Shown: positions 1 through 64,000 of the stretch, one piece after another
How positions within the stretch are numbered: position 1 is the first letter of the stretch
Layout of the letters: the number at the start of each line of letters is the position of its first letter
NCBI GenBank assembly: GCA_050948665.1
Contig: JBMNEH010000001.1
Span: 1,298,650-1,362,649, forward strand
Source of the DNA: Christensenellales bacterium
Lineage (GTDB): Bacteria > Bacillota > Clostridia > Christensenellales > UMGS416
Direction: 5' to 3'
DNA length: 64,000 nt
Notes under the pieces: model-generated
What the model saw: the letters and a program-made list of their open reading frames with translations, nothing else
Told to the model about the DNA's origin: nothing
The model's database searches: none
Program-made: the position numbers and the translations under genes

Positions 1-669
1 GCAATTGAACGAGGCGAGATGGGGAAAATTATATTCGGGGCTTCACACACGAAGTGGTACCGAAGTCAAGACTACTATGATTCCGGAGACTGGCGAGGAA
101 CCTGGGCATTGGACGGCGGCGGCGCTTTGATGAATCAATCTGTGCATTATGTGGATCTGGTTCAGTACCTTGTCGGCCCTGTAGAGGAGGTTACCGCACG
201 CACCGGCTTACTTGCGCACGAGCGTATAGAAGTAGAAGATGTAGCAGTTGCTACATTGAAGTTCAAAAGCGGAGCTCTTGGGCTGCTGGAAGGTAATACC
301 GCATGCTTTCCCGGCCTTACAACCCGTTTGGACATCTACGGCACCGATGGATTGATTGTTATAGAGGGTGACCGTATAAAGGAATGGAAAACAAAAGCAG
401 ACGTAGTTGGTACCAATTTTTACAATGTAGTATTAAAAGAAAGGGGAAAACCAGTAGAGACCGCTGACGATACTCTTACCGGTGCCTCTTCTGCCGCAAT
501 TACCGCAACCTCACATCAGCGGCAAATTCAAGATGTAGTTGATGCCATTCTTGAAGGACGGAGCCCTGCCGTAACCGGCGAAGAGGCACGTCGTCCTTTA
601 GCTGTGATTATCGCTGTTTACGAGTCTGCAAAGAACGGAGGCGTTCCCGTGAAGGTGGACGACAAATAA
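1..669 (+). CDS. Gfo/Idh/MocA family oxidoreductase, C-terminal part (5' end outside window)
   Basis: Frame is open from nt 1 (AIERGE then MGKIIFG...). Track ORF 19..669. Aligns with the C-terminal half of the downstream paralog (WALDGGGALMNQSVHYVDL vs ALEGGGVMMNQAIHTLDL). Confidence 0.8.
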   Translation, partial: AIERGEMGKIIFGASHTKWYRSQDYYDSGDWRGTWALDGGGALMNQSVHYVDLVQYLVGPVEEVTARTGLLAHERIEVEDVAVATLKFKSGALGLLEGNTACFPGLTTRLDIYGTDGLIVIEGDRIKEWKTKADVVGTNFYNVVLKERGKPVETADDTLTGASSAAITATSHQRQIQDVVDAILEGRSPAVTGEEARRPLAVIIAVYESAKNGGVPVKVDDK

Positions 670-1688
670 TGGCCGGAAATATCGGTGCCGGTATCATTGG
701 TTGCGGAGGTGTGCATGTGATGCATGCCAATGCTCTTATGGAACTGCAAGGGGTAACGCTTCGCGGGCTTTGCGATAATAAGCCGGATAGAGCGGACGCT
801 TCAGCTCGGCGATACGGAGGAGTTGCTTATACTGACTATCGAAAACTACTTGAGGACCCCTCTGTAGATGTTATCCATATTACGTTGCCCCATTACCTTC
901 ACGCTCAGGTGACAATTGATGCATTAAAAGCCGGAAAATGGGTACTATGTGAAAAGCCTATGGCTATCTCTACTGCAAATGCCCGTGCAATGATTGCAGC
1001 CTCCGATGCTGTTGGAGGAAAACTTGGAATCATCTTCCAGAACCGATACAATGCAGCCTCCATCCGACTGAAAAAGATCGTCGAATGCGGCGAACTCGGA
1101 GCAATAAAAGGCCTTCGCGGAATGGTTAACTGGTACCGAAACGATGCCTACTACAGCGATGACTGGCACGGAAGAAAGGCGCTGGAGGGCGGAGGTGTTA
1201 TGATGAACCAAGCAATCCATACTCTGGATTTAATGCAGTGGATTGGTGGTGAAGCTTTAAACGTTTACGGCATGATCGGAACCGCCAGTCACGCCGTTGA
1301 TGTAGAGGATATGGCATCCCTGCGCATCGTTTTTACCGGCGGCGCTGTTGGTATTTTTCATGCGACAGTCAGCTACGTGGCTGATACAGACGTGGAGTTA
1401 GAGGTCTTTTGTGAGAACGGTACATTGCTCCTTCGAGGAAATTCCCTTTATCAGGTGAACAAGAAGGGCTTACTGGAACCTTTGGTTGGCAAGACAGCAG
1501 GTACTAAAGAAGGAAAAACATACTGGGGTACCGGCCATCAATTACAAATTGCGGACTTCTACCATTCCATACAAGCGGGGTTACCTGTATGCATTGACGG
1601 TCGCCAGGGATTTTCAGCTTTGGCAATCGTCCAGGCATTATATGAGTCAGCAAAAACCCGGAAGACTGTATCGGTAGAAAAACCATGA
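669..1688 (+). CDS. Gfo/Idh/MocA family oxidoreductase
   Basis: 339 aa. N-terminal dinucleotide-binding loop IGAGIIGCGG and LCEKPMA (EKP) motif typical of the family. Start overlaps the previous stop (TAATG). Confidence 0.85.
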   Translation: MAGNIGAGIIGCGGVHVMHANALMELQGVTLRGLCDNKPDRADASARRYGGVAYTDYRKLLEDPSVDVIHITLPHYLHAQVTIDALKAGKWVLCEKPMAISTANARAMIAASDAVGGKLGIIFQNRYNAASIRLKKIVECGELGAIKGLRGMVNWYRNDAYYSDDWHGRKALEGGGVMMNQAIHTLDLMQWIGGEALNVYGMIGTASHAVDVEDMASLRIVFTGGAVGIFHATVSYVADTDVELEVFCENGTLLLRGNSLYQVNKKGLLEPLVGKTAGTKEGKTYWGTGHQLQIADFYHSIQAGLPVCIDGRQGFSALAIVQALYESAKTRKTVSVEKP

Positions 1689-1757
1689 TACACTCTATAT
1701 AAATAACAACGCCGGGGTATCTGTTCAAAACATAAAAACTAAGAAAGGAGTTCAGAT

Positions 1758-2306
1758 ATGCCGAATAGAGGCTTGCCGGAATCAAATGAAACAAATGAAC
1801 TGCTGATTTCAACTTGTATGCGCTTTGTGAAGCTCAGCAGAATGCTGGAAATTAAGCTGCGGCGGAGCCCCGCACATATGGCGCGTATGCGGTTAATGCT
1901 GGCAATGCGCCATAAAGATGAATTAACTCTGCCGGAGCTGAGCAATGAAACCTGCGTATCTACCTCCAGCCTGAGTCTTATGTTAAAACAGCTTGACCAA
2001 GAAGGTCTTGTAAACCGGGAATCAAAACCCTCCGACGGACGAATAACACTGTACTCACTGACTGAGAACGGACGTAATTATCTGCATCAGGAATATAATA
2101 ACCGACGAAGAGCAATGTCTGATTTGGTCTCTGATGTTGATTTGTCATCATTTCCTAACATTTCAGAGCATTTACAGGTTGTTCTGGAAATCGTGCGAGC
2201 GATTACCAGCGGAAAAAAGAAAGAGTTACGTGTACCTTCCGCACAACCCGAACCGGATGAAGCGGAGCTATTAGCGCTGGATCAGCCCATTCAGGAGTTT
2301 CCTTAA
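1758..2306 (+). CDS. MarR family transcriptional regulator
   Basis: 182 aa. Winged-helix core LTLPELSNETCVSTSSLSLMLKQLDQEGLVNRESKPSDGRITLYSLTENG. AAAGGAG Shine-Dalgarno 8 nt upstream of the ATG. Confidence 0.8.
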   Translation: MPNRGLPESNETNELLISTCMRFVKLSRMLEIKLRRSPAHMARMRLMLAMRHKDELTLPELSNETCVSTSSLSLMLKQLDQEGLVNRESKPSDGRITLYSLTENGRNYLHQEYNNRRRAMSDLVSDVDLSSFPNISEHLQVVLEIVRAITSGKKKELRVPSAQPEPDEAELLALDQPIQEFP

Positions 2307-2322
2307 AGTTCGCCGGAAAGTG

Positions 2323-2351
2323 TTGACGAAACGCCACTTGCATGATATAAT
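2323..2351 (+). promoter_or_regulatory. sigma-A type promoter of the tRNA pair
   Basis: TTGACG (2323..2328), 17-nt spacer, TG-extended TATAAT (2346..2351), about 30 nt upstream of tRNA-Gln. Confidence 0.7.
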
Positions 2352-2380
2352 TCGCTTCGTCGGTTATAAAATCGACGTGG

Positions 2381-2454
2381 AGCGGAATAGTGTAACGGTA
2401 ACACCCATGACTCTGACTCATGTTTTCTAGGTTCGAATCCTAGTTCCGCTGCCA
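2381..2454 (+). tRNA. tRNA-Gln (anticodon CTG), CCA encoded
   Basis: Hand-folded cloverleaf: acceptor AGCGGAA/TTCCGCT, anticodon stem CATGA/TCATG with loop CT-CTG-AC, T arm CTAGG-TTCGAAT-CCTAG, discriminator G plus CCA. Confidence 0.85.
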
Positions 2455-2457
2455 TTT

Positions 2458-2533
2458 GCCCTCATGGTCTAGAGGCCTAGGACACCGCCCTCTCACGGCG
2501 GCAACAGGGGTTCGAATCCCCTTGAGGGTACCA
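2458..2533 (+). tRNA. tRNA-Glu (anticodon CTC), CCA encoded
   Basis: Acceptor GCCCTCA/TGAGGGT (G1-U72), D arm GTCTAGAGGCCTAGGAC, anticodon stem CCGCC/GGCGG with loop CT-CTC-AC, T arm AGGGG-TTCGAAT-CCCCT, then ACCA. Confidence 0.9.
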
Positions 2534-2536
2534 TAT

Positions 2537-2586
2537 AAGAACGCTAATTTTGATACAGTGAGTATCGAGGTTAGCGTTCTTGTTTT
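2537..2586 (+). terminator. intrinsic terminator after the tRNA pair
   Basis: 11-bp stem AAGAACGCTAA (2537..2547) / TTAGCGTTCTT (2571..2581), with an inner GATAC/GTATC helix, followed by GTTTTA. Confidence 0.6.
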
Positions 2587-2696
2587 ATGCCCGAAAGTGG
2601 CTTGAAATAAGGCTTTTTCGGCACTATTCTGTTCTCTTTGCACCGCCAGACTTTCGCCGAACACCTGTGATTTTTTACGAATGAGCGCCGCTCCAT

Positions 2697-2787
2697 ATAC
2701 CCACGCTTTCGATTACCTGAAATAGTTTCATTTTTTCGAAGGGTTTCATTTTCGAGAAAGGATAGTTTCATACCCGCGCTTTCGATT
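2697..2787 (+). repeat. short dispersed repeats between the tRNA terminator and the recombinase gene (candidate attL-proximal region)
   Basis: ATACCCACGCTTTCGATT (2697..2714) and ATACCCGCGCTTTCGATT (2770..2787). Three RGTTTCAT copies lie at 2724, 2742 and 2764. Related copies occur at 58010..58084. Confidence 0.6.
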
Positions 2788-2817
2788 GGGTGCAGAGTAC
2801 AAAAAGAAAGTGGAGCC

Positions 2818-4401
2818 TCAACGCTCCACCTCAATCTCTCTGCCGCTTTTGAACTTAAACACAATTCTGCCCTCTCGGAACACCGTCGCCCGGTCGAGAA
2901 CTGCTATCCACAGCCTTTCGTCCCATTCTTCGAGGACGAGGGGCTGTTTCTTTAATGCCCCGATGAACAGTCGAAGCTCTCGATCTTGGTCGTGCTTTCG
3001 CTCTTTCTCTGCGCTCACCTGCGCAAGTCGTGCCGTCGCTTTCTCGTAGCGGGCAAGCAGCCCGTTATACTTCTTCGCGTATTCCTCCTGCGACTGCGCT
3101 GTGGAAGCGTTCTCTTTGACACAGGTCTTGACCAGCTCCGCCACGACCGTGATTTCCTCGTTCAGGCTGTCGAGCGCTGCATCCAGCGCCGTGGTGTCCG
3201 AAAGCACCTGTCGCATTAAAGTGCAGTCGGAGATAACGCTCTCGCGGTCAGCCATCAGCCGATTGTAGGCGACTAAAAACTTTTGCTGTATGGTTTCCGT
3301 GTCCAGATGAGGCGTAGCGCATTTCTTTTCGCCCTTGAATTTGCCGTTACAGCGCCATATCACCTTGCGGTAAGGGTCGTTGGAGTGCCAGACCTTCTGC
3401 CCAAAGAAGTCGCCGCAATCGCCGCATACCAGCTTTGACGAGAACACGCTGTTGCCGCTGTACGCTCTACCGAGCGACCTGCGTCGCGCAATTTCCGCCT
3501 GCACCATATCCCATTCCAGCGGCTCGATGATGGCGTCATGGCTGCGCTCCACATAATACTGCGGCACTTCACCCTCGTTGACCTTCATCTTTTTTGTCAG
3601 GAAGTCGGTCGTAAATTTCTTTTGAAGGAGTGCGTCGCCTTTATACTTTTCGTTGCTTAGGATACTGTTTACCGTGGTCTGGCTCCATTTTTGTTTGCCG
3701 GACGGCGTCGGGATGTCCTGCTGCTCCAAGTACCGGCAAATTCCGGCGGGCGTTTTGCCCTCAAGAAAAAGCCTGTAGATGAGCCGGACGATGGCAGCTT
3801 CCTCTTCGTTAATCACCGGCGCACCGTCCTCTCCCTTTTCATATCCGAGAAATTGCTTATACGGCATACTGACCTTCCCATCTGCAAACCGTTTCCGCTG
3901 CCCCCATGTGACGTTCTCCGAGATGGAGCGGCTTTCCTCCTGTGCCAGTGAAGACATTATTGTGATGAGCAATTCACCCTTGCTGTCGAAAGTGAAAATT
4001 TGCTCCTTCTCGAAATAAATCTCCGTGCCGTGCTCTTTCAGCTTGCGAACGGTCGTGAGACTGTCCACGGTGTTGCGGGCAAATCGGCTGACCGACTTGG
4101 TGACGATGAGGTCAATCTTCCCAGCGAGAGCGTCCTTGACCATCTGCTTGAAGCCGTCGCGGTGCTTGGTGTTAGTCGCCGAAATCCCCTCATCGGTGTA
4201 GACCCCAACAAACTCCCAATCCTCACGGGATTGAATATAGCAGGTGTAATAGTCCACTTGCGCCTCGTAGCTGGTCTGCTGTTCCTCGCTGTCTGTGGAA
4301 ACGCGGGCATACCCAGCCACCTTGCGTCTTGCTACCGAAGCTGTCGGCAGCGCCGTGAAGCGGTTCTTTGTGGCGGGTATCATCGTTATGGCTCTTGACA
4401 C
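2818..4401 (-). CDS. large serine recombinase (phage integrase) 1
   Basis: 527 aa. Resolvase catalytic motif VAGYARVSTDSEEQ, recombinase domain, Zn-ribbon CGDCGDFF...WRCNGKFKGEKKC, C-terminal coiled coil. Confidence 0.9.
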   Translation of the reverse strand: MSRAITMIPATKNRFTALPTASVARRKVAGYARVSTDSEEQQTSYEAQVDYYTCYIQSREDWEFVGVYTDEGISATNTKHRDGFKQMVKDALAGKIDLIVTKSVSRFARNTVDSLTTVRKLKEHGTEIYFEKEQIFTFDSKGELLITIMSSLAQEESRSISENVTWGQRKRFADGKVSMPYKQFLGYEKGEDGAPVINEEEAAIVRLIYRLFLEGKTPAGICRYLEQQDIPTPSGKQKWSQTTVNSILSNEKYKGDALLQKKFTTDFLTKKMKVNEGEVPQYYVERSHDAIIEPLEWDMVQAEIARRRSLGRAYSGNSVFSSKLVCGDCGDFFGQKVWHSNDPYRKVIWRCNGKFKGEKKCATPHLDTETIQQKFLVAYNRLMADRESVISDCTLMRQVLSDTTALDAALDSLNEEITVVAELVKTCVKENASTAQSQEEYAKKYNGLLARYEKATARLAQVSAEKERKHDQDRELRLFIGALKKQPLVLEEWDERLWIAVLDRATVFREGRIVFKFKSGREIEVER

Positions 4402-5690
4402 TTCATTTCACTCCATTTCCTCGCTCTCTCTGCCGCCGCCTGACGCATTTCCTCCGTCCAACTTTCGGAGCGTGAGCGGTCTTTCCATGTAGTACGCACT
4501 GCATGCCCATCCGTAAAGGCATACTCCAGAGTGTTATCCGGCAATGTAGTAATAAAGGCAACGCACTCCGCGAATGCGTCCTCGTCAAAGGAAGTGATGC
4601 CAAACACCGCGGCGGTCACGGCTTTCAGTGTCTCCTCCGGTATTTGCTTGGAAGCGCAGTATCTCTTGCCCTTGGTGTTGTAGGTGGCGCAGACCCATGT
4701 GATGCTGGTGTGCGTAGTTTTACGGCGGTAGTTCTTCCCGCAGATGCCGCATCGTATCTTGCCGGTGAACACCGAAGTCGAACCGGGCTTTACCTGAATG
4801 CTCTCTGCTCGTCTGGTAAGTTCCTGCTGTACAGCGTCGAATGTCGCACGGTCAATAATTGGCTCGTGCGCGTCTTGGACGTGGTACATGGGAAACTCGC
4901 CGTGATTTATTCTCGTTTGCTTCGTCAGGTGGTCGGAACGGAAGGTCTTTTGCAGCAACATATCTCCAACGTATTTTTCATTCCGCAGGATTTTCCTAAT
5001 GGTGTCCTCATGCCATTCTTTACCGAATCGAGTAGCTATACCCATATCGTTGAGCTTGTTGGCAATAGCTTGCTTACCGTACCCCTTAAGAAAAAGAGAA
5101 AAAACGAGTCGCACCGTCTCGGCTTCCTTAGGAATGAGTTCAAACACACCGTCCTTTACCCGATAGCCGAGCATAGTACAATCCCACGGTTTGCCTGCTT
5201 CGAAGTTCCGCTTGATGCGCCATTTCTGGTTTTCGCTTGCCGACAGGCTCTCCTCCTGCGCGTAGGACACCAGAATGGTCATCATCAGTTCGCCCTCGGC
5301 GCTCATCGTGTGAATATTCTGTTTTTCGAAATAAATGTCCACATCCAGTGTTTTCAGCTCACGTACGGTTTCCAGCAGAGTGACCGTGTTTCGAGAAAAA
5401 CGGGAGATGGACTTAGTGAGTATCAGATCGATGTGTCCGGCGCGGCAGTCGGCAAGCAGCCTTTGAAACTCATCGCGGCATTCCTTAGTGCCGGTCATCG
5501 CTTCATCAGCGTACACCCCAGCGTATTCCCAGTCACCGTGCTTCTGGATCAGGGAGCTGTAATACGCGACCTGTGATGAGAGCGAATGCAGCATCGCGTC
5601 CTTGCCACTGGACACACGGGCATAAGCAGCGACGCGCTTTTTCCGCTCCAGTTTTGGCGGGTGTGCCACTCTTTTTATTGTCTTTGGCAT
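4386..5690 (-). CDS. large serine recombinase 2 (paralog, tandem)
   Basis: 434 aa. VAAYARVSSGKD catalytic motif and Zn-ribbon CGICGKNY...WVCATYNTKGKRYC. Its 3' end overlaps the next recombinase start by 16 nt. Confidence 0.9.
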   Translation of the reverse strand: MPKTIKRVAHPPKLERKKRVAAYARVSSGKDAMLHSLSSQVAYYSSLIQKHGDWEYAGVYADEAMTGTKECRDEFQRLLADCRAGHIDLILTKSISRFSRNTVTLLETVRELKTLDVDIYFEKQNIHTMSAEGELMMTILVSYAQEESLSASENQKWRIKRNFEAGKPWDCTMLGYRVKDGVFELIPKEAETVRLVFSLFLKGYGKQAIANKLNDMGIATRFGKEWHEDTIRKILRNEKYVGDMLLQKTFRSDHLTKQTRINHGEFPMYHVQDAHEPIIDRATFDAVQQELTRRAESIQVKPGSTSVFTGKIRCGICGKNYRRKTTHTSITWVCATYNTKGKRYCASKQIPEETLKAVTAAVFGITSFDEDAFAECVAFITTLPDNTLEYAFTDGHAVRTTWKDRSRSESWTEEMRQAAAERARKWSEMKCQEP

Positions 5691-5911
5691 ATTGTCACCC
5701 CTTTGTAGTGTGACATATTACCTCTGATACTACTATATAGCAAGTCATTCTCACGGAACAAACTACACGAGGATAAGCCATATTTCTCGGCCATTGTTGT
5801 ATCAATTATGGCATATTCAGCCTCAGTTACGATGCCTGCTGAGAGCAGCCGCCGCGCCTGTGCCATAGCGGATTTATAGCCAAGAACGCGGTCATGTATG
5901 GCCTCATTCAT
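5675..5911 (-). CDS. SHOCT-like small protein commonly found next to Clostridial serine recombinases
   Basis: 78 aa. LLSAGIVTEAEYAIIDTTMAEKYG resembles the SHOCT-type G-x-I-T-x-x-E-Y motif. Overlaps both neighbours. Assignment is from memory of the family. Confidence 0.5.
   Translation of the reverse strand: MNEAIHDRVLGYKSAMAQARRLLSAGIVTEAEYAIIDTTMAEKYGLSSCSLFRENDLLYSSIRGNMSHYKGVTICQRQ
5734..5748 (-). promoter_or_regulatory. promoter-like element (extended -10 TGCTATATA) upstream of recombinase 2
   Basis: The minus strand reads ATGACTTGCTATATA. The 13-nt core is identical to copies at 24134..24146 and 25477..25489. It lies about 45 nt upstream of the ATG at 5690. Confidence 0.45.
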
Positions 5912-6299
5912 GGCTGCCGCCTCCGAACCGGGCGGTGATGTAGCATTGGTGGGAGCAATACTTCCGAGCCTTGTTCCCAGCGCTCACAAAGGACTGACCG
6001 CAGTTCGCGCAGGTCAGATGGTATTCCGTTCTGGATTTACCGCTACGGTTGGCATACCACCACGCCGCGCGGCATGTGTCCGTGCAGAACTGCCGTGCCT
6101 TGTATTTATCCTTAATCTCAATAGGGCGGCCGCACTGCTTACATACCGGCGTGGCCTTTAAAGTATCTTTGGTGAGCCGCGCTCGGCGGCAGTAGGTCTT
6201 TATTGTGTTCTCCGAAATTGAAAGTGCCTGCGCAATATTCGAATAAGTACAGCCTTGTCTCCGCATTTCGGCAATCCTGTCCTTATGTTCATTCGTCAT
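5904..6299 (-). CDS. sigma-70 region-4-like HTH protein with C-terminal Cys-rich (Zn-ribbon-like) region
   Basis: 131 aa. HTH MRRQGCTYSNIAQALSISENTIKTYCRR. CxxC-type pairs CKQCG, CTDTC, CANCG, CSHQC. GGAGGA SD. Confidence 0.6.
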   Translation of the reverse strand: MTNEHKDRIAEMRRQGCTYSNIAQALSISENTIKTYCRRARLTKDTLKATPVCKQCGRPIEIKDKYKARQFCTDTCRAAWWYANRSGKSRTEYHLTCANCGQSFVSAGNKARKYCSHQCYITARFGGGSHE

Positions 6300-6335
6300 A
6301 GACTTGTCCTCCGTTCTGAGGAAACCATCCTCAAA

Positions 6336-6367
6336 ACTCGCTGGACATCAGCAGGCCGTTTTGACGA
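6336..6367 (-). promoter_or_regulatory. conserved 32-nt upstream motif, copy A
   Basis: ACTCGCTGGACATCAGCAGGCCGTTTTGACGA. Same length and spacing as the copies at 36534 and 40876. Lies 37 nt upstream of the start at 6299. Confidence 0.55.
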
Positions 6368-6482
6368 GAAAAAGAGTAAAAAAAGGTGGCCATCAGAGGT
6401 GATAAACTCCAATGGCCATAACGGTAAGAGCGCAAAGCGGCCCAAACGATATTGTATATGTCCAATCGGTCTCAATAATTTC

Positions 6483-6511
6483 TTGACATAGCGTCCAGCT
6501 GGTCGTACAAT
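6483..6511 (+). promoter_or_regulatory. sigma-A type promoter of the XRE gene with near-palindromic operator in the spacer
   Basis: TTGACA (6483..6488), 17-nt spacer, TACAAT (6506..6511). The spacer contains GTCCAGCTGGTC (6493..6504), one mismatch from a 12-bp palindrome. Confidence 0.7.
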
Positions 6512-6535
6512 AAGCACAACAGATTTCTGGAGGGA

Positions 6536-6808
6536 ATGCAAATGGCTATTCAAGTTATGCGCGTAGAGGAAAAATGGATACTCAAGGACTACCGCGATAA
6601 GCACGGCATGACCCAGCAGCAGGTCGCAGACAAAGCAAGGATCCAGCTCCGCCAATATCAGCGATACGAGTCCGGCGAACGAAATCTATCCTCGTCCTCA
6701 TTCAGTATTGCCTGCAGGGTGATTGAAGCCCTCGGGCTTGACCCGACTAAATATCACCACGGTGACTACGTACTGGGAGACGAGGTTGAGATAACGCCAG
6801 AAGGATAG
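6536..6808 (+). CDS. XRE-family HTH regulator (candidate phage repressor)
   Basis: 90 aa. MTQQQVADKARIQLRQYQRYESGERN is a classic XRE HTH. It is the only rightward gene in the left part of the prophage. Confidence 0.8.
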   Translation: MQMAIQVMRVEEKWILKDYRDKHGMTQQQVADKARIQLRQYQRYESGERNLSSSSFSIACRVIEALGLDPTKYHHGDYVLGDEVEITPEG

Positions 6809-6864
6809 CGCCGCGCCTCGGATGGCGTACTGTGGTCTGACACCAAAGTCAAGGATGACGAATC

Positions 6865-6909
6865 AAAAAATCCCGCGAGACGGCGTAAAACCGAATCGCG
6901 GGATTTTTT
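6865..6909. terminator. bidirectional intrinsic terminator between xre and the endolysin gene
   Basis: Stem ATCCCGCGA (6870..6878) / TCGCGGGAT (6896..6904), flanked by an A6 run and a T6 run. Confidence 0.75.
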
Positions 6910-6916
6910 ATTGGTG

Positions 6917-8275
6917 TTATTCTGTTTTAATAAAAGCATCGGAAAATCCCGCTGCCTTGACCTTTGCGAGCATAGCATCTGCGTTGGCCTTGATGCTGAA
7001 CGCTCCGACCTGAATGCGGTAGAGCTTTTTCGGTTCGGTTGGCGCTGGTGCGGGAGATGTGGAAGCGGCATCAAGCAGCTTTTTCACATCGGTGCGGAAC
7101 GTATCCATCGACTTGCCAAACTTGGGGAACCAGTGCATCACATCGGCGTGGTTGCTGGCGATGCCGCGTCTGTGACCTTCGGAATGGCAGATGAGCACAC
7201 CATCCTTTGCGGGATCAAGGTTGTACTCTTTGCATAGATAGGCACACAGTTCTGTGGCTTCCTTGTAAACCGCGTTGAAATAGGCGGCGTCGGTTAGGAT
7301 ATCCTCACAGATTTCAAAGCTGATGTGCGTATCGTTGCCCGAACCCCTCGAGCCACTTGCGCAGTGCCAACCGCGATGATTCCAGGGCAGTGTCTGATAG
7401 GTAGCAATTGACCCATCCGCCAGTTTGCCGATGAAACCGTGAACACAGACCTGCCTACCACCTGGCTTGTCCTGATTCCAATGGTTGTTGTGCTGGTTTT
7501 TGCCCAGTAGACCGTCGTCGGGGCCGACGTAACGCTTCAGGTTTGGATTGTTCGCCCCAGTCGAGTGCACCATGATGCCCTTGGGGGTTATGGTTTTACC
7601 TGCCTTGTAACAGGCGTTGTTGACAAACAGGAGTTTGCGGAGATTCATTTTATGACCTCCTTCAGGTTCTGGTATGTTATCTTCAAAGATCATGATGCTG
7701 CCCTTTCCGTAGTCGGATACGATATCAGCGCCGTCATAGTAGAACGCCAATATATCGTTGTAAGGCACGCCGTTCTTCGCCGCCCACATCGCGCCGATCT
7801 GGCTTATGCCAACACCGTGGCTGGCCTTTGTTTTCTTTCCAGCATTGGCGGCAATGTCCCACGGGTCGACTTTGTTGACGTAGTAGGGGTAATGCTTGCG
7901 CCATACATCACCGCTGCGCTTTGTTAGGCCGCCGTTGGAAGCGGAGTAGAAGCAGTCGATGATCGTATCATCGTAGCAAAGCACCTGCCCGGTGGTTTCC
8001 TCCACAGCCTGTCGGCTGCGGGGACTGGACGTTGCCAGCCCATAGCGGTATGCTTGAAACGATCTGGTATCGTCCATGACGGTGCCCGCCAGCGCGCGTT
8101 TGAGCGCGAATGTCCGCGCCGCCACGGCCTGTGCTTTCAACGCCTCCCTATGCGATGACTCGTATACTTCCGCCGGGACGACACCGCAAAGATATTCTTC
8201 AATGGGCATCTCTACCGGCTTTGTGCCGAACTGTGCGATGTTTTCCGCGCGGGTCATGCGTATTGTTACATTCAC
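6917..8275 (-). CDS. endolysin: SpoIID-like domain + N-acetylmuramoyl-L-alanine amidase (Amidase_2/PGRP type) + SPOR domain
   Basis: 452 aa, GTG start after AAGGAGG. N-terminal AQAVAARTFALKR...YSASNGGLT (SpoIID/LytB-like). Middle IMVHSTGANNP...WHCASG...ISFEICED...LICHSEGH (amidase_2). C-terminal YRIQVGAFSIKANADAMLAKVKAAGFSDAFI (SPOR). Confidence 0.85.
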   Translation of the reverse strand: MNVTIRMTRAENIAQFGTKPVEMPIEEYLCGVVPAEVYESSHREALKAQAVAARTFALKRALAGTVMDDTRSFQAYRYGLATSSPRSRQAVEETTGQVLCYDDTIIDCFYSASNGGLTKRSGDVWRKHYPYYVNKVDPWDIAANAGKKTKASHGVGISQIGAMWAAKNGVPYNDILAFYYDGADIVSDYGKGSIMIFEDNIPEPEGGHKMNLRKLLFVNNACYKAGKTITPKGIMVHSTGANNPNLKRYVGPDDGLLGKNQHNNHWNQDKPGGRQVCVHGFIGKLADGSIATYQTLPWNHRGWHCASGSRGSGNDTHISFEICEDILTDAAYFNAVYKEATELCAYLCKEYNLDPAKDGVLICHSEGHRRGIASNHADVMHWFPKFGKSMDTFRTDVKKLLDAASTSPAPAPTEPKKLYRIQVGAFSIKANADAMLAKVKAAGFSDAFIKTE

Positions 8276-8691
8276 TTGCCGTCCTCCTTGTCTGTTCGTT
8301 CATGCAGTTGCGCGAGAATGTCCTTGAGCTTTTCAGGCACAGGCAGTCCAATCGATGTAGCGTTCTCCAAGAGCGACACGCCTTCATTGGCGATGTAGAA
8401 GAAGATGACCGCCGTGCGAAGCGGCGCGCTTGTGCCACCAAGCAGATAGGTGTCGATCAGGTGACCGATGCCGACTACCAAAAAGATCGCCACCTTCTTG
8501 GCAATGCCATGCGCCCCGATCCGGCTGGACAGTTTTTTCTCTACAATTGCCCTCAGTACGCCCGTGATGTAGTCCACAACCACAAAGGCGATGAGCGCAT
8601 AAAGGAAGCCGTCCAGTCCGCCCAAATACCAACCCAGCGTCCCGCCAATGGCAACGAACGCGGTCTGAATCCATGACCAAATTGCTTTCAT
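8272..8691 (-). CDS. holin (phage_holin_4_1 / TcdE-like family)
   Basis: 139 aa. Three predicted TM helices. VVDYITGVLRA...IANEGVSLLEN is typical of this holin family. GTGA overlap with the endolysin start. Confidence 0.85.
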   Translation of the reverse strand: MKAIWSWIQTAFVAIGGTLGWYLGGLDGFLYALIAFVVVDYITGVLRAIVEKKLSSRIGAHGIAKKVAIFLVVGIGHLIDTYLLGGTSAPLRTAVIFFYIANEGVSLLENATSIGLPVPEKLKDILAQLHERTDKEDGK

Positions 8692-8721
8692 GTGTTTCCT
8701 CCGTTTTGTATTTTAGATATT

Positions 8722-8751
8722 TAAAAAGCGCCTCCGCATAGCGAAGACGCT
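8722..8751 (-). terminator. intrinsic terminator after the tail-fibre gene
   Basis: Minus strand AGCGTCTTCGC-TAT-GCGGAGGCGCT (11-bp stem, 2 G-U pairs) followed by TTTTTAAAT. Confidence 0.6.
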
Positions 8752-8766
8752 GTGTAGCCGCGACCC

Positions 8767-11190
8767 TTACAGGGTCAATATCAAGTCTTGAATCTGCCGC
8801 ATAACCGCAGCCCGTGGCCGCCCTGTGCCCAGCGGCAGCCAATCCACCTCCGGCACATCGAACCCCGTGCCCGTATCAAACTGGTTGATGAAGGTAATAA
8901 CACCTTCCAGAGCGGCACGAATTTCAAGAATGTGGTACGGCCAGTTCTTGATGGCCGTCTTTCCGGCTATGATATTTTCACTCCAGTTTGCCGCCGCCAA
9001 TCCGTAGTAACCCCGCACGGCATTGACGGCCTCGCGGATCGTCCGGATGTGCTCGACCTTCACTTTAGTCTCATTTTCGGTGATGGTTTCAAAGGGTGAT
9101 GCCAGCACCGTAAAGTTGCAGTTCACCTCCGGACTGGAAGACGCAATCCCTTCATCCACACACTTGAACACTGCCGTTACGCTCCCGGTAGGCAGATCGG
9201 TTTCGGAACGAAAAACAGTCTTGACGCCGTTCCCAAGATAACCACCTTGGGAGAAGCGTTCGGGGTTGTTTACACTGTCCTGCCATTCATCAGCACCGAT
9301 TTTGATGCATACCTGCTGTACTTGCCCATCTGGTTCCATACCGGTCGTGATTAGGAAGCGCGGTCTCGCGTTATACGTCGCACCCCCGGCCTTGGGCGCA
9401 GTGACCATTAGAGCGGCGGGCGGGCTGTTCTTCTTGACCGTGCCGCTGACCGCAAACGCCGATACTGCACCCAGCGTATCGGTAACGCTGATCCGGTAAC
9501 GGGTATAGGTTCCCGCAACGATGGAAGCTGCGGTCTCATAGTTGCCAAAGGTCTCGCTGGATGAGATTGTTACCAGCGTCTCATATGCCTGCCACACCGC
9601 ACCGTCAGCAGATGTGCTCTGCTGGATCACATACTGTTTGATAGCACTGGTGCCGGCCGCCGCGCCACTCCATGTGAGCGTAATGATATTGATCTCGTAG
9701 ATGATAGGCGATGCCACAAAGGACGTCGGAGCAGCGGGCAACGTGTTTTTGCGTACGCTGTTGTTAGTTGCCTTCCACGTCGAATAATAACTGGAACCCG
9801 CCATACCCCTTGTACGCACCTGAAAGCGCCGGTAGTTGCCCCGTGTCGCGGAGGGGCTGACGCTTAGGCTGCCGGTGGTAGATGTGGTGGTCACCGTGGT
9901 CAGCGCCGTCCAGCCGCCCCAGGTGCTGCCGTCCGTGGACTCGCTGTATTGTATCTCGTAGGAGGAGATGGCGTTGCCCGCACCACTCGAGGCACCGCTC
10001 CAAGAAAGCGTGACGTTTCCTTCAGTCAGTGTGGCACTGACGGAGCACGCAGTGGGCGCGCCACAGGCGGTGATGGCGGCATAGATACTGTTGCTTTCCT
10101 TATAGGCGGCGGATACCGCGCCCAGTGTGTCGGTTACGCTCAAACGGTACTTCGTGTAGGTTCCAGCCACCGTCGTCGGTGTGACCACCTTGCTGCCGCT
10201 GGTCGAGGAAGTCGTAACGATGGTCAGCGCCGACCAAGATGTCCATGTTGAACCGTTGGTAGACGTACAGTGCTCGATGGTGTATTGCTTAATGGCGCTG
10301 GTGCCCGCTGCCGCACCGCTCCACGAGAGCGTAACGTTCTCGTTGTTGTAGGTTGCCGGACTGGCGGTAAAGCTGGTCGGCACAGTTGGAAGCGTGTTCT
10401 TCCGGACAGTATTGCTGGACACCTTCCAGCCGGAGTAATACGAACTGCCTGCCGCACCTCGCGTGCGCACCTGAAAGCGCCGAAAATACCCCCTTGTGGA
10501 AGAGGGAGACACGGAGATGCTCCCGCTGGTGGCGGTGGTGGTCACAGTAGTCAACGCCGCCCAACTGCCCCAGGAGGAGTTGTCGCTGGACTCGCTGTAT
10601 TGTATCTCGTAGGAAGTGATGGCGTTACCAATACCGCCGGATGCCCCGCTCCAAGACAGTGTGACAGCACCTTCGGCCAATGTACTGCTTACGCTGCAGG
10701 CGGTCGGCGCGCCGCAGGCGGTATAAGCCGTGTAGTTCAGGGCTACGGAATAATATGAAGCATGCTTATACGCCTGAAAAGCGGTACCCCCGTGCAGCCA
10801 CAAATAGTACGTGCCGCCTGCTGTCAGATTCACGGCGGCGGTTGTAAAGCTGCCCTGATAGCCGGAGGCGGTAATGCTGGAGAAAGTCACAGATCCGGAT
10901 ACCAAGCCTGACGGTACCGTATTGGTAGAGCCGTCCTTGCCCGATGTGCTGATCCTGTAGTTAAACGTTGCGGAGCTAGCCGAGGCTTTTACGGCAAATA
11001 AGGTAAATGTCAGCGTCGCCGCGCTTAAGTCGCCCGAGACGGACGGCACGGTAAATTTCAGAACATAGGGATAGCTTCCTCCGGCGTAACAGGTTTGCGA
11101 AGATGTCGCTCCGTATGTCGAGGAGCCGGAAGGAATCCATCCACTGTTCCAGTAGGAATGACCGGATATTGTTCCCGCTGCAGTTGCCAT
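8767..11190 (-). CDS. tail fibre / receptor-binding protein with four fibronectin-III-like repeats
   Basis: 807 aa. Contains an internal duplication of about 215 aa, each unit with two LSWSGA...Y.IQ..S...W FN3-like modules. Last gene of the tail module. Confidence 0.75.
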   Translation of the reverse strand: MATAAGTISGHSYWNSGWIPSGSSTYGATSSQTCYAGGSYPYVLKFTVPSVSGDLSAATLTFTLFAVKASASSATFNYRISTSGKDGSTNTVPSGLVSGSVTFSSITASGYQGSFTTAAVNLTAGGTYYLWLHGGTAFQAYKHASYYSVALNYTAYTACGAPTACSVSSTLAEGAVTLSWSGASGGIGNAITSYEIQYSESSDNSSWGSWAALTTVTTTATSGSISVSPSSTRGYFRRFQVRTRGAAGSSYYSGWKVSSNTVRKNTLPTVPTSFTASPATYNNENVTLSWSGAAAGTSAIKQYTIEHCTSTNGSTWTSWSALTIVTTSSTSGSKVVTPTTVAGTYTKYRLSVTDTLGAVSAAYKESNSIYAAITACGAPTACSVSATLTEGNVTLSWSGASSGAGNAISSYEIQYSESTDGSTWGGWTALTTVTTTSTTGSLSVSPSATRGNYRRFQVRTRGMAGSSYYSTWKATNNSVRKNTLPAAPTSFVASPIIYEINIITLTWSGAAAGTSAIKQYVIQQSTSADGAVWQAYETLVTISSSETFGNYETAASIVAGTYTRYRISVTDTLGAVSAFAVSGTVKKNSPPAALMVTAPKAGGATYNARPRFLITTGMEPDGQVQQVCIKIGADEWQDSVNNPERFSQGGYLGNGVKTVFRSETDLPTGSVTAVFKCVDEGIASSSPEVNCNFTVLASPFETITENETKVKVEHIRTIREAVNAVRGYYGLAAANWSENIIAGKTAIKNWPYHILEIRAALEGVITFINQFDTGTGFDVPEVDWLPLGTGRPRAAVMRQIQDLILTL
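9420..10716 (-). repeat. internal tandem duplication (2 x about 645 nt) inside the tail-fibre gene
   Basis: Both units start ACGAPTACSVS.TL.EG.VTLSWSGAS and continue co-linearly. DNA identity is roughly 75% by eye (compare 9950..10080 with 10600..10730). Confidence 0.8.
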
Positions 11191-11200
11191 TTACCTCACC

Positions 11201-11704
11201 TCACTCGTAGACTGCGGAGACCAGCGAATTGACCAGTCCACAGAGCGTTGTGTTTAGTCTTGTGTCGGTGATGCTGCCCGCCGGGATGGACACCACACCC
11301 TTGGCTACCGCGATGTCGGCGATGCCCAGTTCATAGAGGTCGTTATTGCGCGTTAGATCCGGTGCCACGGGCGATGCGCTTGCCACGCCGGTTAAGACCG
11401 CCAAGCGAATTTCACGGCCAACTGCGCTCCAACGCACGACCACACGGTCAATCCGGGGGTTGACACCGTTGGCGGTGGCCAGATCTAACTCCAACATATC
11501 GGTGTTCTCATAGGCATAGCCATTGATCCAGGCGCTGCCGGGCAGCACCGCAACCTTCATACCCGTGGCCGCCACTACTTGTAAATTCGTAGCGGAAGCG
11601 TAAAAGATGCCATTGCTGACCAGCTTTCCGAAATAGGCGGCAAAGTCCGAAGCGTTATACACCCGGTCACCACCGGAAGAATTGAAAAAGCCGCTCTTTT
11701 CCAT
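11201..11704 (-). CDS. tail/baseplate-associated structural protein (hypothetical)
   Basis: 167 aa. Lies between the Gp37-like protein and the tail fibre. The N-terminus GGDRVYNASDFAAYFGKLVSNGI recurs in Firmicutes phage fibre-proximal proteins (from memory). Confidence 0.5.
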   Translation of the reverse strand: MEKSGFFNSSGGDRVYNASDFAAYFGKLVSNGIFYASATNLQVVAATGMKVAVLPGSAWINGYAYENTDMLELDLATANGVNPRIDRVVVRWSAVGREIRLAVLTGVASASPVAPDLTRNNDLYELGIADIAVAKGVVSIPAGSITDTRLNTTLCGLVNSLVSAVYE

Positions 11705-12745
11705 CTAAAAACCTCCTTTAATTCTTTGCAGCAGCGATAGAACGCCCTTGCCAAACACGATGTTTAAGCTTTGTCCGTCTGAGTCGTAGCTCTCTTCAAT
11801 CTCGGTAATCCGAGCAGTCAGCGCCACGCCCCACTTCTTGGAAATCACCTGCACTACCTGACCGAGATCAAAATCTTCTTTGTATTTCAGGTTGCCGTGG
11901 GGATTGACCGCCGCATCGAAGGACTGTACCATGGCCAATTCTGACAGCTTGCTCTGTCCCCGAAAGATCAGGGCGTCAGCATACCCGCTGCCGAAGTCCT
12001 CCTGCCGAAGGTCTTTGGCGTCCACAAACAACTCACGTCGCTGTTCGCCGGAGTCCCCGATGATGCTGACAAAGGTGCGTTCCGTGCCTTCTCCCTCGCC
12101 GCCAATGAGGGCGGTGTCGGCGTAATCCACATTGCTTTGGATATAGGTCTGCTCGGTTAGGTTCTCGTATTCGCGGGAGAACACTGCCTGTGAGGTAGCG
12201 CCTTCATACAGCGTGACGGTAAAATCCCGCTCAGCAGGACTGAACACAGTCTTTATTCCGACATTCGCCGTGTCACACAGTCCGGTCACCACATCCATGA
12301 GGTTCCTGTAGGATATCTGCGTGTTGACGGACATCGGCAATGAAGGAGCAGCAAACGAGACGAAGTCGATTTTTCGATTTCCATCAGCGGGATTGAGGAT
12401 GTGGTGATCGAGCAGCGTCTGCACGCAGGTTGACAGCGTTCCATTCAGCGTCTCGATGCCCCATATGATCCGCCGGGCGAGCAGGCTGGTGGCGAAGCGT
12501 CCACTTACCGTGATGATTTCCTTATCCGTTTGCGACAGTTCTACATGTTCGATGATCCCGGCTTCTTCGTCATCGCTCTTCCAGAGGTAGTGGCCTATTT
12601 GCAGTAACGCAAGGTTCTCAGTTGTGGCGATGGCTTTGAGTTCAAATGAACCACAGGCGGAATACCTCCGCGTCCAGCGCAGATATTCGAAGGACTCTAC
12701 AATACCCGCAAGGTTGCGGGTCTGGTCAAACACATACAATTGCAC
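11705..12745 (-). CDS. siphovirus ReqiPepy6 Gp37-like tail protein
   Basis: 346 aa, GTG start. N-terminus QLYVFDQTRNLAGIVESFEYLRWTRRYSACGSFELKA matches my memory of this family. Position after Dit. Confidence 0.6.
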   Translation of the reverse strand: MQLYVFDQTRNLAGIVESFEYLRWTRRYSACGSFELKAIATTENLALLQIGHYLWKSDDEEAGIIEHVELSQTDKEIITVSGRFATSLLARRIIWGIETLNGTLSTCVQTLLDHHILNPADGNRKIDFVSFAAPSLPMSVNTQISYRNLMDVVTGLCDTANVGIKTVFSPAERDFTVTLYEGATSQAVFSREYENLTEQTYIQSNVDYADTALIGGEGEGTERTFVSIIGDSGEQRRELFVDAKDLRQEDFGSGYADALIFRGQSKLSELAMVQSFDAAVNPHGNLKYKEDFDLGQVVQVISKKWGVALTARITEIEESYDSDGQSLNIVFGKGVLSLLQRIKGGF

Positions 12746-12747
12746 AA

Positions 12748-13599
12748 TTACACCCCCAGGAAAAGCGGACGGTAGTAGATGCTCACTTCCAGCAGATCCA
12801 TGTTGGTCTCCGCACTGTATCGCAGCGTGTTGTGCCCGGTGTCCAACTGTAGAAAGATGGAATCGGTATCCAGCTGCGAAAAGGCATTGCTTTGTGTTTG
12901 CCCGGCTAGGCGCACCACCCGCTTCCCAGCGAAGTGGGTGTACACGCGCAGTTCCTCGCCAGCGGCCATGGTTGTGTTCAGCCGCAACACCTCGCCGGTG
13001 TCCACATTCATGAGCTCAGGGTTTGTCACCGTACCCAGCGCCTTAAACACGATCTGGCATCCGCAGGGTACGTCGCCGATGTTGTCCACCGTGATGATCT
13101 GGCTGGGCTGACGAACGCCAAACTCCATGCCGCTCTCGGGGATTTCTAACTCAAACTGGAATAGCGGCGTCCACATGGCCAGTTCTTCGCGCACTTCCTC
13201 CAACATCTCGAAAAAGGGTGACGGACAGAGCAGGCTAACGAAGAACTTCGGTGCGCGCTCCCGGGAGGAAGCCGCAAAGCCCGCTTCTTCCACCACGCAT
13301 GCGATCTGCCGCTGGCGGTAGACCAGCGTGCCTTGCTGCTTGGGTGTAAAGACGCGGAGGAACCGCTTGCGCTGTTCATAGGCTTCGTCCACAGTGCTCG
13401 CTATGACCGTGCCCTCCAGCGTAATATTGCGCATTTCCAGTGTGGAGGAAATATAAAAGGCGCCATCCTGATCCGGCGCTTTGAAGGTGTTGACGCTTTG
13501 ACGGGCGGAGCCCGTTCCGTCCAGTTTACTTAGGAAGAAGGGGCGCGTCTGCTTGAGCGTAAGCCGCTCATCGGCGGCGTTAATGTAGATCAGTTCCAT
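12748..13599 (-). CDS. distal tail protein (Dit-like phage tail family protein)
   Basis: 283 aa, immediately downstream of the tape measure gene. Call is by synteny. Confidence 0.6.
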   Translation of the reverse strand: MELIYINAADERLTLKQTRPFFLSKLDGTGSARQSVNTFKAPDQDGAFYISSTLEMRNITLEGTVIASTVDEAYEQRKRFLRVFTPKQQGTLVYRQRQIACVVEEAGFAASSRERAPKFFVSLLCPSPFFEMLEEVREELAMWTPLFQFELEIPESGMEFGVRQPSQIITVDNIGDVPCGCQIVFKALGTVTNPELMNVDTGEVLRLNTTMAAGEELRVYTHFAGKRVVRLAGQTQSNAFSQLDTDSIFLQLDTGHNTLRYSAETNMDLLEVSIYYRPLFLGV

Positions 13600-13612
13600 G
13601 CCCGTTCCTCCT

Positions 13613-16057
13613 TTAATATTCCAGCGCCAGCTTGCGCGACAGGTTCTTAAACTCCCGCGTCAGCTCTTTTTCGGAGAGCGCCTTTGGCGTCACCACCGAT
13701 ATGGTCTGGTTGATGGTCGTGCCGGCGGTGCCGAGGGAACCCTCCCGCACGGAAAGTCTGCCATTCATGTTTAACCCGATATCTGTATCAAATTGGGTCG
13801 GGATAGCGTCCCGCATATCTCTAGCCACGGTATCCATGGCGTCCTCGAAGCCCACGCCGATGCCTTCGCCCATGTTTCTGCCCAGCCCTGCAAAGAGCGT
13901 GGACGGGCTACGAATGCCGAAGAAGTTCTTGATGCCGTCCACAATGCCGGAAAAGAAGCCTTTGATCTTTCCCCAGATCCAATCGGCGGCGTTTGAGATA
14001 CCTTGCCACAACCCCTTGATGAGGTTGCCGCCTGCTTCCACCAGCTTCCATGCCAAGCTCCCGATGGCTTCCACAATGCCGGTGATAATTTGGGGGATAG
14101 CCTTGACGATCTCCACGATGATGGTGGGAAGGTTCTCAATCAAGGCGACAAAAAGCTGCACGCCCGCCATGATGATCTTGTCGATGTTGCCAATGATGGC
14201 GTCCACCAGACCGCTGACAATCTGCGGAATGGCCTTGACCACAGTGACGATGATCTGCGGCAGCGCTTGAATCAGCGACACCAGCAGCTTGATTCCCGAC
14301 TCTATAATGAGGGGGATTGCGCCGATGACTGCATTGATCACGCCGTCTATGATCTTGGGGATGGCTGCAACCACAGTGGTGATGATGGTCGGCAGCGCGC
14401 CAATCAGCGAGGTCAGCAGTTGGATGCCCGCCTCGATGATCTGCGGTATGGAGCCAATGATGAAGTCCACGATTGCCAGAATGATGGTAGGCAGCGCCGC
14501 GATGAGCTCCGGCAACGCAATCAGCAGCCCGTCCACCAGACCAAGGATGATCTGAAGCGCCGCATCCATCAGCATCGGTAGGCTTTCGATCAAGCCCTGT
14601 ACGATGGTGATGATGGCTTGCACAGCCGCCGGGATCAGCTGCGGCAGCGCAGCACCGATGCCGGACACGAGCGCAGCCACCAACTGTACCGCCGCGCTGA
14701 TCAGCAGTGGTAGGTTGTCGATGATCGCGCCCACGATGGTCATGACCGCATCCACAGCGGCGGGGATCAGTTCCGGCAGAAGGTTCAGAATCGTCTCAAG
14801 CACCTGCGAGAACAGGCTAGTGACAGTATCGAGCAATATGGGAAGTAGTTCGCCAACCGCTGTTAATATCGCATCGAAGGCAGGCGGGAGTGCGGTTACG
14901 ATGTTTTCCAGCACCGGCACGATGTTCGCGACCACAGCCTGAAACGCGTCCACAAGGTTCTGTGTCAGGTTGGTCATATCCGCATCGGCGTTACCCAACC
15001 CGGCGGTGAATGAGCCAAGAGCGGCCTGTAGCAGTCCCAACGACCCTGATATTGTTTCCGTGGACTCCTTGGCAAAGTTGCCCGCATACTGCTCGGTGTT
15101 CTCGAAAAACATCTGCATGGCGACTTCGGCCTTTTCAGAGTTAGATGCGGAAGCCCATACAAAGTCCAGCCCCTTGGCGGCGGCGTAGGCTTGGATGGAT
15201 GTGGCGTTCATACTCACGCCGAGGTTATCCATCATAGTGAAATTACCCTTGGCCGCGCCTGCTACCGAGTCCAGTGCCATCTGCATGTCGATGCCCATGA
15301 CCGATGCCATGTCTGCAGCACGCTGCATGGCCTTTTCACTGAGTTCAGCCGATCGTTGCACATCAAGGCCTGAACCTTGGAACAACGCACCCATTTTATT
15401 GGCGGTCGCTAAATACTGTGATTGTGACACGCCCATATTTTTATACGCATCTTCGCCGATCTTCTGCATATGGTCGGCATAACCTTGAAAGACGGCCTCG
15501 CTTCCACCTAAGTTCTGTTCCAACTCACCGAACTGCTGCACGACTTCTTTGCCAAGTTTGATGGCAGTTGCTCCGGCAGCAACGATGACCGCGCCCATGG
15601 CCGCGCCGATTCCTTTGAGGATTCCGCCCAGCTTCTCGAACCTGCCGCCAGCGTCCTCGGCGCTCTTGCCCGACTCAACGAGTTCCTCGCCAAGATCCTC
15701 CGCATCTTCCGCAGACTCCTCCAGTTCGCGCTCCATGCCGTTGAGCTCAGCTTGCGCCTTGTTTAGCTGGATCTGCCAGTTCTGTGTGCGACGATCATTT
15801 TCGCCAAAAGAAGAAGCCGCGTTATCCAGCGCGGCCTTGAGGGTGGTGATCTTGTCTTTCTGTGCTTCAATTTCTTTATTCAGTACGACGTTGCGAGAGG
15901 AAAGCGCGTTGACGGACTTATCGTTCTTGTCAAACTGTGAGGTGACGAGCTGCATTTCTGAGCCAAGTACTTTAAAGCTCTGGTTGATATCCGAAAGCGC
16001 CTTCTTAAACTCGTGCTCACCCTCGATGCCGATTTTAAGGCCAAAATTGTCCGCCAT
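13613..16057 (-). CDS. tail tape measure protein
   Basis: 814 aa. N-terminal coiled coil and long hydrophobic periodic repeats (IPQIIEAGIQLL.., IPKIIDGVINAV.., IPQIVSGLVDAI..). Position after the chaperone genes. Confidence 0.9.
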   Translation of the reverse strand: MADNFGLKIGIEGEHEFKKALSDINQSFKVLGSEMQLVTSQFDKNDKSVNALSSRNVVLNKEIEAQKDKITTLKAALDNAASSFGENDRRTQNWQIQLNKAQAELNGMERELEESAEDAEDLGEELVESGKSAEDAGGRFEKLGGILKGIGAAMGAVIVAAGATAIKLGKEVVQQFGELEQNLGGSEAVFQGYADHMQKIGEDAYKNMGVSQSQYLATANKMGALFQGSGLDVQRSAELSEKAMQRAADMASVMGIDMQMALDSVAGAAKGNFTMMDNLGVSMNATSIQAYAAAKGLDFVWASASNSEKAEVAMQMFFENTEQYAGNFAKESTETISGSLGLLQAALGSFTAGLGNADADMTNLTQNLVDAFQAVVANIVPVLENIVTALPPAFDAILTAVGELLPILLDTVTSLFSQVLETILNLLPELIPAAVDAVMTIVGAIIDNLPLLISAAVQLVAALVSGIGAALPQLIPAAVQAIITIVQGLIESLPMLMDAALQIILGLVDGLLIALPELIAALPTIILAIVDFIIGSIPQIIEAGIQLLTSLIGALPTIITTVVAAIPKIIDGVINAVIGAIPLIIESGIKLLVSLIQALPQIIVTVVKAIPQIVSGLVDAIIGNIDKIIMAGVQLFVALIENLPTIIVEIVKAIPQIITGIVEAIGSLAWKLVEAGGNLIKGLWQGISNAADWIWGKIKGFFSGIVDGIKNFFGIRSPSTLFAGLGRNMGEGIGVGFEDAMDTVARDMRDAIPTQFDTDIGLNMNGRLSVREGSLGTAGTTINQTISVVTPKALSEKELTREFKNLSRKLALEY

Positions 16058-16071
16058 ACCGTCACCTCCTT

Positions 16072-16649
16072 CTATACATCCAGCGGGATGACATCGTCAA
16101 TTGTCCAGTTTCGCTTGGGCTTCTCCGTTCCTAAAAATTGTTTATGGCAAGCCCACAGGTCAAGAAACAGACCGATGGGCATGAGCCAGTAATCTTCCGC
16201 GCTCATGCCCATCTGCACCGTGCCGTAATAGTAAAGCCGGGTAAACAACTCCGCATCGTTTATCCGGCTTTCCCGTTTTTTGGTGTGGGTTCTGCCTCGC
16301 TTTCCACATTACGCTTGGTGCCCTTGAACATCGCCTCGGAGATAGCGGTTTTGTAATCCGCCAGCTCCAGTGGCGTGGTCAGCAGCTCCACCTCATCGTC
16401 GGTAAGTAAGTCTTTAGGAGCGTCCTTATGCTTCAGGTTATAGATGAGGATCGACTGATTGGCCAGCAGGGCGATCAGCCACACGATCTCCTCCAGCGCC
16501 ATCTCAAAATTCTCGGCTTTCATCAGCTTCTCGCCGAGGTTTTCCAGTCCGCCATACCGACCTGCGATGGCCTTGGTAGCCTTTGTGGTTAAAATGAGCT
16601 CATATTCTGTGCCGCCGATGCTGATGACGGCGCTTCTCTCGTTATCCAT
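16072..16649 (-). CDS. tail assembly chaperone G-T fusion made by programmed -1 frameshift
   Basis: After slippage at 16275..16281 the -1 frame stays open for about 68 codons (RESRINDAELFTRLYYYGTVQMGMSAEDYWLMPIGLFLDLWACHKQFLGTEKPKRNWTIDDVIPLDV) to TAG at 16072..16074. Confidence 0.7.
16260..16649 (-). CDS. tail assembly chaperone (G-like, zero-frame product)
   Basis: 129 aa. Lies between the major tail and tape measure genes. Ends 15 nt past an A-AAA-AAC slippery heptamer. Confidence 0.75.
   Translation of the reverse strand: MDNERSAVISIGGTEYELILTTKATKAIAGRYGGLENLGEKLMKAENFEMALEEIVWLIALLANQSILIYNLKHKDAPKDLLTDDEVELLTTPLELADYKTAISEAMFKGTKRNVESEAEPTPKNGKAG
16275..16281 (-). promoter_or_regulatory. 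-1 ribosomal frameshift slippery heptamer A AAA AAC
   Basis: Zero-frame codons are CCA AAA AAC GGG, which fits the X XXY YYZ pattern. Canonical position in the G/GT chaperone pair. Confidence 0.7.
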
Positions 16650-16661
16650 GATTCACTCCTC

Positions 16662-17252
16662 CTATGGTTCCGGTGTATAGACCGGCTCGTACACTTCGGT
16701 GAACCAGCCGGTGATGGTTGAGGACGAGACGCCCGCACCGCTCTCGGTGACCTCTGCCTTCCACGGATGCTTGCCCATGCCATCCACTTTGTTGCGGCGC
16801 ATGACCGTGCCTTCAATGGTAGGGGTGGAGAACGTGATGGAGTCACCCTTGGTTTGCAGGTTGGTGGCGGGGATGCCAAACTTGACCTTGTACAGCCAGA
16901 AGTAGCGGTACTTGCCGTCCGGCTTCATGGCACGAAAGCCCACCGCCACCGGTGCACCGGCGTTCTCGCTGGCCGAGATCAGTACGCCATTGTCGTCGGT
17001 GACGGCACCGGTCAAATCCTGAGCGGCGGTCACGCCGATATCGTCCACGCCCAAGGAGAGCGTGCCGGACTTAAAATCCTTGATGACCTCCGCCGCACCG
17101 TCGTCGGCATAGAGCACCGCCTCAGCCAGTTCGATGGACAGATCGGCTTTGATGGCCTTGGCCAGTTGTGCTGGAAGACCATAGGTTTCCTCTCCGTCCT
17201 CGCTCTCTGTGATCTTTGCGTAATATAATTTATCCAAGCCGATTGTCGCCAT
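16662..17252 (-). CDS. major tail protein (phi13-like family)
   Basis: 196 aa. MATIGLDKLYYAKITESEDGEETYG resembles the N-terminus of phi13-family major tail proteins. Also called by synteny. Confidence 0.75.
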   Translation of the reverse strand: MATIGLDKLYYAKITESEDGEETYGLPAQLAKAIKADLSIELAEAVLYADDGAAEVIKDFKSGTLSLGVDDIGVTAAQDLTGAVTDDNGVLISASENAGAPVAVGFRAMKPDGKYRYFWLYKVKFGIPATNLQTKGDSITFSTPTIEGTVMRRNKVDGMGKHPWKAEVTESGAGVSSSTITGWFTEVYEPVYTPEP

Positions 17253-17255
17253 GGT

Positions 17256-17594
17256 TCATTCCTCCAATTCATAATGGTGTGCCACATCAATGGCGTAGTG
17301 GTGGTAGCCGGTATCGTCCTCGTGGCCGATGTATCGCCGGTCTGTTATGGTGATTTCCGCACCGAGCAGAGACTGCGTGAGTTGCCGTTTCCTTTGCAGA
17401 TAATTGCCTTTAGAAAATAGCGAAATCCGCACCTCGGAGACTTCGATGAGAGGAAAGTTATCGCCAAACAGGGCGAATTCATCCGTCATCGGAGTCAGCA
17501 CAAGGTACTCATCGGGCGGGACGCCGGAAAAAACACCCGTCTCCACGGGGAGAACGGGCGCGAGTAAAGTATTCAGTTCAGCCAATATGCTCAT
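17256..17594 (-). CDS. tail terminator / tail completion protein (putative)
   Basis: 112 aa. Synteny: between the HK97 gp10-like gene and the major tail gene. Confidence 0.5.
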   Translation of the reverse strand: MSILAELNTLLAPVLPVETGVFSGVPPDEYLVLTPMTDEFALFGDNFPLIEVSEVRISLFSKGNYLQRKRQLTQSLLGAEITITDRRYIGHEDDTGYHHYAIDVAHHYELEE

Positions 17595-18031
17595 ACGCCG
17601 TCCACCTCCGATTCAAACTTCGCCTTCATAGCCGCCACCATCGCAGATTTGCTTGACGACTTGGCGGGCTTCAAGAAAGGCTTCGGCGCTTGCCCGTGCT
17701 TGCCGTATTCGAGAATGTTGGCGATTTTAGCATTACTGCCGCCGCCGCTCCTCGGTTCGGAGAAACCAACCTTCACGTTGAAATTCCCGTTCCTATCTAT
17801 CAAAGCGGGTGAAAGTCCCAGCGCGGATTCCAGTTCTCCCGTAGAGCGGCTTTCAATTTTCGTATTTTTGCCGACAACGGAGGAAAGGTTGCTTTTCACC
17901 TTATCCAGAACGACCTTGCCGCCGGCTTCCAGCACCTTGGGGATAATCGTATCGGTTTGGTCGCCGAGCCGGGAAATCTTCAACAAGAAATCCTCAGGCA
18001 TTTTCATTTCTGCTTTCGCCATATTCGTCAC
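17591..18031 (-). CDS. HK97 gp10-family head-tail joining protein
   Basis: 146 aa. LEYGKHGQAPKPFLKPA motif typical of the gp10 family. ATGA overlaps with both neighbours. Confidence 0.7.
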   Translation of the reverse strand: MTNMAKAEMKMPEDFLLKISRLGDQTDTIIPKVLEAGGKVVLDKVKSNLSSVVGKNTKIESRSTGELESALGLSPALIDRNGNFNVKVGFSEPRSGGGSNAKIANILEYGKHGQAPKPFLKPAKSSSKSAMVAAMKAKFESEVDGV

Positions 18032-18363
18032 CTCACACTCGGCTCCAGCTTTTCAACCAGAACTTCAACATACATCCCGCGCCCACGCACATTCTCTGCA
18101 CTGATAATGCGGTAACGCTCGTCGCCACAGACGATAAACAGTGAAGTCGTTATCTCTACGCCAGGAATCTTCCGAAAGCGAAAGAGGGCGGTCGCCTCGC
18201 TGAACGCCGCCATATTTGCCCATCGCTCGTTGCCATGGCGGTCTTCCTTGTATGCCCGGGCTGAAGCAATTACATGGTCTCCCTGAGTGACAAAGCCGTC
18301 CGCGTCCTTTACCGGGGCGGTGGAGATGATGTCAATCTGAGTGTTCATTTTCCCAAAACTCAT
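18028..18363 (-). CDS. head closure / head-tail adaptor protein (SPP1 gp16-like)
   Basis: 111 aa. Called by synteny and size. Confidence 0.6.
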   Translation of the reverse strand: MSFGKMNTQIDIISTAPVKDADGFVTQGDHVIASARAYKEDRHGNERWANMAAFSEATALFRFRKIPGVEITTSLFIVCGDERYRIISAENVRGRGMYVEVLVEKLEPSVR

Positions 18364-18364
18364 G

Positions 18365-18682
18365 TCACACCTTCCAATCCCGGTCGAGGCGAAGTAGCAA
18401 GTTCACCGTATTCCACACTTGTTGTCCAGCTTGCACATTATCGGCAAAAAAGCCACCCGTGCTGCCGTCCCGGCTTTCATAGAAGTGGGATGACAGCATA
18501 ATGACGGCTTGCTCAGTGGTGGCGGGCATAGCGTTTTCCGTGTAATAGTCCTTGGAAACGTGCTGGTAGCTTTCGGCATAGGAGACGGCGGCGATAATAT
18601 AGCTTAGAATCAGGCCGTCGTCCTCGTCGTGTGACAAAATGAGGTTCGCTTTCACTTTGGAAAGAAGGTTATCTACTGTCAT
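18365..18682 (-). CDS. gp6-like head-tail connector protein
   Basis: 105 aa. N-terminus LLSKVKANLILSHDEDDGLILSYIIAAVSYAESY is typical of the gp6-like connector family. Confidence 0.65.
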   Translation of the reverse strand: MTVDNLLSKVKANLILSHDEDDGLILSYIIAAVSYAESYQHVSKDYYTENAMPATTEQAVIMLSSHFYESRDGSTGGFFADNVQAGQQVWNTVNLLLRLDRDWKV

Positions 18683-18701
18683 GCCGTCCGTCTCCTTTTG
18701 G

Positions 18702-18923
18702 TCATTCTTCGTCTGCCGACATCAGCTCAGCGGCTTTCAATTTGGCGAGCAGGGCGTTGAAATCCGTAACCAGACCAGCTATCGTTGTAGCTTCACTGTT
18801 GGCCTGATTGGCGGCAACAGGAAGCCCCGTTATCGAGGCTCCCTGTTTAATCTCCAACGTACCGCCGATGATGGTTTTCTCACCACCCTGTTCGGTGTAG
18901 TTTTTCGTGTTATATTCGCTCAT
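18702..18923 (-). CDS. small head-associated protein (head fibre/decoration-like, hypothetical)
   Basis: 73 aa, directly downstream of the major capsid gene. Confidence 0.4.
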   Translation of the reverse strand: MSEYNTKNYTEQGGEKTIIGGTLEIKQGASITGLPVAANQANSEATTIAGLVTDFNALLAKLKAAELMSADEE

Positions 18924-18936
18924 AAATCAGTCCTCC

Positions 18937-20118
18937 TTAAGCATGCTGCTTGAGCAGCTTGATGCCTTCGGGTAGTACGGTCTTGCCGTCCACACGCTGG
19001 AAAGCGTAAAAACCGGTCTGCAGGTTGGCGATATGCAGCTCATCCGCACGACGCACGGTTCTGCCGCTGCGGTCGGCAATCCAGTAGTTCTGGAAATCAC
19101 CGAAAGCGACGGTGTATGCGTTTGCCGCAATGGTCGGAGCATACTGCGAAACGTACACGGGGAAACCGAGCAGGCGATCCGGCTGATCAGCTTGCAGGGA
19201 CGGTTGCCACATGTATACGCCGTTGCCGTCCTTCAGCTTTCGGATACCCGCGAGGGTTGCGCTGTTTAGAACGAAGATAGCGCTTTTCTTGTAGCCGTCC
19301 TTGAGGGAATAGGTGAGGTCGATGAGCTCATCCGCCTTGATATCCGTAGCGCCGGCGGTCGTTATGCCGACATCGCCGCCCTTTGATGTAAAGATGCCGG
19401 TAGGCTGTCCCTCGCCGGTCCCAACACAGAATGCCTGCTCCTCCTTCGCCGCAAAAGCAAGAGCAAAGTTGCTGACGAGATAATCTTCAAGGTCAAACAT
19501 GGAATCCTGAAGCAGTTCCTCCGAAACCAGCGCCGCCGCACGGAGAGTGTATGCATCGAGGGAGAGCTGATTGAAGGTGGGCGTGCTGGGCGTAAACACG
19601 CCGGACTCCGCCACCCAGTCGGCAGATACGTCGGTGAGCGCGATGTTAATCCTGTGAGGTGCGGCGGTGGTGATCACCTTAGAAATGGAGCGAATCACGT
19701 TCTCATGCTTCAGTGCCTTTACAAGATTTTTGTCGAACTCAATCGGAACAAGATAGCCGCCTGTGGAGGGAGTGCCTTCCTCCATGACGTTGTGAACGGG
19801 GCGCTTACCGCGCACGAGGTTCAAGAAGTCCTCGCGGTATTCGGCGGTCGCTCTGAAGTGGACAGGCTTTCCGTCCTGTGCGCCCGGTTTTGCCGTAATG
19901 GGAGAGCTGGTGGGCTGAGCCATAGCGGCATCTCTTGCCACGCGGTCTTCCTCAATGGCAATCTGACGCGCCATCGAGTCCACATCCGCCAGCATCTTGT
20001 CGTAGGTCGCGTTGTCTTCGGCCGAGAGGACGCCGTCCTTGGCGCGGGTGTCAAGGAACGCCTTTGCCGCATCCCATGCCTTTGCGCGTTTTTCACGCAT
20101 TTCAAGTACCTTTTTCAT
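18937..20118 (-). CDS. major capsid protein, HK97 family
   Basis: 393 aa from the ATG at 20118 (the track start at 20124 is TTG). GGAGGT SD 8 nt upstream. Has an N-terminal delta-domain coiled coil and follows the protease gene. Confidence 0.9.
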   Translation of the reverse strand: MKKVLEMREKRAKAWDAAKAFLDTRAKDGVLSAEDNATYDKMLADVDSMARQIAIEEDRVARDAAMAQPTSSPITAKPGAQDGKPVHFRATAEYREDFLNLVRGKRPVHNVMEEGTPSTGGYLVPIEFDKNLVKALKHENVIRSISKVITTAAPHRINIALTDVSADWVAESGVFTPSTPTFNQLSLDAYTLRAAALVSEELLQDSMFDLEDYLVSNFALAFAAKEEQAFCVGTGEGQPTGIFTSKGGDVGITTAGATDIKADELIDLTYSLKDGYKKSAIFVLNSATLAGIRKLKDGNGVYMWQPSLQADQPDRLLGFPVYVSQYAPTIAANAYTVAFGDFQNYWIADRSGRTVRRADELHIANLQTGFYAFQRVDGKTVLPEGIKLLKQHA

Positions 20119-20133
20119 AATCAAATACCTCCG

Positions 20134-20913
20134 TTAAATGTATTTACGGGCTTGCAGTTTCTGCATAGCCGCATCGACGGAAACGCCAACAGGCGCATCC
20201 TGCTTCTTTTGCTCCTGCTTCGGAGCTGATTTCGAGATGAGCTTGTTCATAAGCGAATTAGTAACCGCCCTGCGGCTGAACGCAAAGACCTCATCCTCGG
20301 TATGACCGCGCTTGGTGTCCGTGAGAACGCCATCCACAAAGCCCAGCTCGATAGCCTTGTTGGCGTTCATCCAGGTTTCACCGTCCATGAGATGGGAGAT
20401 TTTCGCTCTCGATTGCCCGGTCTTAATTTCATAAGCGTTGATGATAGATTCCTTAACCTCGTCCAGCATTGCGATGGCTTTCTGCATTTCCTCGGTATCG
20501 CCGATAGCGATTGACATCGGATTGTGAATCATCAGCAGTGCCGTTGGTGCCATGAGCACTTCGGTACCCGCCATTGCGATGACCGAAGCGGCACTCGCCG
20601 CCAGACCGTCGATTTTTACGGTGACATTGCCTGTGTAGTCCATGAGCATGGTGTAAATCTGTGAAGCCGCCACGCAGTCTCCGCCGGGAGAGTTGATCCA
20701 AACGACGATATCTCCGCTGCCGGAAAACAGCTCATCCTTGAACATCCGGGGTGTGATTTCATCTCCCCACCAGCTCTCATCCGCAATGGTGCCATCAAGG
20801 AAAAGGGTGCGGATTCCCAATTCCTCGTCATTGTCCCAGTTCCAGAAATGCGTTTTGTCATGCGCCCTGACGGTGACTTTTCCTGGGCCTTGTGCCCGAT
20901 TTGTTTTGTCCAT
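20134..20913 (-). CDS. ClpP-like (S14) head maturation protease
   Basis: INSPGGDCVAASQIYTMLMDY and MAGTEVLMAP motifs. I prefer the ATG at 20913 (GGAGGAAATCCCAG ATG) over the track start at 20964. Confidence 0.85.
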   Translation of the reverse strand: MDKTNRAQGPGKVTVRAHDKTHFWNWDNDEELGIRTLFLDGTIADESWWGDEITPRMFKDELFSGSGDIVVWINSPGGDCVAASQIYTMLMDYTGNVTVKIDGLAASAASVIAMAGTEVLMAPTALLMIHNPMSIAIGDTEEMQKAIAMLDEVKESIINAYEIKTGQSRAKISHLMDGETWMNANKAIELGFVDGVLTDTKRGHTEDEVFAFSRRAVTNSLMNKLISKSAPKQEQKKQDAPVGVSVDAAMQKLQARKYI

Positions 20914-22174
20914 CTGGGATTTCCTCCGTTTCTGTTGTAGTTGTATTTGCGAATGCGCCGGCATCCTGTAATTTAGTCATCGCGCCGTTAATAAGGTAAA
21001 GGTCACCGCCAAGCTCCTCCGGTATCCGGTCAAGGTTTTCAAGCTGCCTGATATCGTTGGCGCTCATCCAGCCGTTCTGCCGTGCGGTCGCGTAGCCCGT
21101 CATGCGGCTCTGATAGTCACCGCGCAAAAGCCCGTCCACATTAAACTTGGTGAACACATCACGCTTTTCACTTTCGAGCAGGAGCGACTTGTTCATCGCT
21201 TGTTCCCAGCGGATGACCCACGGGTCGAGGGTATATTTCACAAACTCCAGCGACTGCTGTTCAATGTTGGAGAACGAGGATTTCTCCAAATCCGCCAGCA
21301 TATGCGGAGGCACTCGGAAGATACGGGCGATTTCATTGATCTGAAATTTCCGTGTCTCCAAAAACTGCGCCTGCTCGGGTGATATGGCGATGGGTGTATA
21401 TTTGAGTCCTTCTTCAAGTACAGCAATTTTGTTGCTGTTGGCGCTGCCTCCAAAGGTGGATTGCCAGCTTTCTCTGATGCGCTCCGGGTCTTTTAATGTG
21501 CCGGGGTGTTCGAGAACCCCGCCTGGTGCGGCACCGTTGGCGAAGAATTTCGCACCATATTCCTCTGCGGCGATGGCAAGCCCCACGGCATTTTTTGCCA
21601 TTGCAATGGGTGAATAGCCGACCAGCCCGTCAAAGCCCAAGCCGAGAATGTGTAATACATCGCTCGGCGCGAGGATAATATCATGTGGCTTATTCTTGCT
21701 GACCTCCGGGGCATCGTCGCTGCTTTTTCTGTAGCGGTAATACAACCGTCCCTGTGAATCCCGGTCAACCGTCATGCGGTCGGGCATGAGAGGATACAGC
21801 GCCACAACATCGCCACGGGCGTTTCGGATAATCTGTGCATAGGCGTTACCCGTCAGCAGCAGATGGTTCATCATGGTCTCCCGGAATACAAACGATGTCA
21901 TCTCCGGGTTTGGCTCGTCATGCAGTACACGCCAGAGCGGGTGGTCGAGATATTTGTCTTTGCTGCCGTCTTCGCCGTATTTGTAGACGAAAAGTGGCAA
22001 GCCCGCGATTGCTTCAGATAAGATGCGGACACAGGAGTAAACCGCAGTCATCTGCATGGCTGTTTTCTCATTGACAACCTTGCCGGAGGACGAACCGCCC
22101 CATAAAAAGCTGGTACCGCCGCCAAGATTTTTAGGCTTGTCGCGGGCTTTGAATATTCCCTTAAAGATGTTCAT
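20858..22174 (-). CDS. portal protein, HK97 family
   Basis: 438 aa from the ATG at 22174 (GGAGGGTACTGCCT ATG), 17 nt after the terL stop. The 38-codon track extension overlaps terL and has no SD. Confidence 0.9.
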   Translation of the reverse strand: MNIFKGIFKARDKPKNLGGGTSFLWGGSSSGKVVNEKTAMQMTAVYSCVRILSEAIAGLPLFVYKYGEDGSKDKYLDHPLWRVLHDEPNPEMTSFVFRETMMNHLLLTGNAYAQIIRNARGDVVALYPLMPDRMTVDRDSQGRLYYRYRKSSDDAPEVSKNKPHDIILAPSDVLHILGLGFDGLVGYSPIAMAKNAVGLAIAAEEYGAKFFANGAAPGGVLEHPGTLKDPERIRESWQSTFGGSANSNKIAVLEEGLKYTPIAISPEQAQFLETRKFQINEIARIFRVPPHMLADLEKSSFSNIEQQSLEFVKYTLDPWVIRWEQAMNKSLLLESEKRDVFTKFNVDGLLRGDYQSRMTGYATARQNGWMSANDIRQLENLDRIPEELGGDLYLINGAMTKLQDAGAFANTTTTETEEIPDGQNKSGTRPRKSHRQGA

Positions 22175-22190
22175 AGGCAGTACCCTCCAA

Positions 22191-23792
22191 TCAAAAAACG
22201 AGCAGTCCGCGTGTGTTGTACACGCTTTCGCCCGTATCGTTACCGCACCGAATCGCCCGGTCGAGCGCCATGATGGTGGCGACTGCACCGTCGATTTTCT
22301 CGGTGGATTTTTCTTTATCTGCTTTGATGTTGCCGGCAGGGTCGGTGCGGATGAAGATGTTATCCAGCATCCAGCGCAATACCGGGTGACCGCCGTGGGC
22401 GATTTTCTCCTCTAGTGTCAGCTTCATCAGCTCTTTGGTCGGAGGAGACATATCCTTAAAACCCTGACCAAAAGGTATGACGGAAAAGCCGAGCGCTTCG
22501 AGATTTTGCGTCATTTGGACAGCTCCCCAGCGGTCGAAGGCAATCTCGCGGATGTTGTATTTCTCGCCGAGGGTTTCGATGAACTGCTCGATGTAGCCGT
22601 AATGCACTACGTTGCCTTCGGTGGTCTGCAGAAAGCCCTGTTTATTCCAGAGATCGTAATTCACATGATCGCGCCGAACACGCAGGTCGATGTTGTCCTC
22701 CGGTATCCAGAAGTACGGCAGAACGCAGTATTTATCATCCTCGTCGGCAGGAGGAAACACCAGCACAAAGGCGGTAATATCGGTGGAGGAAGAAAGGTCC
22801 AGTCCTCCATAACAGACACGCCCTTCAAGCGACTTTTCATCCACGGGGAACGCACAAGCATCCCATTTATCCATCGGCATCCAGCGCACGGCTTGCTTCA
22901 CCCATTGGTTCAGCCGGAGTTGTCGAAAACTATTCTCCTCAGCAGGATTCTGACGGGCAGACTCGAATGCAGCCTTTACTTTATCCATGCCGACCGTGAT
23001 GCCAAGCGAGGGGTTAGCCTTCTTCCACACCTTGGGGTCCGTCCAGTCATCTTCCTGCGCCGCACCATAAATAACCGGATAGAAGGTGGGGTCACGCTTT
23101 CTGCCGTCGATAATATCCAGTGCCTTCTGATGAACCTCCCAGCAGATGCTGTTCTGGTTATCCCCGGCTGTGGTGATTAAAAAATACAGCGGCTGCATTC
23201 TCGCATCGCCGCTGCCCTTGGTCATGACATCGTATAGCTTTCGGTTTGGCTGGGTGTGTAGCTCGTCAAATACCACACCATGGGTATTAAAACCGTGCTT
23301 GTTGCCGACATCAGCGGACAGCACTTGATAGATGCTCCCGGTCGGCTGATAGATGAGTCGCTTGGTAGCGTCCAGTATTTTGACGCGTTTGGAGAGCGCC
23401 GGACACATTCGCACCATATCCGCCGCCACATTGAAAACGATGGATGCCTGATTTCGGTCGGCAGCGCAGCCGTAAACCTCGGCGCGTTCCTCGTTATCCC
23501 CACAGGTGAGCAAGAGAGCTACGGCTGCCGCAAGCTCGGACTTGCCCATCTTTTTCGGGATTTCCACATAGGCGGTGTTGAATTGTCGGTAGCCGTTAGG
23601 CTTCAGAGTTCCGAACACATCGCGGATAATCTGCTCCTGCCAGTCGATGAGGTCAAACGGCTTTCCGGCCCAAGTGCCTTTGGTATGGGCAAGGGCTTCG
23701 ACAAAAGCCACGGCATAGTCGGCGGCGGCTTTGTCATAAACCGAATCAGACGCTTTAAACTTCGTTGGCGTATACCTTTTCAGTTTTCTCAA
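22191..23792 (-). CDS. terL: terminase large subunit
   Basis: 533 aa, TTG start after GGAGG. WAGKPFDLIDWQEQIIRDVFG and the ATPase/nuclease layout are typical of the Terminase_1 family. Confidence 0.9.
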   Translation of the reverse strand: MRKLKRYTPTKFKASDSVYDKAAADYAVAFVEALAHTKGTWAGKPFDLIDWQEQIIRDVFGTLKPNGYRQFNTAYVEIPKKMGKSELAAAVALLLTCGDNEERAEVYGCAADRNQASIVFNVAADMVRMCPALSKRVKILDATKRLIYQPTGSIYQVLSADVGNKHGFNTHGVVFDELHTQPNRKLYDVMTKGSGDARMQPLYFLITTAGDNQNSICWEVHQKALDIIDGRKRDPTFYPVIYGAAQEDDWTDPKVWKKANPSLGITVGMDKVKAAFESARQNPAEENSFRQLRLNQWVKQAVRWMPMDKWDACAFPVDEKSLEGRVCYGGLDLSSSTDITAFVLVFPPADEDDKYCVLPYFWIPEDNIDLRVRRDHVNYDLWNKQGFLQTTEGNVVHYGYIEQFIETLGEKYNIREIAFDRWGAVQMTQNLEALGFSVIPFGQGFKDMSPPTKELMKLTLEEKIAHGGHPVLRWMLDNIFIRTDPAGNIKADKEKSTEKIDGAVATIMALDRAIRCGNDTGESVYNTRGLLVF

Positions 23793-23813
23793 TCGCTCCG
23801 CCTCCTTCCGGGC

Positions 23814-23838
23814 ATAAAAACAGACACCCCTCGGTGCC
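23814..23838 (-). terminator. terminator-like hairpin 20 nt upstream of terL
   Basis: Minus strand GGCACC-GAGG-GGTGTC (6-bp stem, one G-U pair) followed by TGTTTTTAT. A second 7-bp hairpin lies at 23863..23882. Confidence 0.35.
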
Positions 23839-23902
23839 TTTAATACTCTATGTATACGAGATACAGCCCCGTCGAGGGCTGTTCCCGGCTGCTGTGCTGG
23901 GC

Positions 23903-24082
23903 TTAGAACTTTTCGAGGCTGAAGTTTCCGTCCGCGTCGAAGTGTACCTTGTAGCGCGTTTCCATGCCGTTGACCTTCTTGGAAACCAGGCGTATGCCGC
24001 CTTCAAAGGCGCTGTAGGCGCGATCGAAGCGCTCGCCCTGCGGTAGCTGGTCTTTGGCTTGCTTAAGCTGCTTGTCTGTCAT
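23903..24082 (-). CDS. hypothetical small protein (59 aa, below the ORF-track cutoff)
   Basis: Hand translation: MTDKQLKQAKDQLPQGERFDRAYSAFEGGIRLVSKKVNGMETRYKVHFDADGNFSLEKF. Strong AAGGAGGAATACACC ATG. Confidence 0.6.
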   Translation of the reverse strand: MTDKQLKQAKDQLPQGERFDRAYSAFEGGIRLVSKKVNGMETRYKVHFDADGNFSLEKF

Positions 24083-24131
24083 GGTGTATTCCTCCTTCGT
24101 TTTGTTAGTGTATTAATCACTCTAAACGAAG

Positions 24132-24146
24132 ATTATAGCAAGTCAT
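24132..24146 (-). promoter_or_regulatory. promoter-like element (extended -10 TGCTATAAT)
   Basis: The minus strand reads ATGACTTGCTATAAT, about 50 nt upstream of the ATG at 24082. A shared leader box ATTAATCACTCTAAAC (24112..24127) is repeated at 25455..25470. Confidence 0.5.
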
Positions 24147-24167
24147 ATCTTCGAAAAAACTACACAA

Positions 24168-24350
24168 TTATTTACTTGTCTCGCCGGTGAGGATGAATTG
24201 AGCGTATTCGCGGCGGTGCTTCTCAAGGAACACGACCAGCTCGTAGAAACCCATGTCATTTGCGATGCATTGAACCGCGTAGACATCGAACATATTTGTC
24301 AGCCCGGTTTCGCGGATAGCGAGAATCTGATCTTTCACCTTATCTTCCAT
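24168..24350 (-). CDS. DUF5049-like small protein
   Basis: 60 aa from the ATG at 24350 (GGAGGG SD). ILAIRETGLTNMFDVYAVQCIANDMGFYELVVFL resembles DUF5049 (from memory). Confidence 0.55.
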   Translation of the reverse strand: MEDKVKDQILAIRETGLTNMFDVYAVQCIANDMGFYELVVFLEKHRREYAQFILTGETSK

Positions 24351-24585
24351 CGTCAGCGCCCTCCAGCTTTCGACATAAATCCTCGCCATAGACTACTTGA
24401 AGTGAACTGCCGTTGTCCCACGCAACACCCAAGCTGCCGATGTCATCGACATACCGCACGGTGCCTTTTGTGCCAACCGGTGGCGCTTGGGGGTCATCCA
24501 TTCGGACAAGCTCTACACGGCAGCCGACCGGGTACTCTGTACGGATGCGCCTGACCGCTTCTCTTGAAGGGAAATTATTGTTCAT
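24340..24585 (-). CDS. DUF4314-like small protein
   Basis: 81 aa. GCRVELVRMDDPQAPPVGTKGTVRYVDDIGSLGVAWDNGSSL resembles DUF4314 (from memory). Confidence 0.55.
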   Translation of the reverse strand: MNNNFPSREAVRRIRTEYPVGCRVELVRMDDPQAPPVGTKGTVRYVDDIGSLGVAWDNGSSLQVVYGEDLCRKLEGADDGR

Positions 24586-25423
24586 CGCCGGTTACCTCTC
24601 TTTTCAGAGTTTTAAATGCTGAACTGCCTGTCAGGTTGCGGAGCAGAACTTTGCGTTCGTCCTTGTATGCCGCTCCAATGAAGCCCAGCCGCAGAAGAAA
24701 GCAGCGGAAAGCGTATTTATCGTTGTCCGTTTCTTTTTCCCTGGAGGTGACTCGTTTCTGTACCCGAGCCATTTCACAAAGGGCAGCAACAAAATGCGTA
24801 TATGCCTTGACAGAGTCTGGGTCGGTGCCATCCTCAAACCAGGGGAATTTCACCTTATCATCTGTTATTTCAAGTTCGAGCGTTTCCGTGCCGAGAGCCT
24901 TTTTAATAAGGTTACTCTTGCTTTCGACCAGTCGCTTGAGGTTATCAAGCGCCGTGTCGGTGAAGGAGGAGCGCGGCATTTCAATCACCAGTCCGATGTC
25001 CTCATCGATTTCCGGAACGTCACTTGCCTGCATCCCGTTTTCACCCTGGAAATCCTCACGGCGGGTACGCCCAAGCCCCATCTCCTCGCGCCCGTCCATC
25101 CGCAAATCTTCGAAGGCGGGAGTCCATTCCAATTCTTCAGGGATTTCCAGCGCCCCCATGCCGCCAAGTCCGCTCTCGTAGGTGTCGGGCTCGTCGTAGT
25201 GGCGGCTGCCGCCGTCTGCATCAAAGCCCGCTTGATGGAGGGCGTCCTCCAGGTCGAGGTTATCAGGACCGGTGAGTGTGCCGTCTTTGTCAATGTGATA
25301 GCCGCCCACCTCATAGGCGAAGGTTGGCGCTCCGAGGTATTTTGTTGGGGCGTCAAGCGCCGTGCTGATTGCTCCCACCAGTGATTTGCGTTCGCTTCCT
25401 GTTACATTGTATTTGAGTTCCAT
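24575..25423 (-). CDS. conserved MGE protein of unknown function (often annotated virulence-related)
   Basis: 282 aa. N-terminus MELKYNVTGSERKSLVGAISTALDAPTKYLGAPTFAYEVGGYHIDKDGTLTG recalls proteins from Firmicutes ICE/phage early regions. No catalytic motif seen. Confidence 0.45.
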   Translation of the reverse strand: MELKYNVTGSERKSLVGAISTALDAPTKYLGAPTFAYEVGGYHIDKDGTLTGPDNLDLEDALHQAGFDADGGSRHYDEPDTYESGLGGMGALEIPEELEWTPAFEDLRMDGREEMGLGRTRREDFQGENGMQASDVPEIDEDIGLVIEMPRSSFTDTALDNLKRLVESKSNLIKKALGTETLELEITDDKVKFPWFEDGTDPDSVKAYTHFVAALCEMARVQKRVTSREKETDNDKYAFRCFLLRLGFIGAAYKDERKVLLRNLTGSSAFKTLKREVTGDEQ

Positions 25424-25474
25424 TTTTTAACCGCCTTTCATTTTTCGGTACTACATTAATCACTCTAAACCGCT

Positions 25475-25489
25475 TATATAGCAAGTCAT
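25475..25489 (-). promoter_or_regulatory. promoter-like element (extended -10 TGCTATATA)
   Basis: The minus strand reads ATGACTTGCTATATA, about 50 nt upstream of the ATG at 25423. Confidence 0.45.
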
Positions 25490-25519
25490 TTCAAGCGATT
25501 ACTGTATAGAATAAAGCGG

Positions 25520-26752
25520 TTATTTATCCGCAGCCACCTCCGCATAGGAGTAGACCAGACCATCGCGCTGGACGGAAACTTTATCTGCTGATCCGACCTG
25601 TTCGATATACCGTTTTACAATAACGTCGCAGTATTTTTCATCCAGTTCGATGGTGAAACAAATCCTGTCAGATTGCTCACAGGCGATGAGCGTAGAACCA
25701 CTGCCGCCGAAAGGATCGAGTACGATACAGTTTGTCAGGCTGCTGTTCATAATAGGATACGCCAGTAGCGCAATCGGCTTCATGGTGGGATGGTCGGCGT
25801 TTTTCTTCGGTTTTTCAAACTCCCAGATGGTGGTCTGCTTGCGGTCTGTATACCAGTTGTGCTTGCCCTTTTTCTTCCAGCCGAACAGAACCGGCTCGTG
25901 CTGCCATTGGTACGGAGAACGCCCAAGCACCAATGACGGCTTCTTCCAGATGCAGCACCCGGAAAGCTGGAAGCCCGCATCTGAGAATGCCTTGCGGAAA
26001 TTCAGCCCTTCGGTGTCGGCATGGAATACATAAATAGAAGCGTCTTGTGCCATCGCCGCTTCGGTACTCGTAAACGCCGCAAGCAGGAAGTTATAAAACG
26101 CTTCATTACCCATATTATCGTTTTTGATTTTTCCTGCCGCACCCTCGTAGTTGACATTGTATGGCGGGTCGGTCACCACCAGATTTGCCAGTTTCCCATC
26201 CATCAAAGCGGTAAAGGTTTCGGCTTTGGTGGAATCGCCGCAGACCAGCCTGTGCCGGCCGAGCAGCCACACATCGCCTGGCTTGGTGACGGCCAGCTTT
26301 TGCAACTCCGCATCCACATCGAAGTCGTCGTCTTTAATGCCATCCTTAAGCGAATCCTTGAAAAGGTCATCAATTTCGCCGGGGTCGAAACCAGTGAGCG
26401 ATACATCAAAGTCTGCACCCTGCAAATCTGCAATGAGCAGTGCCAGCTTATCTTTGTCCCAGTCACCGCTGATTTTATTGAGCGCGACATTGAGCGCCTT
26501 TTCCTTTTCGGCATCCATCTCGACTACCACGCACTCAACTTCGGTGATGCCCATATCAAGCAGGACCTTTAAACGCTGATGACCACCTACAACATGAGAG
26601 GTGGTCTTATTCCATATAACGGGTTCGACATATCCGAATTCTTCAAGAGAGCGTTTCAACTTTTCATATTCCGGGTCGCCCGGCTTGAGGTCTCTTCTGG
26701 GATTATAGTCGGCGGGGATGAGCCGATCAGTTGGAATCTTTTCTATCAGCAT
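25520..26752 (-). CDS. ParB-like nuclease domain fused to DNA methyltransferase (DPPY type, beta class)
   Basis: 410 aa. N-terminal ParBc (YNPRRD...GGHQRLKVL). Motif IV VVTDPPYNVNY precedes motif I LDPFGGSGSTLIACE. Confidence 0.85.
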   Translation of the reverse strand: MLIEKIPTDRLIPADYNPRRDLKPGDPEYEKLKRSLEEFGYVEPVIWNKTTSHVVGGHQRLKVLLDMGITEVECVVVEMDAEKEKALNVALNKISGDWDKDKLALLIADLQGADFDVSLTGFDPGEIDDLFKDSLKDGIKDDDFDVDAELQKLAVTKPGDVWLLGRHRLVCGDSTKAETFTALMDGKLANLVVTDPPYNVNYEGAAGKIKNDNMGNEAFYNFLLAAFTSTEAAMAQDASIYVFHADTEGLNFRKAFSDAGFQLSGCCIWKKPSLVLGRSPYQWQHEPVLFGWKKKGKHNWYTDRKQTTIWEFEKPKKNADHPTMKPIALLAYPIMNSSLTNCIVLDPFGGSGSTLIACEQSDRICFTIELDEKYCDVIVKRYIEQVGSADKVSVQRDGLVYSYAEVAADK

Positions 26753-27914
26753 ATTTCTCCGCCGCCTTTCTCAGTTCTTTGTAATGAGCACTGCCGTCCT
26801 CCCACGGAAACAAACAGAAATTGAAATGTCCGTAAACTGCCGTATCCTCGTAGATTACATTGCGCAGACGCAGTTTTTCGATGATTGCCGCCGGACGCAG
26901 GTTAAACACGGACATCACTATTTCGCGCAGTTCTTCATTGGTGAGAGTGCTCGTACCGAAAGCGTCGATGTCAACCGCCACAGGATCAGCCTTGCCGATG
27001 GCATAAGAAAGAGCGACCTCGCATCTCTCAGCCAAGCCGCTCCACACGATATTTTTTGCAATGTACCGCGCCATATATGCGCCGCTGCGGTCGACCTTGG
27101 TGGGGTCTTTACCGCTGAACGCTCCACCGCCGTGGAGAGCAAGCCCTCCGTAGGTGTCCACCATCATCTTTCTGCCCGTAAGGCCTGTGTCAGCGGCGGG
27201 TCCACCCTCGACAAATCTGCCAGAGGGATTAATGAGAATTTCGGTGTCATCGTCAAAGGGAAAGTCCTCAAAGCACTGCCAGAGCACATTTTGTTTGATG
27301 TCGGAGTATAGCTGTTCTTGTGTTTTATCCTTGTCGTGCTGAACGGAGACCACAATGGTTTTCACACGCTTGGGTTTGCCATCCTCATATTCAACCGTGA
27401 CCTGTGCTTTGCCGTCCGGCAAAATGCCTTTGACGATTTTATCCTTGCGGACGGTCTCCACACGTTTGCAAATTCTATGCGCCAGCACCAGCGGAAGCGG
27501 AAGCATCTCACGTGTTTCGTTGGTGGCATAACCGTAAACGATGCCTTGGTCACCCGCGCCGAGGGATGAGTAGCGTTCCTCGCTGCCGTTCCGGGCTTCG
27601 AGGGCGGTGGTTACTCCGGCGTCAATATCCTTGCTCTGTTTATGAACGAATACGAAAACCGTAAACTTCCATGGATTGTAGCCGACCTTGCGGAGGACTT
27701 CACGCACTTCCCAGCGGATGTCGACTTTACCGTTGCAGGTGATCTCGCCCGCAACGATGATTTTGCCCTTGGTCGCCATGACCTCGCAGGCGACACGGGA
27801 GGATTTGTCTTTGCGAAGACACGCATCAAGGATGCTGTCGGCAACGAGGTCGCACAGCTTATCCGGGTGTCCGGCGCATACGCTTTCTGCTGTTTTATAA
27901 GTAATCATATTCAT
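26727..27914 (-). CDS. metK: S-adenosylmethionine synthetase (phage-encoded MetK)
   Basis: 395 aa from the ATG at 27914 (ATGA overlap with the upstream stop). Hallmarks GHPDKLCD, GAGDQGIVYGY, HGGGAFSGKDPTKVDRSGAY. Confidence 0.9.
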   Translation of the reverse strand: MNMITYKTAESVCAGHPDKLCDLVADSILDACLRKDKSSRVACEVMATKGKIIVAGEITCNGKVDIRWEVREVLRKVGYNPWKFTVFVFVHKQSKDIDAGVTTALEARNGSEERYSSLGAGDQGIVYGYATNETREMLPLPLVLAHRICKRVETVRKDKIVKGILPDGKAQVTVEYEDGKPKRVKTIVVSVQHDKDKTQEQLYSDIKQNVLWQCFEDFPFDDDTEILINPSGRFVEGGPAADTGLTGRKMMVDTYGGLALHGGGAFSGKDPTKVDRSGAYMARYIAKNIVWSGLAERCEVALSYAIGKADPVAVDIDAFGTSTLTNEELREIVMSVFNLRPAAIIEKLRLRNVIYEDTAVYGHFNFCLFPWEDGSAHYKELRKAAEKYADRKDSN

Positions 27915-29236
27915 GACTCCCTTTTCTTGGCTTTGTTGCCAGTGAAGTTTTCCCAGCGTTTTATGATGACATCGCAATAATGCGCGTCGAGTTCCATAAT
28001 GTAGCAGGTGCGGTCAAGCTGCTCACAGGCGATGAGCGTTGTGCCCGCGCCGCCAAAGGGTTCGACCACGATGTTGCCCTCGTCTGTGAAAGCGACGATG
28101 TATTCCGACGGCAGCGACACGGGGAATGTGGCAGGGTGGTCGGCGCGAATCTTGCCTTTTTCGCTGAGCTGTTTTGTGACCGACTCAAGGCTGGTCTGTT
28201 CCGGCAGTTCCAACAAGCTCTCCATTTTCTTGAAAGCGCCGGTCTCATTGCCACGCCGAGCTATGCGGAAGGAGCCATCCGCCTGACGAATTTTGTTATA
28301 ACGGCCACCGGAATAAATGCTTGCTTCTTTCTTTCGCCATGTGGGATTGACCCTCACCGGCTCTTTACCGAAGCAAAAAATCCACTCGTGTCGGATAGGT
28401 ATCATCGCGCTCTGCTGTCCGACGCTGCCGCAGGTGAGTTTATCCCATACATTCCAAGCAAGCAGTTTCAGGTCGACAGATTTTGCGGAAGCGATGTAGG
28501 CATCCCAATAGGGATTGACCTCGCTGTCTTTACGCTGGATGCCGAGATTGACCGCCTGTAGCGCCGTGAACGGTTCGTAGCAATCGATAAAACCTACGAT
28601 ACTCTCGACACTCAGATCTTTGCCTCCGTTGTATTCCCGCATATCGCTGTAAGGCGGTGAGGTAAATAGCAGCTTGCTGTATTGACCGTCCATCAGCAGC
28701 GCTACGTCATTTTTATCTGTGCTGCTACCGCAGAGCAGGCGATGCCGACCGAGTTGCCATAGCTCACCTGGCTGACATATTGTCGGAGCGTAAGCATCGA
28801 CCTCCGGCACTTCGTCCTGAACGATTTCATCTTCAACGCCGAGCATGAGCCCAATCTCGCTGGTGTCAAAGCCGGTCAATGTGACGTCAAAGTCCTCCGC
28901 CTTCAAATCCGATAGCAGGCTTCCGAGCTTTTTCGTATCCCATTCACCGGAAATCTTATTCATTGCTATGTTGAGTGCTTTCTCCTGAACTTCGTCCATA
29001 CACACAACGACACATTCGACGCTCTCATAATCGAGAGTCTTCAAAACAGAAAGCCGCTGATGACCAGATATGACCGTGAAGCCAGTTGCCTCATTGACGA
29101 CGATCAACTCCACATAGCCGAAGCTCTCGATGGAACGCTTGAGCTTCTCAAACTCCGCATCGCCGGGACACAGCTCTTTACGCGGATTGTATTTTGCCGG
29201 ATTAAGTTCCGACAACAATAGGGTCCGTATATCCAT
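27911..29236 (-). CDS. ParB-like nuclease domain fused to DNA methyltransferase (SPPY type)
   Basis: 441 aa from the ATG at 29236 (AAGGAGGGG SD, 1 nt after the terS stop). ParBc YNPRKE...SGHQRLSVL. Motif IV LFTSPPYSDM. Motif I VEPFGGAGTTLIACE. Confidence 0.85.
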   Translation of the reverse strand: MDIRTLLLSELNPAKYNPRKELCPGDAEFEKLKRSIESFGYVELIVVNEATGFTVISGHQRLSVLKTLDYESVECVVVCMDEVQEKALNIAMNKISGEWDTKKLGSLLSDLKAEDFDVTLTGFDTSEIGLMLGVEDEIVQDEVPEVDAYAPTICQPGELWQLGRHRLLCGSSTDKNDVALLMDGQYSKLLFTSPPYSDMREYNGGKDLSVESIVGFIDCYEPFTALQAVNLGIQRKDSEVNPYWDAYIASAKSVDLKLLAWNVWDKLTCGSVGQQSAMIPIRHEWIFCFGKEPVRVNPTWRKKEASIYSGGRYNKIRQADGSFRIARRGNETGAFKKMESLLELPEQTSLESVTKQLSEKGKIRADHPATFPVSLPSEYIVAFTDEGNIVVEPFGGAGTTLIACEQLDRTCYIMELDAHYCDVIIKRWENFTGNKAKKRES

Positions 29237-29237
29237 G

Positions 29238-29789
29238 TCATTTACCCCTCCTTGCATTGAGCAGACGCTCCATCACGTCGTCCTGCGGGTTTGCGCCGCT
29301 GTATTCGCCGGTGCAGTTTTCCTTGACAATCTGGAATATCTCCATCCACAGGCGGTTGGTCTGGTTCATGTAATTCTGTCCCATTGCCACATACGGGCTT
29401 TGGATTGCGTTACCAGTGGTGGGGTGCTTCGCCAGAAAACCGTAAGCCGTGACCGCTTCCTCGCACTGAATCCAACGAGCCACGCTCATGGCGTAGCGCT
29501 CCAAAAGTTGCGGTGAAACGAGAGCCGCACACCCACGCTCGTTCAGCCAGTGCCATGTATTTTTGTAGATATCAGCAGCGACGAGCATCTTGCCGTCCTT
29601 TTGTACAGCTTCGAGCATTTTATTTGGTTCCGGCATTTCATTTCCTTGCAGATTTGCCGTGTCGGAAAACTCCATCACGGTCAATGTTCTGCCGCCGGGA
29701 TTGCCGGCAGATATTTTGTCGGCGAGAGGCTTCTTTTTTGCACCCGCGCCGACACGAGCGCCGCCTCTGTTTGTACCGTCTTTGGCCAT
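29238..29789 (-). CDS. terS: terminase small subunit, P27 family
   Basis: N-terminus MAKDGTNRGGARVGAGAKKKPLADKISAGNPGG is typical of P27-type TerS. ATG at 29789 preferred over the GTG at 29798. Lies downstream of HNH. Confidence 0.8.
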   Translation of the reverse strand: MAKDGTNRGGARVGAGAKKKPLADKISAGNPGGRTLTVMEFSDTANLQGNEMPEPNKMLEAVQKDGKMLVAADIYKNTWHWLNERGCAALVSPQLLERYAMSVARWIQCEEAVTAYGFLAKHPTTGNAIQSPYVAMGQNYMNQTNRLWMEIFQIVKENCTGEYSGANPQDDVMERLLNARRGK

Positions 29790-29883
29790 ATTTATCACAC
29801 TCCTTGCGCGCTGGGGCTATTCGGTCGTTTGAATGTGCGTTTTTCAACACGGAGCCCCACGCCGCTGTCCGCTTGAAAAGGTT

Positions 29884-30252
29884 TTAGAGATTTGAGCGCC
29901 CCCACCGGTCGCCGCTTTCGGCAGTGATTCGAGAGTGACAGGATTTACAGAGAGCCATCAGATTTTTCGTTTCATTTCCTCCGCCCTTGGAGAGCGGAAG
30001 GATGTGGTGTACCTCTTCGGCGGGGGTAAGCCTACCGTGTGTCTCGCACTCCTCACAGAGAGGATGCGACTTGATGTATCGGTCACGGATGCGTTTCCAT
30101 GTACGACCGTATCGTTTGTTGGAAGCGGGGTCGCGTTCGTACTGGTTGTAGCGTTTGTCCATAACCTTTTGATGCTCGGCGCAGTATTGCTCGCGTTCAG
30201 CAAGCCGACCGCAGCCGGGATAAGCACAGGGACGCTTTGGTTTGTACGGCAT
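29884..30252 (-). CDS. HNH endonuclease (packaging-associated)
   Basis: 122 aa. CEECETHGRLTPAEEVHHILPLSKGGGNETKNLMALCKSCHSRI. Confidence 0.9.
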   Translation of the reverse strand: MPYKPKRPCAYPGCGRLAEREQYCAEHQKVMDKRYNQYERDPASNKRYGRTWKRIRDRYIKSHPLCEECETHGRLTPAEEVHHILPLSKGGGNETKNLMALCKSCHSRITAESGDRWGRSNL

Positions 30253-30273
30253 GGGTTCACCTCGCTTTCAGGA

Positions 30274-30310
30274 CATAAGAAAAGCCCTGGGGGATTGCTC
30301 CCTCAAGGCT
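30274..30310 (-). terminator. terminator-like hairpin in the leader of the late (HNH-terS) operon
   Basis: Minus strand AGCCTTGAGGGA-GCAA-TCCCCCAGGGCT (12-bp stem, 1 mismatch, 1 G-U pair) followed by TTTTCTTAT. Lies between the putative late promoter and the HNH start. Confidence 0.45.
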
Positions 30311-30340
30311 CTCTCGGATCATACACTTTTCTATACTACC

Positions 30341-30384
30341 ATTATACCTGTATTGACTGTGACAATCTGTGCCACAGTGTGCCA
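30341..30384 (-). promoter_or_regulatory. putative late promoter: TATAAT plus three 10-bp-phased TTG(G/T)CACA repeats
   Basis: Minus strand GTTGGCACAC TGTGGCACAG ATTGTCACAG (plus-strand copies start at 30358, 30368, 30378), then TCAATACAGG TATAAT (30346..30341). The proximal repeat overlaps the -35 position. Confidence 0.55.
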
Positions 30385-30388
30385 ACAT

Positions 30389-30802
30389 TCAAACCGGCAC
30401 CGGAAAGTTATAGAGGGCGGAGGAATGAATCCTGTGTACCGTCCGCCCGGAAACGTTAAGTAGCTGTGCGATGTCGTCCCAGCTATAGTTATTGAGGTAC
30501 CGGTAGCGGAGAAGCAGACGCTCATCCACGTTGGATACCCGGTCGATTGCGGCGTTCATTTCCGTTTTCAAATCCACATAGCGGTCGATGTCACGGTTGA
30601 TTACCTTTTCCAGGTCGATGATTTTTTCGATAACCCTTACGAACGGGGCTTCTGTGCTGCGTGACTTGCTGACGCGCTCACCTTCAAAGCTGCAGGACAT
30701 CAGTCTTGTGGAGTAGTCCCGTAGGCGTTCCATTTCAGTAATGCGGGAGTCAATCAGCTCGTTGAGCCGGTATGCCTGCCGCAGATATTCTTTTGCCGTC
30801 AT
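30389..30802 (-). CDS. DUF1492/ArpU-RinA-like late transcriptional regulator (sigma region-4-like HTH)
   Basis: 137 aa. C-terminal LLLRYRYLNNYSWDDIAQLLNVSGRTVHRIHSSAL. Sits directly upstream of the packaging operon. Confidence 0.6.
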   Translation of the reverse strand: MTAKEYLRQAYRLNELIDSRITEMERLRDYSTRLMSCSFEGERVSKSRSTEAPFVRVIEKIIDLEKVINRDIDRYVDLKTEMNAAIDRVSNVDERLLLRYRYLNNYSWDDIAQLLNVSGRTVHRIHSSALYNFPVPV

Positions 30803-31017
30803 AGAGATGCCTCCTCTCTCAGCTTTCGCATCAGCATCTCACCATCCACGGAAGTGAGAGTTTCGTACCAGTTGGAACGGAAGAACCGCTCCATTTCATT
30901 AACAGCGGCCATGGCGGACCTACTGTGTGGATTTTCGCTCAATAGCTTCAGCGCCTGTCTGTAATCCTTGACCACCTGCAGTACGATGGCATTAGCCAAT
31001 TCTTCATATGGGTCCAT
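30799..31017 (-). CDS. hypothetical small protein coupled to the late regulator
   Basis: 72 aa. ATGA overlap with the next gene. GGAGGT SD. Confidence 0.5.
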   Translation of the reverse strand: MDPYEELANAIVLQVVKDYRQALKLLSENPHSRSAMAAVNEMERFFRSNWYETLTSVDGEMLMRKLREEASL

Positions 31018-31050
31018 AATCTGTACCTCCGATATTTGTATTTCTCTCGG

Positions 31051-31077
31051 ATTGGCACGGATTGTCGTAGATTGTCT
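31051..31077 (+). repeat. three 10-bp-phased ATTG(G/T)C repeats
   Basis: GGATTGGCAC GGATTGTCGT AGATTGTCTT (units at 31051, 31061, 31071). Same core as 30358..30384 but in the opposite orientation. Confidence 0.6.
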
Positions 31078-32441
31078 TAAGCTTGCAGATCGGCCTTGAC
31101 AGCATCAATCAGGGCAGATTGGGTGCTGTCCTTCTTGGATAACACCCTCAAAATCCGCTCGTCGATGGTACCCTTGGCCATAATGTGCTGCACCACAACC
31201 GTTTCGGCATTTTGTCCTTGCCGCCAGAGCCTTGCGTTGGTTTGCTGGTATAACTCCAGTGACCATGTCAGCCCGAACCAGACGATACAGGAGCCGCCGC
31301 TCTGCAGATTAAGCCCGTGACCGGCAGAGGCGGGGTGGATAAGTGCCACGGGCAGCTCTCCAGTGTTCCACCTACGGATACTGTCGGCGCTGTCCAACTT
31401 GGAGAACGGGACATGGAGCTTTTGTAGCCGCTCCATGATACGGACAATGTCGTGCTTGAACCAATACGCCACCAGCAGCGGTTTCCCACCGGCCGCTTCG
31501 ATGATGTCCTCCAATGCGTCCAGTTTTCGGTTGTGAAGGTTTACGATGCCGCCGTCATCGGTGTATATAGCGCCGTTTGCCATCTGACAAAGCTTGCCGG
31601 TGAGCGCAGCGGCATTAGCAGCAGTAATCTCGCCATCGGGGAGCTGAAGCACAAGGTCTTTCTTCAATTCATCGTAACGCTGGCGCTCCTCATCAGAGAG
31701 CCAGACAGTGTATTCGCTGCTGACCAGCTTCGGCATTCTCAAAAGGTCGGTAGACTTCATGGAAATGGTGATGTCGGAGATCTTGTCATAGATGCGCTGT
31801 TCCGCTCCGGGAAGCGGCTTGTAGCTGAATATGACCTGTCCGTTGCGCTTGTCCGGCATGAAGTAGTCAAGCCGGTAATGACTGATGAAGCGTCCGAGCC
31901 GAGCGCCCATATCCAACAGCCGGAACTCCGCCCATAAGTCCATGAGGCCATTTGCGGAAGGTGTACCCGTGAGGCCGATGACACGCTTGACCTTGGGGCG
32001 AACCTTCATCAGTGCCCGGAACCGCTTTGCTTGGTAATTCTTGAAGGAGGACAGCTCATCTACCACGACGGTATCATAGTTGAATGGTAGTTTGCTTTCC
32101 TCAATAAGCCACTGCACATTTTCTCGATTGATGATGTAAATATCTGCGGACTTCAGAAGCGCCGCTCTGCGTTCTGCTTCGCTGCCGACAGCCACGGAGC
32201 AGATGAGGTTCTGCAGGTGATCCCACTTATCTGCTTCAGCAGACCATGTGTCCCGTGCCACTCGCAGTGGTGCAATAACCAGAACGCGGTGCGCTTCGAA
32301 GCTATCAAAGAGAAGGTTGTTCAACACCGTCAGCGTGATGCTCGTCTTGCCAAGTCCCATGTCCAGTAGAACCGCAGAGATGGGGTGCTCCTCGATATAA
32401 CGGGTGGCGTAGGTCTGGTAGTTATGCGGTTCGTATTTCAT
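31077..32441 (-). CDS. SNF2-family helicase
   Basis: 454 aa from the ATG at 32441 (GGAGGA SD). Motifs DMGLGKT, VVVDELSSFKN, SAGHGLNLQ. Confidence 0.85.
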   Translation of the reverse strand: MKYEPHNYQTYATRYIEEHPISAVLLDMGLGKTSITLTVLNNLLFDSFEAHRVLVIAPLRVARDTWSAEADKWDHLQNLICSVAVGSEAERRAALLKSADIYIINRENVQWLIEESKLPFNYDTVVVDELSSFKNYQAKRFRALMKVRPKVKRVIGLTGTPSANGLMDLWAEFRLLDMGARLGRFISHYRLDYFMPDKRNGQVIFSYKPLPGAEQRIYDKISDITISMKSTDLLRMPKLVSSEYTVWLSDEERQRYDELKKDLVLQLPDGEITAANAAALTGKLCQMANGAIYTDDGGIVNLHNRKLDALEDIIEAAGGKPLLVAYWFKHDIVRIMERLQKLHVPFSKLDSADSIRRWNTGELPVALIHPASAGHGLNLQSGGSCIVWFGLTWSLELYQQTNARLWRQGQNAETVVVQHIMAKGTIDERILRVLSKKDSTQSALIDAVKADLQA

Positions 32442-32703
32442 CAAGAAGTCCTCCAATCTGGTGCTCATCGTCAAGAACGTAAACCTTGAAGCCGAGCTGC
32501 TGAAGCAGTCCATGTCTCGCAAGCTGTAAGGGACGCGGCTTGCAGCCCATCGCCTTTACTTCCACGAAAGCTATGCGACCGCTCGGGAAAAGCACGATGC
32601 GGTCAGGCATTCCGTCAAAACCCGGACACACGAGCTTCGGCGCAATGCCTCCCATGTTTTTCACGGCTTTCACGAACTTTTGCTCAATCTGTTTTTCTCT
32701 CAT
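32422..32703 (-). CDS. VRR-NUC domain nuclease
   Basis: 93 aa from the ATG at 32703 (GGAGGT SD). GMPDRIVLFPSGRIAFVEVK (D...ExK). The track N-terminal extension lies in the repeat-rich intergenic region. Confidence 0.75.
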   Translation of the reverse strand: MREKQIEQKFVKAVKNMGGIAPKLVCPGFDGMPDRIVLFPSGRIAFVEVKAMGCKPRPLQLARHGLLQQLGFKVYVLDDEHQIGGLLDEIRTA

Positions 32704-32718
32704 GTACTTTACCTCCAT

Positions 32719-32925
32719 GGACAAGCGGTCAGGATTCTCTATACGCGCGCAAATACGTTCGGACAGGATTGCTTTTCCTTCTATATTGAAGTGTATTTGT
32801 GCTATATAGAAATCCTTGTCCGCCTGTCCGAAAAACTGCTGTTTTCGCCCGATTTCATGGGACTTGAGGTCTGGACAACCTTTGGGGCGGGGACAAGCTG
32901 TGGGAGTTGTCCCAAGAGGTTGTCC
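32719..32925. repeat. iteron-like cluster: eight GGACA(A/G)/(C/T)TGTCC hexamers around an AT-rich core (candidate origin)
   Basis: GGACAA at 32719, 32873, 32891. GGACAG at 32761. TTGTCC at 32816, 32907, 32920. CTGTCC at 32824. Nested inverted repeats GGACAACCT (32873)/AGGTTGTCC (32917) and GGGACAA (32890)/TTGTCCC (32907). AT-rich stretch 32771..32815. Confidence 0.5.
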
Positions 32926-32935
32926 GCACTTTTTC

Positions 32936-35248
32936 TTAAACACGCTTATACAAACGCTGCCTGCCGTAGATGGGCTGCGTCTCCCGCTCGTCGGTTTTAT
33001 GCCAGTCAGGGATGCGAAGCATGATCGCTGCTATCGCATAGGAGTCGGAGGGCTTGATGTCCTCTTTGCGTTTACCAAAACACTCGCACCAGATTTCAAG
33101 ATTGCTCACGCTGTTGCGGGCGATGGAGCCTTTCGGCTGGGTCGGGCTGTCTGGGTCGCGGATGTACTCCTGCCTTGCGTAGATATCCATCTCGCTCCAG
33201 TTCTCCGGCAGTAACAAATTGAGATATGCGTTGACCAGGCCTTCACGGTCGTCTTGTTCCATCGCGGCAGACTGCTCGATTTGGGATAGCGCCTCCAGAT
33301 CAGAGTCGAGATACAGCTTCTCTCCGCGCTCGACGAGTACCAGCGTCTCCGCCCATATCTGCTCGACATCCTCTTTAGTGAGCTGCCACGGCTTCAGCGT
33401 AACGGGGCCGGGCGTCTTGACCGTCCAGAAGCGACGGTTTCCGGTGATGTCGCGGAGGTAGCCGTTCTGAGAGTTGGTGGTGCCGAAGAATATGCACTGC
33501 CTTGGATGCGGCGTGACCCGTCGTCCGAAGGAGGCTCGGTACTTATCGTCCTGACGAGAGATGAACGCCTTAACCTTATCGATGTCCGCCTTTTTCATGC
33601 CTGCCAGCTCACCGATTTCAAGAACCCAATAGCCTTGCAGTTTCTCTGCGGCAGTCTTATCATTCATATCCGTGAGAGACAGGCTGTCCGAGTACCATTC
33701 GCCGCCGAGCTTCGCAATGAGCGTTGATTTGCCGATACCTTGGTCGCCGTTGAGCACGAGGATATGATCGAACTTGATGCCTGGGCGTTTTACTCTCGCT
33801 ACAGCGCCACAGAGCGTCTTTCTCGTAACAGCGCGGGTGTATTCGTTGTCTTCCGCTCCGAGATAGTCGATAAGGATGCGCTCGGCGCGTGTAGCACCGT
33901 CCCAAGGCGGAAGCGAAGCAAGGTATTCCCGAATAGGGTGATAGGAGCGGTCGTCAACCACCTTCGCAACCGCGATCTGATAGTTCCGAGCCGAGAAGGT
34001 GCCATAGTTTGCGTCCACATAACAGATAAGCTGCGCATCGTCGGCGTCACGCCAGAACCGTGCCGGGTGCTGCCACGGCACATCGCCCTTTATCTCCATG
34101 CCGTCGGCGAGCTGGTTGAAGCAGATGGCTTTGAGGTTTTCGTCGTTCTCCAGAATGAGTATGATATTGTGCAGCGTGTTTTGAAGCGTGCCGCCGCGAT
34201 CCCGACTGAGCGCCTTTGTCCAGTCTTCAAACTCTGCCGCAGCCGATTCCTGCTTTTCGCGGAGCAGCACCGCGCTGACCTGTTCATCCTTGACCGCAAA
34301 CTCCATCATGCCGGCGAAGGACTTCTTCTCATCGTCATCACCAAACTTGTGAATACGGACGAGATCAAAAGCATTGAGCAGCTTACCGCAGGCCGGATCT
34401 GTCGCGTGGTGGCTGTAGACAAACTTATCGTCGTAGGTCACCACGCCGGCGCTACTGTCGGCGGGGATGTAGTCGTAGCGCCCCTCCATCGCGGACGGGG
34501 CATATACATCGGAGAGAAAAGCCGTGATCGCCGCTTCAATGCCATACGACCGGCAGAACGCGCCGACCACCCCGCTTTTTGTGAGCGGATCCTCCTGCGG
34601 TTTCTTGGAATTCTCCCGAACCGCGCTCTCGCGGGATGAGGTCGGGAGCAGTGAGCAGTCCTTCCAATCCGGGTACGCTGTCAAAATAATATCCGGGTCC
34701 AGCCAGTCGCCCACGGTTGTTCTGCTGATAAACTCACCGTTGGAGGGCGTTGTCGGCCAGTACATAAGCTGGTTTGGTTTATAGGAACATTCATCAAACT
34801 GGTCGATGTTCCAGTCGGCCGCAAGGAATCTGGTGAGCGCGACATACTCGTCAGGAGAAACATCCCTTGTAAGCGGCACAATAATACGGCAGCGTGGAGC
34901 ATCCGGAGTGTGACCGTGCGTGGTATATACGCAGGACGCATATTGAAACTCCTGAAGGAAACGGTCGATAAAGCCCACCTCGGCGTGATCTGCGTCCATT
35001 GTCAGCATAGAGCGGCAGGCCACGGTGTCGATTTTCCTGCGATTGTTCTTGAGCTGACCGCCGACAAAGCCGCCTTTATCCTTGGCGGCGTCGCGGGCGG
35101 CTTTCTTCATATTGGGGTATTCCTCGGCGGATTCCGTTGTGCGGATGGTGGTGGAAAGCCTTTTGCAGAGGTCGTCCCATGAGGTCGTCTTATTCGACCA
35201 TGTTTTTGCAAAGCAGCTATTGCCGTAGGCAATGGATAATTCACGCAT
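32936..35248 (-). CDS. VirE-family / P4-type primase-helicase
   Basis: 770 aa from the ATG at 35248 (AGGAGGAACGGTTATC ATG). Walker A NGDQGIGKST. Virulence-associated-E-like C-terminal half. Confidence 0.8.
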   Translation of the reverse strand: MRELSIAYGNSCFAKTWSNKTTSWDDLCKRLSTTIRTTESAEEYPNMKKAARDAAKDKGGFVGGQLKNNRRKIDTVACRSMLTMDADHAEVGFIDRFLQEFQYASCVYTTHGHTPDAPRCRIIVPLTRDVSPDEYVALTRFLAADWNIDQFDECSYKPNQLMYWPTTPSNGEFISRTTVGDWLDPDIILTAYPDWKDCSLLPTSSRESAVRENSKKPQEDPLTKSGVVGAFCRSYGIEAAITAFLSDVYAPSAMEGRYDYIPADSSAGVVTYDDKFVYSHHATDPACGKLLNAFDLVRIHKFGDDDEKKSFAGMMEFAVKDEQVSAVLLREKQESAAAEFEDWTKALSRDRGGTLQNTLHNIILILENDENLKAICFNQLADGMEIKGDVPWQHPARFWRDADDAQLICYVDANYGTFSARNYQIAVAKVVDDRSYHPIREYLASLPPWDGATRAERILIDYLGAEDNEYTRAVTRKTLCGAVARVKRPGIKFDHILVLNGDQGIGKSTLIAKLGGEWYSDSLSLTDMNDKTAAEKLQGYWVLEIGELAGMKKADIDKVKAFISRQDDKYRASFGRRVTPHPRQCIFFGTTNSQNGYLRDITGNRRFWTVKTPGPVTLKPWQLTKEDVEQIWAETLVLVERGEKLYLDSDLEALSQIEQSAAMEQDDREGLVNAYLNLLLPENWSEMDIYARQEYIRDPDSPTQPKGSIARNSVSNLEIWCECFGKRKEDIKPSDSYAIAAIMLRIPDWHKTDERETQPIYGRQRLYKRV

Positions 35249-35858
35249 GATAACCGTTCCTCCTGACTCCCGGCCGCTCGCCGTGTTCAAACCTCGCCTG
35301 CCGCGCCAGCTTGAAAGCGCGCAGGGTTGCCGCATCGTCCCGGTAGTAGGTGTAGTTACCATCGTCACCGAACAGCTCGAACTGACCTTCTTTGTTTATG
35401 CCGGGATGCGCCACGAAGTAATCTCCGTCTATCGTTTCAAAGTTAAAGGGGTACGGCCCGTCCTTGATTCCAGGGAAGCCGCTATAGCCCAGGTCTTGAC
35501 AGAAATCTTCGATATCCGCCATGCAGTCGCCGTCAGGGATACCGGCGACGACGAGAATGGGATTCAAGACTTCACGGTTCTCATGGTCTTTGATGCCGCT
35601 GAACTGGAGTATCTTTTCTGCGTCTGTTTCCGTCATCTTCCCCTTGACCTCGACGTATAGGTCGGAAGAGCCTCTTCCGGCACAGCCGTGAAGCAGAAAA
35701 TCTGGCAGATAGAACTGTCCATTGGGAAGCGCAAAGCCCTCCGGCTCATATTCCCAGCTCACTTTGCAGGAGTCGAAGAAAACCGCCCACCGTGCCTCCA
35801 GCCTTGAGCGGAAGCGGTAACCCTTATACTCCGTTGGTATGGCTGTGATCTTGTTCAT
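35241..35858 (-). CDS. PD-(D/E)XK-type nuclease-like protein
   Basis: 205 aa from the ATG at 35858. YRFRSRLEARWAVFFD...YLPDFLL...LYVEVKG. Confidence 0.55.
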   Translation of the reverse strand: MNKITAIPTEYKGYRFRSRLEARWAVFFDSCKVSWEYEPEGFALPNGQFYLPDFLLHGCAGRGSSDLYVEVKGKMTETDAEKILQFSGIKDHENREVLNPILVVAGIPDGDCMADIEDFCQDLGYSGFPGIKDGPYPFNFETIDGDYFVAHPGINKEGQFELFGDDGNYTYYRDDAATLRAFKLARQARFEHGERPGVRRNGYHA

Positions 35859-36280
35859 TCCTGCACCTCCTCGCAGTTTTCTGTAAAGTAGCGCAGGCGG
35901 TAGTCCTTCCACTTCGCGCGTTTGATTTCAGCCTCCATGCCGGTTGAGATAGTACCGCCGAACACCCAGACCTCGGCGCACTTGCTCATGAGTGCGTTAC
36001 CGAAGAATAGTCCAAGCTGGCGCTCCTTCGGGTCGTTGTCGTTGAGGAACTGCGGAAACAGCAGGTGCGGTGCGATAGGTATGTAACCTTTGTCCACGGC
36101 AAATCTGCTGTAGAGCTGTGCTGCCGTGACATTCCCGTCCACATCTCCCGAAAAAGGAGAGCAGATATAAACGATAGGCCGAAAGGCCCGCAGTGCGCGT
36201 TCTTCCTGTTCAACCATTGTCATTGCCTCGTAAGCGGTAGGGTCGTAATAACCCTCGCTGTTAAACTTGCTGACGCTCAT
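35855..36280 (-). CDS. nucleoside 2-deoxyribosyltransferase-like / DUF4406-like protein
   Basis: 141 aa from the ATG at 36280. IVYICSPFSGD...IAPHLLFPQFL...EVWVFGGTISTGMEAEI. The family call is from memory. Confidence 0.4.
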   Translation of the reverse strand: MSVSKFNSEGYYDPTAYEAMTMVEQEERALRAFRPIVYICSPFSGDVDGNVTAAQLYSRFAVDKGYIPIAPHLLFPQFLNDNDPKERQLGLFFGNALMSKCAEVWVFGGTISTGMEAEIKRAKWKDYRLRYFTENCEEVQE

Positions 36281-36488
36281 GGCCGCACCTCTCATTTCTG
36301 ATCTTCCGGCTGCATTCATCGCAGTAGACTGCGGTGCCGTACAAGTCGCATTCGCCGTCGCTGAACAGCTCGGCAAGGTCAACGCTTATCTCGTCTCCGC
36401 AGCCGGGGCAGCGGGTGAACACATTCTCTTCGGTGATCTCGACTGAAACCTCCACCGCGTCACTAAGCGTTTCTTTCACAAAAAACAT
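36261..36488 (-). CDS. small zinc-ribbon protein
   Basis: 75 aa. CPGCGDE...CDLYGTAVYCDEC. First gene after 32-nt motif copy B. Confidence 0.5.
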   Translation of the reverse strand: MFFVKETLSDAVEVSVEITEENVFTRCPGCGDEISVDLAELFSDGECDLYGTAVYCDECSRKIRNERCGHERQQV

Positions 36489-36533
36489 AGTGGAAATATC
36501 CTCCTTCGTAATTCGGGCGTTGCGCCTCTCACT

Positions 36534-36565
36534 ACTCGCTGGACATGAGAAGCTCCCTTTGACGA
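36534..36565 (-). promoter_or_regulatory. conserved 32-nt upstream motif, copy B
   Basis: ACTCGCTGGACATGAGAAGCTCCCTTTGACGA. Lies 45 nt upstream of the start at 36488 and just downstream of the polA terminator. Confidence 0.55.
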
Positions 36566-36619
36566 AGAACCGCAGATTTTCTTAAATTCTTTGCTGAGGC
36601 AATCCACTCAAGGTTGAGC

Positions 36620-36660
36620 TGAAAAACAGCACTAAGCCCAAATCTGGACTCAGTGCTGTT
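36620..36660 (-). terminator. intrinsic terminator after the DNA polymerase gene
   Basis: Perfect 9-bp stem AACAGCACT (36625..36633) / AGTGCTGTT (36652..36660). The minus strand continues TTTC. Confidence 0.65.
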
Positions 36661-36663
36661 CAG

Positions 36664-38604
36664 TCATGCTTTCTTGTAAAAACCCGTTTCGTAGCCGTCG
36701 GCACACAGAATCAGCCCCTTCGCCCAATGTGGCACGCGTCCCATTTGCTCACAGATAGCGTCCAGCGATACCCGTTTATCACACTCGATAATGAGCTCAT
36801 CGTGGACATGGGCGACGATGGCGCAGCAGCGGAGCGTCTGCATGGCATACATGAGAATGTCCCTTGCGGTTGCCTGAACGATGTTTTCCACGAACTTCGG
36901 ACCGTAGGACTCAAGCCGTTCCCACTTTTTTGTGCCGCCGACTCCCTCGTAGGTCACGGACTCGCCGCCGAAGCGGTTCTCGCCTATGCGCGGCTTCACA
37001 TAAGCCAGCCGCCTGCCGCTGGGCAACGTTATGAACAGGAAGCCGCTCTGATAAGAGAAGCTGACACCATTTGTGGATGCAGTGGTTTTTTCTTTTACAG
37101 CGGTTTTTACGGCACGGTCGACGTCCCACCAAAACTTCACGATGCGAAGATTGGATTTCCGCCACGCGCCTACCAACGGTTGAAGTTCGTCCTCAGTCAG
37201 TCCCATCTCAAGTGCGTCCATTGCTTTGAGAGCACCAATCGAGCCGCCGTAACCAAGTGCTAATTCCGCGATCTTGCCTTTCTGCCGTAGATGACTGTTC
37301 ACGCCATGCTTTTCTACCGGGACTTTGAACATTGCCGATGCTGACGCGCAGTAAATGTCGCCGCCGTTCTTAAAGATCTCATTTCTCCAGTTCTCTCCGG
37401 CGAGCCACGCGATCACTCTTGCTTCTATGGCGCTGAAATCTGAAACGATAAACTTTGCCCCGGCTCTCGGCACGAATGCCGTCCGGATAAGCTGGGAGAG
37501 CGTGCCCGGGATATCCTCATACAGCATTTCAAGCGCGTCATAGTTATCGCTTGCCACCAAATTTCGCGCTTCGGCCAGATCGGGGATGTGGTTCTGCGGC
37601 AGGTTTTGAAGCTGAACCAGCCGACCGGCAAATCTGCCCGTTCGGTTGGCTCCATAAAACATAAACATCCCTCTGACGCGGCCATCCGCGCAGACTGCGT
37701 TCTCCATTGCGGTGTATTTCTTGACAGACGACTTCGCAAGCTGCTGACGAAGCTGCAGTACCTCGCCGAGGTCTCCGGGCGCGTCCTTTATCAATGCTGC
37801 CACAGCTTTTTTGCCGAGTGTGTCTGTTTCGAGCCCGTTTTCGGCAAGCCACGACTTCATCTGTTGTACAGAATTGGGATTGTCCAACTCGGTAATATCC
37901 CTCATTGCGGAAGAAAGGCGGGCACGTGACCGTTCTTCGAAAACAACGGCTTGTTTGACGAAAGGCATATCTACGCGGATGCCCCGGTCGTTGATCTCTT
38001 CGCTCAAGTGGTACTCATCCCAAACGCTGTCCGGCACCGGGAACTTGGCGAGCTTCTGCTGTATCTCCATTTCCACTTCCACGTCCCGCTTGTTATAGTC
38101 TTTGAAGGCAGTCCACTTATTCGGTGCGTCGGACGGCAGATTGCGCGTTCTCCCGCCGTTGGATTTGGTCGGAGCGCAGGGCTGACAAAAATACTTGATG
38201 AGGTCTTTGCCCTCGTCCATCTTCTGCTTATCCAAGCCGAGTACAGCTCCGACGCCCTTTAGCGACAACGGCAGCCCGAGATACGCCGACCATATCATGG
38301 AGCAGCGCCACGAGGACGGGTCGAGATAATCCCCGGTCGGGTATCCGAGAAAGCGGGAAATACAAATGCGTTCAAACGAAGCGTTAAAAGCGTATTTGAT
38401 AACGGAATCGTCCTCCAGCGCCGACAGCACCTCGACAGGCAGTTTTTCACCCCGCGCCAGATCAATTACGCAGACATATTCGCCGTCGATGCTGTATCCG
38501 AAGAGGATGATCTTGAAATCATCAGCCTCCACATATTTGTACACGCCGCACTTTGATAGGTCGACGCTGCTGTGTGTTTCGATATCGATTTCTAAAGTTT
38601 TCAT
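36664..38604 (-). CDS. family A DNA polymerase with 3'-5' exonuclease domain
   Basis: 646 aa from the ATG at 38604. Exo I EIDIETHS. Motif A DFSAIEARVIAW. Motif B RQKGKIAELALGYGGS. Motif C VAHVHDELIIE. Confidence 0.9.
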   Translation of the reverse strand: MKTLEIDIETHSSVDLSKCGVYKYVEADDFKIILFGYSIDGEYVCVIDLARGEKLPVEVLSALEDDSVIKYAFNASFERICISRFLGYPTGDYLDPSSWRCSMIWSAYLGLPLSLKGVGAVLGLDKQKMDEGKDLIKYFCQPCAPTKSNGGRTRNLPSDAPNKWTAFKDYNKRDVEVEMEIQQKLAKFPVPDSVWDEYHLSEEINDRGIRVDMPFVKQAVVFEERSRARLSSAMRDITELDNPNSVQQMKSWLAENGLETDTLGKKAVAALIKDAPGDLGEVLQLRQQLAKSSVKKYTAMENAVCADGRVRGMFMFYGANRTGRFAGRLVQLQNLPQNHIPDLAEARNLVASDNYDALEMLYEDIPGTLSQLIRTAFVPRAGAKFIVSDFSAIEARVIAWLAGENWRNEIFKNGGDIYCASASAMFKVPVEKHGVNSHLRQKGKIAELALGYGGSIGALKAMDALEMGLTEDELQPLVGAWRKSNLRIVKFWWDVDRAVKTAVKEKTTASTNGVSFSYQSGFLFITLPSGRRLAYVKPRIGENRFGGESVTYEGVGGTKKWERLESYGPKFVENIVQATARDILMYAMQTLRCCAIVAHVHDELIIECDKRVSLDAICEQMGRVPHWAKGLILCADGYETGFYKKA

Positions 38605-38671
38605 TATGCTTACCCCCAAAAGGAAAGCGGCGGAGAGAATTCCCTCCGCCACCGTCCGTGATGATGTGGTT

Positions 38672-39247
38672 TTAGGCGAGGAAATCCTCATCGTCCTCGG
38701 TCGCAAAATCGGACTCCGCAGAGACCTTGCTGCCAAGAGGCTCACCGTCACGAATCTTCTGCAGGTTGTTGAGTCCACAGGCGATGCCCCTATTGCCATT
38801 GGAGTTGAAAGCATAGAAACTGATGCTTGCTCTGCCGTACACGCCGGAGTAGACCTCGGAGCGGGTCAGAATGGGATTACGATCTGCGTCCACGATGCCG
38901 GGAGCGGTCGTCGCATTGGCGTTGATGAAGTAAGCGTCCGCGTAAGCTTCGTCATCCGGGCGCTCTGCATCGCCGTCGCGGAGCGGAGTCTTGAGTGCCG
39001 CCAGCGGAGGCACAGTCTTACCATTGCCCTTCAGCTTGGATTCGCCCTCGTGGTAAGCCGCCTCAATAGCAGCCTTGATCTTTACGACGGTCTTGGCGTC
39101 GGACTTGGGAACGATGAGTGAAACAGAGAACTTCGGCGTGCCACCGTTGATGCTCTTAGCCTCCCAGACGTTTGCATAGCTCCAACGGGTATCGGGGCCG
39201 GTGATAACTTTCATCGGGTTGTTGGCTTTATTAGTGTTTTTATTCAT
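38672..39247 (-). CDS. DUF2815-like (ssDNA-binding-like) replication protein
   Basis: 191 aa from the ATG at 39247. KVITGPDTRWSYANVWEAK matches my memory of DUF2815. Conserved partner of DUF2800 and PolA modules. Confidence 0.6.
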   Translation of the reverse strand: MNKNTNKANNPMKVITGPDTRWSYANVWEAKSINGGTPKFSVSLIVPKSDAKTVVKIKAAIEAAYHEGESKLKGNGKTVPPLAALKTPLRDGDAERPDDEAYADAYFINANATTAPGIVDADRNPILTRSEVYSGVYGRASISFYAFNSNGNRGIACGLNNLQKIRDGEPLGSKVSAESDFATEDDEDFLA

Positions 39248-40379
39248 AATTGTTTTCCTCCATAAAATCATTTTTGGCTGTGTTCATCACCGGACGCTTA
39301 TCGCTCTCCGGCACGAGCGTGGGTTTGCCCTGCGGCTTTTCAATGTAGGCCGCGAGGAGTTCGTCAAAGCGGGATTTGCCGAGCAGCTTCTGCATGGCTG
39401 TGACGCCCAGCACCTTGTGCTCATAGGGGTCAAAACCAGCGTTGGTGACTGCACCTGCGGCCGCTGTTTCGTTTGTGTACCTGCGGTTGGAGCGACCTTC
39501 GACCAGCTTCCAGCCATGCCACTCCTTACCGCTGGTCGCTTGTTGGAGCGCATATTCTTTGATGTCCGCTGCCCATGAGACAAGGCCGTCGACGCGGGCA
39601 AGGATGTCCTCGACTTCTTCGTCCGTCAGCAGTGGCGGCAGTTTGAAGTCGTAACGGGCAAGCTCCATGTTGGCATCGGCTCTGGCGCGACAGTCGTGCT
39701 TCGCTTTGCAGAAGCCGCACCACTCGCCGCAGAGGAAATTGCCGTCACCGGCGAAAGCGAGGTCAGCGGTAGGCCCCAGCACCTCGTCTGCCCAGCGGTA
39801 CAGTTCGTCCTTAGAGAGCTCGTAGGTGCTGATGTTATCCCGGCGGGGCTGATAGATGGTCATGCGTACCGAGTCGATATCGTAGATGTCGTCAAACAGC
39901 TCCAGTGCGCCGAGTCCATAGCACTGCATTTGCGGATTTTCCATGGCGCTCACCAGAACGCCCAGACCGTGCTTGTAGTCGATGATCTGCAAAGTGCCAT
40001 CCGCGATGATGATGCAGTCGGCGGTGCCGAAGCCACCCTCTACCCAGCGGGAAAAGTCCACGCGCTGTTCAATGAGAACAACAGGATCGGCGCAGGTTTG
40101 CTTTGCCGCTTCCACCTGTTCGAGTACATAGGTAGCGTAGCCGGTGGCGCAATCGCTCATTTCTTCGTTGAACCACGTGAGGTTCTCAGTCGGGTCGGTC
40201 GCTTCCATACCCAGCGCCTGACGAAGCCTGTACTCACAAAGCGCATGGGCGTCGGTGCCTTCGGCGGCGTAGTCGCTGCCCTTATCGTCGTAGCTCTCGC
40301 AGAGCCGCGCGGACGGCGGGCAATGCAGCCAGCGGTCGGAGCTGGATGCGGAGAGAAGCGCGTGTCCTTTAGGTGACAT
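39240..40379 (-). CDS. DUF2800-like PD-(D/E)XK nuclease (Cas4-like Cys cluster)
   Basis: 379 aa. LSASSSDRWLHCPPS N-terminus and C-terminal CGEWCGFCKAKHDC cysteine cluster. Confidence 0.65.
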   Translation of the reverse strand: MSPKGHALLSASSSDRWLHCPPSARLCESYDDKGSDYAAEGTDAHALCEYRLRQALGMEATDPTENLTWFNEEMSDCATGYATYVLEQVEAAKQTCADPVVLIEQRVDFSRWVEGGFGTADCIIIADGTLQIIDYKHGLGVLVSAMENPQMQCYGLGALELFDDIYDIDSVRMTIYQPRRDNISTYELSKDELYRWADEVLGPTADLAFAGDGNFLCGEWCGFCKAKHDCRARADANMELARYDFKLPPLLTDEEVEDILARVDGLVSWAADIKEYALQQATSGKEWHGWKLVEGRSNRRYTNETAAAGAVTNAGFDPYEHKVLGVTAMQKLLGKSRFDELLAAYIEKPQGKPTLVPESDKRPVMNTAKNDFMEENNYE

Positions 40380-40680
40380 CGGTCAGTCCCTCCACATCTG
40401 CAAGCAGCGCCTTGTAGTTTGCCGGGTCAACACCCGACAGCTTGTCGGCACCGTACTTTTGGAGCAGGGAGCGAATCTGAGCGGTGAAGCCCGCACGAGA
40501 CTTGTCCGCAAGAACGGCTCTGACTGCCTCCAGCGTCAACACCGGCTCGGCAAGCACGGTTTCCGGCTCCGGCTCGTTGCCACTAAATTGCTTCGCCAGC
40601 CAATTAGCTGCGTCGCTGATAGCAGCCGCACACTTGCGCAGCTCTGCGATGGTCGCGGACATCTCGCTCATTTTGCTCAT
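40369..40680 (-). CDS. hypothetical early protein
   Basis: 103 aa. AAGGAG SD. Confidence 0.5.
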   Translation of the reverse strand: MSKMSEMSATIAELRKCAAAISDAANWLAKQFSGNEPEPETVLAEPVLTLEAVRAVLADKSRAGFTAQIRSLLQKYGADKLSGVDPANYKALLADVEGLTDVT

Positions 40681-40831
40681 CTGTTTTTTCTCCTTCAGTG
40701 GACTTGCTCTGTCCGGCCAGCAAGCTCAGTTTCCTTGCCAGCCGCTTGGATACAACGCTGATTGCGGTGAGAACTTCAACGAGTTCCTCGTCCGCAGAAC
40801 AGCCCTTGGGTTTTACCTGTGTCTGATACAC
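40604..40831 (-). CDS. hypothetical first gene of the early leftward operon
   Basis: 75 aa. GTG start after GGAGGTG. The 3' 77 nt overlap the next gene in another frame, so the true end is uncertain. Confidence 0.35.
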   Translation of the reverse strand: MYQTQVKPKGCSADEELVEVLTAISVVSKRLARKLSLLAGQSKSTEGEKTDEQNERDVRDHRRAAQVCGCYQRRS

Positions 40832-40875
40832 TTCTTCACCTCCAGCCTGAAAGCGTTTTTTCGTTTGCTTTCATA

Positions 40876-40907
40876 ACTCGCTGGACATGAGAGAGGCGTT
40901 TTGACGA
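40876..40907 (-). promoter_or_regulatory. conserved 32-nt upstream motif, copy C
   Basis: ACTCGCTGGACATGAGAGAGGCGTTTTGACGA. Lies 44 nt upstream of the start at 40831. Confidence 0.55.
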
Positions 40908-41022
40908 AGGAATTGAAAGGGCTTCGAAGAAAAATCTTGGATTGTGTTTGTCTTTAAGTGGATTTATGACTTTTTACAATCAATTTCATCCTAATTCATT
41001 GTTTTTCGCGCGTTTTTGAGTT

Positions 41023-41328
41023 ATGATATTTTATGAAAAAGTTTATATGACACTCACGCAGAAAGAAAAGGCCGCAGGAGTAAGACCCTGCGACACTGCG
41101 AAACAGAATATGGAGGTCAATAGCGTGAGCGAGAGTAGCATTGAAAAATGGTCCACCCTCAAGGAAGTGCAAGAGTATCTTGGTGTTGGGCGAGAAACCA
41201 TTCTGCAATGGATTGCAAAAAGAAATATGCCCGCCTACAAGGTAGGCAGGTTATGGAAGTTTAAACTGTCCGAGGTCGATGAATGGATTCGTTCCGGCGG
41301 CGCGGCTGAATCAATCGATGCGGAGTAA
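41023..41328 (+). CDS. excisionase-family (MerR-like) HTH DNA-binding protein
   Basis: WSTLKEVQEYLGVGRETILQWIAKRNMPAYKVGRLWKFKLSEVDEWI. The true start is uncertain (ATGs at 41023, 41047, 41110, none with a good SD). Confidence 0.65.
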   Translation: MIFYEKVYMTLTQKEKAAGVRPCDTAKQNMEVNSVSESSIEKWSTLKEVQEYLGVGRETILQWIAKRNMPAYKVGRLWKFKLSEVDEWIRSGGAAESIDAE

Positions 41329-41412
41329 ATCCGTTTTATTGGACACGTTTTCATTTAGAATTAACGTGTGGCAGTGTAGCTACAGTAACAACCTATAGAT
41401 AGGAGAAAATAT

Positions 41413-43515
41413 ATGGCTGCATTAACCGACTTGATCAATCAGGTGGAGGACAAGACCCTGCGGGAGCGCCTGCTGCGAGAAGCCGATCGCCTAACAAAGC
41501 AAAAGAAATTCGGGCTTGTTTTTGAGGAGCACATTCCAGAGTGTACCCCTCTTTATGGAATTCCCATAAAACGAGGAAATGTCGTTGCAAAGAAGGCTGG
41601 AGTAATTAGTGATACATATCGCGTAACCAGAATTAACGGCGAAAAGGCTCTATGTCTGCATCTTGCCTCTGGCGAAAGCGAGACTGTTATGCTTTCTGAC
41701 CTCGTGCCGGTAGCGAATTTTGGCGAACCTATTTATCCTACCCTGCAGCCGATAGATAAAGTAGAAAACGCGCCGGACAGCGACCTGTGGCATGCACTCA
41801 TTGAAGCGGACAACTATCATGCGCTTCAGCTATTAGAGTACCTGTATCCCAAACAGGTGGATTGTATCTATATTGATCCGCCCTATAACACGGGGGCCCG
41901 CGACTGGAAGTACAACAACGACTACGTTGATTCTTCGGATTCGTGGAGGCACAGCAAATGGCTCTCCATGATGCAAAAGCGGCTGAAAATCGCCAAGCGG
42001 GTACTGAATCCGAATAATTCGGTATTGATTGTCACTATCGATGAAAAGGAGTATTTGCATCTTGGCTGCTTGCTGGAGGAGATGTTCCCAGAAGCACGAA
42101 TCCAAATGATTACGAGCGTCATCAGCCCAAGAGGCGCTATGAGAAAGGACTTGTTTACAAGAGTCGAGGAGTATATCTTTTTTGTTTTTATTGGTAGTTC
42201 TTGTGTAACCCCATTTGGGCCAGATATGCTTCAGTTTACAAAATATGAGAATGTGGATATTAAGGTATGGGCGCAAATGATACGCACTAGTTCAAATGGA
42301 CCACGCGAAAAACGCCCGAACCTGTTCTATCCCGTATTCTTCAACAGTAAAAACGGAAGATATGTTGCAGTTGGTGACCCGCTACCCATTGGCATGGATC
42401 GTCACAGCATTGTTGTGCCTGATGGATGTTTCGCAGTTTTTCCTGTGAGACGCGATGGAATGGAAGTTAGCTGGGCATTGCAAACGGAGACGTTCAAATC
42501 AAAAATAGAAAAAGGATATATAAAATTCGGTAAATGGAATCCCGGCGATACCAATCGCGCTATGGCACATCTCCAAAAAGGAACCATGAGCAGAATCGAA
42601 AGTGGTGAAATAGAGACTTTTGGAAAAGACGATGAGGGAACAATCATCCTCGGTAGCACTTCAAAAGGAAAACGCCCATCAAGTGTTTGGAATATGCAAT
42701 CTCATGATGCGGGGAGTAAGGGAAAAAACATTCTGACATCTATGTTGCCGTATACCGATTTTTCCTATCCTAAATCGGTATATGCTGTTCTTGACTCACT
42801 TAGATTCATAGTCAGGGAGAACCCCAACGCTCTTATCGTAGACTTCTTCGCTGGTTCCGGCACCACGCTTCATGCCGTCAATCTTTTGAACGCTGAGGAC
42901 GGCGGCCATCGCCGTTGCATCATGGTGACGAATAACGAGGTGTCCGCTGACGAAGCAAAGTCTCTGACTAAGCAAGGTTTCCAGCCCGGAGATCCGGAAT
43001 GGGAGAAGCTCGGCATTGCCCGTTATGTCACATGGCCGCGCACTCTTTGCAGCATCGAAGGTCACGATATAAACCGCGTGCCGCTCAAGGGAGATTACCT
43101 TGCCAACGATGCAGATGGAAATCCAATTCCGATGTCACAGGGATTTACTGCAAACTGCGAATACTTCAAATTGGGCTTTCTCGACAAAGACGATGTCGCA
43201 TTGGGCAGGCAGTTTAAAGGAATTTTACCATTGCTGTGGCTAAAGGCTGGTGCTATCGGCAAACGTCCGGAACTCCACGGTGAAACGCCGGATATGTTGA
43301 TACTTCCGGAAAACAAGTTCGCAATTCTGGTAAGCGAAAGCAGCTTCATGGCATTTGACGAACGGCTTGATGCGCATCCGGAAATCGATACGGTGTTCAT
43401 TGTAACGGACTCAGAGAAGGCATACCGAGAAATGATTGCCGGTCTCAAAGCGGAAAATACTTTTCAGCTCTACCGTGATTATCTGGACAATTTCCGTATC
43501 AATGCGAGGAGGTAA
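41413..43515 (+). CDS. mod: Type III-like DNA methyltransferase (Mod)
   Basis: 700 aa. KKFGLVFEEHIPE, LIEADNYHALQLLEYLYPKQVDCIYIDPPYNTGARDWKYNNDY (motif IV) and DFFAGSGTTLHA (motif I). Confidence 0.8.
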   Translation: MAALTDLINQVEDKTLRERLLREADRLTKQKKFGLVFEEHIPECTPLYGIPIKRGNVVAKKAGVISDTYRVTRINGEKALCLHLASGESETVMLSDLVPVANFGEPIYPTLQPIDKVENAPDSDLWHALIEADNYHALQLLEYLYPKQVDCIYIDPPYNTGARDWKYNNDYVDSSDSWRHSKWLSMMQKRLKIAKRVLNPNNSVLIVTIDEKEYLHLGCLLEEMFPEARIQMITSVISPRGAMRKDLFTRVEEYIFFVFIGSSCVTPFGPDMLQFTKYENVDIKVWAQMIRTSSNGPREKRPNLFYPVFFNSKNGRYVAVGDPLPIGMDRHSIVVPDGCFAVFPVRRDGMEVSWALQTETFKSKIEKGYIKFGKWNPGDTNRAMAHLQKGTMSRIESGEIETFGKDDEGTIILGSTSKGKRPSSVWNMQSHDAGSKGKNILTSMLPYTDFSYPKSVYAVLDSLRFIVRENPNALIVDFFAGSGTTLHAVNLLNAEDGGHRRCIMVTNNEVSADEAKSLTKQGFQPGDPEWEKLGIARYVTWPRTLCSIEGHDINRVPLKGDYLANDADGNPIPMSQGFTANCEYFKLGFLDKDDVALGRQFKGILPLLWLKAGAIGKRPELHGETPDMLILPENKFAILVSESSFMAFDERLDAHPEIDTVFIVTDSEKAYREMIAGLKAENTFQLYRDYLDNFRINARR

Positions 43516-43520
43516 GGAAG

Positions 43521-46331
43521 ATGAAGGTTGAATTATTCCCGTTTCAAAAATCGGCACTTGCCAACCTAAGAACGGAGACTGCCGAAGCACTGGGCAGCTA
43601 TCGTCGCACCCATACTCCTCAAATCGTGTCTTATACTGCGCCCACAGGTGCAGGAAAAACAATCGTTATGTCGGCCTTGATTGAAAGCATCTTTTTCGGG
43701 GATGAAGTATATCCAGACCAGCTCGACGCCATCTTCGTATGGCTCTCAGACTCGCCGGAGTTGAATCAGCAGTCTAAGGATAAAATCGACATGAAGGCTG
43801 ATAAAATCCGTCTTGACCAGTGTGTCACCATCGCCGATGATTCCTTCGATCAGGAAACGTTCGACGACGGAAATATCTATTTTTTGAATACACAGAAGCT
43901 CGGACGCAGCAGCAATCTGACAAAGCATGGAGATAGTAGGACATACACCATCTGGGAAACGCTGAGCAACACCGTTCGCGAAAAATCCGATCGGCTCTAC
44001 TTCATCATCGATGAAGCGCACAGAGGAATGCAAGGGCGCGATGCTGCCCGTGCGACGACGATCATGCAAAAGTTCCTCAAAGGTAGTCCGGAGGACGGCC
44101 TGCCAGCCATGCCAGTTGTTATTGGTATGACTGCGACATCAGAACGCTTTAATAGCCTTGCGGCAGGCATCCTGTCTACTACGCACCATGTAGTTACGAT
44201 GCCAGACGAAGTTCGTGCTTCCGGACTATTAAAAGAGAGAATTGTCATTACCTACCCGGATACCATTAATAACGATATGGCTGTGCTGCAGGCTGCGGCA
44301 GACGACTGGAAACAGAAATGGGAGCACTGGACGCAGTATTGCTTCGAGCAGCACTATGCCTATGTGAATCCGATTTTTATCATTCAGGTTCAGAATGGGA
44401 ACAGCCATCAGATTTCCGCTACAGATCTGGATGACTGTCTGCAAAAGATCGAGGAACGTACCGGTGAGCGCTTTCAGTATGGAGAGGTCGTCCATACCTT
44501 TGGACAAACCAATGCCACGCTTGTGATGAATGGTTTGGATGTTCCATATTGCGAACCATCCCGCATTGCAGAAAACAGAAAAATCAAAGTAGTATTCTTC
44601 AAGGAAAATCTCTCCACTGGCTGGGACTGCCCTCGCGCTGAGACGATGATGTCTTTTCGCCACGCCAACGACGCAACCTATATAGCGCAGCTCCTTGGGC
44701 GTATGGTAAGAACGCCGATGCAGATGCATATCATGGTCGACGATGTTTTGAATGATGTCCATTTGTTTTTGCCGTACTTCAACGCCGAAACCGTAAAAGA
44801 GGTGGCCGATGCTCTGCAAAGCAGTGAGGGCGGCAATATTCCTACGGATGTATATGGTGAAGCGTTCGGAGAGAAAACCTTTGACACCCTCACTGTGAGG
44901 CCAAGACGCACCCCTCAGGTTAATACCACACCACGCCAGACTCAGCAAGTGACGGGACAGCTTAGCACTACAGATATTAAACGGTCTACTGATGATGGTA
45001 TTCAGCCCTTGGGAACGAATACTGCTGAAACGCACATTACAGCTTCAATGCAGTTAGATTCAGGTGATAACACCATATCAGTGCAGGCGCCTGAGACACA
45101 AGATGATGTGCAAACTTTTGCCGGTACAAATCAGCCTGCCACACCTTCTATAGCCGTAGTAGAGGTAGGACCAGAAGCTGAACCAACGTTTGACCGCGAG
45201 GAGGTAATGAAAGCAATCAATGATGCTGGTCTATTGACATATGATGTCAGAAGTGTGCGCATTAACAATTACCTTCATTCCTTGTTTGCGCTGGCGCACT
45301 TGTTTAGCCAATCGCAAATCTATGCTGATGCTTACGATGAAGTCGTGACCGATATTGTTGGTATGATTCATGACCACATAGAGACTCTAAAAGCAAACGG
45401 TAAGTACTCTGAATTGGCTAAAAAGGTGATGCAGTTTAGGCTGAACACGCAAGTGTTTGATGTTTTTGGTGAAAGCGTTGATAATAACGCCATTCATGAC
45501 CTGTTCTCTGCCACAGATACCGATTTGGATAGGCAGTTCAGACTTGCCGAAACCAAACTTGATAATGAAGGCGTCGGAATCGCATATGGTCGTAAGTACG
45601 CGGAAGAAGGCAATTCAAACGCCTATAAAATCGATGTGATTGTTTATGCGGCTGACAGTGAGTGTATTGCGGCGCTCAATTCATATGCAAAAGATCACTT
45701 CCATCAGTTGAACGACAAATACCGTCGCCGCACAACGTCGCTTTCCACTCGATTCAAGAAAAAATACAATGATATTGTTTCTGACGGCGATCTCGTCAGC
45801 GAACACAATTTCACGTTGCCTGAAACCATATTAAGCGAACGTAATGCAGGAGGCCGTGTTTATTCTAACCATCTTTTTGTCGGTGATACAGGCACAGCTA
45901 CGATAGCATTAAATACTTGGGAAGAAGGCGTTCTAGATGAAGAGTCTGCCCAACCAGACTTCGTCTGCTGGCTTCGAAACCCGCCCAGGAAACCATGGTC
46001 ACTGTGTATCCCGTATGAAAAAGACGGAGTCAAGAGGCCTACATATCCAGATTTCATTGTTATCCGGAAAGATTCAAGTGCTGGGTATATCATCGATATT
46101 CTCGAACCTCATGATCCCTCAAGAACGGACAACCTTGGAAAGGCTAAAGGCTTTGCTGAATATGCGCGTCAAAATCCCGGTGTAGGACGCATTCAGCTAA
46201 TCCGCATGGGGAATCAAGGCCGTTTCAAACGTCTTGATATGTCAATGGGCGCTATCCGAAACAAGGTGATGCAGGCGATCAATGATGACGAACTTACGCA
46301 CATTTTCGATACGGACGGGTTTTATATGTGA
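43521..46331 (+). CDS. res: Type III-like restriction subunit (SF2 helicase + C-terminal nuclease-like region)
   Basis: 936 aa. Motif I TAPTGAGKT. Motif II FIIDEAHRG. MTATSERF. QLLGRMVRT. C-terminal YPDFIVI...IIDILEPHD (PD..ExK-like, with H in place of K). Confidence 0.75.
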   Translation: MKVELFPFQKSALANLRTETAEALGSYRRTHTPQIVSYTAPTGAGKTIVMSALIESIFFGDEVYPDQLDAIFVWLSDSPELNQQSKDKIDMKADKIRLDQCVTIADDSFDQETFDDGNIYFLNTQKLGRSSNLTKHGDSRTYTIWETLSNTVREKSDRLYFIIDEAHRGMQGRDAARATTIMQKFLKGSPEDGLPAMPVVIGMTATSERFNSLAAGILSTTHHVVTMPDEVRASGLLKERIVITYPDTINNDMAVLQAAADDWKQKWEHWTQYCFEQHYAYVNPIFIIQVQNGNSHQISATDLDDCLQKIEERTGERFQYGEVVHTFGQTNATLVMNGLDVPYCEPSRIAENRKIKVVFFKENLSTGWDCPRAETMMSFRHANDATYIAQLLGRMVRTPMQMHIMVDDVLNDVHLFLPYFNAETVKEVADALQSSEGGNIPTDVYGEAFGEKTFDTLTVRPRRTPQVNTTPRQTQQVTGQLSTTDIKRSTDDGIQPLGTNTAETHITASMQLDSGDNTISVQAPETQDDVQTFAGTNQPATPSIAVVEVGPEAEPTFDREEVMKAINDAGLLTYDVRSVRINNYLHSLFALAHLFSQSQIYADAYDEVVTDIVGMIHDHIETLKANGKYSELAKKVMQFRLNTQVFDVFGESVDNNAIHDLFSATDTDLDRQFRLAETKLDNEGVGIAYGRKYAEEGNSNAYKIDVIVYAADSECIAALNSYAKDHFHQLNDKYRRRTTSLSTRFKKKYNDIVSDGDLVSEHNFTLPETILSERNAGGRVYSNHLFVGDTGTATIALNTWEEGVLDEESAQPDFVCWLRNPPRKPWSLCIPYEKDGVKRPTYPDFIVIRKDSSAGYIIDILEPHDPSRTDNLGKAKGFAEYARQNPGVGRIQLIRMGNQGRFKRLDMSMGAIRNKVMQAINDDELTHIFDTDGFYM

Positions 46332-46404
46332 ATAACTAATGGTGGTTGAGATCAAAGAAAATCTCCCCGGCCGCTGAGCAGCAGCCGGAGAGCAAGAGAT
46401 TGTA

Positions 46405-46908
46405 TCAGAAGATGTCTTGGTATTCGTCGTGAAGCAAGGCTTCGGCCTTCTTGATCCGAGAAAGAAAGGTTGTGCGGGGAACGCCGATGATATCTGCAAT
46501 GGCGCTGTCAGAGTAACCGGCAAGGCGGAGCTCGCCTATGCGGCGGGCGTCCGGCATCAGCTTGTCCAACCGCTTGAGAAGCTGTTCAAAGATGACGCGG
46601 TCGGTTACGATAGACTCAATGTCGGCAGACTCATCAGGCCTGATATCGCCGAGCACCTCTTGCTCGTAGTCGAGTGAAAGGCTGTCTCCGGCGGTGCAGT
46701 ATTTGCAGATCGCACAGTCTCCCTCGCAGAGCCACCAGCGGTTTCCGGGGCGAGAGCAACGCTGGTGCCGGTGGGCCTTTCGGAAGGTGCTCCAGATGGG
46801 TTGGTAGTAGGCTTGGTACACCTTTTTGGTCACTGGGATACGCTGCTTAGTGCTTGAGACGTAGATGGAGTACTCTCGGGTTTGCTGCGGATTTTCTTTC
46901 GTAGACAC
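46405..46908 (-). CDS. sigma-70-family-like protein (region 4 HTH) with Cys-rich N-terminal half
   Basis: 167 aa, GTG start after AGGAGG. LAGYSDSAIADIIGVPRTTFLSRIKKAEALL. N-terminal YQAYYQPIW...CEGDCAICKYC. This type is common on Clostridial MGEs (from memory). Confidence 0.6.
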   Translation of the reverse strand: MSTKENPQQTREYSIYVSSTKQRIPVTKKVYQAYYQPIWSTFRKAHRHQRCSRPGNRWWLCEGDCAICKYCTAGDSLSLDYEQEVLGDIRPDESADIESIVTDRVIFEQLLKRLDKLMPDARRIGELRLAGYSDSAIADIIGVPRTTFLSRIKKAEALLHDEYQDIF

Positions 46909-46936
46909 GGTTTTTCCTCCTGCGATTTTCGTTGAG

Positions 46937-47043
46937 GATCACAGGAAGAAAAAAAGCCCCTGTGATCGCTCACAGGAACATCCAATAGTTAGCAAAATTA
47001 TCGTGCTATGGTTAGCAGCGATAGTAGCGATAGCAACGATATT
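46937..47043. promoter_or_regulatory. repeat-rich divergent control region
   Basis: 9-bp perfect inverted repeat GATCACAGG (46937..46945) / CCTGTGATC (46959..46967). Tandem AGCGATAGT AGCGATAGC AACGATATT (47017..47043) lies just upstream of the SD of the gene starting at 47065. Confidence 0.5.
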
Positions 47044-47064
47044 AGTTTTTGAGGAGGAGAGCGG

Positions 47065-47937
47065 ATGCCCAGTTTAGGTAAGCCATATTTATGTGGTGGA
47101 GTCTTTTTGACCCAGCTAATGCAGGCACGCAAGCCGAGAGCCGGTGTGCGTGAACGTTACGCTGGCAACAGCGATGGCCTTTCTGACCCTGAAACTATGC
47201 TGGCATTCGTTAAGGTGATGTGCCCTGACTTCACTGTGCCAGCCGGAAAGACATTCAAGGAGAATACCTCTTCCTATAAGAACTGCCGAAAGAACAGTGG
47301 TACTTATTTACCCTTTGCCGTCACTTCAGCAGAGGTGCGAACTTTTGATGAGTGCGTTCGCAGCGATTACGCGACGGCATTGACGCGCATGGTTTCATTC
47401 ACCGATGATTTTCTTGAGGTTGGAAAAAGCGCAAAAAAAGACGAGCACTTGGTTAAGGCGCTCGTTGAGATAATCAGGGACGATGAAAATATTCCAGCGA
47501 CTGCCGTGTTCTACATAAACGAGGACGGCTCACCCTCAACGAAGGCACAGCTTTTGACGATCACAGCGGTTTGCTTTCAGGCGTTTCTTGTCGGGGTCTG
47601 GCATCACGTTATGATGAACCGGCCGGACAACACCCTCGGTCGCAGCACCATTACTGATTGGACGCCAACATATTCCGGGACACACATAGAGCAGGTTTAT
47701 TCTGTCGCTTCCTCGAATACAACGGAGGAACCCGACGAACCTACTCGTTTTGAAGATGATGCCGCACCGACGCTCGAAGCCGAAATCGTCGATGAAGTCC
47801 CAGCCGGTGAAGAGGAACCCCGCTCCGAGCAGACAGGACAAGCTCTAAAAGCCACAAAGCAGGTTATCATGAATAATTACGGTAAGGGCGTACAGATCGA
47901 AGAGCTAAACGGCACGCTGACGATCAACATCAATTGA
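47065..47937 (+). CDS. uncharacterised protein P1 (290 aa) with acidic linker and C-terminal NNYGKGVQ motif
   Basis: GAGGAGGAG SD. No domain recognised. C-terminus ...EEPDEPTRFEDD...QVIMNNYGKGVQIEELNGTLTININ. Confidence 0.7.
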   Translation: MPSLGKPYLCGGVFLTQLMQARKPRAGVRERYAGNSDGLSDPETMLAFVKVMCPDFTVPAGKTFKENTSSYKNCRKNSGTYLPFAVTSAEVRTFDECVRSDYATALTRMVSFTDDFLEVGKSAKKDEHLVKALVEIIRDDENIPATAVFYINEDGSPSTKAQLLTITAVCFQAFLVGVWHHVMMNRPDNTLGRSTITDWTPTYSGTHIEQVYSVASSNTTEEPDEPTRFEDDAAPTLEAEIVDEVPAGEEEPRSEQTGQALKATKQVIMNNYGKGVQIEELNGTLTININ

Positions 47938-47947
47938 GGGAGTGCGT

Positions 47948-48538
47948 ATGGAGGACAAACTAAAAACCACAGCGGGTGATATTCAGCCAGCCGCACCGGA
48001 ATTGACTACATATAACAATTATGGGAAAGGTGTTCAGGTTGGTCACGCCGATACCTTTTCTCCAACGATAAACTTGATTGTAACCGGGGCAAACGGACAG
48101 CAGAGTCCAGCCAACGTTGATTACTATAATCTGTTTGTCGGCTTTGATCCGTTTAGTTCCGACCACTTTCTAATGCCGAAAGACCGTGTTTTAACCGAAT
48201 ATATTACAGACGAGCTTCGCAGTCGTTTCGGTGGTCTGGACGACAGTGCGATTGCGGAGATAAAAAGGTTACCGTCGATCATTGTCGAGGAATACAACAA
48301 AGGCTCTGCAGACGACAAAAACGCCGTATTTGCCTTCGTTACGGAGATTCGCAAGCAGCAAAACGGCGTGATGGTTTACTTTCAGCGATTCTTTCCCATT
48401 CCTGTCACGGTGCTGGTAGAGAACGAGTACGCGCTTGGTACTGCGAACGGATTTGAATCGTTTAGAACGCATTGGACGATAAAGAATATCAACCTATTAC
48501 AGGTGTTACAGGATGCGGGCATCAAGATGTGGGGGTGA
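47948..48538 (+). CDS. uncharacterised protein P2 (196 aa), N-terminal NNYGKGVQ motif, paralog of P3
   Basis: ATG at 47948 after GAGGGAG (the track start at 47942 is GTG). TTYNNYGKGVQVGHADTFSPTINLIV. C-terminal RTHWTIKNINLLQVLQDAGI. Confidence 0.7.
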   Translation: MEDKLKTTAGDIQPAAPELTTYNNYGKGVQVGHADTFSPTINLIVTGANGQQSPANVDYYNLFVGFDPFSSDHFLMPKDRVLTEYITDELRSRFGGLDDSAIAEIKRLPSIIVEEYNKGSADDKNAVFAFVTEIRKQQNGVMVYFQRFFPIPVTVLVENEYALGTANGFESFRTHWTIKNINLLQVLQDAGIKMWG

Positions 48539-48542
48539 GGAA

Positions 48543-49220
48543 ATGACAGATAAAAACGAAATTGCATCGGTTGCCCCACCGCCTACCGTAGTGTCTTTTC
48601 CGAACGCTGCGCAGGGCATGATCAATACAGGTTCTGGCGTTCAAATTGGCACAAACGCCGGAACGGTAAACTTGAGCTTTAATTGTTCTTCGCCCGAGCT
48701 GCTGCAGGGTATGATTGCGATGTTCTCGGCACAGACAATGCCGCAAAAAGCAAGTTATGCGTTGGAATGGGCTTCACTGAGTACGAAGAGCTATTGCCTT
48801 TTTGTTCTGGAGAACGAGGAATACAACTGCGGTGCTTTTTCCATCGCCAAAAGTCGCGCTCTGCGGAATTATACACCTTCGGGATATAAAGAACGGTACA
48901 TCACGCTCAATCCCGCCTCTGTTGCGGAGCTGACAAGTATGCCGTGTATCTTCGCAAAGCGGAATATGCACTATGGTTCTACAGAAGCAAGTCATCCGGC
49001 TCTTCTTGGTCGCATAACGGATATACGAGCGCAGAGAGAAACGATCAAGATATGCTTCTCTGGCTTTCAAGGAATCCCACAGCAGCTTTTGAATCAAAAC
49101 ATTGGACTCCTTGGCATGGCATTCTCGTCTCTACGCAATGAACTGGACGAGGAACACTGGTCGATAAAGGACTGCAATCTGATCGATGCAATAGCACGGC
49201 TGAATATTGATATCGAATAA
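48543..49220 (+). CDS. uncharacterised protein P3 (225 aa), N-terminal related motif, paralog of P2
   Basis: ATG at 48543 after GGTGAGG, 4 nt after the P2 stop. GMINTGSGVQIGTNAGTVNLSFN. C-terminal EEHWSIKDCNLIDAIARLNI. Confidence 0.7.
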   Translation: MTDKNEIASVAPPPTVVSFPNAAQGMINTGSGVQIGTNAGTVNLSFNCSSPELLQGMIAMFSAQTMPQKASYALEWASLSTKSYCLFVLENEEYNCGAFSIAKSRALRNYTPSGYKERYITLNPASVAELTSMPCIFAKRNMHYGSTEASHPALLGRITDIRAQRETIKICFSGFQGIPQQLLNQNIGLLGMAFSSLRNELDEEHWSIKDCNLIDAIARLNIDIE

Positions 49221-49247
49221 AGCCGCCGCACGGAAAGGAGAGCGCAC

Positions 49248-51521
49248 ATGGAAAAAAGGATAAAGACAGCTATTCAAAAGATCACGCTAAACGACTATAC
49301 CTTTTCCGGCGTATCGTTTGAGCCGACGCTCATCAATTTTTTCTTCGGCAATAACGGAACCGGTAAATCTACTCTTGCCAAGAAGATAGGCGTTCCAGCG
49401 ACAACAGAATGGGCGCCCGGTGCGACCCCTGCTGATTATGAACTGATGGTCTATAACGAGGAGTTCATCATTGACAATATCCAGAGCTACGGCAATATTC
49501 CCGGCGTTTTCACCATCACCCAGCAGAACGCAGAAATTAAGGGCGAGGTCGATAAGAAAAACTCCACCTTAAGAGACCTTCACGCGAAGATTAAGATTTC
49601 AGGTGAGGTGATCGCCAAAGAGCAGGAAAAACAGAAAAAGGTTGATGGCGCCTACGAAAAAACTGTATGGGATATGACTGAGCCAATCAGAATCCAATAT
49701 AAGGAAGCGCAGGCCGGATATACACGAGACAAGAAGAAGTTCGTAGCTCAATTGGAAAAATACTCACCGATAGATATTGATGACTCGGAACTTGCCCAGT
49801 TATACGCTGTTGCCTATGGTGCATCAGACATGAAATTCTCCGAATACAAATCCATCGATACTTCTGCCATCCCGGCAACACCTATTCTGGAAGAGTCAAT
49901 TGTCGGGAGCAGCGACACCGCCTTTGCGAGTTTCGTCCGTACGCTGAACGCCTCCGGCTGGCTCAGTCAAGGTCATAAGGCGTATCAGCACGAGGCGGGA
50001 AAGAAATGCCCGTATTGCCAGCAGGACTTGCCGGATTCTTTTGAGGCCGACCTTGCCTCCTGCTTTGACGAGCAGTATAAGAAGAGCGTTGCCGAGCTCG
50101 AGCAGTTCGTTGCAGCGTACAGAGCGGCGCTGAATGCTATACACACAATTCTAACTGAAAACAGCAAGAATCTCTTCGCCAGCGATCTGCTTCAAGAGTA
50201 CAAGACGAAAGTCGACCTGTTTATGGAGCGGGCACAGAATAATGTTACTCTGCTGAAACAGAAAACAGACGATCCCGCGACAGCGGTCTCCCTTCCGAAT
50301 TTGACGGATATCCTTCGTGAACTTAACGCTGTTATCGAGCAGATCAACGCCAAAATCAAAGAGTATAACGCTATTATCGATGCAAGGGGCAAGAAGCAGC
50401 AGTATTGCATCGAGCAAGTGTGGCAACTCATGGCGTTTATCTGCCAATCCGAAATCGCAGTTCATAAAAGCGGAAAAGAACGGCACGCCGCCGATATCGA
50501 AAGACTGAGCGGTGATTTTGAGAAAGCGAAGAACGACGCTGATGATCTCCAGCGTGATATCGGACGATTAAACCAGCAGACGGTGAATACGACCGCTGCC
50601 AAGGATAGTATCAACGCGCTCTTAAAGGCCGCCGGGTTTCAGGGCTTTCAGTTGCGAGAAAAGCCCGGCGCTCAATATGTCTATGAATTGATACGGGAAA
50701 CCGATGAAAAAATCGCAAAAGGTCTTAGTGAAGGTGAACGACACTTCATTGCGTTCCTCTATTTCTACCACATGGTCGTCGGTAGCCAGTCCGACGACGG
50801 AAGAACCGTTAACAAGATCGTTGTCATCGACGACCCGGTTTCCAGCATGGACAGCGGAAGTATGTTTACCGTGGCCTCCCTCGTCCGGGATCTGATTGCC
50901 ATCTGTTATAATAATTACAGAATGACGGGACAGGGTAATAAGAACGACCACATCAAGCAGTTCTTCTGTATGACGCACAATCCGTTCTTTTTCAAGGAAG
51001 TTTCTTATAACAGGGTTGCAGAAAACGAATGCGTCGGCATCTACGAGATGAAGAAGAGAAAGAACAACCAGTCATACATTACGGAATGTACACGCCCAGA
51101 TGATCATGTCGGAGGCGGGAAAGTCAACTATTCGCCCGTGAAAAACACCTATGACTCTCTGTGGGAAGAGTATAGGACAGCGACCGACTCAATTGCCCTC
51201 ATCAACGTGACACGGCGCATTCTGGAATACTACTATCTCCAGATATGCGGTTATTCCAGCGGTGATCTGCGAACCGGCCTGTTGGAGAAAAACCATCACT
51301 GCTTTGAGGTGACGCTTCCGGGCGGTTCTCTTGACAAAACCGACTACAATGTGGCGGCAGCCATGATTGCAGTTCTGAACATCGGAGCTCGTGGTTTCAA
51401 TGACGGCTTGTTTTTCGACGCTTCCGCAATCGAGCCTCAGCAGATAAGGATTGTATTTGAGAAGATATTTACGGCGACCGATCAGATACAGCACTACGAT
51501 ATGATGATGAACGTGAGATGA
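49248..51521 (+). CDS. RloC/PrrC-like ABC-type ATPase (AAA_13-like) with coiled-coil insert and putative anticodon-nuclease C-terminus
   Basis: 757 aa. Walker A GNNGTGKST (aa 34-42). CPYC (aa 254-257). ABC signature LSEGE (aa 493-497). Walker B IVVIDDP (aa 524-530). C-terminal RRILE...HH (R656, E660, H683/684). Confidence 0.7.
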   Translation: MEKRIKTAIQKITLNDYTFSGVSFEPTLINFFFGNNGTGKSTLAKKIGVPATTEWAPGATPADYELMVYNEEFIIDNIQSYGNIPGVFTITQQNAEIKGEVDKKNSTLRDLHAKIKISGEVIAKEQEKQKKVDGAYEKTVWDMTEPIRIQYKEAQAGYTRDKKKFVAQLEKYSPIDIDDSELAQLYAVAYGASDMKFSEYKSIDTSAIPATPILEESIVGSSDTAFASFVRTLNASGWLSQGHKAYQHEAGKKCPYCQQDLPDSFEADLASCFDEQYKKSVAELEQFVAAYRAALNAIHTILTENSKNLFASDLLQEYKTKVDLFMERAQNNVTLLKQKTDDPATAVSLPNLTDILRELNAVIEQINAKIKEYNAIIDARGKKQQYCIEQVWQLMAFICQSEIAVHKSGKERHAADIERLSGDFEKAKNDADDLQRDIGRLNQQTVNTTAAKDSINALLKAAGFQGFQLREKPGAQYVYELIRETDEKIAKGLSEGERHFIAFLYFYHMVVGSQSDDGRTVNKIVVIDDPVSSMDSGSMFTVASLVRDLIAICYNNYRMTGQGNKNDHIKQFFCMTHNPFFFKEVSYNRVAENECVGIYEMKKRKNNQSYITECTRPDDHVGGGKVNYSPVKNTYDSLWEEYRTATDSIALINVTRRILEYYYLQICGYSSGDLRTGLLEKNHHCFEVTLPGGSLDKTDYNVAAAMIAVLNIGARGFNDGLFFDASAIEPQQIRIVFEKIFTATDQIQHYDMMMNVR

Positions 51522-51681
51522 CAGTATGCAGTCTATACCCTCGACAAGGAGAAAAGGCTATTGTGAGGTGACGATATCGCAACGCCTGCGTTCCCCGGAT
51601 TTATTGTTGCCCGTGCGTGTCACGGACCTTTCCATGCTTGTTCGTTCCTCCATTATCCGACAGTTACAAGTAATCTGATGG

Positions 51682-51710
51682 TTGAAATAGACTTAATAAA
51701 TTGCTATAAT
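51682..51710 (+). promoter_or_regulatory. strong sigma-A type promoter of the adhesin gene
   Basis: TTGAAA (51682..51687), 17-nt spacer, TG-extended TATAAT (51705..51710). Confidence 0.7.
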
Positions 51711-51774
51711 AAATAATAAATTGATTGATTATTTTTACCCAAAAACGGGATTTAACAGAAAAGAGGATGCGATC

Positions 51775-54700
51775 ATGATAACTATGAACAAAAGACGACA
51801 GTATATTGCCTGGCTGATAGCGTTTATGATGCTAATCAGCGCTTTCTCTCCGATAAAAACGGCGCTTGCCGCAACTCCACCCACCCTTGACGCGGATGTG
51901 AGCGTCACGGGTGTTGAGGATGGCGGGATCATCAACGGATCCACCGGTATCGAGATAACAGTGACCTTTCCTGTCCCTGTCATGGGCGACGGCGTGACCG
52001 ATTATTTCGAGCATGGCGATAGCGTGACACTGCTGCTGAGCGAATCATTTAAGTTTGATCCCGTCCCCACCGGTTCCTTTGATTTAATGTATGGAACAAA
52101 AAAACTGGGGGCTGTTACACTGAGCAACAATATATCCGACCAAGCCGTGGCGACAATTACATTTGACGGGGATGAGGATGTTTTTGACCCTGATAAGCTC
52201 CCCGACGGAGAACCGCCCTATTCCGGTGTAAGCGGTACGTATACGGCCGACCTCAAATACAACGGCACACATGATACGGATGAGGGCGGCAACAAAACCG
52301 TGAGTATACTGGAAAAAACCTATAAACTCCAGCTTCCCGGAGATATCATTACCTATACGGTGGAAAAGAGTGGCGTTGTCGATTGGAACGCGGGGACCAT
52401 TGAGTGGACCGTAACCATTACCGCCACCAGTGATACAGACCCCGTGACCCACATTGATTTAAAGGATTACATGTTTGAGGACGACCTGGCGAATGTAGGC
52501 GAGTATGTTGCTGGCAGCTTTTCGCTGCCCGGCGGCACGCTTGTGATCCCAGACTCCGCTGCCAGCCCTCCTACGACCAAGCTGACGTACACTTTCCCGG
52601 CGGGCTCCATCAGTCCCCAGACGCTTACTTTTAAAACCGAAATCCCGGATAGTGTGCTTACTGCAGGCGGCGACATCACGAATGTCGCAGGCCTGTATCT
52701 TGTCGGCGAGAAGGTTGGCTTCGACGACTTTAAGGTCACTATCACTAAGCCCTCGGCGACCAAATCCGGGGAGACCAACGACGTCAGCAATGGGACATCC
52801 TATGACCCCGAAGGCCGTACCATCACATGGTATATCGAGGTGGACAACAAGGGGAGACCCCTGAATGACCTGGTTATCACCGATGAATTGAAAGGCGGCC
52901 TAATCTTTGATTCGGCGCAGTGGCAAAAATGGAATGCCACCGAAAGCAAGTGGGAAGATGTGTCTGGCATCAACTGGACATTGGCACCCGACGCCAACCA
53001 ATATAAAGTTGGCGAAAAGATTGGCGGCGGCGTAGATTATGTCGGGCGGCTGAAGATTGTCACCAAAGTGCCCAATAGCACCGATGGCTCTGTCATCGCA
53101 AAAACCTACTACAATCAGGCGTCCGTAAGCTGGAGCGGCAGCGGCGGCACCACCGGCAGCACCACGACCGGTAACCCCGGCGTGGGTATCGGGTATGACG
53201 CCCTTTCAAAAAGCGGCACGCAGAGCGCCGCCGATGTAGCCGCCCATCAAATCACCTGGACCATCAACGTCGATATGAAGGGCCAAAGTGCTGCGGACTT
53301 CAAGGTCTACGACCTTTTAGTCCATGATTCAAGCACCTTAAACGCTGACCTCACCAGCGCAACCGGCTGGCCAAGCGGCCTTTTGATCGGTTCCAACAAC
53401 GTCACCCGCAATAACGGCCAGAAGTTTGTCGGAGTCGACAGTGCCGGAACGGACGCACATCTGACCGTAACGCCCATTCATCTGCAAAAAAACGGAGATG
53501 TTATCGCAACCCTGGTGGAGATTACAGACCTCCAGGCAAGCGGAAGTAATCAGGTTGTCCTGAAAAGCCAGGTTCTTGACCCAAATATCATTGCCGGAAA
53601 CGACCCAAACCAAAGGGTATACAACTACGCCGCCCTCTACAAAGGCACCACCTTCCGAGGCCAGGACGACGCCTATGTGAATTACAACAACAAAGTCCTC
53701 GCCAAGGAACTGCTCAACCGCGCCGAGGTGGGCAATCACCATACCACGGGGGCCGGCAGCATCAATGCCAACAACCGCACCATCAATGTGGCGAATGGCT
53801 TCCACTACGGCTACAAAGAGGTGATCTTCCGCCTTAACGTCAACGCCGCCGGGGTAAATTTTGCAAACGTGGAAACCAGCCTGCCCGATGGCTTTGGGGA
53901 TGTCACCGTGGCCGATACCCTGCCGGAGGGCTGGGAGTTCACGAAATTTTCCGGCGGACAGGATTACCTGATCTATAACACCACCGGAGCACTGAGCACT
54001 GGCAGCGGTTTTCCCTCCACCGGTTCTCTGACCACCTCTGGCGATGCTCTGGATTCCGTATCTGGCCTGACCACGGTTTTCGCTACAACGGGTGATCCGC
54101 GCACTGCGACCTTTACCTTTACCGGCTTGGATCAGCCTTATGTGATTCTGGTGAAGGCAAGGCCTACCGGCGATACATTTGATGGCTATCTTAAGGGTGC
54201 CAATACGCGGAACGAACTTAATACTTTGAGCCTGTACTCCGACAACTGGACGCCTGGCGAAAGCGTATCTCAAAACGTCCGGATCGACAGCAAGGTTTTG
54301 GAAAAAGCCTTGGATTTGAGCAAGCTGAATCAGGGCATCCTAACCTGGACCGTGAAATACACCCCTTTTGGGCAGGAAATCGGCTCCGGACTTGAGGATA
54401 CCCTGCCTCAAGGCATCGACCTGCGCACCGATTCCAGCGGGCAGCTAATTTGGGAGCAAGACGGCAGCCGCAACATCAACGTCCGCGAGCTGACCTTGAA
54501 GGGCGACGGCAGCGGCGAATATGTGGAGGGCGCAGAGCTATCTCTGGATGTGATAAAATCGCATATCAGCTACTACAACGACACGCGCAAGCTGACCTTT
54601 ACCTTCCCGGATAAAACTCACGCCTATATGCTGACCTATGTCACCGACATCACTGGTATGCCGGGGGCTGTAACCAATGCAGTGAAGCTGGTGGATGCGG

Positions 54701-56916
54701 ACGGTACGGGAACCAGCACGGATCAATCCTTTACTATCACCGCGCAGCAGGGGATGGCCACCATGGGGCGCAGCGGCTATCTGGTTGTGAAAAAGACGGA
54801 TATGAGCGCTGATCCGCTGCAGGACGCGGAGTTTACCCTCTACAATACCAATGCGGACGGGTGCAAGGGCTCTGCACGGGCGGTCAGAATCACCGGAAGC
54901 GATGGAACAGTCAAGTTCTACGGCCTTGCCCCCGGCAATTACATCCTTGTGGAGACACAGTCCCCTGACGACACTGTTTATGAGAATCCTTCCCTGGAAT
55001 ACAATGTCATTGTGGGCGCTGACCTCAAAACCACCGTGAACGGTTCCGGCGTCATCACCAGTGACAATCCTTTTGTTGTGGTTAATTACAAAGACGCTGA
55101 TCAGGTGGGCAGCCTGACGATCAGCAAAACGGTATCAGGCGATGGCGCTGACCCCACCAAGGCATTTGATTTTACGCTGACGCTAAACGGCGCTGCCGGC
55201 GCTTATACCTATGTCGGGCACGGCGTACCAGGTGGAACCATTGCAAGCGGGGATACCGTTTCCCTTGCCCACGGTCAGAGCATTACCATCGTGGGCTTAC
55301 CCAACGGTACAACATATACGGTAACGGAGGCGGACTACTCCGGCGACGGATACGCTACGACTAGCACCGGCGCTACCGGCAGCATTGTGACTAACACGAT
55401 GCAAACCGCAACGTTTACCAATACGAGAACGGTAGGAAGCCTGACCATCTCCAAGACAGTGGCAGGCAACGCGGGCGATGTCTCAAAGAGCTTTGACTTC
55501 ATGCTGACGTTAAACGGCGCAGCCGATATCCCCTATGCCTATACCGGGCATGGCGTGCCGGATGGGACAATCAAAAGCGGAGATACCGTTTCCCTTACCC
55601 ATGGCCAGAGTATTACTATTACCGGCCTGCCGGCGGGAGCAACGTATACAGTGGCAGAGACGGACTACTCCGGCGACGGATACGTGACGTCCAGTACAGG
55701 CGCTACCGGCAGCATTGCGGCTGATGTTACGAAAACAGCGTTGTTTACCAATACAAAAACGGTAGGAAGCCTGACCATCATCAAGACGGTGGCGGGCAAC
55801 GCGGGCGATGCCGCGAAGACATTTGACTTCACACTTACGCTGAACGGTGCAACCGGTACATATCCTTATACCGGGCATGGCGTGCCGGACGGGACAATTA
55901 AAAGTGGGGATACCGTTCCCCTTGCCCACGGGCAGAGCATCACTATTACAGGTCTTCCTGTGGATGCAACTTATGCAGTTGCCGAAGCGGACTATTCCGG
56001 CGACGGGTATACCACAGTCAGCACAGGCGCGACCGGCAGCATCGTGGGCGGCGCTACACAAACAGCGTCCTTCACAAACACCAAAAACAATGTTCCGGCT
56101 CCTACTGGCGGAAATCTGACCATTAGCAAAACTGTCGTCGGAACCACCGCAGACACGGCAAAGAAATTTTACTTTAGGATAACCCTGGTAGGTGCTCCCG
56201 GTACCTATGCTTATGCCGGCAATGGCGTTCCGGACGGAGCGATGAAGAGCGGAAATAGCATTTCGCTTGCACATGGGCAGAGCATCACAATCACAGGCCT
56301 GCCGGTGGGTACAACTTATACGGTAACCGAAGCGGACTACTCCGGCGATGGGTACACCGTGGTCAGCGCAGGCGCTACCAGCAGCATCGCGTCGAACGCA
56401 ACGCAAACCGCGGCGTTCACCAACACAAAGGATGGGATTTCTCCCTCTGAGGATACGACGGGAAGCCTAACAATCAGCAAAACGGTTACCGGAAATGCTG
56501 CCGATACCTCAAAGAGATTTAATTTCACGCTTACGCTAAACGGCGCAACCGGTATCTATGCATATATCGGCCACGGAGTGCCGGACGGGACGATCATAAG
56601 CGGGGAGACTGTTTCACTTGCCCATGGGCAGAGCATCACCATTACAGGTCTGCCTGTGGGTACAACGTATACGGTGACGGAAAAGGAAGCCAATCAGGGC
56701 GGTTATGTCACCAGTTCAACAGGAGCATCCGATGCGATTTCCGAACAGGGACAGACGGCGGCGTTTGTTAATTCAAAGAGCGGTGTCCCGAAAACCGGGG
56801 ACGATAATATAGGAGCCATTGGGAGAATTGGATTGATGATATCCGTCCCGCTGCTGTTGGCGCTAATCGGTTTGGACTTTGCTTTACGGGTTAAGAGACG
56901 CAGACGGTATCGTTAG
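51775..56916 (+). CDS. cell-wall-anchored adhesin/pilin-like surface protein with Cna-B/SpaA-type repeats
   Basis: 1713 aa from the ATG at 51775 (the track TTG at 51721 is unlikely). Signal peptide MITMNKRRQYIAWLIAFMMLISAFSPIKTALA. C-terminal VPKTG (56785..56799), hydrophobic helix, then RVKRRRRYR. Confidence 0.85.
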   Translation: MITMNKRRQYIAWLIAFMMLISAFSPIKTALAATPPTLDADVSVTGVEDGGIINGSTGIEITVTFPVPVMGDGVTDYFEHGDSVTLLLSESFKFDPVPTGSFDLMYGTKKLGAVTLSNNISDQAVATITFDGDEDVFDPDKLPDGEPPYSGVSGTYTADLKYNGTHDTDEGGNKTVSILEKTYKLQLPGDIITYTVEKSGVVDWNAGTIEWTVTITATSDTDPVTHIDLKDYMFEDDLANVGEYVAGSFSLPGGTLVIPDSAASPPTTKLTYTFPAGSISPQTLTFKTEIPDSVLTAGGDITNVAGLYLVGEKVGFDDFKVTITKPSATKSGETNDVSNGTSYDPEGRTITWYIEVDNKGRPLNDLVITDELKGGLIFDSAQWQKWNATESKWEDVSGINWTLAPDANQYKVGEKIGGGVDYVGRLKIVTKVPNSTDGSVIAKTYYNQASVSWSGSGGTTGSTTTGNPGVGIGYDALSKSGTQSAADVAAHQITWTINVDMKGQSAADFKVYDLLVHDSSTLNADLTSATGWPSGLLIGSNNVTRNNGQKFVGVDSAGTDAHLTVTPIHLQKNGDVIATLVEITDLQASGSNQVVLKSQVLDPNIIAGNDPNQRVYNYAALYKGTTFRGQDDAYVNYNNKVLAKELLNRAEVGNHHTTGAGSINANNRTINVANGFHYGYKEVIFRLNVNAAGVNFANVETSLPDGFGDVTVADTLPEGWEFTKFSGGQDYLIYNTTGALSTGSGFPSTGSLTTSGDALDSVSGLTTVFATTGDPRTATFTFTGLDQPYVILVKARPTGDTFDGYLKGANTRNELNTLSLYSDNWTPGESVSQNVRIDSKVLEKALDLSKLNQGILTWTVKYTPFGQEIGSGLEDTLPQGIDLRTDSSGQLIWEQDGSRNINVRELTLKGDGSGEYVEGAELSLDVIKSHISYYNDTRKLTFTFPDKTHAYMLTYVTDITGMPGAVTNAVKLVDADGTGTSTDQSFTITAQQGMATMGRSGYLVVKKTDMSADPLQDAEFTLYNTNADGCKGSARAVRITGSDGTVKFYGLAPGNYILVETQSPDDTVYENPSLEYNVIVGADLKTTVNGSGVITSDNPFVVVNYKDADQVGSLTISKTVSGDGADPTKAFDFTLTLNGAAGAYTYVGHGVPGGTIASGDTVSLAHGQSITIVGLPNGTTYTVTEADYSGDGYATTSTGATGSIVTNTMQTATFTNTRTVGSLTISKTVAGNAGDVSKSFDFMLTLNGAADIPYAYTGHGVPDGTIKSGDTVSLTHGQSITITGLPAGATYTVAETDYSGDGYVTSSTGATGSIAADVTKTALFTNTKTVGSLTIIKTVAGNAGDAAKTFDFTLTLNGATGTYPYTGHGVPDGTIKSGDTVPLAHGQSITITGLPVDATYAVAEADYSGDGYTTVSTGATGSIVGGATQTASFTNTKNNVPAPTGGNLTISKTVVGTTADTAKKFYFRITLVGAPGTYAYAGNGVPDGAMKSGNSISLAHGQSITITGLPVGTTYTVTEADYSGDGYTVVSAGATSSIASNATQTAAFTNTKDGISPSEDTTGSLTISKTVTGNAADTSKRFNFTLTLNGATGIYAYIGHGVPDGTIISGETVSLAHGQSITITGLPVGTTYTVTEKEANQGGYVTSSTGASDAISEQGQTAAFVNSKSGVPKTGDDNIGAIGRIGLMISVPLLLALIGLDFALRVKRRRRYR
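55105..56778 (+). repeat. five tandem coding repeats of about 330 nt (110 aa)
   Basis: Units start at 55105, 55432, 55762, 56107 and 56458. Consensus GSLTISKTV.GNA.D..K.FDFTLTLNGA.G.Y.Y.GHGVPDGTI.SGDTVSLAHGQSITITGLP.GTTYTV.EADYSGDGY....TGATGSI.....TA.FTNTK. Confidence 0.85.
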
Positions 56917-56929
56917 AATTTTTTGCAGG

Positions 56930-56959
56930 GGTCCGTGATGTGTCTTTGCATCACGGACC
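56930..56959 (+). terminator. hairpin (attenuating terminator?) between adhesin and sortase genes
   Basis: Perfect 11-bp stem GGTCCGTGATG / CATCACGGACC with an 8-nt loop. The downstream AGTTTATAT is only weakly U-rich. Confidence 0.45.
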
Positions 56960-56983
56960 AGTTTATATAGGAGCTTTTGTGGT

Positions 56984-57820
56984 ATGCAACAAAAAACAAG
57001 CCGTCAAAGCAGATATTTGAACACAGAAGCCAATCGTGCGAGAGAAAGAGAAGCGCGTTTAAAAAGATTTCTCACTTTTCTGCGTGTCATGATGATACTA
57101 TGCATGATAGCAATTGCAGTTTTCGCAGTCCTCCTGATCAACAATAACAGGGAATATTCGGAGGGTGACGCTTTTTATGGGGAGATTCGGTCGATGCTGC
57201 ATAATGAGAGCGCTGAGCCAGAAGACACAAATGCCGCAATATCCGCATCGCCCGACCGGTCAACAAAAATGAATTTCATCTCTCTTCGTGCTGTGAATGA
57301 CGATGTTATTGGATGGATTTTGGCCGAAGGAAGATCGATTGACTATCCTATTGTGCGCGGAGGAGATAATGAATACTACCTGACACACCTGTTTGACCAT
57401 AAGAAGAACAAGCTGGGGACACTATTTGTGGATTACCGCAATCATGGTGATTTCTCAGATAAAAATACGATCATATACGGACACAATATGAAGGATGGCT
57501 CTATGTTCGCATCCTTGGCAGAGTATAAAGATCAGAAATACTATGACAGCTTCCCTACAATGACATTGTATACACCTGATGGGGATTTCACGATTGAACT
57601 TTTCGCAGGAATTGTTGCCGATGGAAATTATGAATTCGTCCGATTCGAATTTCAAGACGATAAGGATTTCACGGATTATATCAACACACTAAAAATAAAG
57701 TCTACTTTTGAGAACAATACAATCGTAAAACCGGGGGACCGTATCGTAACCTTATGCACTTGTTCCTACGAATTTAATAATGCGAGATATGCATTGTTTG
57801 GGAAATTGATACCTGGCTGA
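56984..57820 (+). CDS. srtB: class B sortase
   Basis: 278 aa. N-terminal TM anchor, NTIIYGHNMKDGSMFASL, catalytic TLCTCSY. Confidence 0.8.
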   Translation: MQQKTSRQSRYLNTEANRAREREARLKRFLTFLRVMMILCMIAIAVFAVLLINNNREYSEGDAFYGEIRSMLHNESAEPEDTNAAISASPDRSTKMNFISLRAVNDDVIGWILAEGRSIDYPIVRGGDNEYYLTHLFDHKKNKLGTLFVDYRNHGDFSDKNTIIYGHNMKDGSMFASLAEYKDQKYYDSFPTMTLYTPDGDFTIELFAGIVADGNYEFVRFEFQDDKDFTDYINTLKIKSTFENNTIVKPGDRIVTLCTCSYEFNNARYALFGKLIPG

Positions 57821-57987
57821 TAATATTATACGAAAAGGCTGAATGGTAAAAACGGTTATATCCCTAACGTGGGGATGCAAAACTTCTAAGAGTGTTGGCC
57901 ATGTGCACCCCCCGTCAGACACGAAAAGTGCACACTCCATGGTGTAGGGTTGCATTTATATCGATATTTGGGCGCCAATACAATTCA

Positions 57988-58084
57988 TCCCCTCACTAAC
58001 GAAAGGTGTGTACCCTCGCTAACGATTATACTTGCGCTTGCGATTACCGAACCAATGCTTTCGATTGTCGGAAAAGGGTTTCAT
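57988..58084 (+). repeat. tandem/dispersed copies of the ATACCCnCGCTTTCGATT family
   Basis: TCCCCTCACTAACGAAA (57988), GTACCCTCGCTAACGATT (58010..58027), ATACTTGCGCTTGCGATT (58028..58045), AACCAATGCTTTCGATT (58050..58066), GGTTTCAT (58077..58084). Compare 2697..2787. Confidence 0.55.
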
Positions 58085-58113
58085 CGTATCAAAATTATCA
58101 GCCTTTGCCAGAT

Positions 58114-58146
58114 AAACGCCCCGACTCTTCGGGGCGTTTTGTTTTT
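58114..58146 (+). terminator. strong intrinsic terminator with no obvious upstream gene
   Basis: Perfect 10-bp stem AAACGCCCCG / CGGGGCGTTT, 6-nt loop, then TTTTGTTTTT. Lies about 290 nt after the sortase stop and 35 nt before the next gene. Confidence 0.75.
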
Positions 58147-58179
58147 ATATAACTATTGATATCACGAAAAAGGAGAGAA

Positions 58180-58902
58180 ATGTTACCGAAAAGATACAAA
58201 AAAGATGATCTCACATCATATACTCTCGGCATGACATTGACCATCGAATTGCTACGGAAGCGACCTGATTTGGCGGAAGCAGTATATTTTTCACCCTCTT
58301 TGACCGATAGTGCCATACGTGAAGAAATGAAGGATATTTGTGTGGACAACTGCATCCCTATGGCAGTATCCGAGAAGCCTTTTCGCATCCTTTCTCCCAA
58401 GGAAAATTGTTTTATGATCGCTATCTTCCGTAAGTTCACCTGTCCTTTACAGGATAGCGGACGTCACATTGTCCTTGCACAGCCCTCCAATGCAGGGAAT
58501 ATCGGTACGATTTTCCGTACAGCTCTGGGATTCGGAATACAAGATATTGCTATTCTCCGCCCAGCGGTAGATATATTTGATCCTAAGGCTGTCCGCGCTA
58601 CAATGGGAGCTCTTTTTGGCGGAGTAAGATTCCATTATTACGATTGTTATGAAGAGTATTTGCGGGAATTTCCAATGTATAAGGGCTATGCCTTTATGTT
58701 GGATTCACGTAGCAAAAAACTGGCGAGCGTTGTTTTTAATGCGCCTTGGTCGCTCATCTTCGGGAATGAGGCCTCCGGCCTCGACTCGCGATATGTTGAA
58801 AACTGTATGCCAGTAATTATACCGATTACGACCGATATAGACAGTCTGAACTTACCCATTGCCGCAGGCATAGCTATGTATGTGGCGGTAGAGGGAGGAT
58901 GA
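58180..58902 (+). CDS. TrmH/SpoU-family RNA 2'-O-methyltransferase
   Basis: 240 aa from the ATG at 58180 (AAAGGAGAG SD; the track TTG at 58156 is unlikely). LIFGNEASGLD and IPI...SLNLPIAAGIAMY motifs. Confidence 0.8.
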   Translation: MLPKRYKKDDLTSYTLGMTLTIELLRKRPDLAEAVYFSPSLTDSAIREEMKDICVDNCIPMAVSEKPFRILSPKENCFMIAIFRKFTCPLQDSGRHIVLAQPSNAGNIGTIFRTALGFGIQDIAILRPAVDIFDPKAVRATMGALFGGVRFHYYDCYEEYLREFPMYKGYAFMLDSRSKKLASVVFNAPWSLIFGNEASGLDSRYVENCMPVIIPITTDIDSLNLPIAAGIAMYVAVEGG

Positions 58903-58910
58903 GCTCGATA

Positions 58911-59620
58911 ATGCGGTATGAAAATATCCTGCCCGGAATATTTCTGTCCAGACCAAATCGCTTTATTGCCATAGTAAACACTGACGTTGGACAGAAAATC
59001 GTTCACGTAAAGAATACCGGACGCTGCCGGGAGTTGCTGCTACCCGGAAGCAGGGTGTGGCTTGAAAAAAATGCGGTGCAATCCGGAAAACAGAATATGA
59101 CCTAATCAGCGTTTATAAGGGGGACAAACTTATAAATGTGGACAGCCAGGCGCCAAATCGGGTTTTTAGTGAATGGCTGACACGACAGCCTGAACTTTCC
59201 CGTGCTGAGTTTTTTCCGGAGCATACCTTTGGTGACAGCCGATTGGATTTTCTCTTCAGACTTGATTCCATAGACTACCTGATTGAAATCAAAGGGGTTA
59301 CATTGGAAAAAAACGGCATAGGCTGTTTTCCGGATGCACCGACAGATAGGGGAACAAAGCACCTGCGTAATCTGATACATGCAGCTGGGCAGGGCTACAA
59401 ATGTTGCGTTGTTTTTGTTACGCAGATGGAAGATGTGCGATGTGTTGTACCGAATCGGGACACCGATCCGTTGTTTACGCGTGCATTGTGCGATGCGCAA
59501 GCATCCGGAGTATTTTTGTCGGGCTATGTCTGCCATGTTACACCGCACGTACTGGAAATCAAAGGCCCAATCCCGGTAGATACCTCGCTTTCTGCTTGGG
59601 AGGATTATTGCCGCGGTTAG
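58911..59620 (+). pseudogene. sfsA: sfsA (sugar fermentation stimulation / nuclease-like protein) interrupted by a frameshift
   Basis: The N-terminal part (MRYENILPGIFLSRPNRFIAIV...VWLEKN) stops at 59103..59105. The remainder (..IRKTEYDLISVYKGDKLINVDSQAPNRV...) continues in the -1 frame. An A7 run lies at 59065..59071. Confidence 0.7.
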
Positions 59621-59850
59621 GCAATACAGTATAAGAATGAGCAAAACCTTATAAAAACATATTTGTAACTGTATGAATCCCATGCGCAACAGCATCGATG
59701 CGAACGTTTGCGAAGAATGTGGGCTTGTATTTATCTCATAGAGGCTGACTGATAGAATTTTCAGAGGCAGATAATAGCAGAATCTCTGAATCTCTTGTCT
59801 GCGCCTCCCTGAGCGGAAGAAAACGGCATTTGATATGCTGCCTGTGAAAC

Positions 59851-59879
59851 TTGCTTATACGACTCGATTACGATATAAT
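59851..59879 (+). promoter_or_regulatory. sigma-A type promoter of nth-dnaE
   Basis: TTGCTT (59851..59856), 17-nt spacer, TATAAT (59874..59879). Confidence 0.6.
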
Positions 59880-59896
59880 CAAACGGGAGGTCGTTT

Positions 59897-60526
59897 GTGG
59901 TTAATACTGAAGAAATTATACGCATACTCTCAAAGGTGTATGGAGGCAGAACATCCGGACTGAATTACAATACGCCCTTTGAACTTTTGGTAGCGACCAT
60001 TTTATCCGCACAATGCACGGATGTACGGGTAAACCAGGTAACTTCCTCTTTATTCCAAGTTTATAATACTCCCGCCGCATTTGCCGAGATGACAGTACCC
60101 CAGCTTGAGGAACATATTCGTACATGCGGGCTTTACCATGCAAAAGCAGAATATATTATCGAAACGAGCAAACGCCTGCTGGAAACCTATGGAGGAGAGG
60201 TTCCTGCCGATATGGATGCGTTGTTGACATTGCCCGGCGTTGGCAGAAAAACAGCGAACGTCGTGCTCTCCAACGCAATGGGTATTCCGGCAATTGCTGT
60301 GGATACCCATGTTTTTCGTGTATCACATCGCTTAGGTTTGGCAGACGCACCGGATGCTGAAGGTACCGAGAAACAATTAATGGCGGTACTGCCCCGAGAA
60401 ATCTGGTCGCAGGCACATCACTGGCTTATATGGCATGGAAGAGAGATCTGCCGTTCCCGAAAACCGGCTTGCCATATATGCCCCTTAGCCGGGAATTGCT
60501 TCAAACTAATTGCCGGAGGAAAATAA
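59897..60526 (+). CDS. nth: endonuclease III
   Basis: 209 aa, GTG start after GGGAGG. HhH LPGVGRKTANVVL. C-terminal 4Fe-4S cluster CRSRKPACHICPLAGNC. Confidence 0.9.
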   Translation: MVNTEEIIRILSKVYGGRTSGLNYNTPFELLVATILSAQCTDVRVNQVTSSLFQVYNTPAAFAEMTVPQLEEHIRTCGLYHAKAEYIIETSKRLLETYGGEVPADMDALLTLPGVGRKTANVVLSNAMGIPAIAVDTHVFRVSHRLGLADAPDAEGTEKQLMAVLPREIWSQAHHWLIWHGREICRSRKPACHICPLAGNCFKLIAGGK

Positions 60527-63500
60527 TGGGAACCTTTACCCATCTTCATGTACATACCGAATACAGTCTGCTGGACGGAGCCGCTAGAATCGACGACCTT
60601 GTGACGCAATGCAAAGCCAAGGGTATGACCCACTTAGCAATAACCGACCATGGTGTTATGTTTGGCGCAGTAACTTTTTATAAAGCTTGTATAGAACAAG
60701 GAATTACGCCGATCATTGGATGTGAAGTATATGTTGCCTCCGGAGACCGTCTCAGCATGGAGCCGACAGACAGAGAATCCGCCCATTTAGTTCTACTCTG
60801 CCGGAACGAAATCGGTTACAGAAATCTCTGCAAACTGGTTTCTGCTGCACATGTGGAAGGCTTTTATTATAAACCTCGTATAGATTATGATCTACTGGAG
60901 CAATACAGGGACGGTCTGATAGCCTTATCAGCTTGTCTGGCAGGAGATATACCTCGCTTGCTTCGGGACGGCCGTTATGTGGATGCAAAAAAACTTGCTA
61001 TGCGCCTTCGTGATATGATGGGAGAAGGTGGTTTTTATCTGGAATTGCAGGACCATGGTATTTTAGAGCAAAAAAGCTTGAATCCGGAACTGGTTCGCCT
61101 TTCCAAGGATACCGGTATTCCTTTGGTAGCTACCAACGACGTTCATTATGTACAACAAGAGGATGCCGAGGCACACGATATCCTTCTTTGCATCCAAACC
61201 CAACATACAGTTGACGAACAGGATCGTATGCGCTTTGAGACCCGCGAGTTCTATCTTAAGTCCCCGGAAGAAATGCTGGCCTTATTTGCATGGTGTCCGG
61301 AAGCCATTGAGAATACAGAAAAAATTGCTGCTTCATGCAAGTTCGATTTTGATTTCGGAAGGCTCCATTTGCCCTTATTTACAGCACCTGACAGTATACC
61401 AAACCGGGATTTTCTGAATGATTTGGCAGAAAAAGGGTTGCGGGAGCGGTATCCGACTACGAATGCTTCTCTTCAGGATAGGCTTCGTTACGAGCTGGGC
61501 GTCATTGAATCCATGGGTTTTGTGGATTACTTTCTGATTGTTTGGGATTTTATTCGGTTTGCAAGGGAACAAGATATACAGGTGGGTCCGGGAAGAGGAA
61601 GCGGTGCCGGCAGCCTTGTAGCCTATTGTCTCTACATTACTGATGTGGACCCAATACAGTATAACCTTGTGTTTGAACGTTTCTTAAATCCGGAGCGAAT
61701 CTCCATGCCGGATTTTGACATTGACTTTTGTTATGAACGCCGGGCTGAAGTAATCAACTATGTTGCCAGTAAATACGGGAAAGATCATGTGGCACAGATT
61801 ATAACCTTTGGCACAATGGCGGCCCGGGCGGTTATACGAGATGTAGGCAGAGCTCTTAATATGAGTTACAGTGATACCGATGCAATAGCGAAAATGATAC
61901 CTTTTCAGCTGGGCATGACACTGGAAAAGGCTCTGAATACCAACAAGGATCTGAAAACAAAGTGCGAGGAAGATCCACAAGTCCGCCAGTTAATCACCAT
62001 GGCCAAAAAACTTGAGGGACTGCCACGACACGCCTCCACACACGCTGCAGGTGTTTTAATCACAAGACTGCCGGTGACGGATTATTTGCCATTGAATCGC
62101 AACGGTGAAGTTATCACGACGCAATACCCCATGACACAGGTAGAAGAACTGGGCCTACTGAAAATGGATTTTTTGGGTCTGCGGACTCTGACTGTCATTC
62201 GCGACGCGGTACAGATGGTAAAAGATAATTATGGCGTAACACTTGACATGAGTGCGCTGCCTTTGGATGACCCTGAGGTATATCGGCTTATTGGACAGGG
62301 GAATACCGATGGGGTTTTCCAGTTGGAGAGCGCCGGCATGCGTGCCTTTATGAAGGAACTGCAGCCGGATTGTATGGAAGATATCGTGGCAGGTATATCG
62401 TTATACCGTCCGGGTCCTATGGACTCAATTCCGCGATATATTGCCGGTAAGAAAAACCCACAAACCATTCACTATGATCATCCGGTGATGGAAGCTTCTC
62501 TAGCTGTTACTTATGGCTGTATGGTCTATCAAGAACAGGTGATGCAATTGGTACGCGACATGGCAGGTTACTCTTGGGGTCGCAGTGATTTGGTTCGCCG
62601 TGCAATGGCAAAGAAAAAACACAGCGTGATGGAGAAAGAGCGGGAGTATTTCATCTACGGTTTAGTGGAGGATGGCATAGTTGTCATCCCCGGATGTGTG
62701 CGGAACGGCATTTCCAAAGAAACAGCAGAAAAAGTATTCCATGACATGATGGAATTTGCCAACTATGCCTTTAACAAGTCGCATGCTGCCTGTTATGCAA
62801 TTATTGCATACCGTACAGCATGGTTGAAAGCACATTACCCCGTTGAGTTCATGACGGCAATGATGAACTCTATTCTTGGAAATAATGATAAAGTCTCCCA
62901 GTACATCGATTACTGCAGGAGGAGCGGAATTCAAGTATTGCCGCCCCACATTTCCTACAGCGAGGTGCGTTTCTCCTGTAAAAACGGCGTCATTCGTATG
63001 GGCCTCGGCGGTGTGAAAAATGTGGGAACTGCGGTTATGGAAAAGATATTGGAAGAGCGGCGGAAGAACGGTGCCTTTCGGGATATTTTTGATTTTGTCA
63101 ATCGAATTCCGACAGCTTATCTGAACAAACGCATGATAGAGAGCATGATTAAGGCAGGCTCTTTTGATAATATGGGAGCTACCCGAAGCCAACTGCTAAG
63201 TGTCTATGAAGAGATTCTGGACGGTGCCCAGCACAGAAAACGTGATAACCTTTCCGGCCAACTGTCTCTGTTTGGGGAGGGTGTTGAAGCCACGCTGCCA
63301 CAGGAGTTTAAAGCATTTCCCAAGGTACCCGAACACCCGAAGCGTATCCTTCTCATGATGGAAAAGGAGATGACCGGCGTGTACATTTCCGGACATCCTC
63401 TGGATGATGTGGAGGATCAAATCAGAGATATCCAGATACATGCCGAGATGTTCCGGGAAAAAGATGAAGAGTCTTTAGCGCAAGGAGAGACAATTCTCGA

Positions 63501-64000
63501 AGATGAAAGCATTGTGACGGTAGCCGGAATGGTGGATGCTGTTTCAACGAAGCCTACAAAGTCACAAAAGCTGATGGCCTTTATAACCCTTGAGGATAAA
63601 ACTGGATCAATGGAAATTATTGTATTTCCGTCCGAATACCAGAACTACTACCATTTACTAACACCAAACGCATTCCTACGTGTTACAGGAAGGGTAAGTG
63701 CTCGGGAAGGCCGCCCATCTACGCTTATTCTGCAGAAAGTTGCCAAAATTGAGGATAGAGGCACAGTGAATCTTGGCACCATTTGGAGGCGCCTTTGCTT
63801 GCGTATACCCGCATCCTCGGGAGAGGGTCTTTGGCAAAACATACTATACCGGCTTCATAGGGATTCCGGTTCTGTGCCGGTATTTGTTCAGGACGATCGT
63901 CTCGGAAAGAAATTCAAACTTGTGGACGGAACCGCAGCGTCCTCTGAATTGTTGCAGGATTTAAGACAAATGTTGGGTACTGGAAATGTTATAGTAGAAT
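60526..64000 (+). CDS. dnaE: DNA polymerase III alpha subunit (3' end outside window)
   Basis: Hand-translated. ATG at 60526 (TAATG overlap with nth). PHP domain MGTFTHLHVHTEYSLLDGAARIDDL...HLAITDHGVMFGA. Frame open to nt 64000. OB-fold region MAFITLEDKTGSMEIIVFP near the end. Not in the ORF track because there is no stop in the window. Confidence 0.9.
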   Translation, partial: MGTFTHLHVHTEYSLLDGAARIDDLVTQCKAKGMTHLAITDHGVMFGAVTFYKACIEQGITPIIGCEVYVASGDRLSMEPTDRESAHLVLLCRNEIGYRNLCKLVSAAHVEGFYYKPRIDYDLLEQYRDGLIALSACLAGDIPRLLRDGRYVDAKKLAMRLRDMMGEGGFYLELQDHGILEQKSLNPELVRLSKDTGIPLVATNDVHYVQQEDAEAHDILLCIQTQHTVDEQDRMRFETREFYLKSPEEMLALFAWCPEAIENTEKIAASCKFDFDFGRLHLPLFTAPDSIPNRDFLNDLAEKGLRERYPTTNASLQDRLRYELGVIESMGFVDYFLIVWDFIRFAREQDIQVGPGRGSGAGSLVAYCLYITDVDPIQYNLVFERFLNPERISMPDFDIDFCYERRAEVINYVASKYGKDHVAQIITFGTMAARAVIRDVGRALNMSYSDTDAIAKMIPFQLGMTLEKALNTNKDLKTKCEEDPQVRQLITMAKKLEGLPRHASTHAAGVLITRLPVTDYLPLNRNGEVITTQYPMTQVEELGLLKMDFLGLRTLTVIRDAVQMVKDNYGVTLDMSALPLDDPEVYRLIGQGNTDGVFQLESAGMRAFMKELQPDCMEDIVAGISLYRPGPMDSIPRYIAGKKNPQTIHYDHPVMEASLAVTYGCMVYQEQVMQLVRDMAGYSWGRSDLVRRAMAKKKHSVMEKEREYFIYGLVEDGIVVIPGCVRNGISKETAEKVFHDMMEFANYAFNKSHAACYAIIAYRTAWLKAHYPVEFMTAMMNSILGNNDKVSQYIDYCRRSGIQVLPPHISYSEVRFSCKNGVIRMGLGGVKNVGTAVMEKILEERRKNGAFRDIFDFVNRIPTAYLNKRMIESMIKAGSFDNMGATRSQLLSVYEEILDGAQHRKRDNLSGQLSLFGEGVEATLPQEFKAFPKVPEHPKRILLMMEKEMTGVYISGHPLDDVEDQIRDIQIHAEMFREKDEESLAQGETILEDESIVTVAGMVDAVSTKPTKSQKLMAFITLEDKTGSMEIIVFPSEYQNYYHLLTPNAFLRVTGRVSAREGRPSTLILQKVAKIEDRGTVNLGTIWRRLCLRIPASSGEGLWQNILYRLHRDSGSVPVFVQDDRLGKKFKLVDGTAASSELLQDLRQMLGTGNVIVE

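Follow-up and report, generated by a model that had tools for sequence, protein, structure and literature searches.

The closest described relatives of the locus analysed here are the phages phi1605 (Erysipelothrix) and Javan630 (Streptococcus) and NatCom_35866, whose record is assigned to Ca. Heliusvirales. As here, a primase, an SNF2 helicase, a regulator, an HNH endonuclease, terS and metK are followed by a ParB-fused DNA methyltransferase with a DPPY motif (termed MTB in the following), a 'virulence-related' protein, DUF4314, terL, portal and ClpP genes. The S-adenosylmethionine (SAM) synthetase MetK of the new locus is 76%, 70% and 63% identical to those of phi1605, Javan630 and NatCom_35866, respectively; MTB shares 76-79% and TerL 82-90% (84% for NatCom_35866) identity with the counterparts. 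All three encode a single ParB-fused methylase, the MTB ortholog, whereas two are present here, the second being a ParB-fused SPPY enzyme (termed MTA). The Phi1207.3/Phi10394.4/Phi-m46.1 group from Streptococcus pyogenes likewise encodes MetK (orf29), HNH and terminase genes, together with two methylases: orf32, a ParB-fused N6_N4 enzyme that shares 63% identity with MTB, and orf33. The latter is a C5-cytosine enzyme in contrast to the SPPY fusion described here, the gene order differs, and its MetKs are shorter (353 aa in Phi1207.3), with ~45% identity. A third arrangement, terS-metK-SPPY-DPPY, is found in prophages of Syntrophomonas zehnderi OL-4 and a Desulfitobacterium MAG (11 of the 80 best genome loci). 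There, too, ParB-fused methylases with SPPY/HPAMFP and DPPY/HPTMKP motifs directly follow terS, but metK comes first instead of standing between the methylase genes, and the SPPY enzyme is related more remotely, as a paralog (tblastn, ~45% identity to MTB).

Other systems share single features with the locus. M.EcoGII and Hia5/Hin1523 are phage-borne DPPY beta-class amino-methylases; prophage enzymes of the M.EcoGII type are silent in the lysogen and are thought to protect phage DNA (PMC5778455; PMC3299994). Their non-specific activity has been demonstrated. M.EcoGII has no extra domain (PMC5778455) in contrast to the ParB fusions found here, and in the literature searched neither a ParB domain nor a linked MetK was reported for M.EcoGII or Hia5/Hin1523. 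Fusions of an N-terminal ParB/Srx fold with the GxxR motif to an N6_N4 methylase are known from Bce_0392 of Bacillus cereus, Met1/Met2 of Wolbachia WO and a 2025 PNAS survey, and are over-represented in prophages (PMC12704722). Their roles may lie in nicking, in the binding of NTPs or in loading onto DNA; linkage to MetK is not described in the papers on these proteins. The SAMase (SAM lyase) of phage T3 also interferes with SAM levels of the host in the contest between phage and restriction or BREX systems, but this unrelated protein acts in the opposite direction: it destroys SAM, inhibits MetK and blocks SAM-dependent restriction, and does not promote self-methylation.

Organization of the terS-terL region

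The locus lies within a prophage; the host genome is from Clostridia and of gut type. Serine recombinases, lysin, capsid, portal, terL, PolA and VapE primase genes, identified in the 64,000-nt window (the whole stretch of DNA analysed), bear out the phage origin assumed in the original prediction; two serine recombinases adjoin tRNA genes, and the phage is temperate. Direct reading of the minus strand gave the predicted order terS, MTA, metK and MTB (Table 1).

Table 1. Features of the terS-terL region, listed in the direction of the minus strand
Feature	Position	Strand	Evidence and remarks
Three 7-mer direct repeats, TGGCACA-N3-TGGCACA-N3-TGTCACA	30358..30384	-	just 3' of DUF1492/sigma70_r4-like regulator gene
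Leader hairpin, GC-rich, followed by U-run	30270..30315	-	between putative promoter and HNH; terminator-like or attenuator-like
HNH endonuclease	29884..30252	-	PF01844, E 2.4e-13; syntenic in all relatives
terS, small terminase subunit	29238..29798	-	Terminase_4, E 3e-9; phrog_83, E 1.7e-38
MTA, ParB_N-fused beta-class amino-methyltransferase	27911..29236	-	SPPY (residue 193), HPATFP, FGGAG; 441 aa
metK, S-adenosylmethionine synthetase	26727..27914	-	three MetK domains; alternative start 27908; 395 aa
MTB, ParB_N-fused beta-class amino-methyltransferase	25520..26752	-	DPPY (residue 195), HPTMKP, FGGSG; 410 aa
Conserved protein, 282 aa, function not assigned	24575..25423	-	synteny; always after methylase block
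DUF4314	24585-24340	-	Pfam, E 5e-30; synteny; between methylase block and terL
DUF5049	24389-24168	-	Pfam, E 4e-31; synteny; between methylase block and terL
terL, large terminase subunit	22191..23792	-	TerL_ATPase and TerL_nuclease; closes the terS-terL accessory slot

The four genes follow directly on one another, and each has its own Shine-Dalgarno sequence. One base separates the terS stop codon (TGA 29240-29238) from the MTA start codon (ATG 29236-29234; TGAcATG), and the Shine-Dalgarno sequence of MTA, AGGAGGGG, sits within the 3' end of terS. The MTA stop codon (TGA 27913-27911) is overlapped by the metK start codon (ATG 27914-27912; ATGA), and metK reaches 26 nt beyond the start codon of MTB. 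The junctions named in the original prediction were thus all present, with two reservations: terS, which starts at 29798 or, probably, at ATG 29789, lies just beyond the range 25520-29236 that the prediction had covered, and the ATGA overlap is not a conserved feature. The second in-frame metK start at 27908 has a better Shine-Dalgarno spacing than that at 27914, and metK of most relatives starts 1 nt past the MTA stop, so that tight packing is conserved rather than the overlap. Stop/start overlaps or gaps of a few nucleotides, combined with Shine-Dalgarno sequences in the upstream gene, are the pattern of a translationally coupled operon, and we infer that the four genes are coupled in translation. 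No excess of promoter or terminator signals was found inside the four-gene block.

A putative late promoter precedes the HNH gene, which is of the kind that adjoins cos sites and terminase genes. The 7-mer repeat pattern (one match in the window versus none expected in shuffled sequences) is followed by a TATAAT box (30346-30341), and relatives have lineage-specific repeats and a -10-like box in the same position, suggesting that the repeats may serve as an activator site. The leader hairpin had a folding energy of -30.1 kcal/mol (z = -2.6) and is retained in relatives with compensatory changes; it had no match in Rfam. The 282-aa protein, labelled 'virulence-related protein' in Javan630 and phi1605, had no match in Pfam and a partial match to phrog_2443.

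Predicted properties of MetK and the two methylases

MetK contains all three S-AdoMet synthetase domains (PF00438, PF02772, PF02773) with E-values of 1e-28 to 3e-62, above the gathering scores, and reached 471.8 bits with the NCBIfam equivalog TIGR01034 (cut-off 309.4). The motifs GHPDK, GAGDQG, the PDxKxQV lysine, GGPxxDxGLTGRK, DTYGG and HGGGAFSGKDxxKVD are present, and the catalytic and ligand-binding motifs are nearly invariant among 76 phage orthologs; the identity to a provisional reference sequence of E. coli MetK was 46%. Judged by its sequence, MetK is a complete and selectively maintained SAM synthetase, and not the catalytically dead protein that the original prediction had allowed for. 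The dN/dS ratio of 0.064 argues for maintenance of the gene only, not for SAM synthesis as such.

Both methylases have the N6_N4_Mtase domain (PF01555; E 3e-18 for MTA, 1e-26 for MTB) with the permuted motif order of the beta class, FGGAG following at about residue 394 in MTA and FGGSG at about residue 348 in MTB, which in addition matched phrog_498 (E 1.6e-187). SPPY was found in 28 of 28 MTA orthologs (119 of the 120 best homologs), and DPPY in all 71 MTB orthologs. The HPATFP motif of MTA aligns with HPAPFP of 2zie and 8s9m, and the MTA family profile placed 2zie, 8s9m and 1boo before m6A enzymes; M.PvuII, which forms m4C, likewise ranks before them. SPP(Y/F) and HPAxFP are shared by the N4-cytosine methylase 8s9m and by TTHA0409, whose target base is not established. 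The best match of MTB was the m6A enzyme M1.HpyAVI/DpnA. MTA is therefore predicted to be of the N4-cytosine type and MTB of the N6-adenine type, and the expectation that SPPY and DPPY mark different classes agreed with the class signatures (HPATFP versus HPTMKP) and the profile matches. The predicted MTA fold matched beta-class structures with Foldseek E-values of 1e-12 to 1e-9; the best match was again 8s9m, with m6A enzymes close behind. The m4C/m6A split rests on motifs, as the fold search separates the two classes poorly. No MTA ortholog was found in deposited phage genomes, the best match (39% identity) being an MTB ortholog.

With single sequences, the N-terminal ParB_N domains scored just under the Pfam cut-off of 26.3 bits (25.1 and 22.7 bits). 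The family profile matched Spo0J and Noc (E 5e-11 to 1e-9), the predicted fold matched CDP- and CTP-bound ParB and Noc, and the Box II GxxR arginine (GHQR) was invariant in 28 of 28 MTA and 71 of 71 MTB orthologs. By profile and model, a ParB/Srx (ParB-CTPase fold) N-domain is thus confirmed in both methylases, as originally proposed.

Conservation and turnover of the cassette

The order terS-MTA-metK-MTB recurred in 12 unique complete IMG/VR loci and in the cultured Hespellia stercorisuis DSM 15480, so that the arrangement is not due to chance. The order terS-metK-MTB-282-aa protein-...-terL is conserved in phi1605, Javan630 and NatCom_35866, and the same order was found in all of the best 80 genome loci from Clostridia, Bacilli, Erysipelotrichia and Negativicutes (MetK 73-95% identical). 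In every one of the ~140 loci retrieved for this MetK clade a ParB-fused methylase directly follows metK, usually MTB and in one lineage the SPPY paralog. Of 57 unique relatives, 54 retained the 26-nt overlap between metK and MTB. At the other junctions, the spacing was almost always between -4 and +21 nt.

The contents of the slot varied: among unique loci, metK-MTB was found in 16, metK-MTB-C5 in 19, MTA-metK-MTB in 12 and MTA-MTB in five. MTA and the C5 methylase never occurred together (0 of 36 loci; Fisher p 1e-4, kinship of the loci ignored). At a TerL identity of at least 90% (90-96% between the present phage and its IMG/VR relatives), MTA was gained, lost, internally deleted (aa 284-409, removing motif I) or swapped for the unrelated C5 methylase. 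The slot is modular; MTB is its most constant member, as counted in loci retrieved through MTA or metK, while MTA, metK and the C5 methylase are optional. MetK is evidently dispensable, because the two ParB methylases occur without metK (terS-MTA-MTB) in five unique relatives, and 299 GenBank phage records have an MTB-like gene versus 138 with MetK. The idea that the two methylases come with their own MetK holds for the present locus, but MetK is not required for the pair. By dN/dS, purifying selection on the three accessory genes (MTA 0.059, metK 0.064, MTB 0.059) is as strong as on terS (0.047). The module is widespread and already annotated, and the locus, an ordinary version of it, reveals no new principle on its own.

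Possible functions of the cassette

With somewhat better than even confidence, we propose that the cassette fuels and performs late self-methylation against restriction, and that it is one permutation of an accessory cassette conserved between terS and terL in temperate siphophages of Bacillota of the Phi1207.3/phi1605/Ca. Heliusvirales type. It would be co-transcribed with the packaging genes from the activator-dependent promoter 5' of HNH-terS, and its translation would be coupled, as the junctions suggest. MTB (predicted m6A) and MTA (predicted m4C) would then methylate the phage DNA after its replication, either ahead of packaging or in the course of it, so that progeny genomes may be pre-protected against restriction enzymes of the next host. 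MetK would raise or maintain SAM while the methylases are active, and the ParB/CTPase-fold N-domains may tether or load them on DNA. MTB would form the core, with MTA, metK and the C5-cytosine methylase as add-ons; their exchange between close relatives is what an arms race against the restriction systems of the host would lead one to expect.

A dedicated SAM supply, the central idea of the original prediction, is plausible for an intact MetK; it is not new, as MetK was suggested as source of the methyl donor by the authors on Phi1207.3 (PMC4260502), and proposed as feeder of phage methylases in Ca. Heliusvirales, where 58.9% of the genomes encode it (PMC11283538). No methylome, expression or enzymatic data on this or any related phage MetK were found in the literature searched. 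With an assumed SAM pool of 0.2 mM in 1 fL (about 1e5 molecules), a burst of 100 genomes methylated at ordinary 4-6 bp sites needs about 3e4 methyl groups, which makes the argument from SAM demand weak at ordinary site specificity. A clear need for extra SAM synthesis arises only with methylases of very low specificity or with a collapse of the host pool in infection. Work on T3 SAMase further implies that higher SAM should also help the host systems that depend on it, namely Type I restriction and BREX (10.1101/2023.02.27.530186), which speaks against the proposal.

The small SAM requirement of site-specific methylation and the relatives that have two methylases without metK would fit a MetK that mainly serves general SAM homeostasis, for instance by offsetting a fall of the host pool or SAM depletion by host or competitor, or by feeding polyamine synthesis or host methylation. 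The abundance of MetK (K00789) among viral auxiliary metabolic genes of anaerobic digesters and gut phages also agrees with such a role. We consider it unlikely in view of the constant position of a ParB-fused methylase after metK and of the near-invariant 26-nt overlap; moreover, no SAM-using enzyme other than the two methylases was recognisable in the prophage.

The same overlap is central to a version of self-methylation that we regard as quite unlikely, in which MTB is a DNA-loading 'hyper-methylase' of low specificity, clamped to or sliding on DNA by its ParB/CTPase domain and made in fixed ratio to MetK. In that case much of the adenine in phage DNA would be modified, about 1e6 methyl groups would be needed per burst, ten times a typical SAM pool, MetK may be bound to MTB and channel SAM to it, and the cassette would amount to a complete methylation unit in its own right, with MetK as more than a generic metabolic helper.

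A role in packaging or replication, with the ParB methylases marking or nicking concatemers near cos for HNH and terminase and MetK supplying the cofactor, appears decidedly improbable. The location between terS and terL next to a cos-associated HNH gene is in line with it, as is the non-specific nicking of DNA by the ParB domain of Bce_0392 (Xu 2012, as cited in PMC5512222); the turnover of MTA between phages with nearly identical TerL is unlike that of an essential packaging factor. Lysogenic conversion, in which expression from the prophage remodels the host methylome or metabolism, has been proposed for prophage methylases elsewhere (Wolbachia WO) and would suit a temperate phage, but is very improbable for genes that have no promoter signal of their own, lie in a packaging operon 3' of a late-type regulator and have related prophage methylases such as M.EcoGII that are silent in lysogens (PMC5778455).

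Few 'auxiliary metabolic genes' are as common in the viromes of gut and anaerobic digesters as phage-borne metK. Near-identical phages offer a natural comparison of methylase pairs with and without metK, of SPPY and C5 enzymes in second position, and of the metK/MTB overlap. Through the identical arrangement in the cultured lysogen H. stercorisuis DSM 15480, the question of viral MetK and self-methylation is directly testable.

Prophage context and organization of the methylase block

A complete prophage of ~38 kb, whose genes lie on the minus strand, occupies roughly 2.6-41 kb of the window and has a GC content of ~54% versus ~47% in the flanks. One end abuts tRNA-Gln(CTG) and tRNA-Glu(CTC); at this tRNA-side end (window 2381-5690), genes for two large serine recombinases of 527 and 434 aa lie next to each other, as in the group of the S. 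pyogenes prophage Phi1207.3. Other products are a SpoIID/amidase lysin, an HK97-type capsid, ClpP protease, portal, terL, SNF2 helicase, VRR-NUC, a VapE-type primase, PolA, an Enc34-type SSB, and DUF2800.

Reading of the minus strand confirmed the gene order originally noted, terS, SPPY methylase (MTA, 441 aa), metK (SAM synthetase, 395 aa), and DPPY methylase (MTB, 410 aa). The junctions are exactly those originally described, viz. TGAcATG at terS/MTA, an ATGA overlap at MTA/metK, and a 26-nt overlap at metK/MTB; the interval assigned to the block was correct for the genes except terS, which lies just outside it. A purine-rich Shine-Dalgarno sequence within the upstream gene stands ahead of each of the three start codons, and an alternative in-frame metK ATG at 27908 has a better Shine-Dalgarno spacing than the first ATG. 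Since metK starts 1 nt past the MTA stop in most relatives, only tight packing is conserved at the MTA/metK junction. Overlap of metK and MTB by 26 nt recurs in 54 of 57 unique loci. Chance or mis-annotation as the origin of the arrangement was rejected because it recurs and is under purifying selection (pairwise dN/dS versus relatives: MTA 0.059, metK 0.064, MTB 0.059; for comparison, terS 0.047).

Features of the packaging region (window positions)
Feature	Position	Strand	Remark
DUF1492/sigma70-r4-like regulator	30802-30389	minus	
Leader upstream of HNH-terS	30270-30384	minus	three 7-mer repeats, then TATAAT box, then hairpin
HNH	30252-29884	minus	
terS	29789/29798-29238	minus	
MTA	29236-27911	minus	
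metK	27914-26727	minus	
MTB	26752-25520	minus	
282-aa protein	24575-25423	minus	conserved, always after methylase block; no Pfam hit
DUF4314, DUF5049, 59-aa ORF	between 282-aa protein and terL, in that order	minus	
terL	23792-22191	minus	

The 282-aa protein bears the label 'virulence-related protein' in the phages Javan630 and phi1605; its match to phrog_2443 ('amidoligase enzyme') is confined to the middle of the profile (positions 156-419 of 801).

A promoter/terminator consensus scan of 22-33 kb gave no excess over shuffles and nothing within the four-gene block, and an Rfam scan of the same region (E ≤ 1) gave no match, leader hairpin included. The leader repeats read TGGCACA, TGGCACA, and TGTCACA, and the hairpin (30315-30270) is strong and GC-rich with a U-run. 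Relatives retain the -10-like box and the hairpin, the latter with compensatory changes, while the repeats differ by lineage. The three-repeat motif was rejected as a conserved element; we regard it as lineage-specific because its exact form occurs in just 6 of 235 loci and relatives use other repeats. A promoter with a terminator-like hairpin immediately behind it recalls the layout of an attenuator or of Q-type antitermination, and we infer only that this fits an activator- or antiterminator-controlled late operon including the cassette. Alternatively, this layout could be related to the cos site.

Permutations of the cassette among relatives

The cassette is a common one that has been annotated before: MetK is encoded in 138 GenBank phage records, an MTB-like ParB methylase in 299. 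The phages phi1605, Javan630, and NatCom_35866 have the whole synteny in common with the window prophage, yet carry one methylase each. In all loci retrieved with this MetK from IMG/VR and species-representative genomes, terS-metK is directly followed by a ParB methylase, and MetK identity is 73-95% across hosts belonging to Clostridia, Bacilli, Erysipelotrichia, and Negativicutes. This linkage and the identity across four host classes point to a gene long resident in phages, not one captured recently from a host.

Among unique complete IMG/VR loci, metK-MTB was found in 16, metK-MTB-C5 methylase in 19, the window arrangement MTA-metK-MTB in 12, and MTA-MTB without metK in 5. The C5-cytosine methyltransferase (623 aa; L141 9385-11256) directly follows MTB in many relatives, including ~35 of the best 80 genome loci. 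It was never found in one locus with MTA among the relatives compared, which suggests that the two are alternative, interchangeable cytosine modifiers. The order terS, metK, SPPY ParB methylase, DPPY ParB methylase occurred in 11 of the best 80 genome loci and is seen in Syntrophomonas zehnderi OL-4 (L178) and in L180.

Two sets of loci lack parts of the cassette. In the close relatives L015-L019, L023, L024, and L026, with terL 92-93% identical, MTA is followed by MTB after a 2-nt gap and metK is absent; these are natural 'metK deletion' variants. In L039, L040 (= L117), and L041, an in-frame internal deletion of MTA residues 284-409 removes SAM-binding motif I, metK and MTB are intact, and the second methylase seems to be undergoing decay. 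No MTA ortholog was found in deposited phage genomes; the window locus is a previously undeposited SPPY-methylase permutation of a known cassette.

Predicted activities of the methylases and MetK

MTA and MTB are paralogs (36% identity), most alike in the ParB part and divergent in the middle region. Both combine a ParB/CTPase-fold N-domain, in which GHQR is invariant, with a beta-class permuted layout (motif IV ahead of motif I). An identical copy of the MTA protein is on record from a Christensenellales MAG. MTA carries the signatures SPPY, shared by 119 of the 120 best homologs with identities as low as 46%, and HPATFP; with its family profile, all m6A enzymes score below TTHA0409, the rotifer N4-cytosine methylase, and M.PvuII. 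Foldseek analysis of the predicted MTA structure (pLDDT 79.5) against the PDB confirmed a ParB_N domain and a beta-class methylase; the best match was the N4-cytosine methylase, and the search did not separate m4C from m6A enzymes. MTB carries DPPY and HPTMKP and best matches the adenine methylase M1.HpyAVI/DpnA. Thus, the m6A versus m4C distinction originally proposed, with MTB as the m6A and MTA as the m4C enzyme, is reasonable as a prediction at the level of motifs; the fold search by itself does not tell the two classes apart.

Fusions of ParB-fold and N6_N4 methylase domains have been reported as phage-enriched, and Bce_0392 is the ParB-methylase of Xu et al. 2012, as cited in PMC5512222. 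M.EcoGII and M.EcoGIX were rejected as ParB-fused precedents: the former is without an extra domain, and the paper on the latter names ParB only as a neighbouring gene. ParB appears only incidentally in the Bibersteinia and Burkholderia methylome papers.

Against the NCBIfam metK equivalog, MetK reached 471.8 bits (cut-off 309.4); it belongs to phrog_1569 (the ParB methylase to phrog_498), contains three of three Pfam domains, and aligns over its length with solved MetK structures (E 3e-119). The motifs GHPDK, GAGDQG, PDGKAQV, GGPAADTGLTGRK, DTYGG, and HGGGAFSGKDPTKVD are retained and near-invariant among 76 phage orthologs. With these motifs intact, MetK does not look catalytically dead, the case against a role in SAM supply that had been envisaged.

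Possible role of MetK in late methylation

In the best reading, MTA and MTB would methylate progeny DNA late in infection with differing base specificity, MetK sustaining SAM while both act. For 100 genomes, ordinary site-specific methylation was calculated to need only ~3 × 10^4 methyl groups, and a non-specific adenine methylase ~1 × 10^6; the SAM pool was taken as ~1 × 10^5 molecules (assumed 0.2 mM in an assumed 1 fL). MetK is probably not strictly needed, because relatives carry both methylases without metK, many MTB-bearing phages are without MetK, the ~3 × 10^4 methyl groups compare with a pool of ~1 × 10^5, and extra SAM would be expected to benefit SAM-dependent Type I restriction and BREX as well. 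The natural variants show MetK to be optional. Late methylation sustained by MetK is plausible, and neither new nor demonstrated; for the MetK of Phi1207.3, provision of methyl donor to the phage methylases had already been put forward (PMC4260502).

General SAM homeostasis, a packaging role, or lysogenic conversion are less well supported as explanations. Against them stand the invariant physical linkage of metK to a ParB methylase, the turnover of MTA among relatives, and the embedding of the genes in the packaging operon.

According to de Jonge et al. 2024 (PMC11283538), 58.9% of Ca. Heliusvirales genomes carry K00789, for which they suggested a role in defence against restriction-modification; a digester virome paper of 2026 says of phage SAM synthetase that its role 'remains to be determined'. 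Literature searches for experimental studies of phage-encoded MetK gave annotations and hypotheses only. The main value of the locus is that of a tractable natural experiment. The cultured type strain Hespellia stercorisuis DSM 15480, usable for direct experiments, has the identical terS-MTA-metK-MTB arrangement (L161, NZ_FQZY01000013.1), with MTA 89%, MetK 91%, and MTB 82% identical to the window proteins.
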